Source of the DNA: Piromyces finnis finn | Lineage: Eukaryota; Fungi; Neocallimastigomycota | Direction: 5' to 3' | DNA: 64,000 nt | Assembly (NCBI GenBank): GCA_002104945.1 | Contig: MCFH01000026.1 | Coordinates: 558,001 to 622,000 of the forward strand | Part shown: one piece after another, positions 1-64,000 of the stretch | Layout: every line of letters starts with the position of its first letter | How positions within the stretch are numbered: position 1 is the stretch's first letter | Notes under the pieces: generated by a model | Database searches by the model: none | What the model was told of the DNA's origin: nothing | The model's input: only the letters and a program-made list of their open reading frames with translations | Position numbers and translations under genes: made by a program

Positions 1-779
1 ATAAAAAGTATTATATTTAGTAAAGACTATAAATATAATAATTAGTATTCTTGTTCGTATTCTTGTTAAATTTTTATTTTAATACCATTTTGTATTATAA
101 AAAGTAATAACCAATCTATTCTTAAATACATTTATACTTTTGAATATTGACTTTATTTAAGTAATGAATAGTGAAAAATCAAAATATATTGAAAATGTTA
201 GATTGAATATAGATATATAGCTTATTGCATTGTTTATTGACACATTGTTCAATAACCTAATATGAAAATGAAATATGTATTATGAATTATTATAGAAAGT
301 TGACTTTGACCTTTTTATCTACTCTTAATTGAATGATGCAAAAGTGAAAAAGAGAAAAGAAAAGAGAGAGAGAAAAAACTAAGTAGAAATAAAAAAAATA
401 CATAAAAATATAATAAAAGCATAAATCTATATTATTATTTATATAAAGGGGTAAATTACATTTTTTTTTGAAATTATTGCAAATTATTTTTTATTTTATT
501 TTTATTTTTTTTTTTTTCAATTCAATTTTTAATACATTATTAATATTTATTTATGTATCATGATTATTACATTGTCCATATCACATGTTACACTATTTTT
601 TTATGTTTAATTAATTAAAAATGAATTTTTCTTTTTCAAATTCAAGGATTAATTAATTAATGTATTGTCCATAAAAATTTGGGTTAAATATTTCTTTCCA
701 ATCTTTCTTTATTTTATTATAATTCTACATAATATCAAATACTCTACTGATATTACTTTATCTCTAACTTCATATTTTA

Positions 780-3700
780 TTCATTGAGGTGATTTTATTT
801 CTTTTTTTTCATAATCATTTTTTTGGTTTATCCATAATAATTTTAGAGGAATTATAGCGAAGAGCTATCAATATGTTAAGTTTACGACAAATACCACCAC
901 TAAAGTCGGATGGTATTTTATTTTTTATGTTCTGTCCAATAACAATATGAAATGAATTCTATAGCAGTTTTTTTAGCTTCTTTTCTTGAATAACTTATAA
1001 TATACAAGGTTATTTCAATATATTCCAAAAGAGTATACTCATCCTATAGAGTATCTTATTGAGGATAATAGCTCTGAGTGATTACATTACCATGTCATTC
1101 AGTAGTATTCTTACCATCATAATAAATTTTATCAAGGGTCTGGTGGAATGAAAAGGAAGAGTAATCAGTAAACTAGTTTTACCAGAACCATTGGGTCCTA
1201 AAATTCCAAAACATTCCCGTTAATCCACACCGATGAATACATTATCAAAGGCAGACATGACAATACGACAACTATCTTTATTGGACACATGAAATTCTAC
1301 GTATTTCGAGGGATGATCCCGTTTAAGAGCTTTTTGAATTTCTTCTGGCATTAATTTTATTTCACTATATTCTTTAGCTTTTTTTTAAACTTTATTATTA
1401 ATTTAATTAAAATTGTAAATTATAATACATGTTATACAAAAATAAAAATAAAAATTAAAAAAAAATAGGTTTAAATAAACACAAATGAATAAAAATTGGG
1501 TATAATGTATTCTAGTCATTTTAATTAAAGTAAGAAAGCCACTATTATACTAAAGTATAATAATTGTATTTGACTTCCAATGGGACACTGAATCAAAGAT
1601 CATAATTTTGTCATGGGACAAAATTATGATCTACATTGGTTGCGTTGGTCCTCCTGGCCTGTCTTACTATTTCTTCAGCATTGACGCTCTTGGATGTTGC
1701 TTCAAACCTTTTGAACACTGACTATTGCTGGCCAATAGCAAAAGGCATGATTTTGGTCAGAAGTTCTGCTGTTACCGTCAAGAATGGTGTTCTTTCGTAA
1801 GCGCCCGATTGAATCTGACACTTGCAAAGTTCTTTCCATTCCCTTGAATTGTAATTGATATTATTAAAACTTCTTCTCCCAAGAAGGAATTTAAATATTT
1901 TATTGCCCAAGCTAGAATAATCATACACATTAATATTCCCTGGATTATTAGAACTATTACTATCATTAACTAAATTACTATCCAAATTAGAATTATTATC
2001 TTCACTATTGATATTCTTTAGCTAGCTTAACCATTTTAATTTGAATGTCTTCATGGTTACAAATTTTTTTGTATTAATTATAGATATCTACGTCTCCTTC
2101 TTTCAATTCTTTCATATAATGATCTTCAATTTTTTCAGGGTTTCTAAAACATCTTTTTTAGGATTATAAGTTTTTATGATAGTCTTTTTTCAACATATAA
2201 CCATAAAAACAGATACAAATAATTTTACCTACTAGGCGTGGAATGATTTTAGTTTTGGGATGAAGTAATTTCAAGATACTAATGTTGTATTGGAGTGCAT
2301 CATGTGAAATACCGGCGTGAATCATAATTTTAATAGTGCGGATTATACCATAATTTGGTATGGTAATGGGAAGGAAGAAGTAAAGTATGCTTAAATAACC
2401 CTCAATTAACATCAAGATCAGTAACCAAATAAATACTGTAAGCTTCTATAAAATACAATAAGTAGGAATAATATTTAAAATAAAGAAAATAAAAAAATTA
2501 CGGCTTTCGGACTTTAAATAGAAACAAAAATTATATTGTAAAAGAAGTCAACTTAAAGTACCGATAACAATTAACAAAGCTATTATAATAGTTGTATTAA
2601 TATAAAGAAGAGGGATAAAATTAAATACTACAAAGGAAAAACCTATTAAAATATAAGTGATCATAAACATTATATAATCGGAAATGAGAAAGAAAAACCA
2701 ATATCTTTTGTTGGATACCCCGTTCAATTGTTCAATTGTAATTATTTCAAAAGATTTTTAAATCTTTCACGAACAACGTTTGTACCATAAAAAAGATAAA
2801 GGAAATGATATACAAAGAATCAAAGTTAGCGTAATATACAGCTTAGGATCATAAAGTACCATTATTTTGAAATAGGTAAGAGGTTTAGAATGAGTAGAAA
2901 TTATTTCATTGATTTGATTAGTGGCTAAAATAGCATTAATCAAAGCATTAAGGGTAGGGAAGGAAATGAGACAAATGTCTATTGTTATAGATATTTATAT
3001 AATATATATACCTTATTTAGTGAAATTAATAACAAAACCAGAAACAAGATAAGGTATGTTGTATACTTCTCCATTAGTTTTAATTATTTCTTTATTTCTT
3101 CATGATTCATATAAAAATATTACCATTAGCTACTTCTTGTGCAATGACATCATTACTAATACTACCGTCACTATTTTTTATTTCATAATTCCATTGTTGA
3201 TGATGGAAATTTTCAGAAGACATTGCCCGACTTTTATATTTTGAAAAAAACGACACTATTAAGTCTGCTTTTGATTACTGGAAGGAAAAAAGCTATGAGA
3301 TATAAGGGAATGATAATATTTATAATGAAATGGTTCTTTTTGTCTAAGGTAAAACAAAAGACGATAAAAACAAATACGTAAAGCAGTATTCAACATACCA
3401 GGACGTTTTACCTTTTTTGATTTAAGGAAGATTTCTTACATTTTTAATATTTTCTAGGTTTCTTTTTACTTCTGTTTCGCGTTCCAAATGAACAAATAAT
3501 TCTTCAAGCATTGGTTCATTCAACGAGAAATTACTTGAAATGCTACCTCTAGCAATTTTTATATCCTTTAACATATGGGAAAATAAGCTAGAGGAGGTAA
3601 TTGGGAATTTCCAAGTGTAACTACTTTTATAAATGTTAATAGAAGTACCGGAAGGAATGTTATTATGATATTGCGATGTAGTTACAGAAAAATCAACCCC

Positions 3701-4960
3701 CCATATTTAGAATTGTCAATATCTAAACGAGTTTCCAGATTAGTATTGAAATGAATTCTAATAAAGATAATGTTGAGAATGAAGTAGAAGATGATACGTC
3801 ATTGGTTTTGATAATATAGGATTACCACCAAGACAACGAATAAACTCATGGATATGGATTAGCTTATGATCAACAATAATGTTTGCCTCATTCATGCAGT
3901 GGGTAGTTATAAAAATAATTCGATCTTTTTTCGCCTTTAATAACAAGTTGATATGTCTTTTTCATGGTCAATTTCCACCTTAAGAAAGGATACGATTGAA
4001 CAATAAATAACCATTGTATTGTAGATTATAAACCATCTCCGGGATGGTTACCATTATGGATATAAAGAAGCAAATCATAATAACTACAGTCTTTTTCTTT
4101 TTAACAAATTTAGTTATCACAACCGTAATACTGTACATGGCTAGGGTGTAGCATATAAATAATAGAGGTAGTAAAGAAAAGTATTTATAGTACCTAAAAT
4201 TTCAAAGGGATTAATTATTAAAATCACTGTTATGATAAATAATGATAGTGGGAAATAAATTAAAGTCCAAGTAAAGGAAAGAGGGTTAGCACCTTCTACT
4301 ACTAGTCCTTCTTTTATTTTATTTTCCATTTCTTCCACGAGATGAATACTCAAATGAAAGATCTGTCCAATTATAATGAACATAAGATAAGGATCTAAAC
4401 GATCAATTTTTTTTTATAATTAGATGATTTCTGGAATGATTAACTTAATGAACCAATAGCAATATTAATTCTTTTAATCGTATGATTAATTTTTCATTGA
4501 ATAATTACATTATCAGTGGCGTATTGAATTTGGATAAATTCTTTTTTGTATTTATTGTTTTGTTTGAAATCATATTGGGAATCAACATTAGAATCCATGA
4601 CATCTTTACCATATAAACTAATAGTATAATCAGTATAGTCATTTTCGAAAATAATAGAATAGAGATAAGCTCTTAAGGTGTCAACATGACCTATAAGTTG
4701 CTGTTCTGTTTCAAATATTTTTACTCTATTGGATATTCCTGTTGAAAGTTAGAATCCTTCATAACTTTTGTAATAAAGAAATCATCATTTATATTGTTAA
4801 CAGCTTGATGATTTAGTAAAATAAAAGCAACATAGGCAAAACGGATTTCTTTATTAAATTCAACTCTAAAATTATCCTTAATACTATCGATTTCACTACC
4901 GTCTAAAAAATCATAATAGAATGGAGTTTTTTTTTGCTGATTTCCGCCTAATATTTTTTA
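780..4960 (-). pseudogene. Degraded full-size ABCA-subfamily transporter (two NBD remnants)
   Basis: Minus strand 1169-1216 reads ECFGILGPNGSGKTSL (Walker A). Near 860-901 it reads SGGICRKLNILIAL (ABCA LSGGxKRKL signature). Near 3860-3920 it reads FITTHCMNEANII (TTHxMxEA H-loop of NBD1). Many stops and frameshifts; boundaries approximate. Confidence 0.8.
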
Positions 4961-5529
4961 AATGTTTAAAAAAGATAATTTAATTATATATATTATATAT
5001 AATTAAATTTTAAAAAATTTATTATTTTGATGAATTTATAAAAAAAAATAAAACAACATTAATAAAACATATAAAAATAAATATAAATATAAAAATATAT
5101 ATAAAAATAAGATACAAACATATATTAATAATATTATATTAATCTAAATATTATCCATTATAATTACCTATTATTACTATTATTATTTTAATTATAAAAT
5201 TTTTATTTAAAATTATTAAAAAAAAAAATAAAGAAAAAATAATACTTACATAACGTTCCTATAGTTCAGAACAAATTGAAAAAATGAAGTTTTTTTTTTC
5301 TAAATATTTTCCAGTTTTTCCATAGTAAAAATTTTTAAATTGTTAAATAAATAATATACTAATAATTAAAAACCATTCAATATTATTAATTGGATATTTT
5401 ATTTATATAACTTCAGTATTATATTGAATACTTTTATAATTAACGTTATTCAATTTATTATCTTTCAGAAATAAATAAGGATTAATATCTTTAAAAATTA
5501 TAGATTATTTTTTATACCTAAATATATTA

Positions 5530-6149
5530 TAGATGGTATTAGGTAGAATTGAATCTAATATTTAAAAATTAAATAATAATATAATGGTAGAGTTATTGAT
5601 CCTAAATAAATTAAAATATTTTATATATTTGATGATTTTAATATTTATATTTTAAACTAATTATGCAGAAAGGAGGGACAGGAAAATGTCAAGTGATAAA
5701 ATATAACTATAAACGGATATTATATTTATTTTATATATAAAGTTTATTATTATGATTGATATATAACTTCAAAGACATTATTTTCTTTCCTATACACAAT
5801 TCGTGGCTTGATTTTAGACTTGAATATTTAATACGAATACATAACTCTATAGGTTTTTAAAACAATGTAGTAAATTAATAATAAAAAATTAATTTAATTC
5901 TTTTGATTATTAATACATCAATTAAATTAATAAAATTTTTATTTGATCTAATTTGTTGAAGATTCTACTTTAATTAATTGATAAACTGTTTTAATTTTTA
6001 ATTTATTAAACTTTTGTAAATTTTATAAATTAAATTGATCTAGTTAAAACATTACAAAAATAGGCTAAGTAAAAAAAATATTTGTCCCCGTTTTTAATTA
6101 GCCTAAAATAAAAACAGAAAAGATTAAAAATTAAATTTAATATTTTAAC

Positions 6150-6197
<48 letters not shown>

Positions 6198-7220
6198 TAT
6201 GTCTATTAAATTTTATTATTCAACTTTTATTAACTTTAAACGAACGACTATTTTCAACAACTATTCAACATTCGTATGTCTATTTATTTATAGTTTTCAT
6301 TTTTATATATTTTTTCATCATTGAAAAAGTCGATAGCTGTTTAGTATTCTAATCAATGCTCCAAAAAATCCTACCAATTAATCTTTACTTATTAATATAA
6401 AAGATACGTTATAATATTTTCTGTATAAAAAATTACTCTATTTTATAAGAAATTCTTAGTATAAAATAGAATAGTGCTTTACTAAGCGCAATATTCACAG
6501 TATACTTTATTTGTTTTATATAGATTTATATAAATATAATATTATTAATAAATAAATACTACTTTGAGTTTTACTTGAACCAATTTGTATCACATGACAA
6601 TTTGCTTTGATTATTTTGTATTAAAAGTTATCAATTAAATCTATTTTATAATTTCAAATAAGCTGTTTTTTAGAACATTATAAATTACTTTTCCTTTAAA
6701 TTTCTTCTTTATATTGACTAATCATTAACTATTTTCTATAGTATAGGATGCCATCGTAAATATTTATTATTGAAATTTAAATAATTTAAAAAAATAGAAT
6801 AGTTTAAAATCCCTAAAATATATATATATATTATTAAATAATTTAAAAAAATAGAATAGTTTAAAATCCCTAAAATATATATATATATCTATATATATTA
6901 TAGGTGGTGGTATTAGGTAGAATTGAATCTAATGTTTAAAAAACTAAAGAGTTATTGATGTATATTACATATTTTATATATTTGATGATTTTAAACTTTA
7001 GCCAATTATGCAGAAAGCGGGACAGAAAAATGCCAAGTGATAATGTATAAATTGTATAATATATCATAAAATTATTTTCTTAATTCATCAATTAATAAAA
7101 TTAATTAATAAAATTTTAATTTAGAACTTGAATGTTTTATCTTAATTAAATTGTTTTAATTTTTAATTTATTAAACTTTTGCTAAATTTTTTAAATTTTA
7201 TAAATTAAATTTTAATTATG
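5530..7220. repeat. Diverged direct duplication (about 5530-6050 vs 6900-7220)
   Basis: Shared blocks ggtattaggtagaattgaatctaat, ttatgcagaaag..gggacag.aaaatg.caagtgataa and tttaatttttaatttattaaacttttg occur in the same order in both copies. Confidence 0.65.
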
Positions 7221-7594
7221 ACATTTAATTTAATTTACTTTTTAATGGGAGGAGAAAAAATATATTTTTTTTTTTAACTAGTACTCATTTGGTTTTATCT
7301 ACACCGGCCGGCCATTCGTGGTAAAAAATTTTTATTTACTGGTATTGGAAAGGTCTGGAATAATTTATATATTACAATGTAAAGTTTATTAATTATCTAT
7401 TAGGTAAAGGATTTTATTTATAATTTTTTTTACAAACAGTTCGTCATAATATAATAGTAAATTAGAGGTATTTGTAATGATGCCAGATTTATCTTATTAT
7501 TAAAGAAATTATACTTTTATTTATTTATTTATTTTGGATGCAATGAATATTATTACTAACATTAATTTGTTTTAAACAAATTCATATACAATTT

Positions 7595-7632
<38 letters not shown>

Positions 7633-7773
7633 TCATATTTTTAATTATATAAAATTTGTAAGTAAAAATTGAATAAAACATTATAAATAAAAAGTTCTAT
7701 TTTTTTTTTCTTTATAAAAAATTACTATTAATATATATTATAAAAATTTGAACTAATATATCATCAATTATAA

Positions 7774-8560
7774 ATGAGAATTAGTATCTTTAACGAAGGC
7801 TACGAACCAGATGTTAATGGCTTACTTGTATCTGTTAAATCGCTAGAAAAGGGATTAAGAGAACTAGGACATGAAGTTTTTATTTTCGTTCCCAGAAACG
7901 TAATATTCTAAAATTTTTTTGAACATCCATCCTTTGATTACACTCCTACTACAGATAATCATATAGCATTCATTCCGGGTAAACGAATTCTATTTAACGG
8001 AGATCGAGAATATATTATCTCTGTTTCAAGATAATATATCATTTGTTGAAAAGTACAATTTAGATGTTATTCAATCTGAATTTTTTGTGGTAGCTTTAAA
8101 AAATTGAAAAGTCGTGGTCGTGTTATCTTCCGGAATTAAATTGGAAAAGTTTAATATTGCTAAACAAGAATTTCAAAAAATTATTCCTGAGGATTCCTTA
8201 ATTTTTATTTATGTTGGAAGATTGGCAACAGAAAAGCGTGTTAATGAACTAATGGATGCCATATGTCAAATATTAAAGAAATATCATAATGTTCATTTTC
8301 TTGTTGGTCCCAATGAAGAAGCAATGAAAGAAATTGTCTCTAATTATAGTATCTAATGATGAATACTTAAAAAATACTTTTGAAAAATAATTTCAATGGT
8401 TTTGGGGTAGATTCTGATGAAAAGTTTATCGAAAAAGTTGAAATATTATTAAAAAACAATACTATTCCGAGCTACAGAAAAACCCGGTCAAAATATGCTA
8501 TTGACACATCTATAATAAGGCTATCGAACATCATAATATAAAAAACCAAGTCCAAAATAG
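7774..8560 (+). pseudogene. GT4-family glycosyltransferase (bacterial glycolipid-synthase-like), disrupted
   Basis: ATG 7774 gives MRISIFNEGYEPDVNGLLVSVKSLEKGLRELGHEVFIFVP, a typical bacterial GT4 N-terminus. Later segment IFIYVGRLATEKRVNELMDAI (ORF 8114-8356). Stops, frameshifts and an apparent internal deletion; no introns seen. Confidence 0.75.
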
Positions 8561-9157
8561 CAAGTCCAATGATAAACTTAATGATAGTGGTAATATCATA
8601 ATTAAAAATATTCTAAAATTTAATTCAAAGATATTATCCTTTATAAGGGATAAAATTAGAAATATTGGTTTAACAGTTCCAATTTTATTAGAAGAGCTTT
8701 TGATGACCGATTTTCAAAATAAGTTTAAATTTAATAATTACATAGAAATTAACATCCTTACTATGATACCTAGTTTTTTTTAATTAGTGAAATCTCGTTT
8801 GTTTCTTTATTATTATAAAAATAATTGTTTAAAAATACATGCTAATAAATAACATATAAAAAATATAAAGATAATAAAAAAGTTTAATATATTCATATAT
8901 AAATAATGAAGATATTTGATAATAAAAAAGATAATGAGTGGTAAATGTATATAATTAGCCATTTTATAATACACTTTATTTTTATTTTATATTTAATTTT
9001 TTAAGTTTAATTTTATAATTAATTCATTATTTTTAATTTATTTTTTTTTTATTTTTATTAACACATAATTGATTATATTATAAAACCTTATCTCATTTAC
9101 TCTTTTTTTTTTTTTTATAAATATTCTATTTAATCTAAAATTCTTTTTTTATATGTT

Positions 9158-10633
9158 TTACATAGATTGCTCGGCTAACCAAGCCCACATGTTACCTTTC
9201 TTGGTACAATTGGCATGTGTAATGTAATTCTTTGTAGAGGTAATAAGACCAGTTTCCTTATCAAAGGTTACATTTTCAAAGTCGGCTAGAGCTTTAGCGT
9301 TATCAAATTCAGTCTTGACATTGTCATTGAAAGCATAAACCCAAGAGTAGTGACCCATATAATGAGCATTAGGATAATCTTCACCTCTAACCTCGTCAGT
9401 TAAGGTTAAGTGAACATTCTTAGCACCAGCCTTTAATAATCTGTAGTAAGCGGGAATAGTTGATGATAATGGATCAATGGTAGTATCATCTTCAGACTGT
9501 AAGAACCAGATGTTGGCGTTTTTAGCTCCTTCAATCATTTCATCCGAAACGTTTTTGTTCATGTAGGCTTCACAAATTGGTTAGTAAGAGGCAAAAAAAT
9601 TACCATGTTCAAACATTAAGTCCATGGTCATGTAGCCACCATTAGAACAACCACCAACATAAATTCTCTTGGTATCAATATCCTTGTTGTTAGTAACATA
9701 ATCCTTAATAGCAGCAAATAAAGCATCTTCGTATATAGAGGTTTGTTTCTTTCCTGGTTCAATATCCGTGTTGTAGGTACCGTCACTCTTGTCCATCCAT
9801 ATAGTTGGAGTTTGAACAACAAGAATGTAGGCTGCCTTTTGTTTTTTGGTGGTGAAATACTTTTGAATATCTTTCCTAGCAAGGGCAGTAACTTCATTAC
9901 CTAATAAAGCGATATCAACATCAACACCACCCTCACCAGCACCATGTAACCATATAATTAATGGGTTTTTGACACCATCACGTTTTGCACTTTTTGGAGT
10001 GAAGGAAGCACGCTGTAAAGTAATATCACCTAAAGTGAACTTGTCCTTTTCCCAATTTGCAGATTCTGGAATAACATAGTTTTCCATTAAGTTTTTAGTG
10101 AAAGTTTTGAATGCAATATCCTTACCGTAAACAGTCTTACCTACCTTGAATGACTTATTTTCAACTAATTCTAAATTTAAGTCTAACATTTCAGGCCAGA
10201 CACTTCTACTCGTAGCATAATCGAAAGTGAATGGACTGGCATCACCGATAGAAGAATTTATGAGGTCAATGAAAACGGTACAAACCTTCAAATCGAAGGT
10301 AACAAAGTTAGTTGATTGTTTCTTTTGTTTACCATCTTTGTTAGAGTTATAGACATCAAGAATGACACGAGTAATATTACCAGTCTTAAGAATGAAAGTA
10401 TCCTTATCAACTCCAGTAACCTTATCTTCGAATTCAACAACAATCTTTGGAATAGCTGGACCCCATTCATAACCTTGAATAAACATTTGAGCATCAACAA
10501 CATACTTTGCCGAGTTAATTGGTTTTGGCTTGTGAATTTTTTCTGGTTTCTTTACAATGCATTTACCCCGGGCAGAAAGGGCATAGACTACAAAAACATA
10601 TAATAAAATTGGAAGAAAAAATTTATTATTCAT
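9158..10633 (-). CDS. Secreted alpha/beta-hydrolase (bacterial-type esterase/peptidase with N-terminal Ig-like region), one in-frame TAA at 9581-9583
   Basis: Likely start MNNKFFLPILLYVFVVYALS (signal peptide, ATG 10633). Motifs PLIIWLHGAGEGG and GCSNGG (GxSxG nucleophile), then FASY*PICEAY and a late GHYSW His. ORFs 9581-10696 and 9158-9562 are in the same frame, separated only by the stop. Intronless. Confidence 0.8.
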
Positions 10634-11817
10634 TATTTTTTTTATTTCTTTTTTTCTTTTTTTAGTTTTTTTTTTATTGTTATTTTTGATAACCAATATT
10701 TTCTAATTATTTTTTATTTTAATATTTAAAAAATAGTTTTTGGTCTTTATAAATACCTTTTTTTTTTTTTTAGAAAAAAATCAATTTAAATAGTATATTG
10801 TATTATAATATATTGTGTAATCTACACAGACATAAATGCATATAAAATAGATAATAGATCTCATGGATACATCCATAAATGTATATGCATATGTATTATA
10901 ATATTTAAAGTATTACTCATAATTAATTAAAAAAAATTTAATGTTAATAGTGTTAAAAAGACCTTTTTTTTTACAATTATTAATATATAAGAGAATGTTT
11001 TATAATATTTATTTATTTTTAGGATATTCTACGTTATTTTTATCAATATTATATAACTAAATTTCTAAATAATATAATAATACCTTTTTTTCGGTTTTTA
11101 CTTCTGATTATATTCATGGATGATCATTTGCCAATAAATACAGTTTATGAATCATCCTACATTAATCAGTGATGGGAAACATTAATAATTGGATGAATAT
11201 AGCGTAAAGTTTAATAAATAATAATTTTTAATAAAAAATTATACAAAAAAAAAAGAAATATAGAAGTTTCTATATTATGGATATTCATTTAATTTATACA
11301 TTTTAATGGAAAAAAATTTCTATATATTTACTTATGGGTTTTTACTTTTTTATTTGTATATAAAATGTCATGGAATTGTTGTTAATATATTATTATTATT
11401 TTAAATAAGTTTATTAAATAGAATATATATTAGAATATAAAACAATAAATAATATGGAAAAAAGTAGTAGTAATAATAATATATACTTTTTTTAATTTTC
11501 ATATTAAATATATAATTATAATTAGCCAATTATAAATTTATTAGAATGATTTAAATTAATATATTAATATATGAATATATAAATGTTTTAAAAAAAATAT
11601 TTATTAATAAGTAAATGAATAAATAACTATTTAAATAAATTTATTAAATGTATATGATATTAATTATTTAAATAAATTATATTAAATGTATATGATATTA
11701 AAGGTGAATTCAAAGCATTTTAATAAAAATAAAAATGGAAGAGAATTCACTGGATTAAAAAGAAAAAATGTTAAAAATATCAAAGATTTAACTGTAGAAA
11801 CTTCAAACTAAAACGTT

Positions 11818-13460
<1,643 letters not shown>

Positions 13461-13726
13461 AATAATATTTTAAAAAGTAATTATTAACTTTGTAATTAAT
13501 TGTTATCCATAATGTAAATGGTGTATGTTAATTAATTGTTATCCATAATGTAAATGGTGTATGTAACAAATTAATGTATATATATTAATAAGCCACATTT
13601 AATTTTTATGTATTGTAATACTGTATCACAAATATTCACATTTATTCAAATTAGAAAAGTTGGTATTTATTAATAAATAAATTTAATATATTTTAGATTA
13701 ATTAATTTGTACCAAATAATAAAGTA

Positions 13727-14145
13727 TGATATAAAAATAATATGTGACTTGAACATATTATTATATTAGTAATTTTTCCTAATATTAAATTTATATAGAT
13801 TTATTATAATATTAATTATTTCTACAATGTATAAGAATATAATGTAAATGTACGACAAATGTAATATCATGTAATGTAAAAGAATATTGTAAATGAATGA
13901 TCCATATAGTTCCAGCCTTATAATTGGACAATTAATTATTAAGTAAGCCTCATTAGTATAAATAGACTAGAATAAATATTATTAAAAAGGGCTTCTTGTT
14001 TTAGTTAGAATTTTAATATTTGACAACGACAGAACGTTTTAGTATTTAGACAGAATAGAAATATTGGAACGTTATAAATAAAATTATTAATAAAATATAT
14101 ATTAATTAAAGTTTAATTCTTTCTACATAAAATTAACCCGTATCA
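13727..14145 (+). repeat. 5' LTR of element A
   Basis: Direct repeat of 21127-21545; followed by the PBS. Confidence 0.95.
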
Positions 14146-14148
14146 ACT

Positions 14149-14171
14149 TGGTGGAGATATCGGGGATAGAA
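14149..14171 (+). promoter_or_regulatory. Primer binding site, tRNA-Ala type
   Basis: TGGTGGAGATATCGGGGATAGAA, 3 nt after the LTR. It resembles the complement of eukaryotic tRNA-Ala 3' ends (TGGTGGAGATG.CGGGGATCGAA). Confidence 0.75.
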
Positions 14172-14658
14172 AGAATAGTGTTTTTTTTTTTCGATTTTTA
14201 AAACAAGTTTTATTGTTATTTTCCTCCTTTACTACTTAGAAGTAGAAAAGGATATAAAAAGTTATTATTCTTTTAATAATATAATATAATTAAGTAGTTT
14301 ATACTAGACAGCTACAACGCTTGCGTATAAATTATTAAAGTTTAGTATATTTACTCCAGTTATTTATTGAGGTTATTTAAGAGTTGGTAACTACCATATC
14401 AGTTCTTAAATATTCATTAGGAGAGTAGAGCGCTTCCGGCAGCTATTAAAGAAATATCACCATTCTAACCCACTGTTAGAATAAAGTATTTATTAGTGAG
14501 GGCCCGAAGTGGAGGTCGAAAACTAAACTTGATAAATAAAATATATTAAATAATTAGTTTGTTATATTATTTTCAGTTAAATAAGTAAAAAAAAAAAAAA
14601 AAAAAATTTTTGTTTACTCATTAATACCTAACCCTTTAAATTTCAGTAAATTTTTGCT

Positions 14659-16215
14659 ATGGCTAATAGATCTTCGTATTATAGACTTCCTATCTTGGAC
14701 AAAACCCATTGCAACGAAGATGTGTGGAAACGTCAGATGGAAGCATGGTTTTCTAGAGAAGGCATTGTTGATGAGAATGAAAAGTTCGATACCATTGTCG
14801 GTTGTATCGATTTCCCAGAAATTGTTGATGAACTAATTAGGTTTGAACGCATGTGGAACAGGCCACCCTCTTTGGATGAATGTATGCCATCAATTAGGAA
14901 TAGGTTAGCCTATTGGAACAACAAACAGGATGGTTTTCGCCGATTAAAGATTATGGTTATTCGTCCTGGAGAAACAGTGGATGAATTCAATAATAGGTTT
15001 TTGGACCTTTACCATTCTTTGGATGAGGAATATCGCCCCAGAGTTTCTGTGTACGACTATATGCATGCTATCCGTAGTCGTCCAGAATTACAACATGCCC
15101 TCACCATTCGCGAGCCCGCAACTATTGATGAGGCTTGCCAAACTGCAAAGAACCACGAATACTGGAAAGAATACGCCTCTTATTCCAGTAGCTTTACTCC
15201 TGGTGTAAAGATATCAAACGCCTCTGTTTGATATCTTTAATGTAACTTAAGCCACAAGTATTATTGTTTAAGTTACACAAATTATATTCAGAAAAAGAAA
15301 ATGAGACATAATTTATTTATTAATAATTAAAGTTTAAAACAAAATAAATTATTAGTTTATTTTTAATGTTTAACAAGTAAATTAATATTCTCAATTTAAA
15401 TCCCTAGTTTTAGTATTGTTTTTTCATAGAAATAAATAAATAATAAATGATTAATATATCAATAATACATGGGCACATATTCAAATTGAATAGTACTTAA
15501 TTTGAATTGCCAATTGTATTTTACTAAAAATAGTTATAGTTTAAATATTTATTAATAATTAAGATTTTAGTGTAGATTTTAAATAATAATATATAAGAAA
15601 TAAATAGTTATAATATAATATAAATGTATTTAGGAAAAATATAAATAGAAGATATTTTTCATCATTTTATCGATGTAATTGTTATTATTAAAATTCTATT
15701 ATAATAAAAGATATTTTTAATAAAACAATTTTTTATTTTTATTTTAAATTTAGTGTTATTGTAATAGAATAGATATCCTAATCTATTCTTTCTGTGTCGC
15801 CATTACACCTGGCTATAATCCTCATGGTGCTTATACACCACAGTATCGTCCGATGGATAGTCATTATTCCAATCCTAACCCTTATTCTTATGGATATTCC
15901 AATAATTCCAGTTACAATTATCCTTCAACACCGGTTGCTCCTGTCCAAGCTCCTGGACCTAGTTACTCAGATCCTTATTTCAACAACAGGCCTCCTGCAC
16001 CAATGGGTGATGGTTATGCCACTTATCATCAATCTGAATATTACACTCCTTATCCTGCTTATAATCCTCCAAATCAGTATCAAAACAGGTATAATTCATC
16101 TTACACTCAGCCTAGGAATACTCCTTATGTGTCTGGTAACTTTTCCCAAAAAGTGTGTTATCGCTGCCATCAACCAGGACACCTCCAAAAAGACTGTGGT
16201 CGTTTAAATCACTAA
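14659..16215 (+). CDS. gag: Gag of element A, interrupted by solo LTR D
   Basis: Removing 15204-15812 rejoins ...SSFTPG-YNPHGAYTPQYRPMDSH... in frame. Capsid-like RPGETVDEFNNRF and zinc knuckle CYRCHQPGHLQKDC. Confidence 0.85.
15204..15807 (+). mobile_element. Solo LTR, family D (copy 1)
   Basis: TGTAAAG...CATTACA, 604 bp, 5-bp TSD CCTGG (15199-15203 / 15808-15812). Homologous to 53477-54088 and 58026-58632. Confidence 0.93.
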
Positions 16216-16236
16216 ATGGAGGTCGATCCACCTCCA
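16203..16236 (+). promoter_or_regulatory. Candidate -1 ribosomal frameshift signal of element A
   Basis: T TTA AAT in the gag frame just before the gag stop, a 7-nt spacer, then stem-loop TGGAGGT-cgatcc-ACCTCCA. The -1 frame is open to 16466. Confidence 0.7.
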
Positions 16237-17828
16237 GTAACCAAATGGGTCACTCACCATCGGAATCTACGGTCAAAAAGGATATAATTGCTATAGCTAA
16301 AAGGAAATTAGACCCTACAGATGAGGAGGAATCAGCTCAAACGAAGAGACGCAACTCGCTCACCTCCTCGAATTCTGATACTACTACTCCTCCTACATCT
16401 CCGGTGAGCTCACAACCATCTCAGGCACGCCCCCAGGCGAATCTTCCCTGTAAAATATTGTATTAATAGAATAATGTATTTAATACGTATTTAAAATAAT
16501 GTATAATGTATTAAATTAATGTACCGTAAAATTTCATAAAATTTATATCACAATACATTAACATAAATTTATGTAAATTTTATTTTTTAATTACAAAAAT
16601 TTATATCACAATACATTAACATAAATTTATGTAAAATTTAATTTTATGATAAGATAAAGTTTTTGATGATAAAATAGAATTTTAAATTAAATAAATTTTA
16701 ACCAATAAATATTTTAGATAAAAAAAAAATTTTTTTTATAAACTAAGCCTCAAAATTAGAAATAAATAAATTGAATATATGTTTGAAATATAATCAACCA
16801 TATAGTAAATAAATCAAAACTTTATTTTAAGTTTAGAAAATTCTTTAGTAAATAAATTGAATTTAAATAGTTTAATACAAATAATTTCTTTTAATAAATG
16901 TATAAATGTAAACAATGTAAAATTATAATATTAAAACATGTATATTAGAATTTATTCAATTTATTTAAAAAGTATAAATAAAGAAAATTTTTCAACTATT
17001 GAAACGATAGTTGGAAAATCGTATAGGTTAATTTTGTTTAGATAAATTAACATTAGTTTATAATTAGTTTAGTTGTTTTTTTTTAATAATAAATATTGAT
17101 TACCTAGTGAGGGCTCTGGTAAAATATCCTTCACGGTAAAGTAATCAACGGTTGTTTTAGTTTAGTTATTTTAAAATAATTTAATAAATAAAATATAAAA
17201 AATTAAAAATAATTTAAAGTGTAGTTTAGAATATTGAGTGTATACAAACCTGAACTTAGTTTAGAATATTTTACATTCCCTCTTCAAAAAATTTTTGATA
17301 AGTGTTTAATATTATCTTAATTTATAATTAAATAATTATAAAAGTGATAATATTCTTATCAATTTATATAAAAAAAAGATTTAAAATAAATTTTTATTAT
17401 AAAGTTATTTGAAATATTTTAATTCGACATAACGATTATTAACAAAATATAAAAGTTATGTTTTAAAAACACAATTTTAAAATATATTTTTGAATCAACT
17501 CTTTATTTAATACATTTATTAAAAGTATTGATTGATTTTTAAATTAGGAAATAATTACATGTATTTATAATTTTCTTTCTGTTTTAACTTTTTAAAATAA
17601 AATATTAATATGTTTTAAAATAATAATGAATAATAAATAAAAGAAACAATTTATTTTAAAGTAATTAATTTAATTAATATAACACTATTTTACTATTTAA
17701 AATGTTATTTATACTATGTTTATTTTATAACAAAAATATAATTTAAACTGAGTTTTAATAAATAATTTTTATACTTTTAATTAAACATTTAAATATTATT
17801 ATTATTTATTATTTATTTTTAAGTTGTT

Positions 17829-20705
17829 TTGAGGGTTAGTTTATATCAAGATTATAATTTCATATTTATTAATTCCAATTTATATCATTTTCAGGAAAAT
17901 AACCACAATGATGCAGCGGGCACTGTCTCGAACCCCCAGTCCCCAGGTCATGCGTTCGAATCCTCCTCGTTCCCAAACGTAAGTAGTGTTGAAATGGATT
18001 TTGAACAAACTCAGGCACCTCCAGATGTCCGTAAGTCCGAGAGCCATGTTAAATCTGTATCTTTTAAAAATGTTTCCAAGCCGAAAAGTGAAAAGAAAAG
18101 TAAAAGTCCTATTACTTCCTCTCCTAATATCGGAAGCGCACTTGTACAGCCCTTAGGCCCAAAAGAGAAAACTATACAAGTCATGAAGTTATCTCAAGGG
18201 ACAAATAGATATGATATCTGCGAAGACTTGAAAAATACTAAGGCTAATGTGACTTTCGCCCAACTCTTGGAATTATCCAACCAATCTCGTATGGATCTTG
18301 CCAACAACTTAAAGAAGGAACGTGTTCCCTCTAGCTCTATTGTTATGGGTATGGTCGAACAGGATAATAAGCCGCTGGAACTACAAGTCGTTAATAATCC
18401 TCATCACGACTATGTGTCGGGTGCCGTAAAAGACCACGACATTGCCGTAGTTCATGCCTTACTGAATGGACATAAGGCTTTTCTTTTAGTTGATTCCCGC
18501 AGTAATATTAACTTGGTTTCGAGGAAATTCTTGTTAGATAATATAAACGATTTCAAAATTGAAGGCCAAGTATACAGCAAAATTCAACAGGCTATGGCTG
18601 ATGATAACCTTCGTACCTTTGATTTGGTTGAACTCAATGTGTGTATTGGTTCTCTTACCTTTCCGGTCCTATTCCGCATTTGCGATAATGACGACGTATT
18701 TTATGATGCTTTGATTGGTTTGAAAGTTCAACATGATCAACGGATTATTGTTGATGCAGTCGATAAAACTGTTTGTGTTAAGACACGTCAAGGTACTCTG
18801 GAACCTCTCACTCCTATTATTGATATTAATTCTTTTAACTCTTTGTGCTATTACTGTTACTTATTTCCCTCTTCTGATAGGAAACCAATTGTAGCTGCTC
18901 TCAAGAACGAGCCTATTCTTAATAAGGAGGATCTAATTCTAGGTAAAGTTGAGGAATTACATAATCTTATTCCTTCATATAAGTCTGAAGAACCGATTGT
19001 TGTAGATGATTTTCAAAGTCTTCTATTTTCTTTTCGTGATGTTATTGCTTGTTCCACTGATGATCTCCAACGTTCAAAACTCCGGTCACACCACATTGAA
19101 CTTGTTGAGGGCGCTAAACCCATTAAAGCTAAAGTTCGGAAGTTGTCACAAGTTCAACTAGCTGCTCTTAAGGGTGAACTTCAAAAACTACTGGATAAAG
19201 GCCTTATTGTTCCATCCCATTCCCCTTGGGCTTCTCCCATTGTAATGGTTCCTAAGAAGCACAATAAATGGCGTCTTTGTGCAGATTATAGAAAAGTCAA
19301 TAATATTACTGTAAAGGATGCTTACTCTATTCCCAACATTAGAGAAGCTTTTGAATCCATGACTGGTGCAAGATTTTTCACGGCCTTAGATCTGTTCAGT
19401 GGATACCACCAAATTCCTATGCTACCAGAAGACCAATGTATTACAGCTATTACCACGCGTTTTGGAAATTTTGATTACGTAGTCATGCCTTTTGGTTTAA
19501 CAAACGCGCCGGCGACCTTTCAAAGAGAGATGAATCGTATCTTCTTTGACCTCCTCAATGTTTGTATTCAAGTATACCTTGATGACATAATTATTTATTC
19601 TCCTTCTTACTCACAACATCTTCGTGATATCAAAAAGGTTTTCCAGATCCTTCGCGATAATGGTTTAAAGGTCAACATTGAGAAGTGTCACTTCTGTTTA
19701 CAGGAAGTTGAAGTGTTGGGTCATGTTGTTTCTATTAATGGTCTTCTTCCTATTAAATCTAAGGTTGATAATATACTCAAACTAGATCCTCCTAAATCTG
19801 TTACTGAATTTCGTTCTTTTCTTGGAATGGTTGGTTATTATAGGGAATTTATTGATCACTTTGCTTCTATTACTGCCCCCTTAAATAAACTCCTTAGAAA
19901 AGACGCCAAGTTTATTTGGGATTCTGAGTGTAATTCGTCGTTCGTTGCTGCTAAAGAATATTTGGCCTCTGCCCCTATTCTGTGTTTTCCTCGTTATGAT
20001 ATTCCTTTCATTATCCGCTCGGACGCCAGTTTCAGTGGTATTGGCGGCGTATTATTGCAACTTTTGGAGGACGGGGTAGAGCATCCTATAAAGTATGCTA
20101 GTCGTGCACTAAAGAAAGCTGAATTAAACTACCCTATTACTGAACTGGAAGGTACCGCTGCTCATTATTGCCTGATGGAATTTCGTCATTATGTCCTAGG
20201 AAATCCGTACAAAACTATTTTATATACGGACCACCTTCCGCTAGTTGCTATCATTAATAAAAATGAACCTCAAACTTCAAAACACGCTCGCTGGGTTAAT
20301 GACTTTAGCCAAAACATGGTAGAAGTAAGATATCAACCTGGAAAAGCGAATATTTTAGCTGACGCATTATCCCGGATGTCATTAAAAGAGGATAACAGTC
20401 AGGAAGCGAACGCAAATGCAATAGTTAGTACACTAAATGATACCAACCTTGAGTCAGAAAATAATGAAAGCGAAAGTGATGAAGAAGAATCTTTATTATC
20501 TCGGAAACAGAGAAAACAAGTTGTAGAAGAACCTACTAAGATGCCTGAATTAATGTCAGAAGAAGAAAACGAGGAAAATGATAAATATATCTCAGAGGTT
20601 ATGAAAAACTTTCTAAAAGAAAGAGTAATAAGAATAAATAATCCGTTATATTTCAGGGATAACGATAACTTAAGAAAGATTGTTGACGAACCCTTGGAAA
20701 ACTAA
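17829..20705 (+). CDS. pol: Pol of element A: protease-RT-RNase H, no integrase
   Basis: LLVDSRSNINLV (protease site with DSR instead of DSG), WRLCADYRKVN, MPFGLTNAPATFQ, YLDD, IIRSDAS, YPITELE. The ORF stops where the integrase zinc finger should begin. Confidence 0.9.
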   Translation: MRVSLYQDYNFIFINSNLYHFQENNHNDAAGTVSNPQSPGHAFESSSFPNVSSVEMDFEQTQAPPDVRKSESHVKSVSFKNVSKPKSEKKSKSPITSSPNIGSALVQPLGPKEKTIQVMKLSQGTNRYDICEDLKNTKANVTFAQLLELSNQSRMDLANNLKKERVPSSSIVMGMVEQDNKPLELQVVNNPHHDYVSGAVKDHDIAVVHALLNGHKAFLLVDSRSNINLVSRKFLLDNINDFKIEGQVYSKIQQAMADDNLRTFDLVELNVCIGSLTFPVLFRICDNDDVFYDALIGLKVQHDQRIIVDAVDKTVCVKTRQGTLEPLTPIIDINSFNSLCYYCYLFPSSDRKPIVAALKNEPILNKEDLILGKVEELHNLIPSYKSEEPIVVDDFQSLLFSFRDVIACSTDDLQRSKLRSHHIELVEGAKPIKAKVRKLSQVQLAALKGELQKLLDKGLIVPSHSPWASPIVMVPKKHNKWRLCADYRKVNNITVKDAYSIPNIREAFESMTGARFFTALDLFSGYHQIPMLPEDQCITAITTRFGNFDYVVMPFGLTNAPATFQREMNRIFFDLLNVCIQVYLDDIIIYSPSYSQHLRDIKKVFQILRDNGLKVNIEKCHFCLQEVEVLGHVVSINGLLPIKSKVDNILKLDPPKSVTEFRSFLGMVGYYREFIDHFASITAPLNKLLRKDAKFIWDSECNSSFVAAKEYLASAPILCFPRYDIPFIIRSDASFSGIGGVLLQLLEDGVEHPIKYASRALKKAELNYPITELEGTAAHYCLMEFRHYVLGNPYKTILYTDHLPLVAIINKNEPQTSKHARWVNDFSQNMVEVRYQPGKANILADALSRMSLKEDNSQEANANAIVSTLNDTNLESENNESESDEEESLLSRKQRKQVVEEPTKMPELMSEEENEENDKYISEVMKNFLKERVIRINNPLYFRDNDNLRKIVDEPLEN

Positions 20706-21110
20706 ATTTCTAAAATTAAAAAAAATTGAAAAAAAAATAATTAATTTGAAATTTCGAAATTGAAATTGAAAAAGTCAAAAAGGGATTTCGAATTTCGAAA
20801 AGTCGATTAACTCCTGTTCGACCTTGCTAAACCTCGAGTAGCCTACCGTAGATTATTGAGAATAATAATAAATAATAATTATAATAATAGTAAATAATAA
20901 TAATAATAACAATAATAATTAGTTTAATTAGTAATTAGTATATATAAATAATCATAATAATAATTAAAAAAAAAAAAAAAAAAAATTTATTAGTATTTTT
21001 TTTCAATTTTTTTTAATTTTAGAAATTTAGTTTTATAACCAGAAAAATTAATATTATAACCAGATACGCTCAGTAAAAATTTTGTATCTTAAATTATACT
21101 TCGCTCTCCT

Positions 21111-21126
21111 ATAGCGAGGGGATTTT
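21111..21126 (+). promoter_or_regulatory. Polypurine tract of element A
   Basis: atagcgaggggatttt immediately before the 3' LTR. Confidence 0.7.
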
Positions 21127-21545
21127 TGATATAAAAATAATATGTGACTTGAACATATTATTATATTAGTAATTTTTCCTAATATTAAATTTATATAGAT
21201 TTATTATAATATTAATTATTTCTACAATGTATAAGAATATAATGTAAATGTACGACAAATGTAATATCATGTAATGTAAAAGAGTATTGTAAATGAATGA
21301 TCCATATAGTTCCAGCCTTATAATTGGACAATTAATTATTAAGTAAGCCTCATTAGTATAAATAGACTAGAATAAATATTATTAAAAAGGGCTTCTTGTT
21401 TTAGTTAGAATTTTAATATTTGACAACGACAGAACGTTTTAGTATTTAGACAGAATAGAAATATTGGAACGTTATAAATAAAATTATTAATAAAATATAT
21501 ATTAATTAAAGTTTAATTCTTTCTACATAAAATTAACCCGTATCA
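21127..21545 (+). repeat. 3' LTR of element A
   Basis: 418/419 identical to 13727-14145. Confidence 0.95.
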
Positions 21546-21961
21546 AGTAGTGAGTCATAAACACTTTTGTTTTTTATTTTAATTTTACTTTATGTAGGAA
21601 AAAAAAAGTTTAATATAAATAAAATTTCATATAAAAACTTAACATTTTCTTTTATCTTTTTTTTTTTTTAAAAATATAAAAAAAAATATAAAAAAAAATA
21701 AAATAAAAAAATAAAATAAAAAATAAAAAATAAAATAAAATAAAAAATAAAAATAAAAAATAAAATAATAATAATAATAAATTAATATAAAAAATAAAAA
21801 TAAAAATAAAAATAAAAAATAAAATAAAAAATTATACTAAAAGTAAAATAAAATAAAATATTATAAAGCAACTATTTAAAATATAAATAAAATAAATTAT
21901 AAAAATTATATAAACACTTAAAAAATATTTCAGATTAAATAATAATTTAATAGTATTAAAA

Positions 21962-22744
21962 ATGGTTTTTAAAAATCTTAAAGAACGTCTTATTAAAAAT
22001 TTTATAAAAAAAGCTTTTATTGATTTTAGAATTGAAAAAATTACTGAAGAAGAAAAAAATAAGATTTTGAATAAGGTTGAAAATGCAACAAGCTTAACAG
22101 ACGAACAAAAAAACAAGTATTACAAAGAATATTTTGAAGAAAACTTGGAAAATGAAACAAAGTCTGAAATGGAAAAAATGAAAGCTGGTTTACCATATAC
22201 CTCTATGGTTCCAGATCTTATTTATGACCGTCTTCAGTGTAAGGATTTCCTTGATAGATACAATAGTACTAAAGGAGCTGATGGAATTAAAAGAAGTAAA
22301 ATGCTTCCTCAATTATTTAAGCATACTGGTAAAGGTGTCTTTGTTGAACGTCCTATTACCTGTGAATATGGTTACAATATTAGTATGGGTGATGACTGTT
22401 TCATGAACTATGACTGTATAATTTTAGATAATGCCGAAGTAACCATTGGTAAGCATTGTCTCTTTGGTCCAAGATGTCAACTTATTACAGCTACTCATCC
22501 AATTGAATACCAAGAAAGAAGTGGATTATGTTTTGATATTGCTAAACCTATTCGTATTGGTAATGAATGTTTCTTTGGAGCTAATGTTACTGTTGTACCA
22601 GGTGTTACCATTGGTGATAATGTTGTTGTTGGAGCTGGTAGTGTAGTCACAAAGGATATTCCATCTAACACTGTTGTATGTGGAAATCCAGCTAAACCAA
22701 TAAGACAACTTAAACCATATGTCCCAAACGACAATGAAGAATAA
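21962..22744 (+). CDS. maa: Maltose/galactoside O-acetyltransferase (hexapeptide-repeat family)
   Basis: EMEKMKAGLPY (Mac domain), VERPITCEYGYNISMG, ILDNAEVTIGKHCLFGPRCQLITATHP and VVGAGSVVTKDIPSNTVVCGNPAKPIR. Intronless, with a lysine/glutamate-rich N-terminal extension of about 65 aa. Confidence 0.9.
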   Translation: MVFKNLKERLIKNFIKKAFIDFRIEKITEEEKNKILNKVENATSLTDEQKNKYYKEYFEENLENETKSEMEKMKAGLPYTSMVPDLIYDRLQCKDFLDRYNSTKGADGIKRSKMLPQLFKHTGKGVFVERPITCEYGYNISMGDDCFMNYDCIILDNAEVTIGKHCLFGPRCQLITATHPIEYQERSGLCFDIAKPIRIGNECFFGANVTVVPGVTIGDNVVVGAGSVVTKDIPSNTVVCGNPAKPIRQLKPYVPNDNEE

Positions 22745-24010
22745 ATATTATTATATTTATAAACTAAACCTGAAATAAAAAGTTATTATTAAATATAATG
22801 TTGATATCTTTTAAGATACAAATAAAACAACTATTATATTCAAAATAATATAAATATATATATTTTACATATAATATTTATTGTTAGAAATAAAGTTTAA
22901 TTGTGATAGCACAAAAAAATTTTAACTAAAATTTACATAATTTACATATTGTAAATAATTGATATGATTAAATAATGTAGTGTGTAACAATAATGTATTT
23001 ATGTAGTAATATGTAGTAATATGTATGTATTAATGTAAATATTTAACATAATTTAATAAATAAAATTAATTAAAACACCATAATTTTAAAAAAAAAGTTT
23101 TTTTTATTCTCGCAGTCTATTGTATTCCTCAGGGACATGTACCTCTACTCGCAATGGAGTTCCTGAAGGGAGTGACTACACTTTGGTATTAGTCTTAAGT
23201 AGTCACAAAATCCAGAATTCTAGATTTTGTGACTCATTGGATGTGCTGATTTTATGTTTAAATGTATTTATATTGGTATAGAATGAAATAATAAAAAAAA
23301 ATTAAGTTTAGCATAGTTAAATATATATCATATTTAATGTTTTTATTTTTATTCTTTTTAATATAATTTGTTAATAAAAATACATGTTATATTACTTTTG
23401 ATAAAGTATTATGTTATAAATTAAATATATAAAAGAAAATTGTAATAGAAGAATAAAATATAAAACTGAAACTTTTATTAATTAAAATATTAAACAAATA
23501 ATTTAATAATAAAATAAATAAATAGATTAATTATTATTATTATTTAGATAGTATAAAACAGCAATTATTTATAAAGATATAACACTATTAAAATATCATT
23601 TTAAATATTTATTTAAATTGTGTAAGTTATAAAGAAAAGTTATGTCACCGTTTTTACCATAAATAATATTATTATTAATAATGAATTAATTAAATTAAAA
23701 TAAATTCTTTAATTCGGACTATTCATTAAATTAAAATTTTATTAAAAACAATTGGTAATAAAAATATTTTTATATTTTTATTAAAAAAAATTTAATAATA
23801 ACTTTTAAAATATTTTATAGTCTAAATTAAAATATGGTAGAAAAGTGGGATTATAAACTAAATTCATTATTTATATTTATAAACATTAAAAATATTAATA
23901 TATTGATAATATATAATGGTTTATATTTATTTTATTAAATATCAAACATAAGAATATTTATATAATATAGATTTAATTAAGTTTCAACATTTATATTATT
24001 ATAAAATAAA

Positions 24011-24545
24011 ATGAAAGATATTATTCTGGTAATATTTACATATATAACTATTATGTTATTTTTTTATGATGGATATGCTCCTACTATAAGTATTGAATCT
24101 AATGACATTCCAGATAAACTTATTAATCATTATGATTATGACAACGAAAATATCTTATTGAAAATAAAATAAAAGAAGGTTATTATAATTTATTGTAAAT
24201 ATGATATGTGTACTTTTTTTTAAAGAATGTCAAAATAAACCTTTTATTGAATTTAATAATAATATAATGGTACTATATATAGATATATATTAGGTGAATA
24301 TGGAAATAATTACAATACATCCTATTTTAATTGTACTTAAACTATTAATAATGAAAATAGTCATGTTTATATTAGTTGTAAAGCAGATAATCAATGCTTT
24401 TCAAATAAATGTATTAATAATATTTGTATAAATAATGAAGAAACTAATATTGAATGTTATGATACTTTACAAAACTTGATAGTATTTCATCAAAGCTTAA
24501 ACATTATACTCATTGTGGACATTTTCCTTTTTGCCCCTTGTATAA
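24011..24545 (+). pseudogene. Remnant of a small secreted Cys-rich protein
   Basis: MKDIILVIFTYITIMLFF... then a stop. A later frame reads SCKADNQCFSNKCINNICINNEETNIECYD. This resembles a Cys-rich family I recall from gut-fungal genomes; not verified. Confidence 0.45.
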
Positions 24546-26559
24546 AATTTTAAAACTTAATTTCAAAATTTTATTTTATAAATTCAAGCATTATTTTTTT
24601 TATATTTTATAGTAATAATATATAATAATTAACATTTATAACTAATTATTTTATATAATATTATTAATATTTTTAATATTTATCAATAATTTAAATATTT
24701 TATTTATTATATTTATTACGATAATAATACCACTTATTATAATAAATTTTGCTAATTGAATCATTACTAAATTAAATCCATTACTATCAGAAGGTTCATA
24801 ACCTCTCTACTATTACTATATTCTTTTTCATTACAACTATTAAACGAACATTTTTCATCTTTTATAATTTAGTTATTGCTTATTCAAGTGTATTCTTAAA
24901 ACTTTTTTTATTAATTTTTAATATATTAGTGTGAAAATAAAATTTATTAAAAAATTAACTTTTTAACTTTTATGTAGATAAATATTTAGTTTTAGATAAT
25001 TTCCCCAAAGATGCATATTTACATGCTAGTTTTACATGTACTAAATGTATATATGCAATGATAGAAACGAGTATATATTTTTTAGAGATGGTTTACTTTA
25101 TTGTTGTTATAGAGATAAAATGGTAATTTATGTTTTTCAATAATGGGTAGAACAAATCCTGATGGATAGGCACTTTGAGGATGATTTCCAGGTTTAATAT
25201 AATGATACCTGGAAATTGCTATTTTACAAGTAATGAAAGTGAAACAATTATTGAGAATTTTACTGGGTATATAAGAACAAAATTTTATGATATTGATTAT
25301 AATTATAATTGTGCTTTACTGTATTTGGTGTAGTTTTATGTATGGTATTGAAAATAGATGGATGAGTAGGTATTCTGATGTTAATAATATTAATTAAATA
25401 AATGGTAGTGGAATATATGACATAATAGGTTATTGAATTAATTATGATTCTATATTTGATAATATAATTAGTGGAATGATTAATATTACAAAACTAGCCG
25501 TAAATGGTTGGGGGGAAAAACTCAAAAAATTAGACATATATGAACAATTAATGAATGATATTAGATATTTAGATATAAGAGCTTTAACTGGTAAATATAT
25601 TAGTATGTTTATTACTCATAATGATTTTTATTGTATCAATAAAAAAAAACAGATGATTTATTTTTTTTTATATGGTATATTTAATAAAGCTATTGATTTT
25701 TTACATCTTAATCTAACTGAAAAAATTATTATTCATTTAAAGGAAGAAGAAATAAATGACAATCTAAAAGAAAATAAATTATATAAAGCAATTGCTGATA
25801 TTAGTGTAAATAATAATTCTAAAATATATATTGATTTACATTTTTATATACAAACATTAATATTAGAAGATGAGTGTAATTGTATTATCATAACACATGA
25901 AATTAGTTAGTAATTTTATATGTTGCGTATTATATGAAGAGGTATCTGCATTCACAATTATTATCAGCTGCATTAAAATATTTTTTTACGTAATTAAAAA
26001 TTAATAGGCATTGAATTAACATATACCAAATACATAGACCGTTCTTTATCAATGTATTCATTATAAAAAAGATTGTGCAACTCTAACCCTATACCTTCTA
26101 TATAATATTCATTACCTATAGCAAAGAAGCTTTAACAACACCTTTAGCCCCGATAATACAACATTATTTAATTATTTTTTTTAATATTTTTATTATCTAA
26201 ATTAACAAAATTGATATCAAGTAGATAATATTTGTCAAATTCTTCAATTTCAAATTTCTGTTAGAAACTACTTTTATCATTATCAGTATAATTATCATAT
26301 TCATTATTGGTATCATTAATATTATTATCATTATTAATGTTATTTATATTATTATCAATGTTATTATTTGTATCAATTCATTTTCATCATTATAATTATT
26401 GTAATTATCATCGTTATCATTATCATTATTAACATTTTTATTATGTTCATTAATTCCTGGTTTAAAAACGCACAGCATATCTGAATCAACTATATAATCA
26501 ATTTTATGATCATCAAATCAATCAAAAATTTATGTAGGAAGTTGAATAATTTAATGTAA

Positions 26560-27155
26560 AGATCTTCAAAGATTTAGAGATGATTCCTATGTAAACAATA
26601 TATTATTGGTTTCTTCCAAATAATTTTTTACAGATTCAAAAAAAGTTTTTGGATGAATTTTTAAATTAAATACGGTAGGATGACAAAAATAAAAACGAAG
26701 TATAAATCCATTATACAAAACATTTAAAACTACATTACATCATATCCTGTATTCCATTTGACTTACTATTTTCTTCCTTAACCTGTTTTGATGGTTACTG
26801 TTGATAGATTCTCAAAGATGATTCATCTAATTTCTTTTAAGAAAATACTCGATGCTAAACAAACAGCTACTACTTTTATTAAAAGTATATTCAAACTTCA
26901 TGGATTACCTTTTGATATTATTTATACTGATCGTGGTTCACAGTTTACTAGTGATCTTTAGAATAATTTAATGGAAATAACAAATGATCAAAAACATCTT
27001 ATAATAGCAGATACAAATGGTGTCTTTTTACTAAATTTATATGGAAGAACTTCACAGTTTACTAGTGATCTTTGGAATAATTTAATGGAAGAACTTAAAG
27101 CTTTAAAACTAAAATTGCTACCACTGATCATCATGAAACATTCGGGCAAGTTTTA
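26560..27155 (+). pseudogene. Ty3/gypsy integrase fragment
   Basis: LMVTVDRFSKMIHLISFKK...FKLHGLPFDII.TDRGSQFTSDL, the rve core D..D35E region. No LTRs nearby; carries a 74-bp insert between 40-bp duplications. Confidence 0.8.
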
Positions 27156-27829
27156 AGATGTATTTCTTTTATTGAATAATATCTCCGTTGTTATTCAAAG
27201 AGAATAAAAGAGAGAAAAAGAGAAAGGGAAAGAATGAATAACAACGAAAAAACAAGATTATTACAATATAAATTTTTTTCAATTGAACTCATCACTAATT
27301 TAAAAATTGAAATTTCAAAAATTTTTATATACATTATATTCCCAACTATAAATTATATTATGAATGTTAAAAATTATTATTGTATTTATTAGTATTTTTA
27401 TTGAAATTTGAAATAATATTCTTAATTATAAAATTATTATGGTATTAATGATACTTTTATGATATCAATAATATACGGTATTAGATTATATTTATTTTAT
27501 TTTTATTTTTTTTAACGACATCAAATATTTTTAAACTTTATTAAAATTATATATAAAATTAAAAATAATATAAAAATTAAACACAAATGAATAAAAATTG
27601 GGTATAATGTATCCGAGTTATTTTTAATTTTTATATATTTTAAATTATTTATTTCTTATTGTTATCGAAAGTTTTTTTAATTACTATTATATTATTTTTA
27701 TTGTATTATAATAATAACAACATTTTTACTCTATATAAAATATTTAAAATTTTATATTATTTTTTTTTTTTTATTTTTTGTAAAATGAATATATATATAT
27801 TCTCATTTTTTTCTCTTTTCATAATTAAT

Positions 27830-30640
27830 TTACCAAATTGAACACTTTTGTTCTGGATTCATTGGTGAATTGACTGGACAATTGAAAACTTCAGCGAAAT
27901 GTTTTGAATTTCTTAAAACACCCTTAACACGCCATTCACTTGGAGCATGATTATCTTGAGATAATCTTTGAACAGCAACTTCTGGTCTCATTTTGGAACA
28001 CCAAATTTGACCAAATGAGATAAAGAATAATTGATCTCTGGTATATTTAGTGAAATCTGGGAGTATCTTATTACGTTCTTTGGCCTTATCTGCATCTTTG
28101 TTCATAGATATTTTCCAAGCCTCATAGGCACGATCAACACCACCGTTATCAGAAATGTTTTCATTAAGAGTAAACTATTAAAATAAATAATTAAAATTTA
28201 TTAATATATATGTCGTTATAAGATATAATATATTATTATATTGTTGTTGCAATGTTGCAATAATCTTTAGTCTTTAAATATTTAACTTACTTCACCATCA
28301 ACGTTGTGATTATTTCCATCACTTCCTACTATTGTATAATTTGAATATCTAACATTTTGTTATTTTTTCAATAAATATGTTTTATAAATATTATTAATAA
28401 AGAAATTTAAAAGTATTTTATATATATATATTTGAAAATAAATTTGAAAATAGTTACTGATCAACGAAACATTGAGATGCATTGCTGAAGTTTTCTGCAG
28501 TTGATAAAGACCACTATTTTTTTTTTTTTTAAAAAAAATATTTTATTCAATTAATATTTTTGAAAAATATAAATAATGTTTATATTACAGATTTTCCAAT
28601 ATATATTTATTTTTATTATAATTATAAGATATATTGTAGTTTTTTATATATCGAAGATTTTATATAAAATACTCACCCAATTAGTCATACTACCATCCAT
28701 ATCAAATTGTCTACCAGTACCATCAAATGCATGTGTTAATTCATGTCCAACAAGCATACCAAGACCACCATAATTAATATAATCTGGTTCATGTGAATCA
28801 TAAAATGGTGATTGTAAAATACCAGCAAGAATATTGATAGAATTATCTGGTGGGTAATAGAAACCATTGAAAGTCTAATTTATATTAATAATAAAAAAAA
28901 AGATTAATATTAACAAAATATTTAATTTTAAGAATTGAAAATAATATGTATATTAAATATTTACTTGTGGAGAGTAACGCCAGTCTGAAGATGGTTCAAT
29001 AACACGGTTTAAATCGTTTCTATAATACATGTTAAGGTAACTAATAACATTACCAAGATAATCATCTGGATCAATTTCTAAAAGTTCATACTTTTTAGTC
29101 ATCTTTTCAAGATCTAAAAGATAATCTGGATAGGCAATATTTTCCTTAATCTTCATGACTTTTTCAATAGCATAATCACTAGTTTCTTTATCAAGCCATT
29201 CCATTTGTGGAATTCTTTCAATCATAGATTGTTTAATATTTTTAAATACTTCTTCAACAGCTGGTTTAGTGTCAGAGTCAAATGCTTCTTCAACAAAATA
29301 TTTACCAACAGCCATTTCCATCATATCATCAACCATTGAAGAACATTTACTATATAATGGGGTTTCAACACTACCACCTTTTTTTTTTTTTATTTTAGAA
29401 AAATATTTATTAAATATGTTATATAAATTGATTTTTAAATTTTATGATATATTTTATATTTTAGAATTGTTTTCGATATACTTACCATACATAAAATTGC
29501 TAAATTCTTTAACTGGACCTTGAAGATCACTAGATAAGTATTCATAGAATCTGTCAATTACTCTCCTAAATTTTTATTATATATGATTTATTAATATTTG
29601 ATAGGAAATGTTATGATTGAATAATAACAAATTATATTTTATATTTTATTTTTGTTAAATCTATAAATAATATATTATTATAGATTTTTTAAAATTTACC
29701 ATTCTAAATAGTAGGCAATAGTATCAACATCAGTTTCTTCAAGAATCTCATTTAATTTTGCTAAATAGTCTGGTGTCATATCGATAAAGATGGTTTCATT
29801 ATCGAATTCAAAATTGATGTTATGATTGGCAAGTCTTTTCTTAAAGAATAAACTCCAATTGATTTTTGGATATTTTTCTGATAACTCAACAATAGTACGT
29901 TTATTATAATAAAATTGAGGATTTTGTAATTTTACACTATTGACAGCAATATGTTTTTTAATTTAATTTTTTAAAAAGAATTACAAAAGATAATTTAATA
30001 AAAAAAATTAAATAAAAAATAATTATTTTTTATGCTGAAAAAGAAAATAAATTATTCTTTTACCTTGGTACATAAGCATCGGCTATCTTTTTCTCAAATT
30101 CTAAAATAGAATCAGTCATAACATCAATGTCTCTTTCGTTATTATCAAATATTAAGGTTAATATGTTTTTAATGTATTTTCTTAATTCAACCATAAGACT
30201 TTCATATGAGTAGTAATCCTTACTTAAGGTTAAACCATTTTGAAGAAAAGCAATGAGGTAATGATTAGCTTTTTCATAATCTGTATGTCCCCCAATCTTA
30301 AAGAATGGGAATACACCATATTTATTAAGAGTAATAATTTCTTCAGTTAAACCATCTACATCCTTGTAACTTTCTCTATTTTCATAAATTTTCAATTTAT
30401 CGTATAAATCTATTAATGGTTGCTTTCCCTTTGCATTAATTTTATCAACATCCATACAAGTATTGAAAATAGTTTTTAATTTATTAAATAAATTTTTATC
30501 CAATTCTTGTTCTTCTGGACTTAAATTTTCATTGACTTTATAGTCACGTTCAAGAATATTCTTTATAATGTTCTTTATTTATTATATATAGATATTTATT
30601 AATAATAGTTCATTTTTTATGATTATTCAAAATTCAAAAA

Positions 30641-30671
<31 letters not shown>

Positions 30672-31383
30672 TACCATATTTCTTGAATTTCCTATAATAG
30701 AAGTACTAATACTAACAGAGTCTGATGGAATTTCATTTTGTTCCTATTATTTTTGTATTTAAAAAAAAATAAATAAAAATTTTTATTCAATAAATACATT
30801 AATTTTATGTGTATAAATACCATCCAACCACCACATGCATATTGATAGAAATCATCACATGGATTAACAGTGGTATCCATACTACTTAATATTTTTTTAG
30901 AAGACTCTATACATTCATCTGTCATACAAATCTAAAATTTTACAAAATTATAATTAATAAAATTTTTTTATTTATAGTTTTTATTTTTTGTCAGAAATAA
31001 AAGTATTAATAAACATATATCTTTAAATTCATATATTTTTAATATATTACTTCATCTTTTTTATATTTAATTTTTTCATTTTTATCTTCCTTTTCTTTTT
31101 CTTTTTCTTCCTTTTCTTTTTCTTTTTCTTCCTTTTTCTCTTCTTTTTCTTTTTCTTTCTCTTCTTTATTTACTTTTCTTTCTTCTTGTCTTTTTGCCTT
31201 TCTTATAAATTCTGTATGAATATCTTGATTTTGTAAATTGATATTATTACCAAAAATATCTTCAATATTTTGTGGTTCAATTTCTTCACTACCACTTCCC
31301 ATTTTTTCAGCAAAAGGTAAAGATAATACCTTTAGATTTAATGAAAGAAAAGTGAGAATAACACCAATTTGTTGGAATTTCAT
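27830..31383 (-). CDS. M13 (neprilysin/ECE-like) zinc metallopeptidase, secreted, 11 exons, about 802 aa
   Basis: Exons 31383-31051, 30931-30821, 30743-30675, 30572-30064, 29936-29700, 29565-29486, 29377-28965, 28874-28677, 28513-28458, 28348-28291, 28174-27830. All introns are GT-AG and the total of 2409 nt is in frame. Motifs [36 protein letters not shown] and [18 protein letters not shown]. Confidence 0.92.
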
Positions 31384-32034
31384 TTTTTAAGATAATTTAA
31401 TAATTAAAATTAATAATATTTTTAAATCTATTTTTTTTGTTTAAAGGTATAATAAAATAATATAAATAATAGTTTTTTTTTGTACATTTTGAATCTATTT
31501 ATAATAAAAAAAATTATTTTAATATTATAAATTAAAAAAGGGTAACTTTTCATTTGCTAATTAAAAATGATTTTATGAATTAAATGAGTTATTTAATTTA
31601 TTTTTTATATAAAATTTAGTTTTAATATGAATCAAAATTAAACTAAATAATATAGGAGATATTATTTAAAAGTTTACAAAGATATTATTATTATCATAAT
31701 AATTATTTTTATGATATTATAATTACAATAACTATGAACTATTATATAAAATATAAACTATTTAGTTATTACCTTTTTATATAATAGTTATAATTAGTTG
31801 GAATTTAGTTCGTTTTATTTTTTTTATATAAAATATAAATTAGAAGAAAATTAAGGAATACATTTGTATTAAGGAGTTTTATAAATTAAAAATAGATGGA
31901 ACGTTTGATCAATTTTTAATAATAATAAAGGATCACCTAATAATTTTTAATTCAATAAATTCTTTTGATCCTTTTCACTTTTATTAATTTTTAAAATTAA
32001 AATTATATTAAGCAATGTTTTTACTAAAAAGATA

Positions 32035-33620
32035 AATCTTTAATAAAATAAAATTATGTATATAAATTGATTTAGATATCTAATTCATAAATAATTTTAA
32101 TAAAATAAAATTATGTATATAAATTGATTTAGATATCTAATTCATAAATAATTTTAATAAAATAAAATTATGTATATAAATTGATTTAGATATCTAATTC
32201 ATAAATAATTTTAAGATATTATAAGAAATACAAAACAAATTAAAAATTAGTATTATTTAAAAAATTAATAAAATAAAATTATGTATATAAATTATAATTC
32301 ATAAATAATTTTAAGATATTATAAGAAATACAAAACAAATTAAAAATTAGTATTATTTAAAAAATAACTATAAATAAATAATAACTTTATTATATAAATT
32401 CCTTTTATTCTACTAAATTATTGACCAATAAAATGAATATTTTATAGTAATTTTGGGAAACATCCCATTTTAAAAAAACAAAAATTGATCAATAAAATTT
32501 ATGGAATCTTATTAAAAACTTTGTGTATATAAAAATAAGAAATATAATAATAGTTGTTCAAATAATTTTTATATTATTTTTTAATATGTTCAATTAGCAA
32601 TTATTTATTTATTATTAATACTTTCAAATAAATAACTAGTAATATTAAAAAATAATGAGATTAAAATGGTAATGAAATATTTAAAAAAAAGAAAAAGAAG
32701 AATATTAAAAAATAATGAGATTAAAATGGTAATGAAATATTTAAAAAAAAAAAAAGAAAAGTATATTAAATGAAAAAAAAATATTAATAAAAAAATTATT
32801 ATATCAGGCTAAAAATGTGAAAGTGATTTTTAATATAGAAATATTAATAGATATATAAAACAATATTTTTAGCTGATAATATTAAAAAATATTTTATTAA
32901 GCTTGAACTATGTGGATTGTATGTTTATATTATTCTTTTACATTACATATTATATTATTACATTACATTCTTTTACATTTTTACACTGTAAATAATAATA
33001 ATGCAGAATATATGAAACTTATTTATATATATATTGTATTTTATTAGGCATTCAAGCCACAATGTAAATGTATAAATATATGTAGTTTGAGTAGGTTGAA
33101 TTATTTTACTATTAATTAAAGTTTGATAAAAATTTTAGGATGATAATAATAAAAATTTATTAAAAATTAAAATTTGATTTTTAAATTTAATTAGAGGTGT
33201 TTATTATCATAGATTTTGGAACTAAACTTTTTAAATTTTAATTAGAGGTGTTTATTACTTATCCTAGATTTTGGAACTAAACTTTTTAAATTTTAATTAG
33301 AGGTGTTTATTACTTATCCTAGATTTTGGAACTAAACTAATATTAAATAAAACTCTTTTTTATTAATAATTACATAAAATAAATTAAAATAGTCGTGTAA
33401 TAACGTGACTAAAAATAAATTGAGGCGTAAATAAATTCACAAGATAAAAATTTTAAATGATAAATTTATTTTATTAATTTATTTTTATTAATAATATTTT
33501 ATAATAAAAATATTCTATTAATAATTACATAAAATAAATTAAAATAGGCATGTAATAACTTGACTAAAAGCAATTGAGGCGTAAATAAATTTAAGTGATA
33601 ACATAAATTTATTTTATTAA
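32035..33620. repeat. Cluster of short tandem duplications
   Basis: About 57-bp x3 (32040-32210), 60-bp x2 (32641-32760), 51/55-bp x3 (33180-33340) and a diverged pair of about 170 bp (33350-33620). Confidence 0.8.
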
Positions 33621-33792
33621 TTTAAATAATAGAAACATAAAATTATAACATAATTTTATGTTATATGTTATGTAAATAATTTCATTTATATATTTATTTT
33701 TATTAATAATATTTTATATTTATATTTATTATATTTTTATTATACTTTAATACTAATTACTTTTATACTAATTTCATTTATATACTTATTTT

Positions 33793-34022
33793 TGTTAAAC
33801 ATTAATAATCTAACTTAAATCTAGAAATATGTAGAATAGAATAGAATTATGTATTACTAATATATTTAGTCATAGAATATTCTCATGATAAATAATACGC
33901 CACAATTCTTAGTATAAATAGAGAATAAATTTATGAACTATTTATGTACTTTGTAATTACCTTTTTATTAATAATATTAATAAATAAAGTTTATATTAAA
34001 AACAATATTATAAATTTTCTCA
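33793..34022 (+). repeat. 5' LTR of copia element
   Basis: Direct repeat of 54710-54939. Confidence 0.93.
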
Positions 34023-34036
34023 GATTAAGAGTCTCA
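34023..34036 (+). promoter_or_regulatory. PBS complementary to the tRNA-Lys(CUU) anticodon arm
   Basis: GATTAAGAGTCTCA is the reverse complement of TGAGACTCTTAATC; it directly abuts the LTR CA. The same 14-mer occurs at 61544. Confidence 0.7.
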
Positions 34037-34052
34037 CAACTTTCTTATTATC

Positions 34053-34285
34053 ATGGACTACAATTTATTCAAAGGCCCTTCTCTCAATGGATCCAACTTT
34101 AATGCCTGGTACAACCGTACCAAGAACACTTTGACTGCATTCCAACTTAGTCAATACATTGAATCTGACGTCATTAATGATTTAAAGAAAAATAATATTA
34201 CTCCGGATGTTTTAAATAATGTCAGAATCGAAAATGCTAAAGCTCTCAGTATCACCTATGGAAGTATAGATGATAACATTCATAG
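34053..34285 (+). pseudogene. gag: Copia gag N-terminus, truncated
   Basis: MDYNLFKGPSLNGSNFNAWY...[15 protein letters not shown], then an abrupt switch to minus-strand Ty3 RNase H. Confidence 0.7.
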
Positions 34286-34470
34286 CCATTCTTCAAGAGC
34301 AACTATAATAGCTAAAAGTTCCTTGTCATAAATGGGATAGTTTCTTTGACAACTCGTCAAACTTTTAGAAAGAAATGCAATAGGATGTAATTTGCCATCA
34401 AATTCTTGAGAGAGAATAGCACCGATAGCATAATTACTAGCATCAGTTTCTACAATAAATTGTTTATTAC
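34286..34470 (-). pseudogene. Ty3/gypsy RNase H fragment (probably of element C)
   Basis: Minus strand reads [61 protein letters not shown]. Confidence 0.85.
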
Positions 34471-34907
34471 TGTAACAACGCGAGAGACTCAGGTTAACAC
34501 AATACTAATTAACTATTTTTTGTATTAATAGTATATTTTATTAATAATTTGATTATTTAATATTATTAATACAAATTAACCTTAATACTAATTTTAAAGA
34601 CTAAATTTACATGAATTCTATAAATTATTTATATTTACTATTTATAAATATTCTTATTTAATAATTATGAATAAACATTATTCATATTGATTGGTAACTT
34701 CAATTATTTAAATAAAAAAGAAGAAATAGAAATAGACAAATATTATGGATTAAATATAGCAATCGCTATATTTAATCCATAATATAGAGAACCCGGAGTC
34801 GAACACATGACAAGTAGGTCAGCGTCCAACAACCTGAAGGCGAAGCCAGCTTGGGGAACCCCGAAATACAATTTTGGTGAAAAGGTACAAAACCTTTATA
34901 CGTTACA
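34471..34907 (-). repeat. 3' LTR of element B
   Basis: Six mismatched positions vs 39495-39931: four substitutions plus one 4-nt loop inversion. Confidence 0.95.
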
Positions 34908-34918
34908 ATGCCCTCCTT

Positions 34919-37722
34919 CTAATGTCGGATTCCAGACGATATTGAATGCGGTTTGTCTGGAAACTTTTTGTGGAAAGCTTTCAGTAATTCGGGGGCATGT
35001 ATGTCTTCTGCGTTTTCCCATGAACGATCTTCAGCAGAATATCCTTTCCAATCAACAAGATACTGAAGTGCTCCGTTGTTAATTCTAGAATCTAAAATTT
35101 CATTTACTTCATACTCTAATTCATCGTTAACTAAAATGGGAGGTGGCTTCTGAATGTCTCGGTTTTCAAAGGTATTTTCAATATAGGGCTCGAGATTAGA
35201 TATATGGAAAATGGGGTGTCTTCGGTCTCGTTTGGATAATTTTAACTTGAAATTTTGATTTTCCAAGCATTCAATAATTTCATATGGTCCCGATTTCCTA
35301 GGATCTAATTTCTTCACATTTGTTTTTCCTTTGGGATAGAGCAACCATACTTTGTCGCCTACATTTAAACTAGGAGGCTCTTGTCTTTTTTTATCAGCAT
35401 ATTTTTTAAACTTTTCTTGAGCTTCTTTCATATTTTCCTTTAGTTTATCAAGTGTCTTACCAATGTCACATACAACTTTTTCCGCTTCAGGAACTAGGGA
35501 CGTAATTGGAAGATCAATTAAGAATTCTGGATCATACTTTAAGTTGGCCTTGAAAGGTGACATTTTAATGGATTCCTGAATAGCATTGTTATAGGCAAAT
35601 TCTGCGAGTGAAATATACGAACTCCAGTCAGAATGTTTACTGTTAGTGAAACACCTGAGATACTGTTCAATTATACTATTAAGCCTTTCCGTTTGCCCAT
35701 CAGTCTGTTGGTGATGAGCAGTTGAAAGTTTGGATTCACAGGGCAGTAGCTTACAAAAATGTTGGAAGAATTTGGAATTGAATTGTCTACCGCGATCTGA
35801 TATAATTTCCTTTGGAATACCATGTAGTCTGAATACATTATCCAAGATAAGTTGTGCAGTTTCTTCAGCTGAGGGAAGCTTTCTAAGTGGAATGAAATGA
35901 CCCATCTTCGATAATCTATCCACCACTGTTAGGATAGCAGAGTAATTGTTCGATTTTGGTAGATTTGTAATGAAATCAAGAGATATTGAAGACCATTGTT
36001 TTTCGGGTATTGAGAGTGGTTGAAGAAATCCATATGGTTTATGATTGCTGTTTTTGTTTCTATTACACGTATCACATGAATTTACAAATCTGCGTACATC
36101 CCCCCTCAAGCTCTTCCACCAAAAGTTTCTACTAATAAGTTCGAGAGTTTTCCTAATACCGAAATGTCCGGAAGAAGGGGAATTATGATGGGATTGAAGA
36201 ATTTCAACACGAAGGACTTCGGGAATGTAAATCTTAAAGTTGTAAAGAAGAATACCATCCTTGAAAGTGAAAGGAGAATTGGGGAGATTAAGTCTTCTGG
36301 AGTTGTTTGTAGAATTGAAGTAAGGATCTGAAGGTAGGGCTGAACGAATCTTTTCTAATAGAGAGCTATCACTTAGAGAAATAACTGAGGAAATGCTAGT
36401 GAAATTAGAAGTGTTAAGAATTGAACCTGAATTAGAAACTTTATGTTCATAATCAGGTCTACGAGACAAGCAATCAGCTCTATTCTTCGAACCAGGTTTG
36501 TATTTAATAACAAAATCAAAACGAGAGAAGAAGATACTCCAGTGGATATGACGTTGGGAAAGATGATCTGGTTTACGCTCAAAAAGAAGATTACGATGAT
36601 CGGAGAAGACAGTGATTTGGTGATTGGCACCTTCAAGATGGTGCCTCCAGGTTTGAAAGGCTTCTTTGATAGCAAGGAGTTCCTTGTCGTAAATTGGGTA
36701 ATTACATTCGGCGTTGGTTAAAGCTCTCGAGAAGAAAGAAACAGGGTGAAGAGAACCATCAAATTCTTGAAGAAGGACACTACCGATAGCGAAGTTACTG
36801 GAGTCGGATTCAATAATGAAAGGTTTGTTCGGATCGGCATGGCGAAGGAGACTGGCGGAAAGAAAAGCATTTTTTAAATTATTGAAAGCTGAGACGGCAG
36901 AAGAGTCCATAATGAAAGGAACATTTTTCTTTAATAATCGAGTCAAGGGCGCAGCGATTTTAGAAAAATTTTTTATAAAGCGCCTGTAGTAATTACAGAG
37001 ACCCATGAATTGTTGGATATGTTTTGTATTTTGGGGAAGAGGCCAATTAAGAATGGCGTCTACTTTATTCTTTTCCATTGATATACCAGAACCAGAAAGA
37101 TGGTGACCAACAAAATCAATTTCAGGGACATCGAATTCGCATTTTTCGAGTTTAACATAGAGGTTATTCTTGAGAAGACGTTCGAGAATTAAGCGAACAT
37201 GCTTATGATGTTCCTCTAATGTATTGGAAAAAATGAGAATATCATCAATGTAAGCGAAGGCAAAGTCGTCGAGGAAATCACTTAAAATATCGTTGATAAA
37301 ATGCTGGAAGGTAGCTGGGGCATTTTTAAGACCAAATGGCATGACTAAATACTCAAAATGACCAAATCTAGTGTTGAAAGCCGTTTTATATTCATCACCT
37401 TCCTTAATACGAACAAGGTTGTATGCGGAACGAAGGTCGAGCTTAGTGAAGAATTTAGCTCCACTGACTTTTTCAAGAAGATCATTGATTAGCGGAAGGG
37501 GATAGGAGTTCCTAATAGTGATATCGTTGAGTTTTCTGTAGTCAATGCACATCCGAAGCAAATTATCTTTTTTTCGAACGAATAAGACAGGGGCGCCGGC
37601 TGGAGAGATAGACTTCCGAATGAAGTTCTTTTCTAAGTTTTCTTTAATATAATCCTTAAGTGTCTTTGTTTCCTCCACGGTGAGAGAATAAATTGGGCCG
37701 TAAGGGAGAGAAGAGTCGGGTT
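34919..37722 (-). CDS. pol: Pol of element B: RT-RNase H-integrase-chromodomain
   Basis: LRMCIDYRKLN, MPFGLKNAPATFQ, YIDD, ESDSSNFAIG, HNSPSSGHFG...CDTC (HHCC), ISLDFITNLP, SDRGRQF, QTDGQTERLN and EYEVNEILD...YLVDWKGYSAEDRSWE (chromodomain). Confidence 0.95.
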
Positions 37723-38574
37723 TTAAATCGATTCTACAGTCGTAAGGTCTATGCGGGGGGGAAGTTCGTTTGCTGCTTTTTCAGAAAAGACGTCCTTAAA
37801 GTCAATGTAAAAATCCGGAATAGAGGGTGTTTTTGAAGGTGAATCTATAGAGGGACAAGTAATATAAATTGCAAATTTTTGAGAATATGACGTTGGAGAA
37901 CGGTGAGAAGTGCTAGAATCAGGTTTACTTACCGGAGAGGAAGCAGGGATGGAGGAATCAATAGAAGGTGAAGAGGGAGTCGAAGAGATTGAGTGAAGAT
38001 GAATATCCGAATTATTTGTTGAAACACAAGAGTCATTACACTGAGGGTTTTCGCAATTAGGTTTAAAATATGCTTTATTAGTTTCAAATTTAGATACATC
38101 TTTTTTAAAATACAATTTTTTACAATCAAAATCTACGACTGCCCTATTTGAATTGAGCCAAGGGGTACCAATAATTGGAGGTAGAGAATCATCATCTGTG
38201 ATAATGAATTGAATAGAAAATGATTCATCTTTAAATATAATCCTAAGAGGTTTAGTCATTCCCAAAATATTAGAAGTTTTCCCACCACAGTCAATGGTTC
38301 CAGATATTTTTGAAACCGATACTGGAATACTATATTTCTCAATAAAAAATTTGGAGATAGTGTTTTCAATAGCACCTGAATCAACCAAGATTGAGATATC
38401 GCATGGGTTATTATTAATCATAATGGTGAACGGGAAAATAAGGTATTTATCTAAGGGAATGAATGGATTATAAGATTTTGGATGGTGTGTATTATTGGTA
38501 AAAGGCTTAGCTTCAAAGGGGTTTGTACTAGAGTAAGATTTAGGCTCAGAATCTACTCTAGAAGTTAGTTTTTT
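37723..38574 (-). CDS. Protease region of element B (-1 frame relative to gag)
   Basis: ILVDSGA aspartic protease motif; the frame is open from the AAAAAAC slip site at 38574. It is out of frame with RT at a G7 run (37755-37761). Confidence 0.85.
   Translation of the reverse strand, partial: KKLTSRVDSEPKSYSSTNPFEAKPFTNNTHHPKSYNPFIPLDKYLIFPFTIMINNNPCDISILVDSGAIENTISKFFIEKYSIPVSVSKISGTIDCGGKTSNILGMTKPLRIIFKDESFSIQFIITDDDSLPPIIGTPWLNSNRAVVDFDCKKLYFKKDVSKFETNKAYFKPNCENPQCNDSCVSTNNSDIHLHSISSTPSSPSIDSSIPASSPVSKPDSSTSHRSPTSYSQKFAIYITCPSIDSPSKTPSIPDFYIDFKDVFSEKAANELPPRIDLTTVESI
38528..38574 (-). promoter_or_regulatory. Candidate -1 frameshift signal of element B
   Basis: A AAA AAC immediately before the gag TAA, a 6-nt spacer, then hairpin ctagagtagat...atcttactctag. 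Confidence 0.75.
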
Positions 38575-39260
38575 GGAACTTTAGGACAGGAAGTGACCAA
38601 ATGATCCTTAGCACCACAATACATGCACAAACCTTGATCACGACGCTTTTGTTTTTCTTCAGCAGATAAAGGACCACGTCTTTTACCATCAGGTTGAGTG
38701 GAACGGGTAAAAGGATTTTGATCCTCATTTCTCATCTTTCGCACAAATGGATTATAAAGAGAAGCAACACGGTAATTTCTGGAAATATTATGTTTCTTAA
38801 GAAGGCTTGAGTCGATTATCATAGCTCTATGAAACGCAGCAAGAAGGGTTGGTATATCCTCACCACACATTAATAACTCGGCTTTGACTTCATCATGCAA
38901 TCCATCAATAAATTTTGAGACGAGGGCCGGTTGATTCCATCCAAGATGGATTGAGGCTTGTTCAAAATCTTTGATGTATTGAGATACTTCACCTATACGT
39001 TCTTGTTTCAATGCCATAATAATTTGGTTGGCATTGAATACAATGTCAAGATTACCAAATACTCTTCTAAGTAAGGCAACAAAGCTAGGATAACTGTTCA
39101 TAACTGGATTTCTTTCTTGGATCAAGTGAGCTACGAAGAGTTTGGCATCCCCTTCCATATAGGAAAACATAAAAGCTGTCTTATGGGCGTCCGAGCGGAA
39201 TAGAATGCTTCTTAATTGAAAGATTAATTCACAATGTTGAATAAATCCTTCAAGATCCAT
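38565..39260 (-). CDS. gag: Gag of element B
   Basis: In-frame upstream GNPSKFSGK, then DLEGFIQHCELIF, FMFSYMEGDAKLF, FIDGLHDEVK and zinc knuckle CMYCGAKDHLVTSC. The true start is unclear; the upstream ATG is out of frame. Confidence 0.85.
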   Translation of the reverse strand: MDLEGFIQHCELIFQLRSILFRSDAHKTAFMFSYMEGDAKLFVAHLIQERNPVMNSYPSFVALLRRVFGNLDIVFNANQIIMALKQERIGEVSQYIKDFEQASIHLGWNQPALVSKFIDGLHDEVKAELLMCGEDIPTLLAAFHRAMIIDSSLLKKHNISRNYRVASLYNPFVRKMRNEDQNPFTRSTQPDGKRRGPLSAEEKQKRRDQGLCMYCGAKDHLVTSCPKVPKN

Positions 39261-39494
39261 ACTTTTTCCTGAGAATTTGCTTGGGTTTCCATCGGTAGCA
39301 CATAGTCCAGCATAAGAGGGTCCACAGGAGGTACTTGGCTTTGTTGAGAGGAAGAAGCTGAGGCGGTAGTGAAAATGTTGAAAGGGTATAAGACATATTT
39401 AAAATGTTTTATTAGAAAATGGTTTTATTAATTTTATAAAGGGTTAAGTTATTATTGTGTTAAGGTAAGTCTTTTTTTCTTAGAGAATTAGTAT

Positions 39495-39931
39495 TGTAAC
39501 AACGCGAGAGACTCAGGTTAACACAATACTAATTAACTATTTTTTGTATTAATAGTATATTTTATTAATAATTTGATTATTTAATATTATTAATACAAAT
39601 TAACCTTAATACTAATTTTAAAGACTAAATTTACATGAATTTTATAAATTATTTTTATTTACTATTTATAAATATTCTTATTTAATAATTATGGATAAAC
39701 ATTATTCATATTGATTGGTAACTTCAATTATTTAAATAAAAAAGAAGAAATAGAAATAGACAAATATTATGGATTAAATATAGCGATTGCTATATTTAAT
39801 CCATAATATAGAGAACCCGGAGTCGAACACATGACAAGTAGGTCAGCGTCCAACAACCTGAAGGCGAAGCCAGCTTGGGGAACCCCGAAATACAATTTTG
39901 GTGAAAAGGTACAAAACCATTATACGTTACA
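39495..39931 (-). repeat. 5' LTR of element B
   Basis: Followed on the minus strand by a self-complementary primer site (39486-39497 vs 39523-39534). Confidence 0.93.
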
Positions 39932-41404
39932 GTATTCATAATCGCTATCATCTTCATCATTGATGGTTCTAACAAGGCGGCCTTTAACATATTCTTTTTC
40001 TTCATTGTTTGGGACAGAGGAATCTACTTTCGGCTTTTTGGTCAAGCTTTGGTCGAGAACATCATGATCTAACTGATCATTCTTTGACTTCTTTCTTGGT
40101 TTTCTCTTTCTTTTGTCTTTATTACAATGTCTGGCACAATAACCAGAACTAAAAGCGATTTTCTTAGAGTCGTAGAAAGCATTTGGATTATGCTTCTTTA
40201 TCCACGGCAAACCAAGAATAACATCAACACCGGGGACTTGTAATCCATAAAGTTGAATTACTTCGAAGTGATTTTTGCAACGGAGCATGCACTTCTCAGT
40301 CCTTTCCCAAACACTAACAATTCCATCACTAACACCAGATACACGGAATGGTTCCACTTTTTTCAAATTAATACCAAGGTCTTCAGCAAGACTTGGATTA
40401 ATGAAATTCAATTCAGAACCGGAATCAATTAAAACCTTAATTTTAACTTCCGAGACTTCATTGGTACTCAAGTAAAAGTCCACAAGGTTTAAATCACTTT
40501 TCACTCCCTTGACTCCAACTTTGTAAATTTTTGGATTAACAATTTTTGGAGTCCTTTCTTTCACAATTCTTAACACTTTTCTGGGCTTTACTCTATTAGG
40601 ACAATTAAATTTTAAATGTCCTGGCTGTTTACAAAGAAGACATAATCCTTTTTTCTTTTCTTCTTCAAAGTTGTCTATGTTTTCACTGTAATTTTTACTT
40701 GATCCTTGGATGTTCACATACCTTTTACGTTTATTTTCTCTAATAATTCTAAACACATCCACATCCATAGGATCATTAGCCCTTCTACCATTAAAATAAA
40801 ATTCACTAAGCGAATTCCTTTTCATCATATCTTCAACTAAAATAGTTGAAGAAATCAATTGTTCAACTGAAGTTGGGTTTGATTCAATGAAAGCCAACTT
40901 CTCCCTAAGTGGTGGTAATAAACCTTTCAGAAACATGTAGATTTTTGCGCTATCATTAAAGATTGAATTTTGGCTAATACGTTGAAACTCGGTAATGTAA
41001 TCTAATACCTGACCAAATTTCCTTTGGCGAAGATTATCTAGTTTACCGCTAGCTACAACGGTATCGTATCTATAACTGCCAAAATTAGCCTTCAACCTAT
41101 CTACAAATTCATCATAATGATTTAAAACCCCACTATTATTCTTCATCAACACTGAAGCCCATTCCAAAGGTTTACCAGAGAAGTATGATATAACAAAGTC
41201 GACCTTGACTCGATCTGTATTATACAGTGTCGGTCGAGTACGAAATACCAACTCAACTTTGGTTAAAAATCCATCCAATTCTCTTTGTTTACCAGAGAAT
41301 ATTGGTGGAGCATTAATAATGTTCCCCGAATTCCCAGAAACACCCATAGTCCTATCACCCATCTCTAAATTTAAACTTTCAAACTCACTAATTAAGGCCT
41401 CCAA
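39932..41404 (-). pseudogene. gag: Gag-protease single ORF of Ty3 element C, cut by element B
   Basis: PPIFSGKQRELDGFLTKVEL, YFSGKPLEWA, CLLCKQPGHLKFNC and VLIDSGSELNFI in one frame. It ends at DEDDSDYEY, at the LTR B junction. Confidence 0.88.
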
Positions 41405-42612
41405 CGTAAACTATTAAATAAAATAAAAAATGTTTTCTTACTACTGTTTAAGTAAGTAATCTTAATTTTTTTTTACACTAATACAATCTATTTAAATACA
41501 AAAGTTATTAAACGCGTTCTGCAAAGCAGTGTCGAACAATTTTTGTATCTATATATTGATTCCTTCGGCTATAGTAACTGTAGAATTCCTTTAACTAGGG
41601 CAGCAACAGAGTTTAACCTATAATTGTTTCAGTAATTCCTCTTCTGTAGTAGCAACCAAGTACTTGTAATGTTGAACACTGGAAGAATTGTAATGCTGAC
41701 ACAGAAAGAATAGATTAGGATATCTATTCTATTACAATAACACTAAATTTAAAATAAAATAAAAATTGTTTTATTAAAAAATATCTTTTATTATAATAGA
41801 AATTTATTAATAACAATTACATCGATCAAAATGATGAAAAATATCTTCTATTTATATTTTTCCTAAGTACATTTATATTATATTATAACTATTTATTTCT
41901 TATATATTATTATTTAAAATCTACACTAAAATCTTAATTATTAATAAATATTTAAACTATAACTATTTTTAGTAAAATACAATTGGCAATTCAAATTAAG
42001 TACTATTCAATTTGAATATATGCCCATGTATTATTTATATATTAATCATTTAATATTTAATATTATAAATTGAGAATAACAATTACTGATACTAATTATA
42101 TATTCTCATGATTAATTAATTAATAATTATAACTAATGATTTTTGATCCAAAGGCTTTTTTGGTTTGATTATGATTGAGGTTATTAATCAAAATTATTTG
42201 AAAAATTATTAATTAATTTTTATAATTGATTAGGTTTGTAATCAAGAATATTTATTATCTAACCTTATTTAATAATAATGGAGAAGTTTTAAATTGAATT
42301 ATTTATAGAAAGTTGGATGACTTGAATAATGACTTTAATTATATAAATTAATATTAATCATTTAAATTATTTATAAGTTCTCATAATTTTTGACTAGTTT
42401 CTAGTAATATGATAATACAATATATTATAACATATCGCCATATTTCACATATTTGAAAATAATAAAATTTATATTACTTTTATATTAAATAAAAATATAT
42501 AAAAAAAGAAGGTTATTGGATAAAAATAACAGAATTATAGTGAAAATGGTGTAATAATTCATTAATAAAATTATAGACTATTTGTTAAATACTATTTGAT
42601 ACCAATTTTAAT

Positions 42613-42936
42613 TTTTTTTTTTTTTTTTTAGACTACCATATATCCTTAAACAGTATGACAGACCAGGAGGGTCACAACCACCTAGCAATAGGAATGAGCC
42701 AACGTTTCTATAAGAACCACCATTGGAGCTAACTCTGATCGATGGGAGAAATGCACTCGGAAGTTAAAAAAAAAAAAAAAAAACCATATATCCTCATCTA
42801 ACCCCCCTGAGTTATATATGGTATGTGATTGTACATTATTGTACATTGCCATATCAGAACGACGTCGGCACAATCATCCCTCTGGGCAGGGCTAATATGG
42901 AATGGCTTATTGCTCTTAACGATCCTATCACACAAA
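42613..42936 (-). mobile_element. Short poly(A)-tailed retroposed fragment (outer) with 15-bp TSD
   Basis: TSD gataccaattttaat at 42598-42612 and 42937-42951; T17 at 42613-42629; GC-richer body of about 160 nt. Confidence 0.85.
42647..42782 (+). mobile_element. Short poly(A)-tailed retroposed fragment (inner) with 12-bp TSD
   Basis: TSD accatatatcct at 42635-42646 and 42783-42794; 119-nt body plus A17. Confidence 0.88.
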
Positions 42937-44688
42937 GATACCAATTTTAATAATTATGATCAACTTCACAATTTACTATAGTTTTTATTATTTTAATTAA
43001 TAGTTATCAACTATGTTACTTTATAATTTAAATATATTAATTAATTATATTAATTACATTTTAGTACATTTACATAAAGTATATTATATACTATTACTAC
43101 ATGTATTTTATATCATTGTAAGCCACATATATTTAGTTTATATTTTATTTCTAACATCATTTATATATATATTGTAAATAATAAAACATTTTAAATATTT
43201 ATTAAAATATATTTAAAAATGTGTTATTGCGTTATTATATATTATTAATTTACTTATATTAAAGTTTTAGATAAAAATTAATTATTCTTTTAAATAAATT
43301 TTTACAATTTTTTTATATTATTAAAATAAAAAATAATATATTATAATAAAGAATTACATATATAAGTCTTAATTTATATTTATAAATATAAATATAGGCA
43401 CTCAAAATTAATATTTTACTATTATCTTATTATAAAATAATCATTATAAAATATAATTTCATTTTATACATCCAACATATTTTTTAAAGATTTTAAAGCT
43501 TCAATTAATTAAATAAAAATAAAATTATTAAACTAGTAATTCTAAACATTGATTTAATTAATGTTAAGCATATCAACAGGTCAATCGTTTATATAAATAT
43601 TTTAGTGTTTAATTTTATTATATTTTTATATACTTTTTTTTTGTTAGTATGATACTATATATAATTATTCCCGCTCATGATAGTGTATCTTATGATTCAA
43701 AATGGATTATAGTTCCATGGGTTGAAATTCAAGCTTTAATTCAAAATCTGATATTCAATTGTTTTTTTTTATAATTGCTCTTTAATAGTTAAAGCTTAAA
43801 TTATAAAAAAAAAAACAATTGAATATCAGATTTTGAATTAAAGAACTTTAATGAATTATATCTTATACAAAATTACAAAATAGATATATATAATATAATG
43901 ATAAAAATTAAATATCATTTTCAATAATGACTATATAGGCTTTACTTTCAATCACAATTTTTATAAACATTTTTTTTTATTTGAGTTTAGTTTTTAACGA
44001 AATTATAAATATGAATTATGAATTTAATAAATTTTATTTATATATTTATTACAAATGAAAAATATCATAATAAAAGTTAATAAACACAAAACATTCAATA
44101 TATAATATATTTATTTATATAAATTTTTAATAATAATGACAAATTATTAATTATTAATAAAAATAAAAATTATTTAATTATTAAATTTATTTCATACTAA
44201 TATTTATTTTAGGTTTTTTATAGTATTTTTTATAAAACTTTATTTAGTTATTAACTCGAATAGAGAAGTGATAACTAACTTAACTTATTTTATAATTAAC
44301 TAATATTATAGTAAACCTTTTACAATTTTAATGCTTTATAGTTGATTATTTTGTTAGTCTAGTTCTAGTTTTATTAAAACGTTCTAAAAAATTTATTTTT
44401 TTTAAAATAATTATTGTTTAATAACAATTATTTGTAATATTTTATTTAATATTATATTATATTATATTATATTTAAAAGAAATAAATTTATTATTATAAA
44501 TAATTATTTTTTTTAACATTTTATTATATAAAATTATTTTTTCTAAATTTCAAAATTCATAATTAATAATATACAAATTCATATTTATGAAATAAATTTA
44601 ATTAATAGATAATTTTATTAAATTTATTTCACAAGATTAACAAAGAGAAAAAGTTGCATTATAAATATTACAGTTACATAATGTGATG

Positions 44689-45109
44689 TGATATAAAAAT
44701 AATATGTGACTTGAATATTATTATATTAGTAAATTTTTTCTAATATTAAATTTATATAGTTTTATTATAATATTAATTATTTCTTCAAGGTATAAGAATA
44801 TAAATGTATGACAAATGTAAAAACATGTAATGTAAAAGAGTTATCTAGATGTATAATCCATATGATTCCAGACTTATAATTGTCCAATTATAAGTCTGGA
44901 ATTATTAAGTAAGCCTCATTAGAATAAATAGACTAGGGAATAATTATTATTAAGGAGGCTTCTTGTTTTTAGTAAAAGTTTAATGGCTAACAACGACAGA
45001 ATTAACGTTTTAGACAGAATAGAAATATTGGAGTGTAATAAATAAAGTTAATAATAAAACATATATTATTTAAAGTTAAATTTTTTCTACATAAAATTAA
45101 CCCGTATCA
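44689..45109 (+). mobile_element. Solo LTR of family A (diverged)
   Basis: TGATATAAAAATAATATGTGACTTG...AATTAACCCGTATCA, 421 bp, 4-bp TSD GATG. Confidence 0.92.
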
Positions 45110-45869
45110 GATGTGATATGAAATTAATATGTCTAGCTACACATTAGCCATATTTAAAATAATTTTTATTATTTAAAATATTGCTTTTCATATTTAAAAA
45201 TTTATAATTAATTAATAATTGTTAAATAAAAATCTTGCTATTTTAATGGAAATTATTTATAAAATTTATTCAATAAATTTTATGGAATAATTAAATAATA
45301 ATTAATTTTAAAACATCAAGGTTAAGAAATGAAATTTGGATAAATATTTAAATTAACAGATAATTAAATTTAAATATTTTAAATATTCAAATTAAATCTT
45401 AAAAAGTTTTTATTTAATTAAAATTAGTTTAATAACTTTAGCGTAGTTTTAAAATAAGTTTTTTTAATAAGAAATATATTATAAGTAGTATTATTAATAT
45501 TAAAATAATATATAAATAATACATGGACTGTATTCAATTTGCAGTTTAGTTTTATTATTTTATTATTTATTTAAATTTGTATTAAATTAGTTTTGTTTAT
45601 TTTATATTAAATATATGTATAATTGAATGAAAAATATATATAATGAATGTAAATGATAAAACATATAAATACATGTATTTTTTCCAAATTTTAAATAAAC
45701 GTAGTTGTTATTGACTATTATATAGTTAATATCCTTTAAAAAGAAATATTAATTGAAACTTTTATTTATTAATTTTAGTGTTTAATTTTTTATATTTTTT
45801 TTGTATTTTATTGTAAAAATAATAATCTGTTTTAAAATTATTATTTTACAGTTATTACTATTATTCTTA

Positions 45870-46624
45870 TTATAAGCCTAAGTTGTTTTGCTCAACTTTA
45901 GGCTTATTACTGGGCTTGTTGTTCTTTTGCTTTATCTCAGCCCATTTAGAAGGTCTACATGGGTCTGTGATATCCAACAAGGCCATTATAGTTTTCTGGC
46001 GATCTCTCTTGTCGTACTTTTCTATGGTATCATTACGGAAGACTGCTTGATGATTGTTGCACTTCAACAGTATTTCACTCAATGTTTCCAACGTACGTTC
46101 CTGTTCAGGGATATCATAGAACGCTTCCCTAACAGAAGGCCTGACCTGCTGTATTAACACTTGTCTCCTGACGTTTTCAGGAAGTCCAAGTGTTTCCGTC
46201 AACTCATTGAATTCTTCTAAGTAGTAGTATGCTTTTCCCCACTCGTGTGTGAGTTTCAGCAACTTAGACTTACAGAGTTCGTAGGGAGACTCTGGTGGAA
46301 ACTTATCTTGTAGGTGGAGGAATAACGTGTCAGCGTTAGGGTTCCTACGCTGTAGTGTACTCTCCCTTAACCTGTACTATCTCAATACCTTTCCACCTAG
46401 ATGATCCTCAATGAAGCTAACCTTAGCCTTTTCGTCATTATCATAGTCGTATGGATAACGTTTGAAATGGTGTAAGTACTTTTCTTGAGAACCCTCTAAG
46501 TCTATCCCATTATTATCAAACATAGGTATTTTTTCTTCATACCTATGCACTCGCCAGTCGAATATCTTCACGTCCCCATCCTCGGAATATTCCGTAGGGT
46601 TGGTACTGCTACTTGTTCCAGCAC
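45870..46624 (-). pseudogene. Ty3-type gag capsid region (probable C-terminal part of the 47756-49534 ORF)
   Basis: KIPMFD...EKYLHHFKRY...KVSFIEDHLGGKVLR*YR...LLKLTHEWGKAYYYLEEFNELTETLG, with TAG at a Trp-like position. No pol follows. Confidence 0.65.
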
Positions 46625-47026
46625 TGTAACAACGCGAGAGACTCAGGTTAACACAATACTAATTAACTATTTTTTGTATTAATAGTATATTTTATTAATA
46701 ATTTGATTATTTAATATTATTAATACAAATTAACCATAACACTAATTCTAAAGACTAAATATACATGAATTTCATAAATCATTTATATTTACTATTTATA
46801 AATATTCTTATTCAATAATTATGAATAAATATCATTCATAACGATTGGTTACTTCAATTATTTAAATAAAAAAGAAGAAATAGAAATAGACAAATATTAT
46901 GGATTAAATATAGCGATTGCTATATTTAATCCATAATATAGAGAACCCGAAGTCGAACACATGACAAGTAGTTCAGCGTCCAACAACCTGACGACGAAGC
47001 CAGCTTGGGAAACCCCGAAATACAAT
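46625..47026 (-). mobile_element. Third LTR of family B, lacking about 30 bp at one end
   Basis: tgtaacaacgcgagagactcagg...ccccgaaatacaat matches 34471-34907 until about 47026. Confidence 0.9.
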
Positions 47027-47713
47027 TGTAAGAAACATATATATAGAATTTATCTAATTCTATATAATTTATCTATTTTCTTATTTTGTTAAGGATCTAA
47101 GATGAATTTAGGTAAGTTAGGTCAGAATGCCCTAACCCTACTTATTAATTTAATATAAATCATGTTTTATTATAATACTTTTATTTATTAATAAATTTAT
47201 TAATACATCTTATTAATCAAATATTTTATTAATTCGCTAAGTAGAGTTATCAACTTAATGATTTCTCGAAAAGTTCAATTGTTGAATTAAATTCGAGTAT
47301 TTATAATTTTTAAATCAATTAATAAATAATTAATCTATTTAATAAAGTTACATTAATTATAAAATACATGATTTCAATTTTAATATAATTAACTATTCTA
47401 TAAATTAAAATGTATTAAATATTTATATAATGACTTTAAGCTTATGACTTTTCTTTATTTAATTGCTTAAGTCATTTCAATCATTTGAGGGAGGAATGAC
47501 TAACTATTTCATTTATTTAAATTTCCTTCCACATCAAATGAACAAAGAGATATTATTTAAACTTTAATAAATATAAAATCTTAATAATTATAATTAATAA
47601 ATATCTCTAAAAATATTGTTTAATAATGTTTTATAAAATTATTATTCCTAATTAATTAAATGAATAAAACATTATTTAAATAAATTATCATGAATCCACT
47701 AATATTCATGACA
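47027..47713. other. AT-rich block with TGT...ACA ends, possible LTR of another family
   Basis: Starts TGTAAG, ends ATGACA; no TSD and no second copy in the window. Confidence 0.3.
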
Positions 47714-47755
47714 TATTTTTTTTTTAACTTCCGAGTGCATTTCTCCCATCGATCC

Positions 47756-49534
47756 CGTATTATAAATCCTTGGGTGATTCTTAAAATAGTAGTATTGTTC
47801 GCTTCTTGAACCCTTGCTAAAGTCCGGTTTGGTTTCTTGTAGGAGCTGCTGAAATCGCTCCTTGTTTGTATCCTCCGGGGTGTTGTAGACTTTTGTACGA
47901 CGAAATTTCATATCGAAATAATTTTCTTTGGCTTCTTTATCCTTGAATCTAGCATTGAATCTTGAGGTTAGGTCTCCTGGAAGTCTTGGATTATAAGAAG
48001 ATGATGCTCTATGAGATTCTTCTTTGATGGTATCTATTTTTCTATTGAACTTTTCTTCCTGTTCTTTGAATCTTTCATCCACACGTTTATCTTGTTCTTC
48101 TTCACGATTATCGAGAGTGGAGTGTCCGATGAATGATTTGCTTCTGAACTTGGAAATATTGGAAAGGGAAATTTCATCAGATGGGAAGCTAAAATTAGTT
48201 TCCATAAGATATTTTTCATTAATTAGAGTATTAATTATTCTAGAACATTTATCATTTTTGGGAGTGATGATTACATTTAATGTATTGGGGTTAGTGTCGA
48301 TCTTAAATAAAACCTTTGTTTTGGGATTAGAGTGGAATAAAAGTTTATATTCTTCTTGAAGATTACTAATGTGAAGATGATCGACGCTATTAAGCTTGCG
48401 CTTAATTATGGTTAATTCATTTAGGCATTCTTTAATTGAATCATTATTGACGGAAGATTGTATATCCTCATACTTATTGAGAATATCTTCATAGAGGTTT
48501 CTTAGAGTAACGATTTTTACGCCTATCTCTTCATTATCGGTAGCATTCAACTGTTCAGTTTCTAATGACTTGATTCTTTCCTGAATTTGAGTTTGTATGA
48601 TGGCATGTTCCTCTAAGGTTTCTTTAAAATTCTGTATATTTTTGATAAAATTTTCTTCAGTCTTTCCATTCATGTGATGGGTAGTGACTAACTGGTTCTG
48701 TAGTTTTTGGATAGCTTCTTTTGAATCTACTCTTGTAGCCTGAAGCTTCTCGGCCATTTCATTCTTTATTACTGTTGTAAGATTGTCTGTGTAGGCCTTG
48801 TTTTCTACTGTTTGCTGTGTTATATTTTTAAATTCCTTCTCCAAGTTTGATATTTTATTAGTGAGTTGTATAATTTCTTGATTGGTGTTATCAATAATGC
48901 TCTGCTGTTGTGTAAGTCCGTTTTCCAATGGTAATAAATCTTGGGACTTAGCAGAATTAAGCTGGGATTGTTGAAGTTCTTCGCGGACTTCGTTAACAGC
49001 TATGTTCAGATCCCCGGGCTTGACTGTGTTTAAATCAATAACGTTTGCCAAATTTTGTACTTGGAAACTATCGGCTTTGTTTGCAAGTTTAGTATCTTGT
49101 TGGTCAAGTCTTTTGTTTTGTTCGGAGATTGAGGTTTGTAGGGTAGCATTCAGGGTTGCAGTAAGGTTGACAAATTGAGCCTGAATTTGTTCCATAAAAT
49201 TTTTCATAATAGCTTGGAGTTCTTCCTTGTTGTTATTATTTTCGGTCTTGAGTTCTTTATACATGTTATCCATAGAGGATAACAAAGTGGCTACATTGTT
49301 TTCAGGGTTGTAGTTAAATATTGGACTGTTGCCTCCCATGCTATTCTTAATTTCAGTTTCTAAGGTTTTTTTATTGTCAATATCATCAGATAGTTTATCC
49401 AGATAATCGTTAACGCCGGACATGCTAGACTTAGATTCATTTTCTATCTTTTCAACCTCCATTGCTTGTGGGGTTTCTGTTGGATGATTGACTTCTTCCT
49501 TTGTGGGTAGTTTTCCCTTTTCTTGAGAGTTCAT
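47756..49534 (-). CDS. Long coiled-coil ORF (about 593 aa before insertions), probable N-terminal extension of a gag
   Basis: Stop-free and rich in Q/E/K/L/N heptad-like stretches. The last codons of the track ORF (47699-47755) come from an inserted 29-nt+poly(A) tail and flanking sequence. Confidence 0.6.
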
Positions 49535-50433
49535 TACTATTTTAATTATTGCCTTAAATTTGACTGTAGTATAATTAGTTTAACCTTGATTGTTAGGTAT
49601 GAGATTATATTGTGTTGGGTTAACTGGCTCAACGGATTTAAACGATTTTCTAGAAAGAGTTAAGTAGTTTTTTCTAAAAAATTTTAAGTACTATTCAATT
49701 TGAATATATGCCCATGTATTATTTATATGTTAATCATTTAATAATTATATACTATTTATCTATTTCTATAAAAAAACAATACTAAAACTAGGTATTTAAA
49801 TTTAGAATTCTAATTTACTTGTTAAACATTAAAAATAAATTAATAATTTATTTTGTTTTAAACTTTAATTATTAATAAATAAATTATGTCTCATTTTCTT
49901 TTTCTGAATATAATTTGTGTAACTTAAACAATAATACTTATGGCTTAAGTTACATTAAAGATATCAAGTTGAGGCGTTTGATATCTTTACAAGAATAGAT
50001 TAGGATATCTATTCTATTACAATAACACTAAATTTAAAATAAAAAATAAAAATTGTTTTATTAAAAAAATATCTTTTATTATAATAGAAATTTATTAATA
50101 ACAATTACATCGATAAAATGATGAAAAATATCTTCTATTTATATTTTTCCTAAATACATTTATATTATAACTATTTATTTCTTATATATTATTATTTAAA
50201 ATCTACACTAAAATCTTAATTATTAATAAATATTTAAACTATAACTATTTTTAGTAAAATACAATTGGCAATTCAAATTAAGTACTATTCAATTTGAATA
50301 TGTGCCCATGTATTATTGATATATTAATCATTTATTATTTATATATTATTTATCTATTTCTATGAAAACAATACTAAAACTAGGGATTTAAATTGAGACT
50401 ATTAATTTACTTGTTAAACATTAAAAATAAATA

Positions 50434-53400
50434 AACAATGATTTAAATAAAAATATAAATAAATATCATACAAGCTGGATATACGATACAGGTGCTTCGG
50501 AACATGTTACAAATAATAAAGAATTTTTGCCATAAGAAAATTTAAATGAATTGTGCTAGCAATACAGTATGCTACTTTGATGGATTTGGCACATATGAAG
50601 GATATATAAATAACTATCCAATAAAATTAGCTAACGTATACTATTCCAAACAATTAAACAAAAACTTAATTAGCGGCATTAAACTTAATAACTCTGGATT
50701 CAAAAGTACTATAAGTCAAGAAAATAATAAACCCTGTATCATAATTAAATCTCAAGATAACAAGAACATTTATAAAACTTTCTCAAACAATGATAATAGC
50801 TTTCTTATTCATACTAAAACAAAGAATACAATAATAAGCGTATATTCAATATCAATAATTCAAAATTTAATGAAACACTATGGCATAATCGACTTGCTTA
50901 TTACTATAATAAAGATCTTAAAAAATATTTAATTGAACACAATATTTCCCAAAATTTTGTAATGTATGCAAAGCCAGCAAATTAAAAAGAAAGCCTTATA
51001 ATAAAATTACTCCTAAAGCTTCCAAAATCAATGAAATTATCCATTCAGATATTATTGGTCCACTTACTGAATCTGTTAATAAAAAGAAATATATTCTTAC
51101 TTTCATTGATGATTTTTCAAGACACTCTTGGATATATCTACTTTCTTCTAAAGCTGAAGCTCCTAAAATAATTATTGAATTTTTAACTCTTATTAATAAT
51201 CAGTCAAATAATCACAAAGTCAAATATTTTAAAAGTGATAATGGTAAAGAATACACTAACAAAAAGGTTATTAAATTCTGCAAAAAATATGGAATTATTA
51301 AATTATTTTCTCCTCCTTACAACCCGGAAAACAACGGAATTGCAGAAAGGTTCAACCAAACAATCATTTCTTCAACCAAAACTTTATATTGGAGCAAACT
51401 TAGTCTTAATTTTTGGAATTTTACAGTACAATACTCTAATTATATTTATAATTTAGTTCCTCATCAAAGCATTTCAAATCGTATTCTATATGAAATTTAT
51501 AATAGTAAAAAAGCTAATATTAACCATATCAAAGTCTTTGGATGCATTTGCGAATACAAAATTTTTAATCAACAAAAAACAAGTTATCACCAAACACTGC
51601 TAAAGGCATATTTTTAGGATTTAATACAAATGCGAATTCATATATAATAATGGACTATAATAAACAAACTATTCATCTGGTTAGAGAAGCCTACTTCCAC
51701 GAAGATACTCCTACTAACTACTCTGCTGACTCCGAATCAACAATTAAAGATCCTTACGATTTTAATTCTTACGTCCCAATGGTTAAGGACAATTCTACTA
51801 AGTTCGACCCTCCAGAGTTCAATTCCGCCAACAGTACCAATTCAGAAATTTTTAATTATATCCCAATCACAAATAATTCACTTAACCCTTCAGATAATTT
51901 AAATGAATTTTCAGGTACTACAACAAATTTTTCTGGTGAAACATCAAAAATTTTCTCCAATTCTAATAATGAAAATTTTAATTTAAATAATCAAAATTTC
52001 AATAATAAAATTTCAAATTCTGAAAATAATTGTGATCTTGAAATTTCAAAAAGCATTTCAAGAAATTTCTCGTCAAATAATGATTTTACCACACCAAATG
52101 AAATTATAATGATACAGACACATCTACTGATATCAACATTAATTATAATAGTCAAATTTCACCAACTCCTACAAATAATGATCTCGAAATTCATGATGAA
52201 TTTCTTAATACAAATAATTTTTCTTCAAGTAATAATAATTTTAATAATTCGACTCCTATTATAGAAAATAATAACATTAATAATTTTCCAAATAATCCAA
52301 CTAATTTTTATGACCAATTTTCCATATTTTATAACGATACAAATCATAAAATCCCTAAAAGACCTACCAATCCACTTATTAATCCAAAACTCAAAAGACT
52401 CAATTCTTATTCTTATCCTAAAATTAATTCTATTTCTTCAATACATACATCAATTCCTATAACCTATCAAAATGCATTATCAAATAATAATAGTGACAAA
52501 TGGATTAAAGCTATTAATGATGAACTAAACAATCTTTACAGAAATAAAACTATGACATTCGTTAAAAATCTTCCCAAAGGTAAAAATGTAGTAACCACCA
52601 AATGGATTTTCACTATTAAAACAGATGAAAATAATAACATTACTAAATATAAAGCATGTATTGTAGCTAGAGGTTACACACAAAAATATGGCATTGATTT
52701 TGAATTTACATACTCTCCAACTTTAAACTTTGATATTATTAAACTTCTTGCTATTTCCGCAAAATTCAAATGGAAAGTTTATCAATTGGACATCAAATCT
52801 GCCTACCTCCATGCAAATTTAGATACTACTATTCCCGAAGGTGATAAAAACTATGGAAAAGGATTTTGGAAACTGAATAAGGCTCTATACGGACTCAAAC
52901 GAAGCGGAAGACAATGGTATGAATACATTTCTACTTTTCTTATTAATCATGGATTTTCTCAATGCACTTCAGACTATTGCATTTTCTTTAAAATTTTTGA
53001 TAACCAAATTTCTTGTATTATTGGACTTTATGTTGATGATATGATTATTTGTGAAACAAACCTTGAACTTATAAATATAATCTCACAAATTAAATCTAAA
53101 TTTAAAATTTCTAACTGTCAACCTATTCATTATTTATTAAGTATTAAAATTGAAAACAATAATTTTTCTTATTCTATTTCACAAAAGCACGTTATTGAAA
53201 ATATTTTAGACGAATATAATCTTAATAACTGCAGATCTCGAAAAACGCCATGTACTGGTGACAATGATTCTGAAAACACTAAACCATTTGATACTACCAT
53301 TTACAAAAGTTTAATTGGTTCTCTTATTTACATTGCTAGATGAACAAGACCAGATATTTCTTTTGCTGTTCACAAAGCTGCTCGAAAATCTGAACAACCT

Positions 53401-53476
53401 ACTATTTCCGACTACAACAAAGTTATAAATATTATCAAGTATCTTAAAACCACTATAGACTACAAAATTACTTATG
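50434..53476 (+). pseudogene. pol: Copia PR-integrase-RT, degenerate
   Basis: WIYDTGASEHVTNNK, NKNLISGIKL, WHNRL, IIHSDIIGP, FIDDFSRHSW, SDNGKEY, ENNGIAERFN, YKACIVARGYTQKYGIDF, QLDIKSAYLH, KALYGLKRSGRQW and LYVDDMII. Several frameshifts and stops (e.g. TGA 53341). Confidence 0.92.
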
Positions 53477-54088
53477 TGTAAAGATATCAAACGCCTCAAC
53501 TTGATATCTTTAATGTAACTTAAGCCATAAGTATTATTGTTTAAGTTACACAAATTATATTACAGAAAAAGAAAATGAGACATAATTCATTTATTAATAA
53601 TTAAAGTTTAAAACAAAATAAATTATTAATTTATTTTTAATGTTTAACAAGTAAATTAAAATTCTCAATTTAAATCCCTAGTTTTAGTATTGCTTTTCAT
53701 AGAAATAGATAAATAATATATAAATAATAAATGATTAATATATCAATAATACATGGGCACATATTCAAATTGAATAGTACTTAATTTGAATTGCCAATTA
53801 TATTTTACTAAAAATAGTTATAGTTTAAATATTTATTAATAATTAAGATTTTAGTGTAGATTTTAAATAATAATATATAAGAAATAAATAGTTATAATAT
53901 AATATAAATGTATTTAGGAAAAATATAAATAGAAGATATTTTTCATCATTTTATCGATGTAATTGTTATTAATAAATTTCTATTATAATAAAAGATATTT
54001 TTAATAAAACAATTTTTATTTTTATTTTAAATTTAGTGTTATTGTAATAGAAGATATCCTAATCTATTCTTTCTGTGTCGCCATTACA
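53477..54088 (+). mobile_element. Solo LTR, family D (copy 2)
   Basis: TGTAAAG...CATTACA, 612 bp, TSD TTATG. Removal rejoins KITY-DGNGKIIAFTDAD in frame. Confidence 0.95.
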
Positions 54089-54566
54089 TTATGATGGTAA
54101 TGGAAAAATCATTGCATTCACTGATGCTGATTTTGGGGGAGATAAGATGGATGGAAAATCAACATCAGGATATATAATTCTTATGGAAAATAATCCAATA
54201 TGTTGGTGCTCAAATAAACAACAACCTATTGCTACTTCTACTGCTGAAGCCGAATATATCAGCACTACAGAATGCACAAAGAAAATTTCATACTTTAGAA
54301 ATATCCTAAAAGAATTATTCAAATTCAACGAACCAATAACTATTTATACTGATAACTTAGCAAGTAAAAGAGCAATTGAAAATGGTGAATTAAATTCCAA
54401 ACTTAAACACATAAATATAAAATTCCATTTCAATAGAGACAATATTAAAAATAACAAAATTAAACTAGAATATATTGACACAAATAATATGCTAGCAGAC
54501 TTTTTAACAAAAAATATTAATGGATCAAAAATGCAAAAGTTCACTGACATTATATTTAAAAAATAG
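54089..54566 (+). pseudogene. Copia RNase H
   Basis: AFTDADFGGD...KSTSGYI...WCSNKQQPIATSTAEAEY...TDN...KHINIKFHF...MLADFLTK. Confidence 0.92.
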
Positions 54567-54709
54567 CAAAATTTACAAAAACTTATAATTAACTTTATTT
54601 TATTAATATTTTATATTTTATATTTTACATTCAACTATTTAAATTTTTCAATTTCTTAATCTTTTCAAATTTAATTTTTACTTTTCATAAAAACAAATTT
54701 GAGGGGGAA

Positions 54710-54939
54710 TGTTAAACATTAATAATTTAACTTAAATCTAGAAATATGTAGAATAGAATAGAATTATGTATTACTAATATATTTAGTCATAGAATATTCT
54801 CATGATAAATAATACGCCACAATTCTTAGTATAAATAGAGAATAAATTTATGAACTATTTATGCACTTTGTAATTACCTTTTTATTAATAATATTAATAA
54901 ATAAAGTTTATATTAAAAACAATATTATAAATTTTCTCA
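54710..54939 (+). repeat. 3' LTR of copia element
   Basis: Preceded by the PPT; 228/230 identical to the 5' LTR; followed by ATTTT. Confidence 0.93.
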
Positions 54940-55220
54940 ATTTTTATTTATAATATTTTATATTTTATATTTATATTTTATTATATTTTTATTATGTTTT
55001 AATAAACATTTTTATACTTTTATACTAATCTATTATAGATTATTAATTAAATAAGTAAAATATAGTTTATAATTATTAAAAGATATATAAAGTATTATTA
55101 TTCATGTATTTTTAATTCTTTGCTTCTCATTAATTATAGCCAATATTCATATTTAATAAAACTAATTTTAAAATTTTAATACATTAAATTTCTATCTAAA
55201 AAGGAAACAGAACCGAGTTA

Positions 55221-58200
55221 TATCATTTGGTGGAGATATCGGTTCTTTTGGAGGAGGAAGAAGTTACACAATTTTAATAAATTGTAATAGTTATTTCTAT
55301 AAAAACATTTTTTTCATATATTCTTTCATATAGTTATTTAGTAACTATATTTAATATTGATAATTGAAGTTTCGTTCTTATCAATATTGAATTTAACAAA
55401 ATTGTGTCAGCATAAGCAATCTTTTCAATTCTCAGAAAGGATATAGTAAAGGTGATTTTAATATTCTGAAGAGTGTGACAGAACATAAATCATCGGATGA
55501 AAGATCCTTAAATGTGCAGCTTATTATACACATTTTGGTCGGAAATTCAAATTGATAATAACAATATTAAATATCTAGATATAAAATTTAATAATACATT
55601 AATAAACAAGTAATATAATTACTGTTAATTAAAAAAAATTATAAAAACCTTATTCATTAAGAAATTGGACTACACAAGTATTATTGAAGCTCTTGTCAAA
55701 GAAGCTAAGGAAAGAAGAATGGCGGAGTTAATTTCGGGGAAATATTGAATTATTTGGTATAGAATAATTTGTTGCTAAAATAATTTATTAATAGTTAATA
55801 AATAGTAATTTTAAAAAGGTTATTTAGTTAATTGTTTTGTAATTGAGTTGTTAAATTATTGGTTTAGTTTGATATAAGAATAAAATAATTAAAAATAGTC
55901 AAATTAAATAATTTAATTGGAATATTAAATATTGGTTGATTATTTGTTGCTTATTAAGTAGTAAAATAAGTGATAGGTATAGAATTTTAAACAACCGTGA
56001 CAATGGAATAGCTGGAGCCATTGACGCAGACTCTGAAGCGAGTTCCATTATGGATATCGAGGATGAGACTGATCAAAGCGTTAACACCAGGGGAAAACTC
56101 ATCCCAAAACCTCCAAGTTTTTCAGGAAAAAGAAGTGAACTTCTTTACTTCCTGACAAGATTGGAGAAATATTTTAAATATAACTTAGAAGAAGATGCTA
56201 CCGACACCAACAAGCTGAATATCTTGGGATGCTACCTAGAGAGAACCACCACCGAATAGTTTGCCAACTTAGTATGAGAAGAAAGCCTCCTGTTGAACTC
56301 TTATGAAGATTTTATCGAAACAATGAAGGCTCACTATAAGACTTGTAATAGTGATGATGTAGCTAACAGCCGGTTGGTGAAGATAAATGAAGAGCAATTC
56401 AGGAATGTAATGGACTGTGAAGCTTTTGAGAAGATAGTCAGGGATTCTTCATTTAATGATGAAGCTAAGATCTACTTCTTTATGGAAGGACTACCATCCG
56501 TCAAGGAGAAAGCAAGGCTACTGTATCCAAAAATTAGAAAACTTACTGAATTGATCAATGTGGTTGCCGTTAATGTTGAAGTTGACTGGAAGGTTTATGG
56601 AAATGACCCTCTGGATGTCGACGGAAAGAAGGTTAGAAGATATAATAGAAATTTAGGAATTAATAGATATGCTTCTTATGGAACAAAGTATAATAATTAT
56701 GTGGATTAAGAAAACTACCAAAATTTGACTAAATCAAGAAAATGCTTTTTCTTTATAAGAGCAGGACACTTAAAGAAGGATTGTCCTCAACTATAAGGTA
56801 ATAAACAGACCGAAAGCGTTTATGACTACTACCACTGGAAAAAGAATGTTGAATGTTTATGATATTTTGCTACAAGTTAATAACTGAGTTTTCTTAAGGC
56901 TCTTGTGGATTCTGGTTCTGGTTTGGACTTTTTGGATTGGAAAGCTGTGGACAAGTGCAAGATTCCATTCCAAAGAATGTTTAAGGATAAGTATGTTGAA
57001 GGTATAGGTGATAATGGATTCTTGAAGTGTGATATAATTCCTTTAATTATGAATATCAAGAATCATAAAGAATCAATTCAATTCTACCGATCTTTCTTCA
57101 GGTATTTCTGTCGTTCTGAACAAGAACTGGTTAAGAAAACATGATCCTACAATCAGCTTTAAGGATCAAACCATAAAGTTTAATTCTAAATTTTGTACTT
57201 TAAATTGCTGTGCTACTCCAGAAGACATGAAGAGGGGAAACCAAGAAGAGGAATTAGCAAAGAATGAAGAAAGAAAAAAGAAAAGGAACTCCTACAAAAA
57301 ATACTTAGTACCTATATAAATAGTTTAAAAATTAGAAATAGTGTAAAGTTTTGTAAAACATTAGATTAAACAAAACTGCAATAACACTAAATTTTTGATT
57401 ACACTTATAATTTATAGTTTTATTATTTTTTGTTCTTTATGAAAATATTTTTATTTAAATGTTATTAACTACTTAATAGTCAATAACAATTACAATTATT
57501 TAAATTTACATGAAATTTCGAATCATTTATATTTTTTGCGATTACATTATAATATATCTAATTTATTTATATTTCTATTCAATATAAAACTATCCTTAAA
57601 AATCTTAAAATATAATAATTTAATTTCACAATATTAAATGACAAGAATTTTAATGTATATCTTTTCGAAAATCCTCTAAGAGATTTTCATTAATTTTTTG
57701 AACTTTATATATTATGAATTCTTTATTATGAATTCCATGTGTTATACTAAGTGAAAAATAGCACAATAAAAACTTTTGTGATTGAGAAATTAGTTTTTCT
57801 CTTGAAGATTATTAAATAAATTATTTAAATATTAATTATTTAATAGTCTTTATAGATAGTGAAATTAAAGAAAATAGAAAAATTATAGATAAAAATAAGA
57901 ATTCATATATTAAAAAGAAATGTAATAAAAATTTAAAATTAAATAAAAAGAATGTTCAAAAGTATATTGAATGTAGTGTTCTCTCAAATTATAAAAATAA
58001 GAGTGAAAATGTTGAAGAAAATATTTGTAAAGATATCAAACGCCTCAACATGATATTTTTAATGTAACCTAAGCCACAAATATTATCGTTTAAGTTACTC
58101 AAATTATATTACAGAAAACGAAAATGAGACATAATTTATTTATTAATAATTAAAGTTTAAAACAAAATAAATTACTAATTTATTTCTACATATAAATTAA

Positions 58201-59510
58201 ATATCTCAATTTAATTTCTTGGTTTTAGTATTGTTTTTGATAGAAATAGATAAATAGTAATATAATTAATAAATGACTAATATATCAATAATACACAGGC
58301 ACATATTCAAATTAAATAGTACTTAATTTGAATTTCTAATTATATTTTACTAAAATAATTATAATTTAAATATTTTATTAGTAATTAAGATTTTAGCATA
58401 GGTTTTAAATAGTAATATATAGTAAATAAATAGTTATAATATATAGCAAATGTATTTAGGAAAAATATAAATAGAAGATATTTTTCATCATTTTATGGAT
58501 GTAATTGTTATTAACAATTTTATTACAATAAATTAATAAAAAACCATTTTTATAAACCATATTTTATCTTTTATGTTGTTATTGTTATAGGTTAGATATC
58601 CTAATCTATTCGGTTTTGTGTCTGGCTTTACAGTATTATAGAAATTCCAAATGTATATAAGAGATTTAAAAGTGTATTTGATGAGGTTGAGTGTAATATA
58701 ACTACTTCCACATCGGATATACGATTGTAAAATAAGGTTGAAAGATAAAGATAATTTGTTTTATTGTCCTCTGTATCCTTTAACAAAAGTAGAAAACGTT
58801 AAAGGAGTATATTTCTGAAAACCTAAAACTGTTCATTAGGAAAAAGGATGGAATTTTTAGATTGTGAGTTGATTATCGAAGACTCAATGAAAACACAATC
58901 AAGGATTAATATTTATTACCTCTCATCTGAAGTATTCGATAGATTAAGAAAAGCCAAAGTTTTCACTAAACTTGATCTCAAGTTCGCCTATAATCTAGTT
59001 CGAATAAATGAAGGTGATGAATATAAAATTGCATTTAGGACAGGATTTGGTTTGAATAACTTGTCATTCCATTTGGATTGAAAAACACTCCTGCAACTTT
59101 TCAACATTTTATTAATGATGTTCTTGGGGAATACTTGGATGAATTCGCATTTTCGTACATTGATGATATTCTGATTTATTCGAAAAACTTAGAAGAACAC
59201 AGAATGCATGTAATGAAAGTTCTTCAAAGACTAAAAGAAAATAGACTTTATGCAAAACTTAGTAAATGTGAATTTGAGACTTCATAAACTACTTTCTTAG
59301 GGAATGTTATCTCAGATAAAGAAATATCTATGGATCAAAGCTATTATAGAATAGCTTGTACCAACATCTGTTAAAGAAGTTCAATTATTTATAGGATTAT
59401 GTAACTACTACCGAAGATTTATTCCAAACTTCGCTGGAATTGTTAAACCGTTACATAATTTAACTAAGAAAGATGTTGTTTCTCATTGGTCAGAAGAATG
59501 TAATGAAGCT
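55221..59510 (+). mobile_element. Degenerate Ty3/gypsy element E (LTR end, tRNA-Ala PBS, gag, PR, RT)
   Basis: TATCA then TGGTGGAGATATCGG (55228). PKPPSFSGKRSELLYFL (gag), ALVDSGSGLDFL (PR, about 56900), [25 protein letters not shown] and [11 protein letters not shown] (RT). Many frameshifts; truncated near 59510. Confidence 0.85.
58026..58632 (+). mobile_element. Solo LTR, family D (copy 3, older)
   Basis: TGTAAAG...CTTTACA, 607 bp, imperfect TSD ATATT/GTATT. Removal rejoins EENI-IEIPNVYKRFKSVF. Confidence 0.85.
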
Positions 59511-60322
59511 TTTTGTAAATATAACAAATATTAATTGATGCGTTGACCGATATATTTTTGAATAACATAATATTTTTAATAAATAATAATAGGATTTAGA
59601 TGAAACAATAAATTTAAAATAAAATACGTTTTATAATTAACAAATAAATCTCTTAAGCTCAAAAATAAACTCTTTAATTATGTTTTTAGATTATCTCTCT
59701 CTTTATTATATTTTTATTATTTATTTATTGTCCTTTTATTCTCTATTTATTTTCTGATTTTTATGAAGAAGAATTTTATCTTCCTTTTATACATTTTCAT
59801 TTATTACATGCATTATTATTTTTAACTATTAAATATTATTATTACTATTGACATTATTTATTAAAATTAAAAGAATAAATTAAAATTATGTCTTAGTATT
59901 ATAAAATATTATAGAATATTACTTATTTGATTTTCTTATTACTTCAAAATGTTTAAATTTAGAATAATTATTATAAATTATCATTAGCTATCATTAAATG
60001 TATAATACTTTGAATAAAATAATTAAAATTTAAAATTAAAACAATATTAAAATAAAATTAGCAAAATTAAAATATTAAAAGTATCAATTATTATAGACAC
60101 ACATTTTATACAGAAACATAAAAGAGTTCTGTATTTTATCTTAATATTCTAAATCCTCTTTGTTATTAAACTCTTTGAAATCTATTCAATTCCTAGAAAT
60201 CTATTACTTTCTTCAGGACTCTCTTCGGGACTCTCTTGGACTCTCTTTTGGACTTTGAACTCTCTGAAACTTCTCTAATTTCCGATTTCTTCTCTTGGAT
60301 ATTTCCTAAAAAGAAAGTAATT

Positions 60323-61054
60323 ATGGAACATAAATTCTTAAATACGAATAACAGTAATTTAGATAATGCAACTTTGAAAGATGGTTTTGAAGGAGACCGT
60401 CAGTATTTCAAAGGATTCATTGCAAAGATGGAACTTATATTTATGCTCTATCCAGACCGTTATGCTAGTGATACAGATAAAGTCGTATATTTGATATCTA
60501 GAATGTACGGCGATGCAATGAATTGGATCGCTTCTCTGATAAAAAATAATGATACATATTTATGACTACGAAGCCTTTGTTGGAAAGTTAAAAGCAATGT
60601 ATGGTTTTTCTGCTTCGGCTTTCGTAGCTAATAGGAAACTCAAAACAATAAAACAAGTACGTCTAGGTAATATTTAAAATTATATCCTAGAATTTAATAA
60701 GTTTGCAGACGAATCTACTTGGAATGAGGATGCAAAGATGGATGCTTTTCTGGAAGGCCTTCAAGGTCCAATAGCTAGTAGAATTCTGGAAATGTTCCCT
60801 GGACCGAAAACACTATCTTCAATGAAGACGATTGCTACTAGAATTGATTCAAGAATATCCGCTCACCGACAATTGTTTGGTAATGGAAAAAACCCTTCTA
60901 GTAAAAAACCTTTGTTTATATTCTGGATCTGCTCAACATAAGCTAGAAGATTGCCCATTAGCTAATAAGAAGAATTTGAACCTTCCAATGAATTAAATTC
61001 AGAAGAAAAGATAATGGAAATGCTACCCTCTAAACTTAATTCTTTTAAAGATGT
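60323..61054 (+). pseudogene. Degenerate Ty3 gag (element G) and start of pol
   Basis: FEGDRQYFKGFIAKMELIF...VVYLISRMYGDAMNW...DAKMDAFLEGL, with a degraded zinc knuckle near 60910-60960. Confidence 0.8.
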
Positions 61055-61083
61055 TGTAAAGATATAATATATATCTTTAGATT

Positions 61084-61557
61084 TGTTAGAATATGTGTAA
61101 CGTGATAAGTTTATAATATACTATGTAATATGTGTCAAACACATTGAAATTTATTTGTACTACATTAAATACATAAGCCATAATTGTAAATCATATAAAT
61201 ACATGTAATTTCACATAATGTAAACATAAGAGTCTTTAGAACAAATATCCTCATGTAATTCTTAATAATAAAATACATTAATAAAGTTGACATATTCATA
61301 AAACCCAATTAACCAAAATGTTAATATTTTTTTTTTTTTTTTTTTTTTTTTTTGATTTATTTGATACACACAATGTATTATACCTATCTCCTGGGCATTC
61401 ATTATAATATTGTCTATAATTATTAGGACAAAAATATGAGTATTTACAATTTCCAGATATTGAGAGTGAATTACCATTTCAATAATAAAATACATTAATA
61501 AAGTTGACATATTCATAAAACCCAATTAACCAAAATGTTAATAGATTAAGAGTCTCA
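61084..61557 (+). mobile_element. Putative copia-type 5' LTR (61084-61543) with tRNA-Lys half PBS, carrying a captured gene fragment
   Basis: Starts TGTTAG and ends TTAATA (CA probably mutated), directly followed by GATTAAGAGTCTCA as in the 33793 copia. Confidence 0.6.
61327..61480 (-). other. Poly(A)-tailed inverted copy of 127 nt of the neighbouring gene, between 63-bp direct repeats
   Basis: The reverse complement of 61354-61480 equals 62651-62777 with 1 mismatch. T27 at 61327-61353; 61264-61326 equals 61481-61543. Confidence 0.95.
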
Positions 61558-62415
61558 ATTGCCCTCAGTTCTCAACTAGCTCTCATATGCTCTCATGGTA
61601 CTACTAATATAAAACTTTAAAAGGACTTAATAAAATGGAAACTCCCAGCCGGACAAAATAGAAGAAAGAAAATACTAACTTATAATAAAAGCTACCTCTA
61701 GTCAACTTTAAAGAAAAACTAATATCAAAAATTAGAAGACTCTCAATACCTTAAATTAAAACTATCATTCCAATACTTAGCCAAAAACATCAATTAGAAG
61801 AATATGACTGATATAATTACCACCATACCAAAATTCAGAAAATGAAAAATTAAAATTTACAAAAATTTTGAAATCTCAAATTGAAATTTGAATTCTAAAA
61901 TTGAAATGTCAATATAAAATTGAAAATTATGAAGTGACAAATGAACAATAAAAATGAAAGAAAATCACTACTTGTTAAAATAAAGTTTCCTTACACTAAA
62001 ATAATATAGATAATTTTATATTCCGAAAATAAATTATTCTAAAATTGAATTTTGAATTTTATACTTTTAATTTAAAATTTAAAAATAAACCAAAGGAAAT
62101 TAAATTCAAATAACCTTAGAACAATTTTAGTTCAATTTATTTAGAATGTTAACAATACTTATTTAAAACATAAAACATGAAACTAAGAAATTATTAGTTC
62201 TGAAACTATTTTAAAATTATCAATGTTAAATATTAATATAAAGTTAATAATTTAAAATCCTAAAATATATACCATAAATATATAGAAGAAAACAAATATT
62301 AATCTTAAACTACTTTATTTCGTCAAATCCGTATAAATTGTTAACAAAGCAACAATTGTTTTATTATTTACCCATCTTAATTAAAATTTATTATTTATTA
62401 TAATTTCATTAAATA

Positions 62416-63864
62416 ATGAAACTAATAAACAACATATACAATTTAATTCAAATATTTCAAATATTTTTAATTCTACCGACAACATTTGCTTTAAATGAAC
62501 TATGTAATTTTAATGGAAACTACGGTGTTTGTGTAGACATAAATGATTGCAAATTGGTAGATAAACAAGAAGGAATAGCAGTTCCTAAACCAAATCTTTG
62601 CAATGGTGATAAAAACATTCAGTGTTGTATTAAAGTTGTTTCTACTCTCAGAAATGGTAATTCACTCTCAATATCTGGAAATTGTAAATACTCATATTTT
62701 TGTCCTAATAATTATAGACAATATTATAATGAATGCCCAGGAGATAGGTATAATACATTGTGTGTATCAAATGAATCAATAGAAGAAAAATCATATTTTT
62801 TTGCTGTAGGATCAAAAGAAATAGAATTTATTAAAGATATTAAAGAAGGAAATAAAAAATACTTTTTAGATGAAATCCCAAAGTATAAAGCATATTATGA
62901 AAAGTTTAGATTTACTGAAGACGAAATAATTTCATATGCCAACACTGCATTGGATTATTTAAAAACAAGTTATCTTTTCACAAATACAATAAATATTATG
63001 AACCTTAAACATATTGGTATTTATTTAGGATCTAAAGAGAAAGGAAGACTTTTTGAATTCGATAATAATGGATGGCATGTTAAAGATTATACTATGGAAA
63101 AACTTGATGAAGACCATAATGATCCAAACAAATGGAATTGGACTCACTTCAAGGAATTCAGGGGATATACAAGGGTTTCTCCAGAAAGCCTTGAAGACTC
63201 ATTAAATGATTATAAAGAAGTCAATCGTTACTTTAATAATAAATCATATAATCTTTTTTGTAACAATTGCCATGATTTTGTAAAATGGTGTTTAGAGATT
63301 ATTACTATGGGTAAACGTCTTGTAGAACCAGAATCCATTAATATTATAAAAGACAATTATACATTTAATACAAATGAAATTGACAATAAAAAAGCAGCCG
63401 AAAATATAAATACTATTATTAGTGATATACATAAAAAATTTCGTGCAAAAGGAAGTGGTGTAATAGATATTTTAAAGGTAGAATTAATTTACTATTTCCT
63501 TGTAAACATAGGATTTAAAAATAACGACATCATAAATATTAAATATAATGATCATGAAATATGCGCTGGATTGGATTATATAAATCTTCTTAGAGAAAAG
63601 AATTACAATGACGTTTGTAAAAGCTATGATTATAGTGGACTTATAAATTCTAAAGCCACTATTAATGGTAAATTTATCACATCAAGTGAAAACTTTTCTA
63701 ATTTTATTTTCGACAACGATTTATGTTTAGAATTAAATTCTAGCGATATAGTTGATAAATCCGATGATATCAATGGAACTGAAAACTTTAATGATATTAC
63801 TTTCACAAACATTTTTATTATATTTACATCAGTCATATTCTTGGAATTATTCAATTTATACTAG
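62416..63864 (+). CDS. Secreted, probably GPI/TM-anchored protein: two Cys-rich repeats plus a permuted papain-like (PPPDE/LRAT/NlpC-P60) domain
   Basis: Signal-like N-terminus; repeats C..NG..GVC...C...C.GD..IQCC and G.C...FC...CPG....LC. His motif KHIGIYLG precedes Cys motif YNLFCNNCHDFVKW. Hydrophobic C-terminal tail; intronless. Confidence 0.7.
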   Translation: MKLINNIYNLIQIFQIFLILPTTFALNELCNFNGNYGVCVDINDCKLVDKQEGIAVPKPNLCNGDKNIQCCIKVVSTLRNGNSLSISGNCKYSYFCPNNYRQYYNECPGDRYNTLCVSNESIEEKSYFFAVGSKEIEFIKDIKEGNKKYFLDEIPKYKAYYEKFRFTEDEIISYANTALDYLKTSYLFTNTINIMNLKHIGIYLGSKEKGRLFEFDNNGWHVKDYTMEKLDEDHNDPNKWNWTHFKEFRGYTRVSPESLEDSLNDYKEVNRYFNNKSYNLFCNNCHDFVKWCLEIITMGKRLVEPESINIIKDNYTFNTNEIDNKKAAENINTIISDIHKKFRAKGSGVIDILKVELIYYFLVNIGFKNNDIINIKYNDHEICAGLDYINLLREKNYNDVCKSYDYSGLINSKATINGKFITSSENFSNFIFDNDLCLELNSSDIVDKSDDINGTENFNDITFTNIFIIFTSVIFLELFNLY

Positions 63865-64000
63865 AAATCCTTAATTTCGTCAACTTTATAATATAAAGCC
63901 ATTATAATTTCTACACATATATATAATTTTAAATAATCATCTATTAATATACACATTTCATAAAAATTACACTTTAATGTATTTATAACACATAATCTAA

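Follow-up and report, generated by a model that had tools for sequence, protein, structure and literature searches.

An inverted, poly(A)-tailed self-copy in the 5' LTR of a young Piromyces finnis element: a probable trace of reverse-transcriptase template jumps

In a window of 64,000 nucleotides from the anaerobic gut fungus Piromyces finnis (contig MCFH01000026.1, positions 558,001 to 622,000; coordinates below are those of the window), part of an open reading frame (ORF) recurs upstream, inverted and tailed, inside a long terminal repeat (LTR). How did it come to be there, and does it do anything? The sequence-only reading of this DNA took the fragment to be a copy of a neighbouring gene. 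That source is wrong: the ORF is the internal ORF of the very LTR element in which the fragment lies, and the insert is hence a self-copy.

The element and its cargo

The host of the insert is a complete, very young, non-autonomous LTR element of 4.3 kb, with the ORF between its LTRs. Its parts are as follows.

61079-61083, no strand: target-site duplication AGATT, 5 bp; the second copy lies past the 3' LTR, beyond the window (L025:7617-7621)
61084-61543, plus strand: 5' LTR, 243 bp in its normal form, 460 bp here
61544-61557, plus strand: primer-binding site (PBS), 14 nt, complementary to nt 27-40 of tRNA-Lys(CUU)
62416-63864, plus strand: cargo ORF, 482 aa, with a signal peptide, a Cys-rich N-module, a PPPDE/LRAT-like papain-fold domain and a hydrophobic C-terminal tail
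L025:7374-7616 (window-equivalent 65374-65616): 3' LTR, identical to the 5' LTR at 243/243 positions, without the insert

The 5' LTR measures 460 bp because a 154-nt insert and a 63-bp duplication have been added to the usual 243 bp, and the insert is confined to this LTR. Among family relatives LTR identity is 97.9-100%, and the target duplications vary by copy: AGATT for the copy described here (C152), ATAAG for a sister copy (C208), and TAAAC, TGGAT, TAAAC and AATAC. A polypurine tract, AAGGGGGAA, lies just upstream of the 3' LTR. The PBS pairs with nt 27-40 of a genomic tRNA-Lys(CUU), and this complementarity implies that the primer would be a half-tRNA, terminating in the 3' side of the anticodon stem. 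Because six further complete family elements share the LTR end TTAATA followed by GATTAAGAG, the LTR/PBS border is fixed to the base. The internal region has only one ORF of more than 90 aa and no gag or pol coding capacity.

All Pfam matches of that ORF (PPPDE, RTE1 and LRAT) are weak and fall under the thresholds. The neighbours of its product in predicted structure appear PPPDE/LRAT-like, and no relative was found in the PDB. The LTR family as a whole consists of young elements with intact, secreted, Cys-rich ORFs, in which the enzyme domain is a GH24 lysozyme, PPPDE-like or unknown; these ORFs are apparently maintained, with common N- and C-terminal modules but a swapped enzyme domain. The cargo suggests retrotransposon-borne shuffling and spread of secreted enzymes, a context that may matter more than the insert itself.

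The insert and its source

The modified part of the LTR, and the part of the ORF to which it corresponds, are made up as follows.

61264-61326, plus strand: repeat copy 1, 63 bp, matching the final 63 bp of the LTR; putatively R+U5
61327-61353, minus strand: T27, on the minus strand the A25-27 tail of the copied RNA
61354-61480, minus strand: inverted copy of ORF nt 62651-62777, 126/127 identical, including the C152-specific G matching 62678
61481-61543, plus strand: repeat copy 2, 63 bp, terminating at the exact LTR end (...TTAATA)
62651-62777, plus strand: source segment of the inverted copy, inside the ORF
62778-62790, plus strand: A/G-rich tract abutting the 3' side of the source segment; possibly an internal landing site

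The geometry reported earlier is confirmed: perfect 63-bp repeats (61264-61326 and 61481-61543) flank an inverted, tailed copy with 126/127 identity, the insert is antisense to LTR transcription, and it sits at the LTR end adjoining a real PBS, with repeat copy 2 finishing exactly at the LTR/PBS border. The two repeats are identical, and their similarity extends 0 nt beyond them on either side; the 154 nt between them are T27 plus the reverse complement of 62651-62777. Nothing was lost from the element: 63 bp are duplicated and the remainder is collinear with the C208 copy. The copied piece encodes ORF residues 79-121, the second cysteine cluster (C90, C96, C107 and C116), and is separated from its source by 1170 nt. 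T27 is the only homopolymer run of at least 12 in the element. Because source bases 62778-62779 are AA, the copied part may be 127-129 nt long, with a tail of 25-27 nt. The insert/repeat junction has 0 nt of microhomology, the tail junctions being uninformative.

The sole mismatch, a source G (62773) against A in the copy, converts AATGAA to AATAAA. It had been argued that this hexamer, together with a tail that starts mid-CDS, betrays a prematurely polyadenylated transcript or allele. The mismatch does create the hexamer and the tail does start mid-CDS, but the gap between the two is just 2-4 nt, less than a normal poly(A) signal requires, and premature polyadenylation is not needed: a poly(T) DNA end could land on 62778-62790, where it could pair with 12 of the 13 positions, G:T pairs included. 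The G-to-A change could equally well be a G:T misincorporation right after a template switch.

The whole assembly contains three copies of the ORF segment and one inverted copy, the insert. The sister copy C208 occupies another site, on a different contig (target duplication ATAAG), and is 99.93% identical (3 differences in 4136 nt), with an empty LTR. The LTR of the third copy, C80, is likewise empty; C80 is a near-duplicate of C208 that carries frameshifts. A G at 62678 is common to the insert and the C152 copy only, and since the insert thus carries a variant private to that copy, the donor on this evidence is the C152 copy's own lineage. An RNA-mediated origin is supported, because the pure A-tract is present in no genomic copy. 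For the same reason a DNA-templated inverted duplication by fork switching is ruled out, no template containing the tract. A perfect distant donor with a genomic A-tract, which the earlier reading had proposed to look for, was not found among the three ORF copies in the assembly: all are without an A-run and without the A variant.

Ten PBS loci yielded no other duplicated LTR end beside the same PBS type, and within the family an LTR end followed by poly(T) occurs at the C152 locus alone. A search for retrocopies of whole element transcripts, which would reveal the poly(A) site, found none, and metagenome contigs, searched for other strains, contain neither the insert junction nor the empty site. 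As judged from the assembled sequence, the insert is a single-copy, unique and very recent event.

Routes by which the insert could have arisen

We consider it probable that the insert was built into the 5' LTR by template jumps of reverse transcriptase (RT) during the round of retrotransposition that created the C152 copy. The strands point to the stage: since the plus strand of the 5' LTR is plus-strand strong-stop DNA, the insert would have been made in that DNA, and plus-strand DNA copying a sense poly(A) RNA is indicated because T27 followed by antisense sequence has no other source. A minus-strand origin is ruled out by the same logic, since the template would have to be antisense RNA and the 3' LTR would bear the mark.

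Specifically, RT would arrive at the U5 end on minus-strand DNA, the half-tRNA primer having been removed or left unread, and would make an end-to-end jump to an element RNA within the particle, landing on its poly(A) 3' terminus and copying about 27 A and 127 nt there. A second jump would then take it to a surplus minus-strand strong-stop DNA, at the 3' terminus of that molecule; this DNA, derived from the second packaged RNA, would be 63 nt long (R+U5), with its primer still attached. R-U5 would be copied again, followed by the 14 primer nt that form the PBS, and strand transfer and integration would proceed normally. Lauermann and Boeke (1997) and Mules et al. (1998) are reported to deal with strong-stop transfer and untidy ends in Ty1.

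Under this model element transcription is predicted to start at 61264, where R would begin, and the 63 nt would correspond to R+U5. An R starting at 61264 fits the local sequence because T at 61263 and A at 61264 make a Py/A start, the LTR's only TATA-like motif sits 70 nt upstream, and the 63-nt repeat contains two AATAAA against 0.35 expected. End-to-end jumps fit because there is no microhomology at the insert/repeat junction. For a retrocopy placed at random, the chance of hitting its own 4.3-kb element is about 8 in 100,000, and chimeric retrocopies are known to arise when the RT of LTR elements switches templates inside particles (PMC5131818). Several points count against the model. It requires that one strong-stop DNA undergo two jumps between non-homologous templates; in published retrocopies of the LTR-mediated kind (PMC5131818), junction microsimilarity and internal replacement are usual, neither of which is seen here; and no second example of such an event occurred in the family loci searched. 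Moreover, a poly(A) tail, a flanking duplication and 5' truncation are also the classic signature of LINE retroposition, and the genome has active LINEs.

That signature could have been left by LINE-type retroposition in situ, into an LTR element already integrated, a route we regard as unlikely. A LINE endonuclease/RT would have nicked the plus strand where LTR and PBS meet, primed synthesis on an ORF transcript that was polyadenylated or A-rich internally, and copied 127 nt; a second nick 63 nt away would have given a long target duplication. The machinery is at hand, with at least 34 genomic loci encoding a LINE-type endonuclease domain in open frames of up to 1478 aa, and other inserts that combine a poly(A) tail and 5' truncation with a target duplication are common (three in the window, more elsewhere). 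The insert in the LTR too has a tail, a duplication and 5' truncation. Those other inserts entered AT-rich sites in which T follows the nick, as at the C152 locus. On the strand of the insert the LTR end has the sequence TATTAA, an AT-rich motif that is common, with 30 sites in the element. However, the duplications of the other poly(A) inserts are 10-16 bp (11, 14, 11, 12, 16 and 14 in this small sample) against 63 bp here, and at least three of those inserts are LINE 3' ends sharing one terminus rather than foreign RNAs. Nor does LINE retroposition give a reason for the 5'-LTR position and the antisense orientation; the insert lies within its own source element, and the duplication ends at the LTR/PBS border to the base, a coincidence of 1 in about 4300 positions, or about 1 in 30 when only TATTAA-type sites count. 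Another duplication of about 60 bp in the window starts with the same TATTAA hexamer, which would suit a nicking activity of unknown kind. A 7.6-kb block with a 60-bp duplication, considered as a possible LINE, has no ORF2 match, no Pfam match and hardly any ORFs.

Capture of a cDNA fragment at a staggered chromosomal break, or an error of long-read assembly, seems very improbable. Retroelement cDNA capture at breaks is known in yeast and gives repair a precedent, but end joining gives no perfect 63-bp duplication ending at a functional border. The assembly is of uneven quality, as the near-duplication of C208 by C80, with frameshifts, indicates; an assembly error, however, would not yield a tail, a precise duplication and a copy-specific variant together, and here an intact ORF lies between LTRs of 100% identity. 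On the template-jump reading, the insert looks like a one-off copying accident by RT rather than a designed regulatory switch, and it is probably neutral or harmful to the C152 copy.

Silencing potential, significance and known systems

Whichever of the origins holds, the insert could in addition trigger silencing of the element family and the cargo gene via RNAi, through a hairpin or antisense RNA, though we give this little credence. In its strongest form, equally doubtful, the insert would be a heritable self-targeting module whose 5' LTR hairpin, or short polyadenylated antisense RNA, silences the sister copy and the cargo in trans via Argonaute. The double-stranded stem proposed earlier does form in silico, at 127-140 bp, provided that both arms lie in one RNA, and reaches about 140 bp if the transcript starts ahead of the insert. 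Piwi-domain (Argonaute) genes occur at three or more loci in the genome, and the 99.9%-identical sister copy would be a target in trans. On the other hand, the two AATAAA of the second R copy lie about 220-240 nt past the putative start and may terminate transcripts that have yet to reach the sense arm, and a unique, very recent, single event gives no sign of selection or spread. A "ready-made" RNAi switch is not borne out for so young, unique and single-copy an insert. Copying of the fragment with the LTR in the next cycle, also suggested, could happen, though the internal R copy might lead to the fragment being bypassed.

If template jumping by RT is the right reading, the insert is a rare natural fossil of a replication error at the end of plus-strand strong-stop DNA, and a physical record, in a copia-like element, of R+U5 length and of strong-stop jumping. 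It would supply a testable transcription start and R+U5 length for an unstudied half-tRNA-primed family in an anaerobic gut fungus. It would also mean that antisense self-copies of cargo can be gained in one step, a possible route to self-silencing hairpin loci. If the self-targeting module were real, it would be a natural, RNA-born "killer" locus for the LTR family.

The nearest known process is LTR-mediated retroposition, in which virus-like particles give rise to template-switch chimeras (Tan et al. 2016, PMC5131818); yeast Ty1 retrosequences are among the cases cited there (Derr 1991; Schacherer 2004; Maxwell and Curcio 2007). Here too a reverse-transcribed piece of RNA is embedded in an element that retains both LTRs and its own 5-bp duplication, and RT leaving and rejoining the element template is the explanation offered. 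In contrast to those chimeras, the donor is the element's own RNA, in antisense and with its poly(A) tail kept, and the insert was added, without junction microsimilarity, rather than replacing internal sequence. It stands where U5 meets the PBS, with the terminal 63 nt of the LTR repeated on either side. Together these differences point to plus-strand strong-stop DNA and end-to-end jumps, not to minus-strand copy choice. With processed retrocopies made by LINEs through target-primed reverse transcription, the insert shares the poly(A) tail, 5' truncation, direct repeats and AT-rich target, but it differs in its 63-bp duplication, against 10-16 bp, and in lying at a replication landmark of its source element.

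Drosophila copia is primed by the 5' part of initiator tRNA-Met. Like copia, the present element has a PBS that pairs with an internal tRNA stretch ending at the anticodon arm rather than with the 3' CCA end, but the tRNA is Lys(CUU) and the stretch nt 27-40. We infer that the next base, G26, beside which the pairing stops and which is usually dimethylated in eukaryotes, would halt plus-strand copying. In Mu killer of maize, an inverted transposon duplication gives rise to hairpin RNA that silences the family. The C152 locus likewise has an inverted partial element copy where read-through would give long double-stranded RNA, whereas its origin is RNA-mediated and within the element itself, and its hairpin is predicted from the sequence. 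Finally, maize Bs1 is a non-autonomous LTR element with a captured gene (as cited in PMC5131818). Like Bs1 and LARD/TRIM elements, the present one has LTRs, a PBS, a polypurine tract and 5-bp duplications but no gag or pol, with a host-type ORF between the LTRs and copies able to retrotranspose again; here, however, there is a whole family, with intact ORFs, common N- and C-terminal modules and a swapped enzyme domain.

The insert and the element that carries it

The window is about 76% A+T and contains retroelements throughout. The insert lies in the 5' LTR of a 4.3-kb element, laid out as follows.

61084-61543, plus strand: 5' LTR of the element
61264-61326 and 61481-61543: perfect 63-bp direct repeats
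61327-61353: run of 27 T
61354-61480: reverse complement of 62651-62777, 126/127 identical
62416-63864, plus strand: ORF of 482 aa
62651-62777, plus strand: source segment, coding for residues 79-121 of the ORF
L025:7374-7616 (a locus extending the window's end): copy of the first 243 bp of the 5' LTR, 243/243 identical

The 63-bp repeats cannot be extended by a single base on either side, and the insert/repeat junction shows no microhomology. The sole mismatch between insert and source gives AATAAA in the insert where the source has AATGAA. Sequence comparison reproduced every part of the sequence-only reading's description (perfect repeats, A27, inverted copy, and a mismatch that creates AATAAA), which is correct and far exceeds chance expectation. 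Because AA follows 62777 in the source, the copied stretch is 127-129 nt long and the tail 25-27 nt. Searching all 232 contigs of the assembly (56.46 Mb) with queries from the LTR region and the ORF gave no second instance of the insert, and the metagenome contigs searched had none either.

The sequence that begins at 61084 recurs 4.3 kb downstream, just beyond the window, and the element so delimited is flanked by a 5-bp duplication, AGATT. A purine tract, AAGGGGGAA, precedes the 3' LTR, a primer-binding site (PBS) abuts the 5' LTR, and the ORF, the only sizeable one between the LTRs, is on the same strand. The source had been taken for a separate neighboring gene; with these features around it, the ORF is instead, judging by its sequence context, cargo of the same non-autonomous LTR retrotransposon that holds the insert. 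Directly upstream of the 5' LTR is a decayed gag-like frame with stops (60236-60990), so the element inserted into, or next to, the remains of an older retroelement.

A copy of the element on contig C208, with different flanks and its own duplication (ATAAG), differs at 3 of 4,136 internal positions and at one LTR position. Its LTR is normal, with the 63 bp present once, and thus supplies, within the same assembly, the empty state that the sequence-only reading had suggested looking for. Contig C80 (L027, 21.6 kb) represents the same site again: it is a near-duplicate of the C208 element, with a shared 5' flank, 98.9% identity, and frameshifts and stops in the ORF, and is a haplotig or else a duplicate contig of low quality. 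One of the three C208 differences, at position 62678, falls within the copied segment, where the element under study has G, C208 has A and C80 has a deletion. The insert has G, which identifies the donor, by this diagnostic base, as the element's own lineage. A perfect donor among paralogs, a check also suggested earlier, does not exist in the assembly: the AATAAA variant is in none of the genomic copies of the source segment.

The element family and its primer

The family consists of young non-autonomous LTR elements of 4.3-4.9 kb, with 5-bp duplications, a common polypurine tract and a half-tRNA-Lys PBS. Each member has one intact ORF.

Family members
L025:3084-7616
L026:3114-7429
L042:2540-7446
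L043:2510-7405
L044 (minus strand)
L045:2690-7550
L046:2657-7479

The cargo ORFs are alike at both ends: a signal peptide and a conserved Cys-rich N-module of about 120 aa come first, and the C-terminal tail is hydrophobic. The domain between them is swapped and is either GH24 phage lysozyme (PF00959, E = 1e-25), PPPDE/LRAT-like or unassigned. Further N-module matches occur on C184 (four within 12 kb), C146, C180 and C188.

Besides the element under study there are six complete members of 4.8-4.9 kb, with 97.9-100% identity between their paired LTRs and a separate 5-bp duplication for each. In all six the LTR terminates in TTAATA and is followed by GATTAAGAGTCTC, a 14-mer complementary to nt 27-40 of a genomic tRNA-Lys(CUU) gene (L063:1473-1546). 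Priming would be by a tRNA fragment whose end lies in the anticodon arm, as in copia-type elements. The complementarity ends exactly beside G26, a base usually dimethylated in eukaryotic tRNAs, and we infer that this modification would halt plus-strand copying and fix the PBS length at 14 nt. The second 63-bp repeat ends exactly at the LTR/PBS border. The earlier placement of the insert at the LTR end next to the PBS therefore holds, with the PBS real and the border fixed through the six family elements.

Elsewhere in the window, a 230-bp LTR pair (33793-34035 and 54710-54939, 99% identical) is separated by 20.9 kb. After the left LTR comes the same half-tRNA-Lys(CUU) PBS; ORFs for copia-type RT/RNase H are at 52552-54566. 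The unit looks like an autonomous copia-like element enlarged by nested insertions, of a kind that may supply enzymes to the cargo family. A tandem array at 11743-13400 repeats about every 260-290 bp; every unit includes a long (TAA)n run, and the GC content is 9%.

Origin of the insert

Three constraints bear on the origin: the change is confined to the 5' LTR, the copied sequence is antisense and has its T-run on the sense strand of the element, and the U5/PBS border is where the duplication stops. When an LTR element replicates, what will become the plus strand of the 5' LTR is made as plus-strand strong-stop DNA, which is templated by the 5' end of minus-strand DNA and next by the primer, yielding the PBS (PMC6894440). 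An origin in minus-strand strong-stop DNA is rejected, since the 3' LTR would be marked, as is a minus strand bearing sense sequence and A27, which would need an antisense template. T27 joined to antisense sequence is obtainable only from plus-strand DNA copying a sense, A-ended RNA.

From these strand constraints we therefore propose, as the probable though far from certain origin, plus-strand strong-stop DNA built on three templates in succession. Synthesis would proceed on minus-strand DNA to the end of U5, continue on an A-ended element RNA within the particle, copying about 27 A and 127 nt, and finish on a spare minus-strand strong-stop DNA with its primer still attached, which would repeat R-U5 and then give the PBS. 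Each junction would be a template end, which fits the missing microhomology and would explain the exact match of the repeat to the final 63 nt of the LTR. The model predicts that R+U5 is 63 nt long and that transcription starts at 61264. A T/A step at 61263/61264, the sole TATA-like motif of the LTR 70 nt upstream of 61264, and two AATAAA motifs within the 63 nt (0.35 expected) point weakly the same way.

Other duplications and poly(A)-tailed inserts in the window bear on whether a LINE-type event could instead have inserted the copy in place.

7598-8064: poly(A)-type insert, 427 nt, T29 tail, 11-bp duplication TCTAAATTGTA
41996-42055 and 49684-49743: 60-bp duplication, 59/60 identical, inside another LTR, flanking a 7,628-bp composite block
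42598-42951: two poly(A)-tailed inserts, one inside the other and on opposite strands; outer insert 307 nt, T18, 14-bp duplication; inner insert 119 nt, A18, 11-bp duplication, LINE 3' end in common with inserts in L042 and L043

We consider such an event unlikely, even though LINEs in this genome look active (34 endonuclease-domain matches, frames up to 1478 aa) and three further inserts in the window have poly(A) tails and target duplications. Those duplications measure 10-16 bp in all available DNA, against the 63-bp stagger required, and at least three of the other inserts are LINE 3' ends with a common terminus, whereas here a foreign RNA template would be needed. The event must also have hit the 4.3-kb element of its donor, for which a random site has odds of about 8 in 100,000, and placed one end exactly on the LTR/PBS border. 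Our confidence in the three-template origin is lowered by the TATTAA with which the 63-bp duplication starts on the insert's strand, a common motif with 30 occurrences in the element, and by the separate 60-bp duplication, which also starts with TATTAA on the minus strand.

The block between the 60-bp copies has at its left end a 308-bp repeat present at least 40 times; its right end is unique, and it carries a 611-aa coiled-coil ORF on the minus strand. It contains no RT, and attempts to identify it as a single element gave no match. The 3' end of the 7598-8064 insert is AT-rich and does not resemble the LINE terminus; the insert may therefore have been retrocopied from a different RNA.

For the tail, premature polyadenylation of the element RNA, as the sequence-only reading had it, is one possibility; its AATAAA, however, is just 2-4 nt away from the tail and occurs in none of the genomic copies. 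Immediately 3' of the source segment comes an A/G-rich stretch of 13 nt (62778-62790). A poly(T) end could base-pair with 12 of these 13, G:T pairs counted, so a T-run made on any poly(A) tail might have settled at this place. In that case the G-to-A change, which lies 5 nt further on, would reflect a G:T misincorporation shortly after the switch.

Consequences and comparison with known retroposition

If transcription begins at or before 61264, the RNA includes both arms, and its predicted fold has a stem of about 140 bp, in line with the dsRNA stem suggested earlier. Such transcripts may, however, end early, because about 220 nt from their start they would now meet the second R copy and its two AATAAA motifs; what would be left is a short RNA with the antisense segment. 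A further round of retrotransposition could pass the insert on; alternatively, an early jump from the internal R copy, driven by homology, could bypass it. Piwi-domain genes are present in the genome; the modeled stem and these genes alone are no evidence of a silencing or regulatory function.

The insert is one event, informative on mechanism. The nearest known process is LTR-mediated retroposition, which proceeds by template switching in virus-like particles (PMC5131818). Here, in contrast, the element served as its own donor and received an antisense copy that keeps its tail, sequence is duplicated rather than replaced, the site is the U5/PBS border, and the insert/repeat junction lacks microsimilarity.
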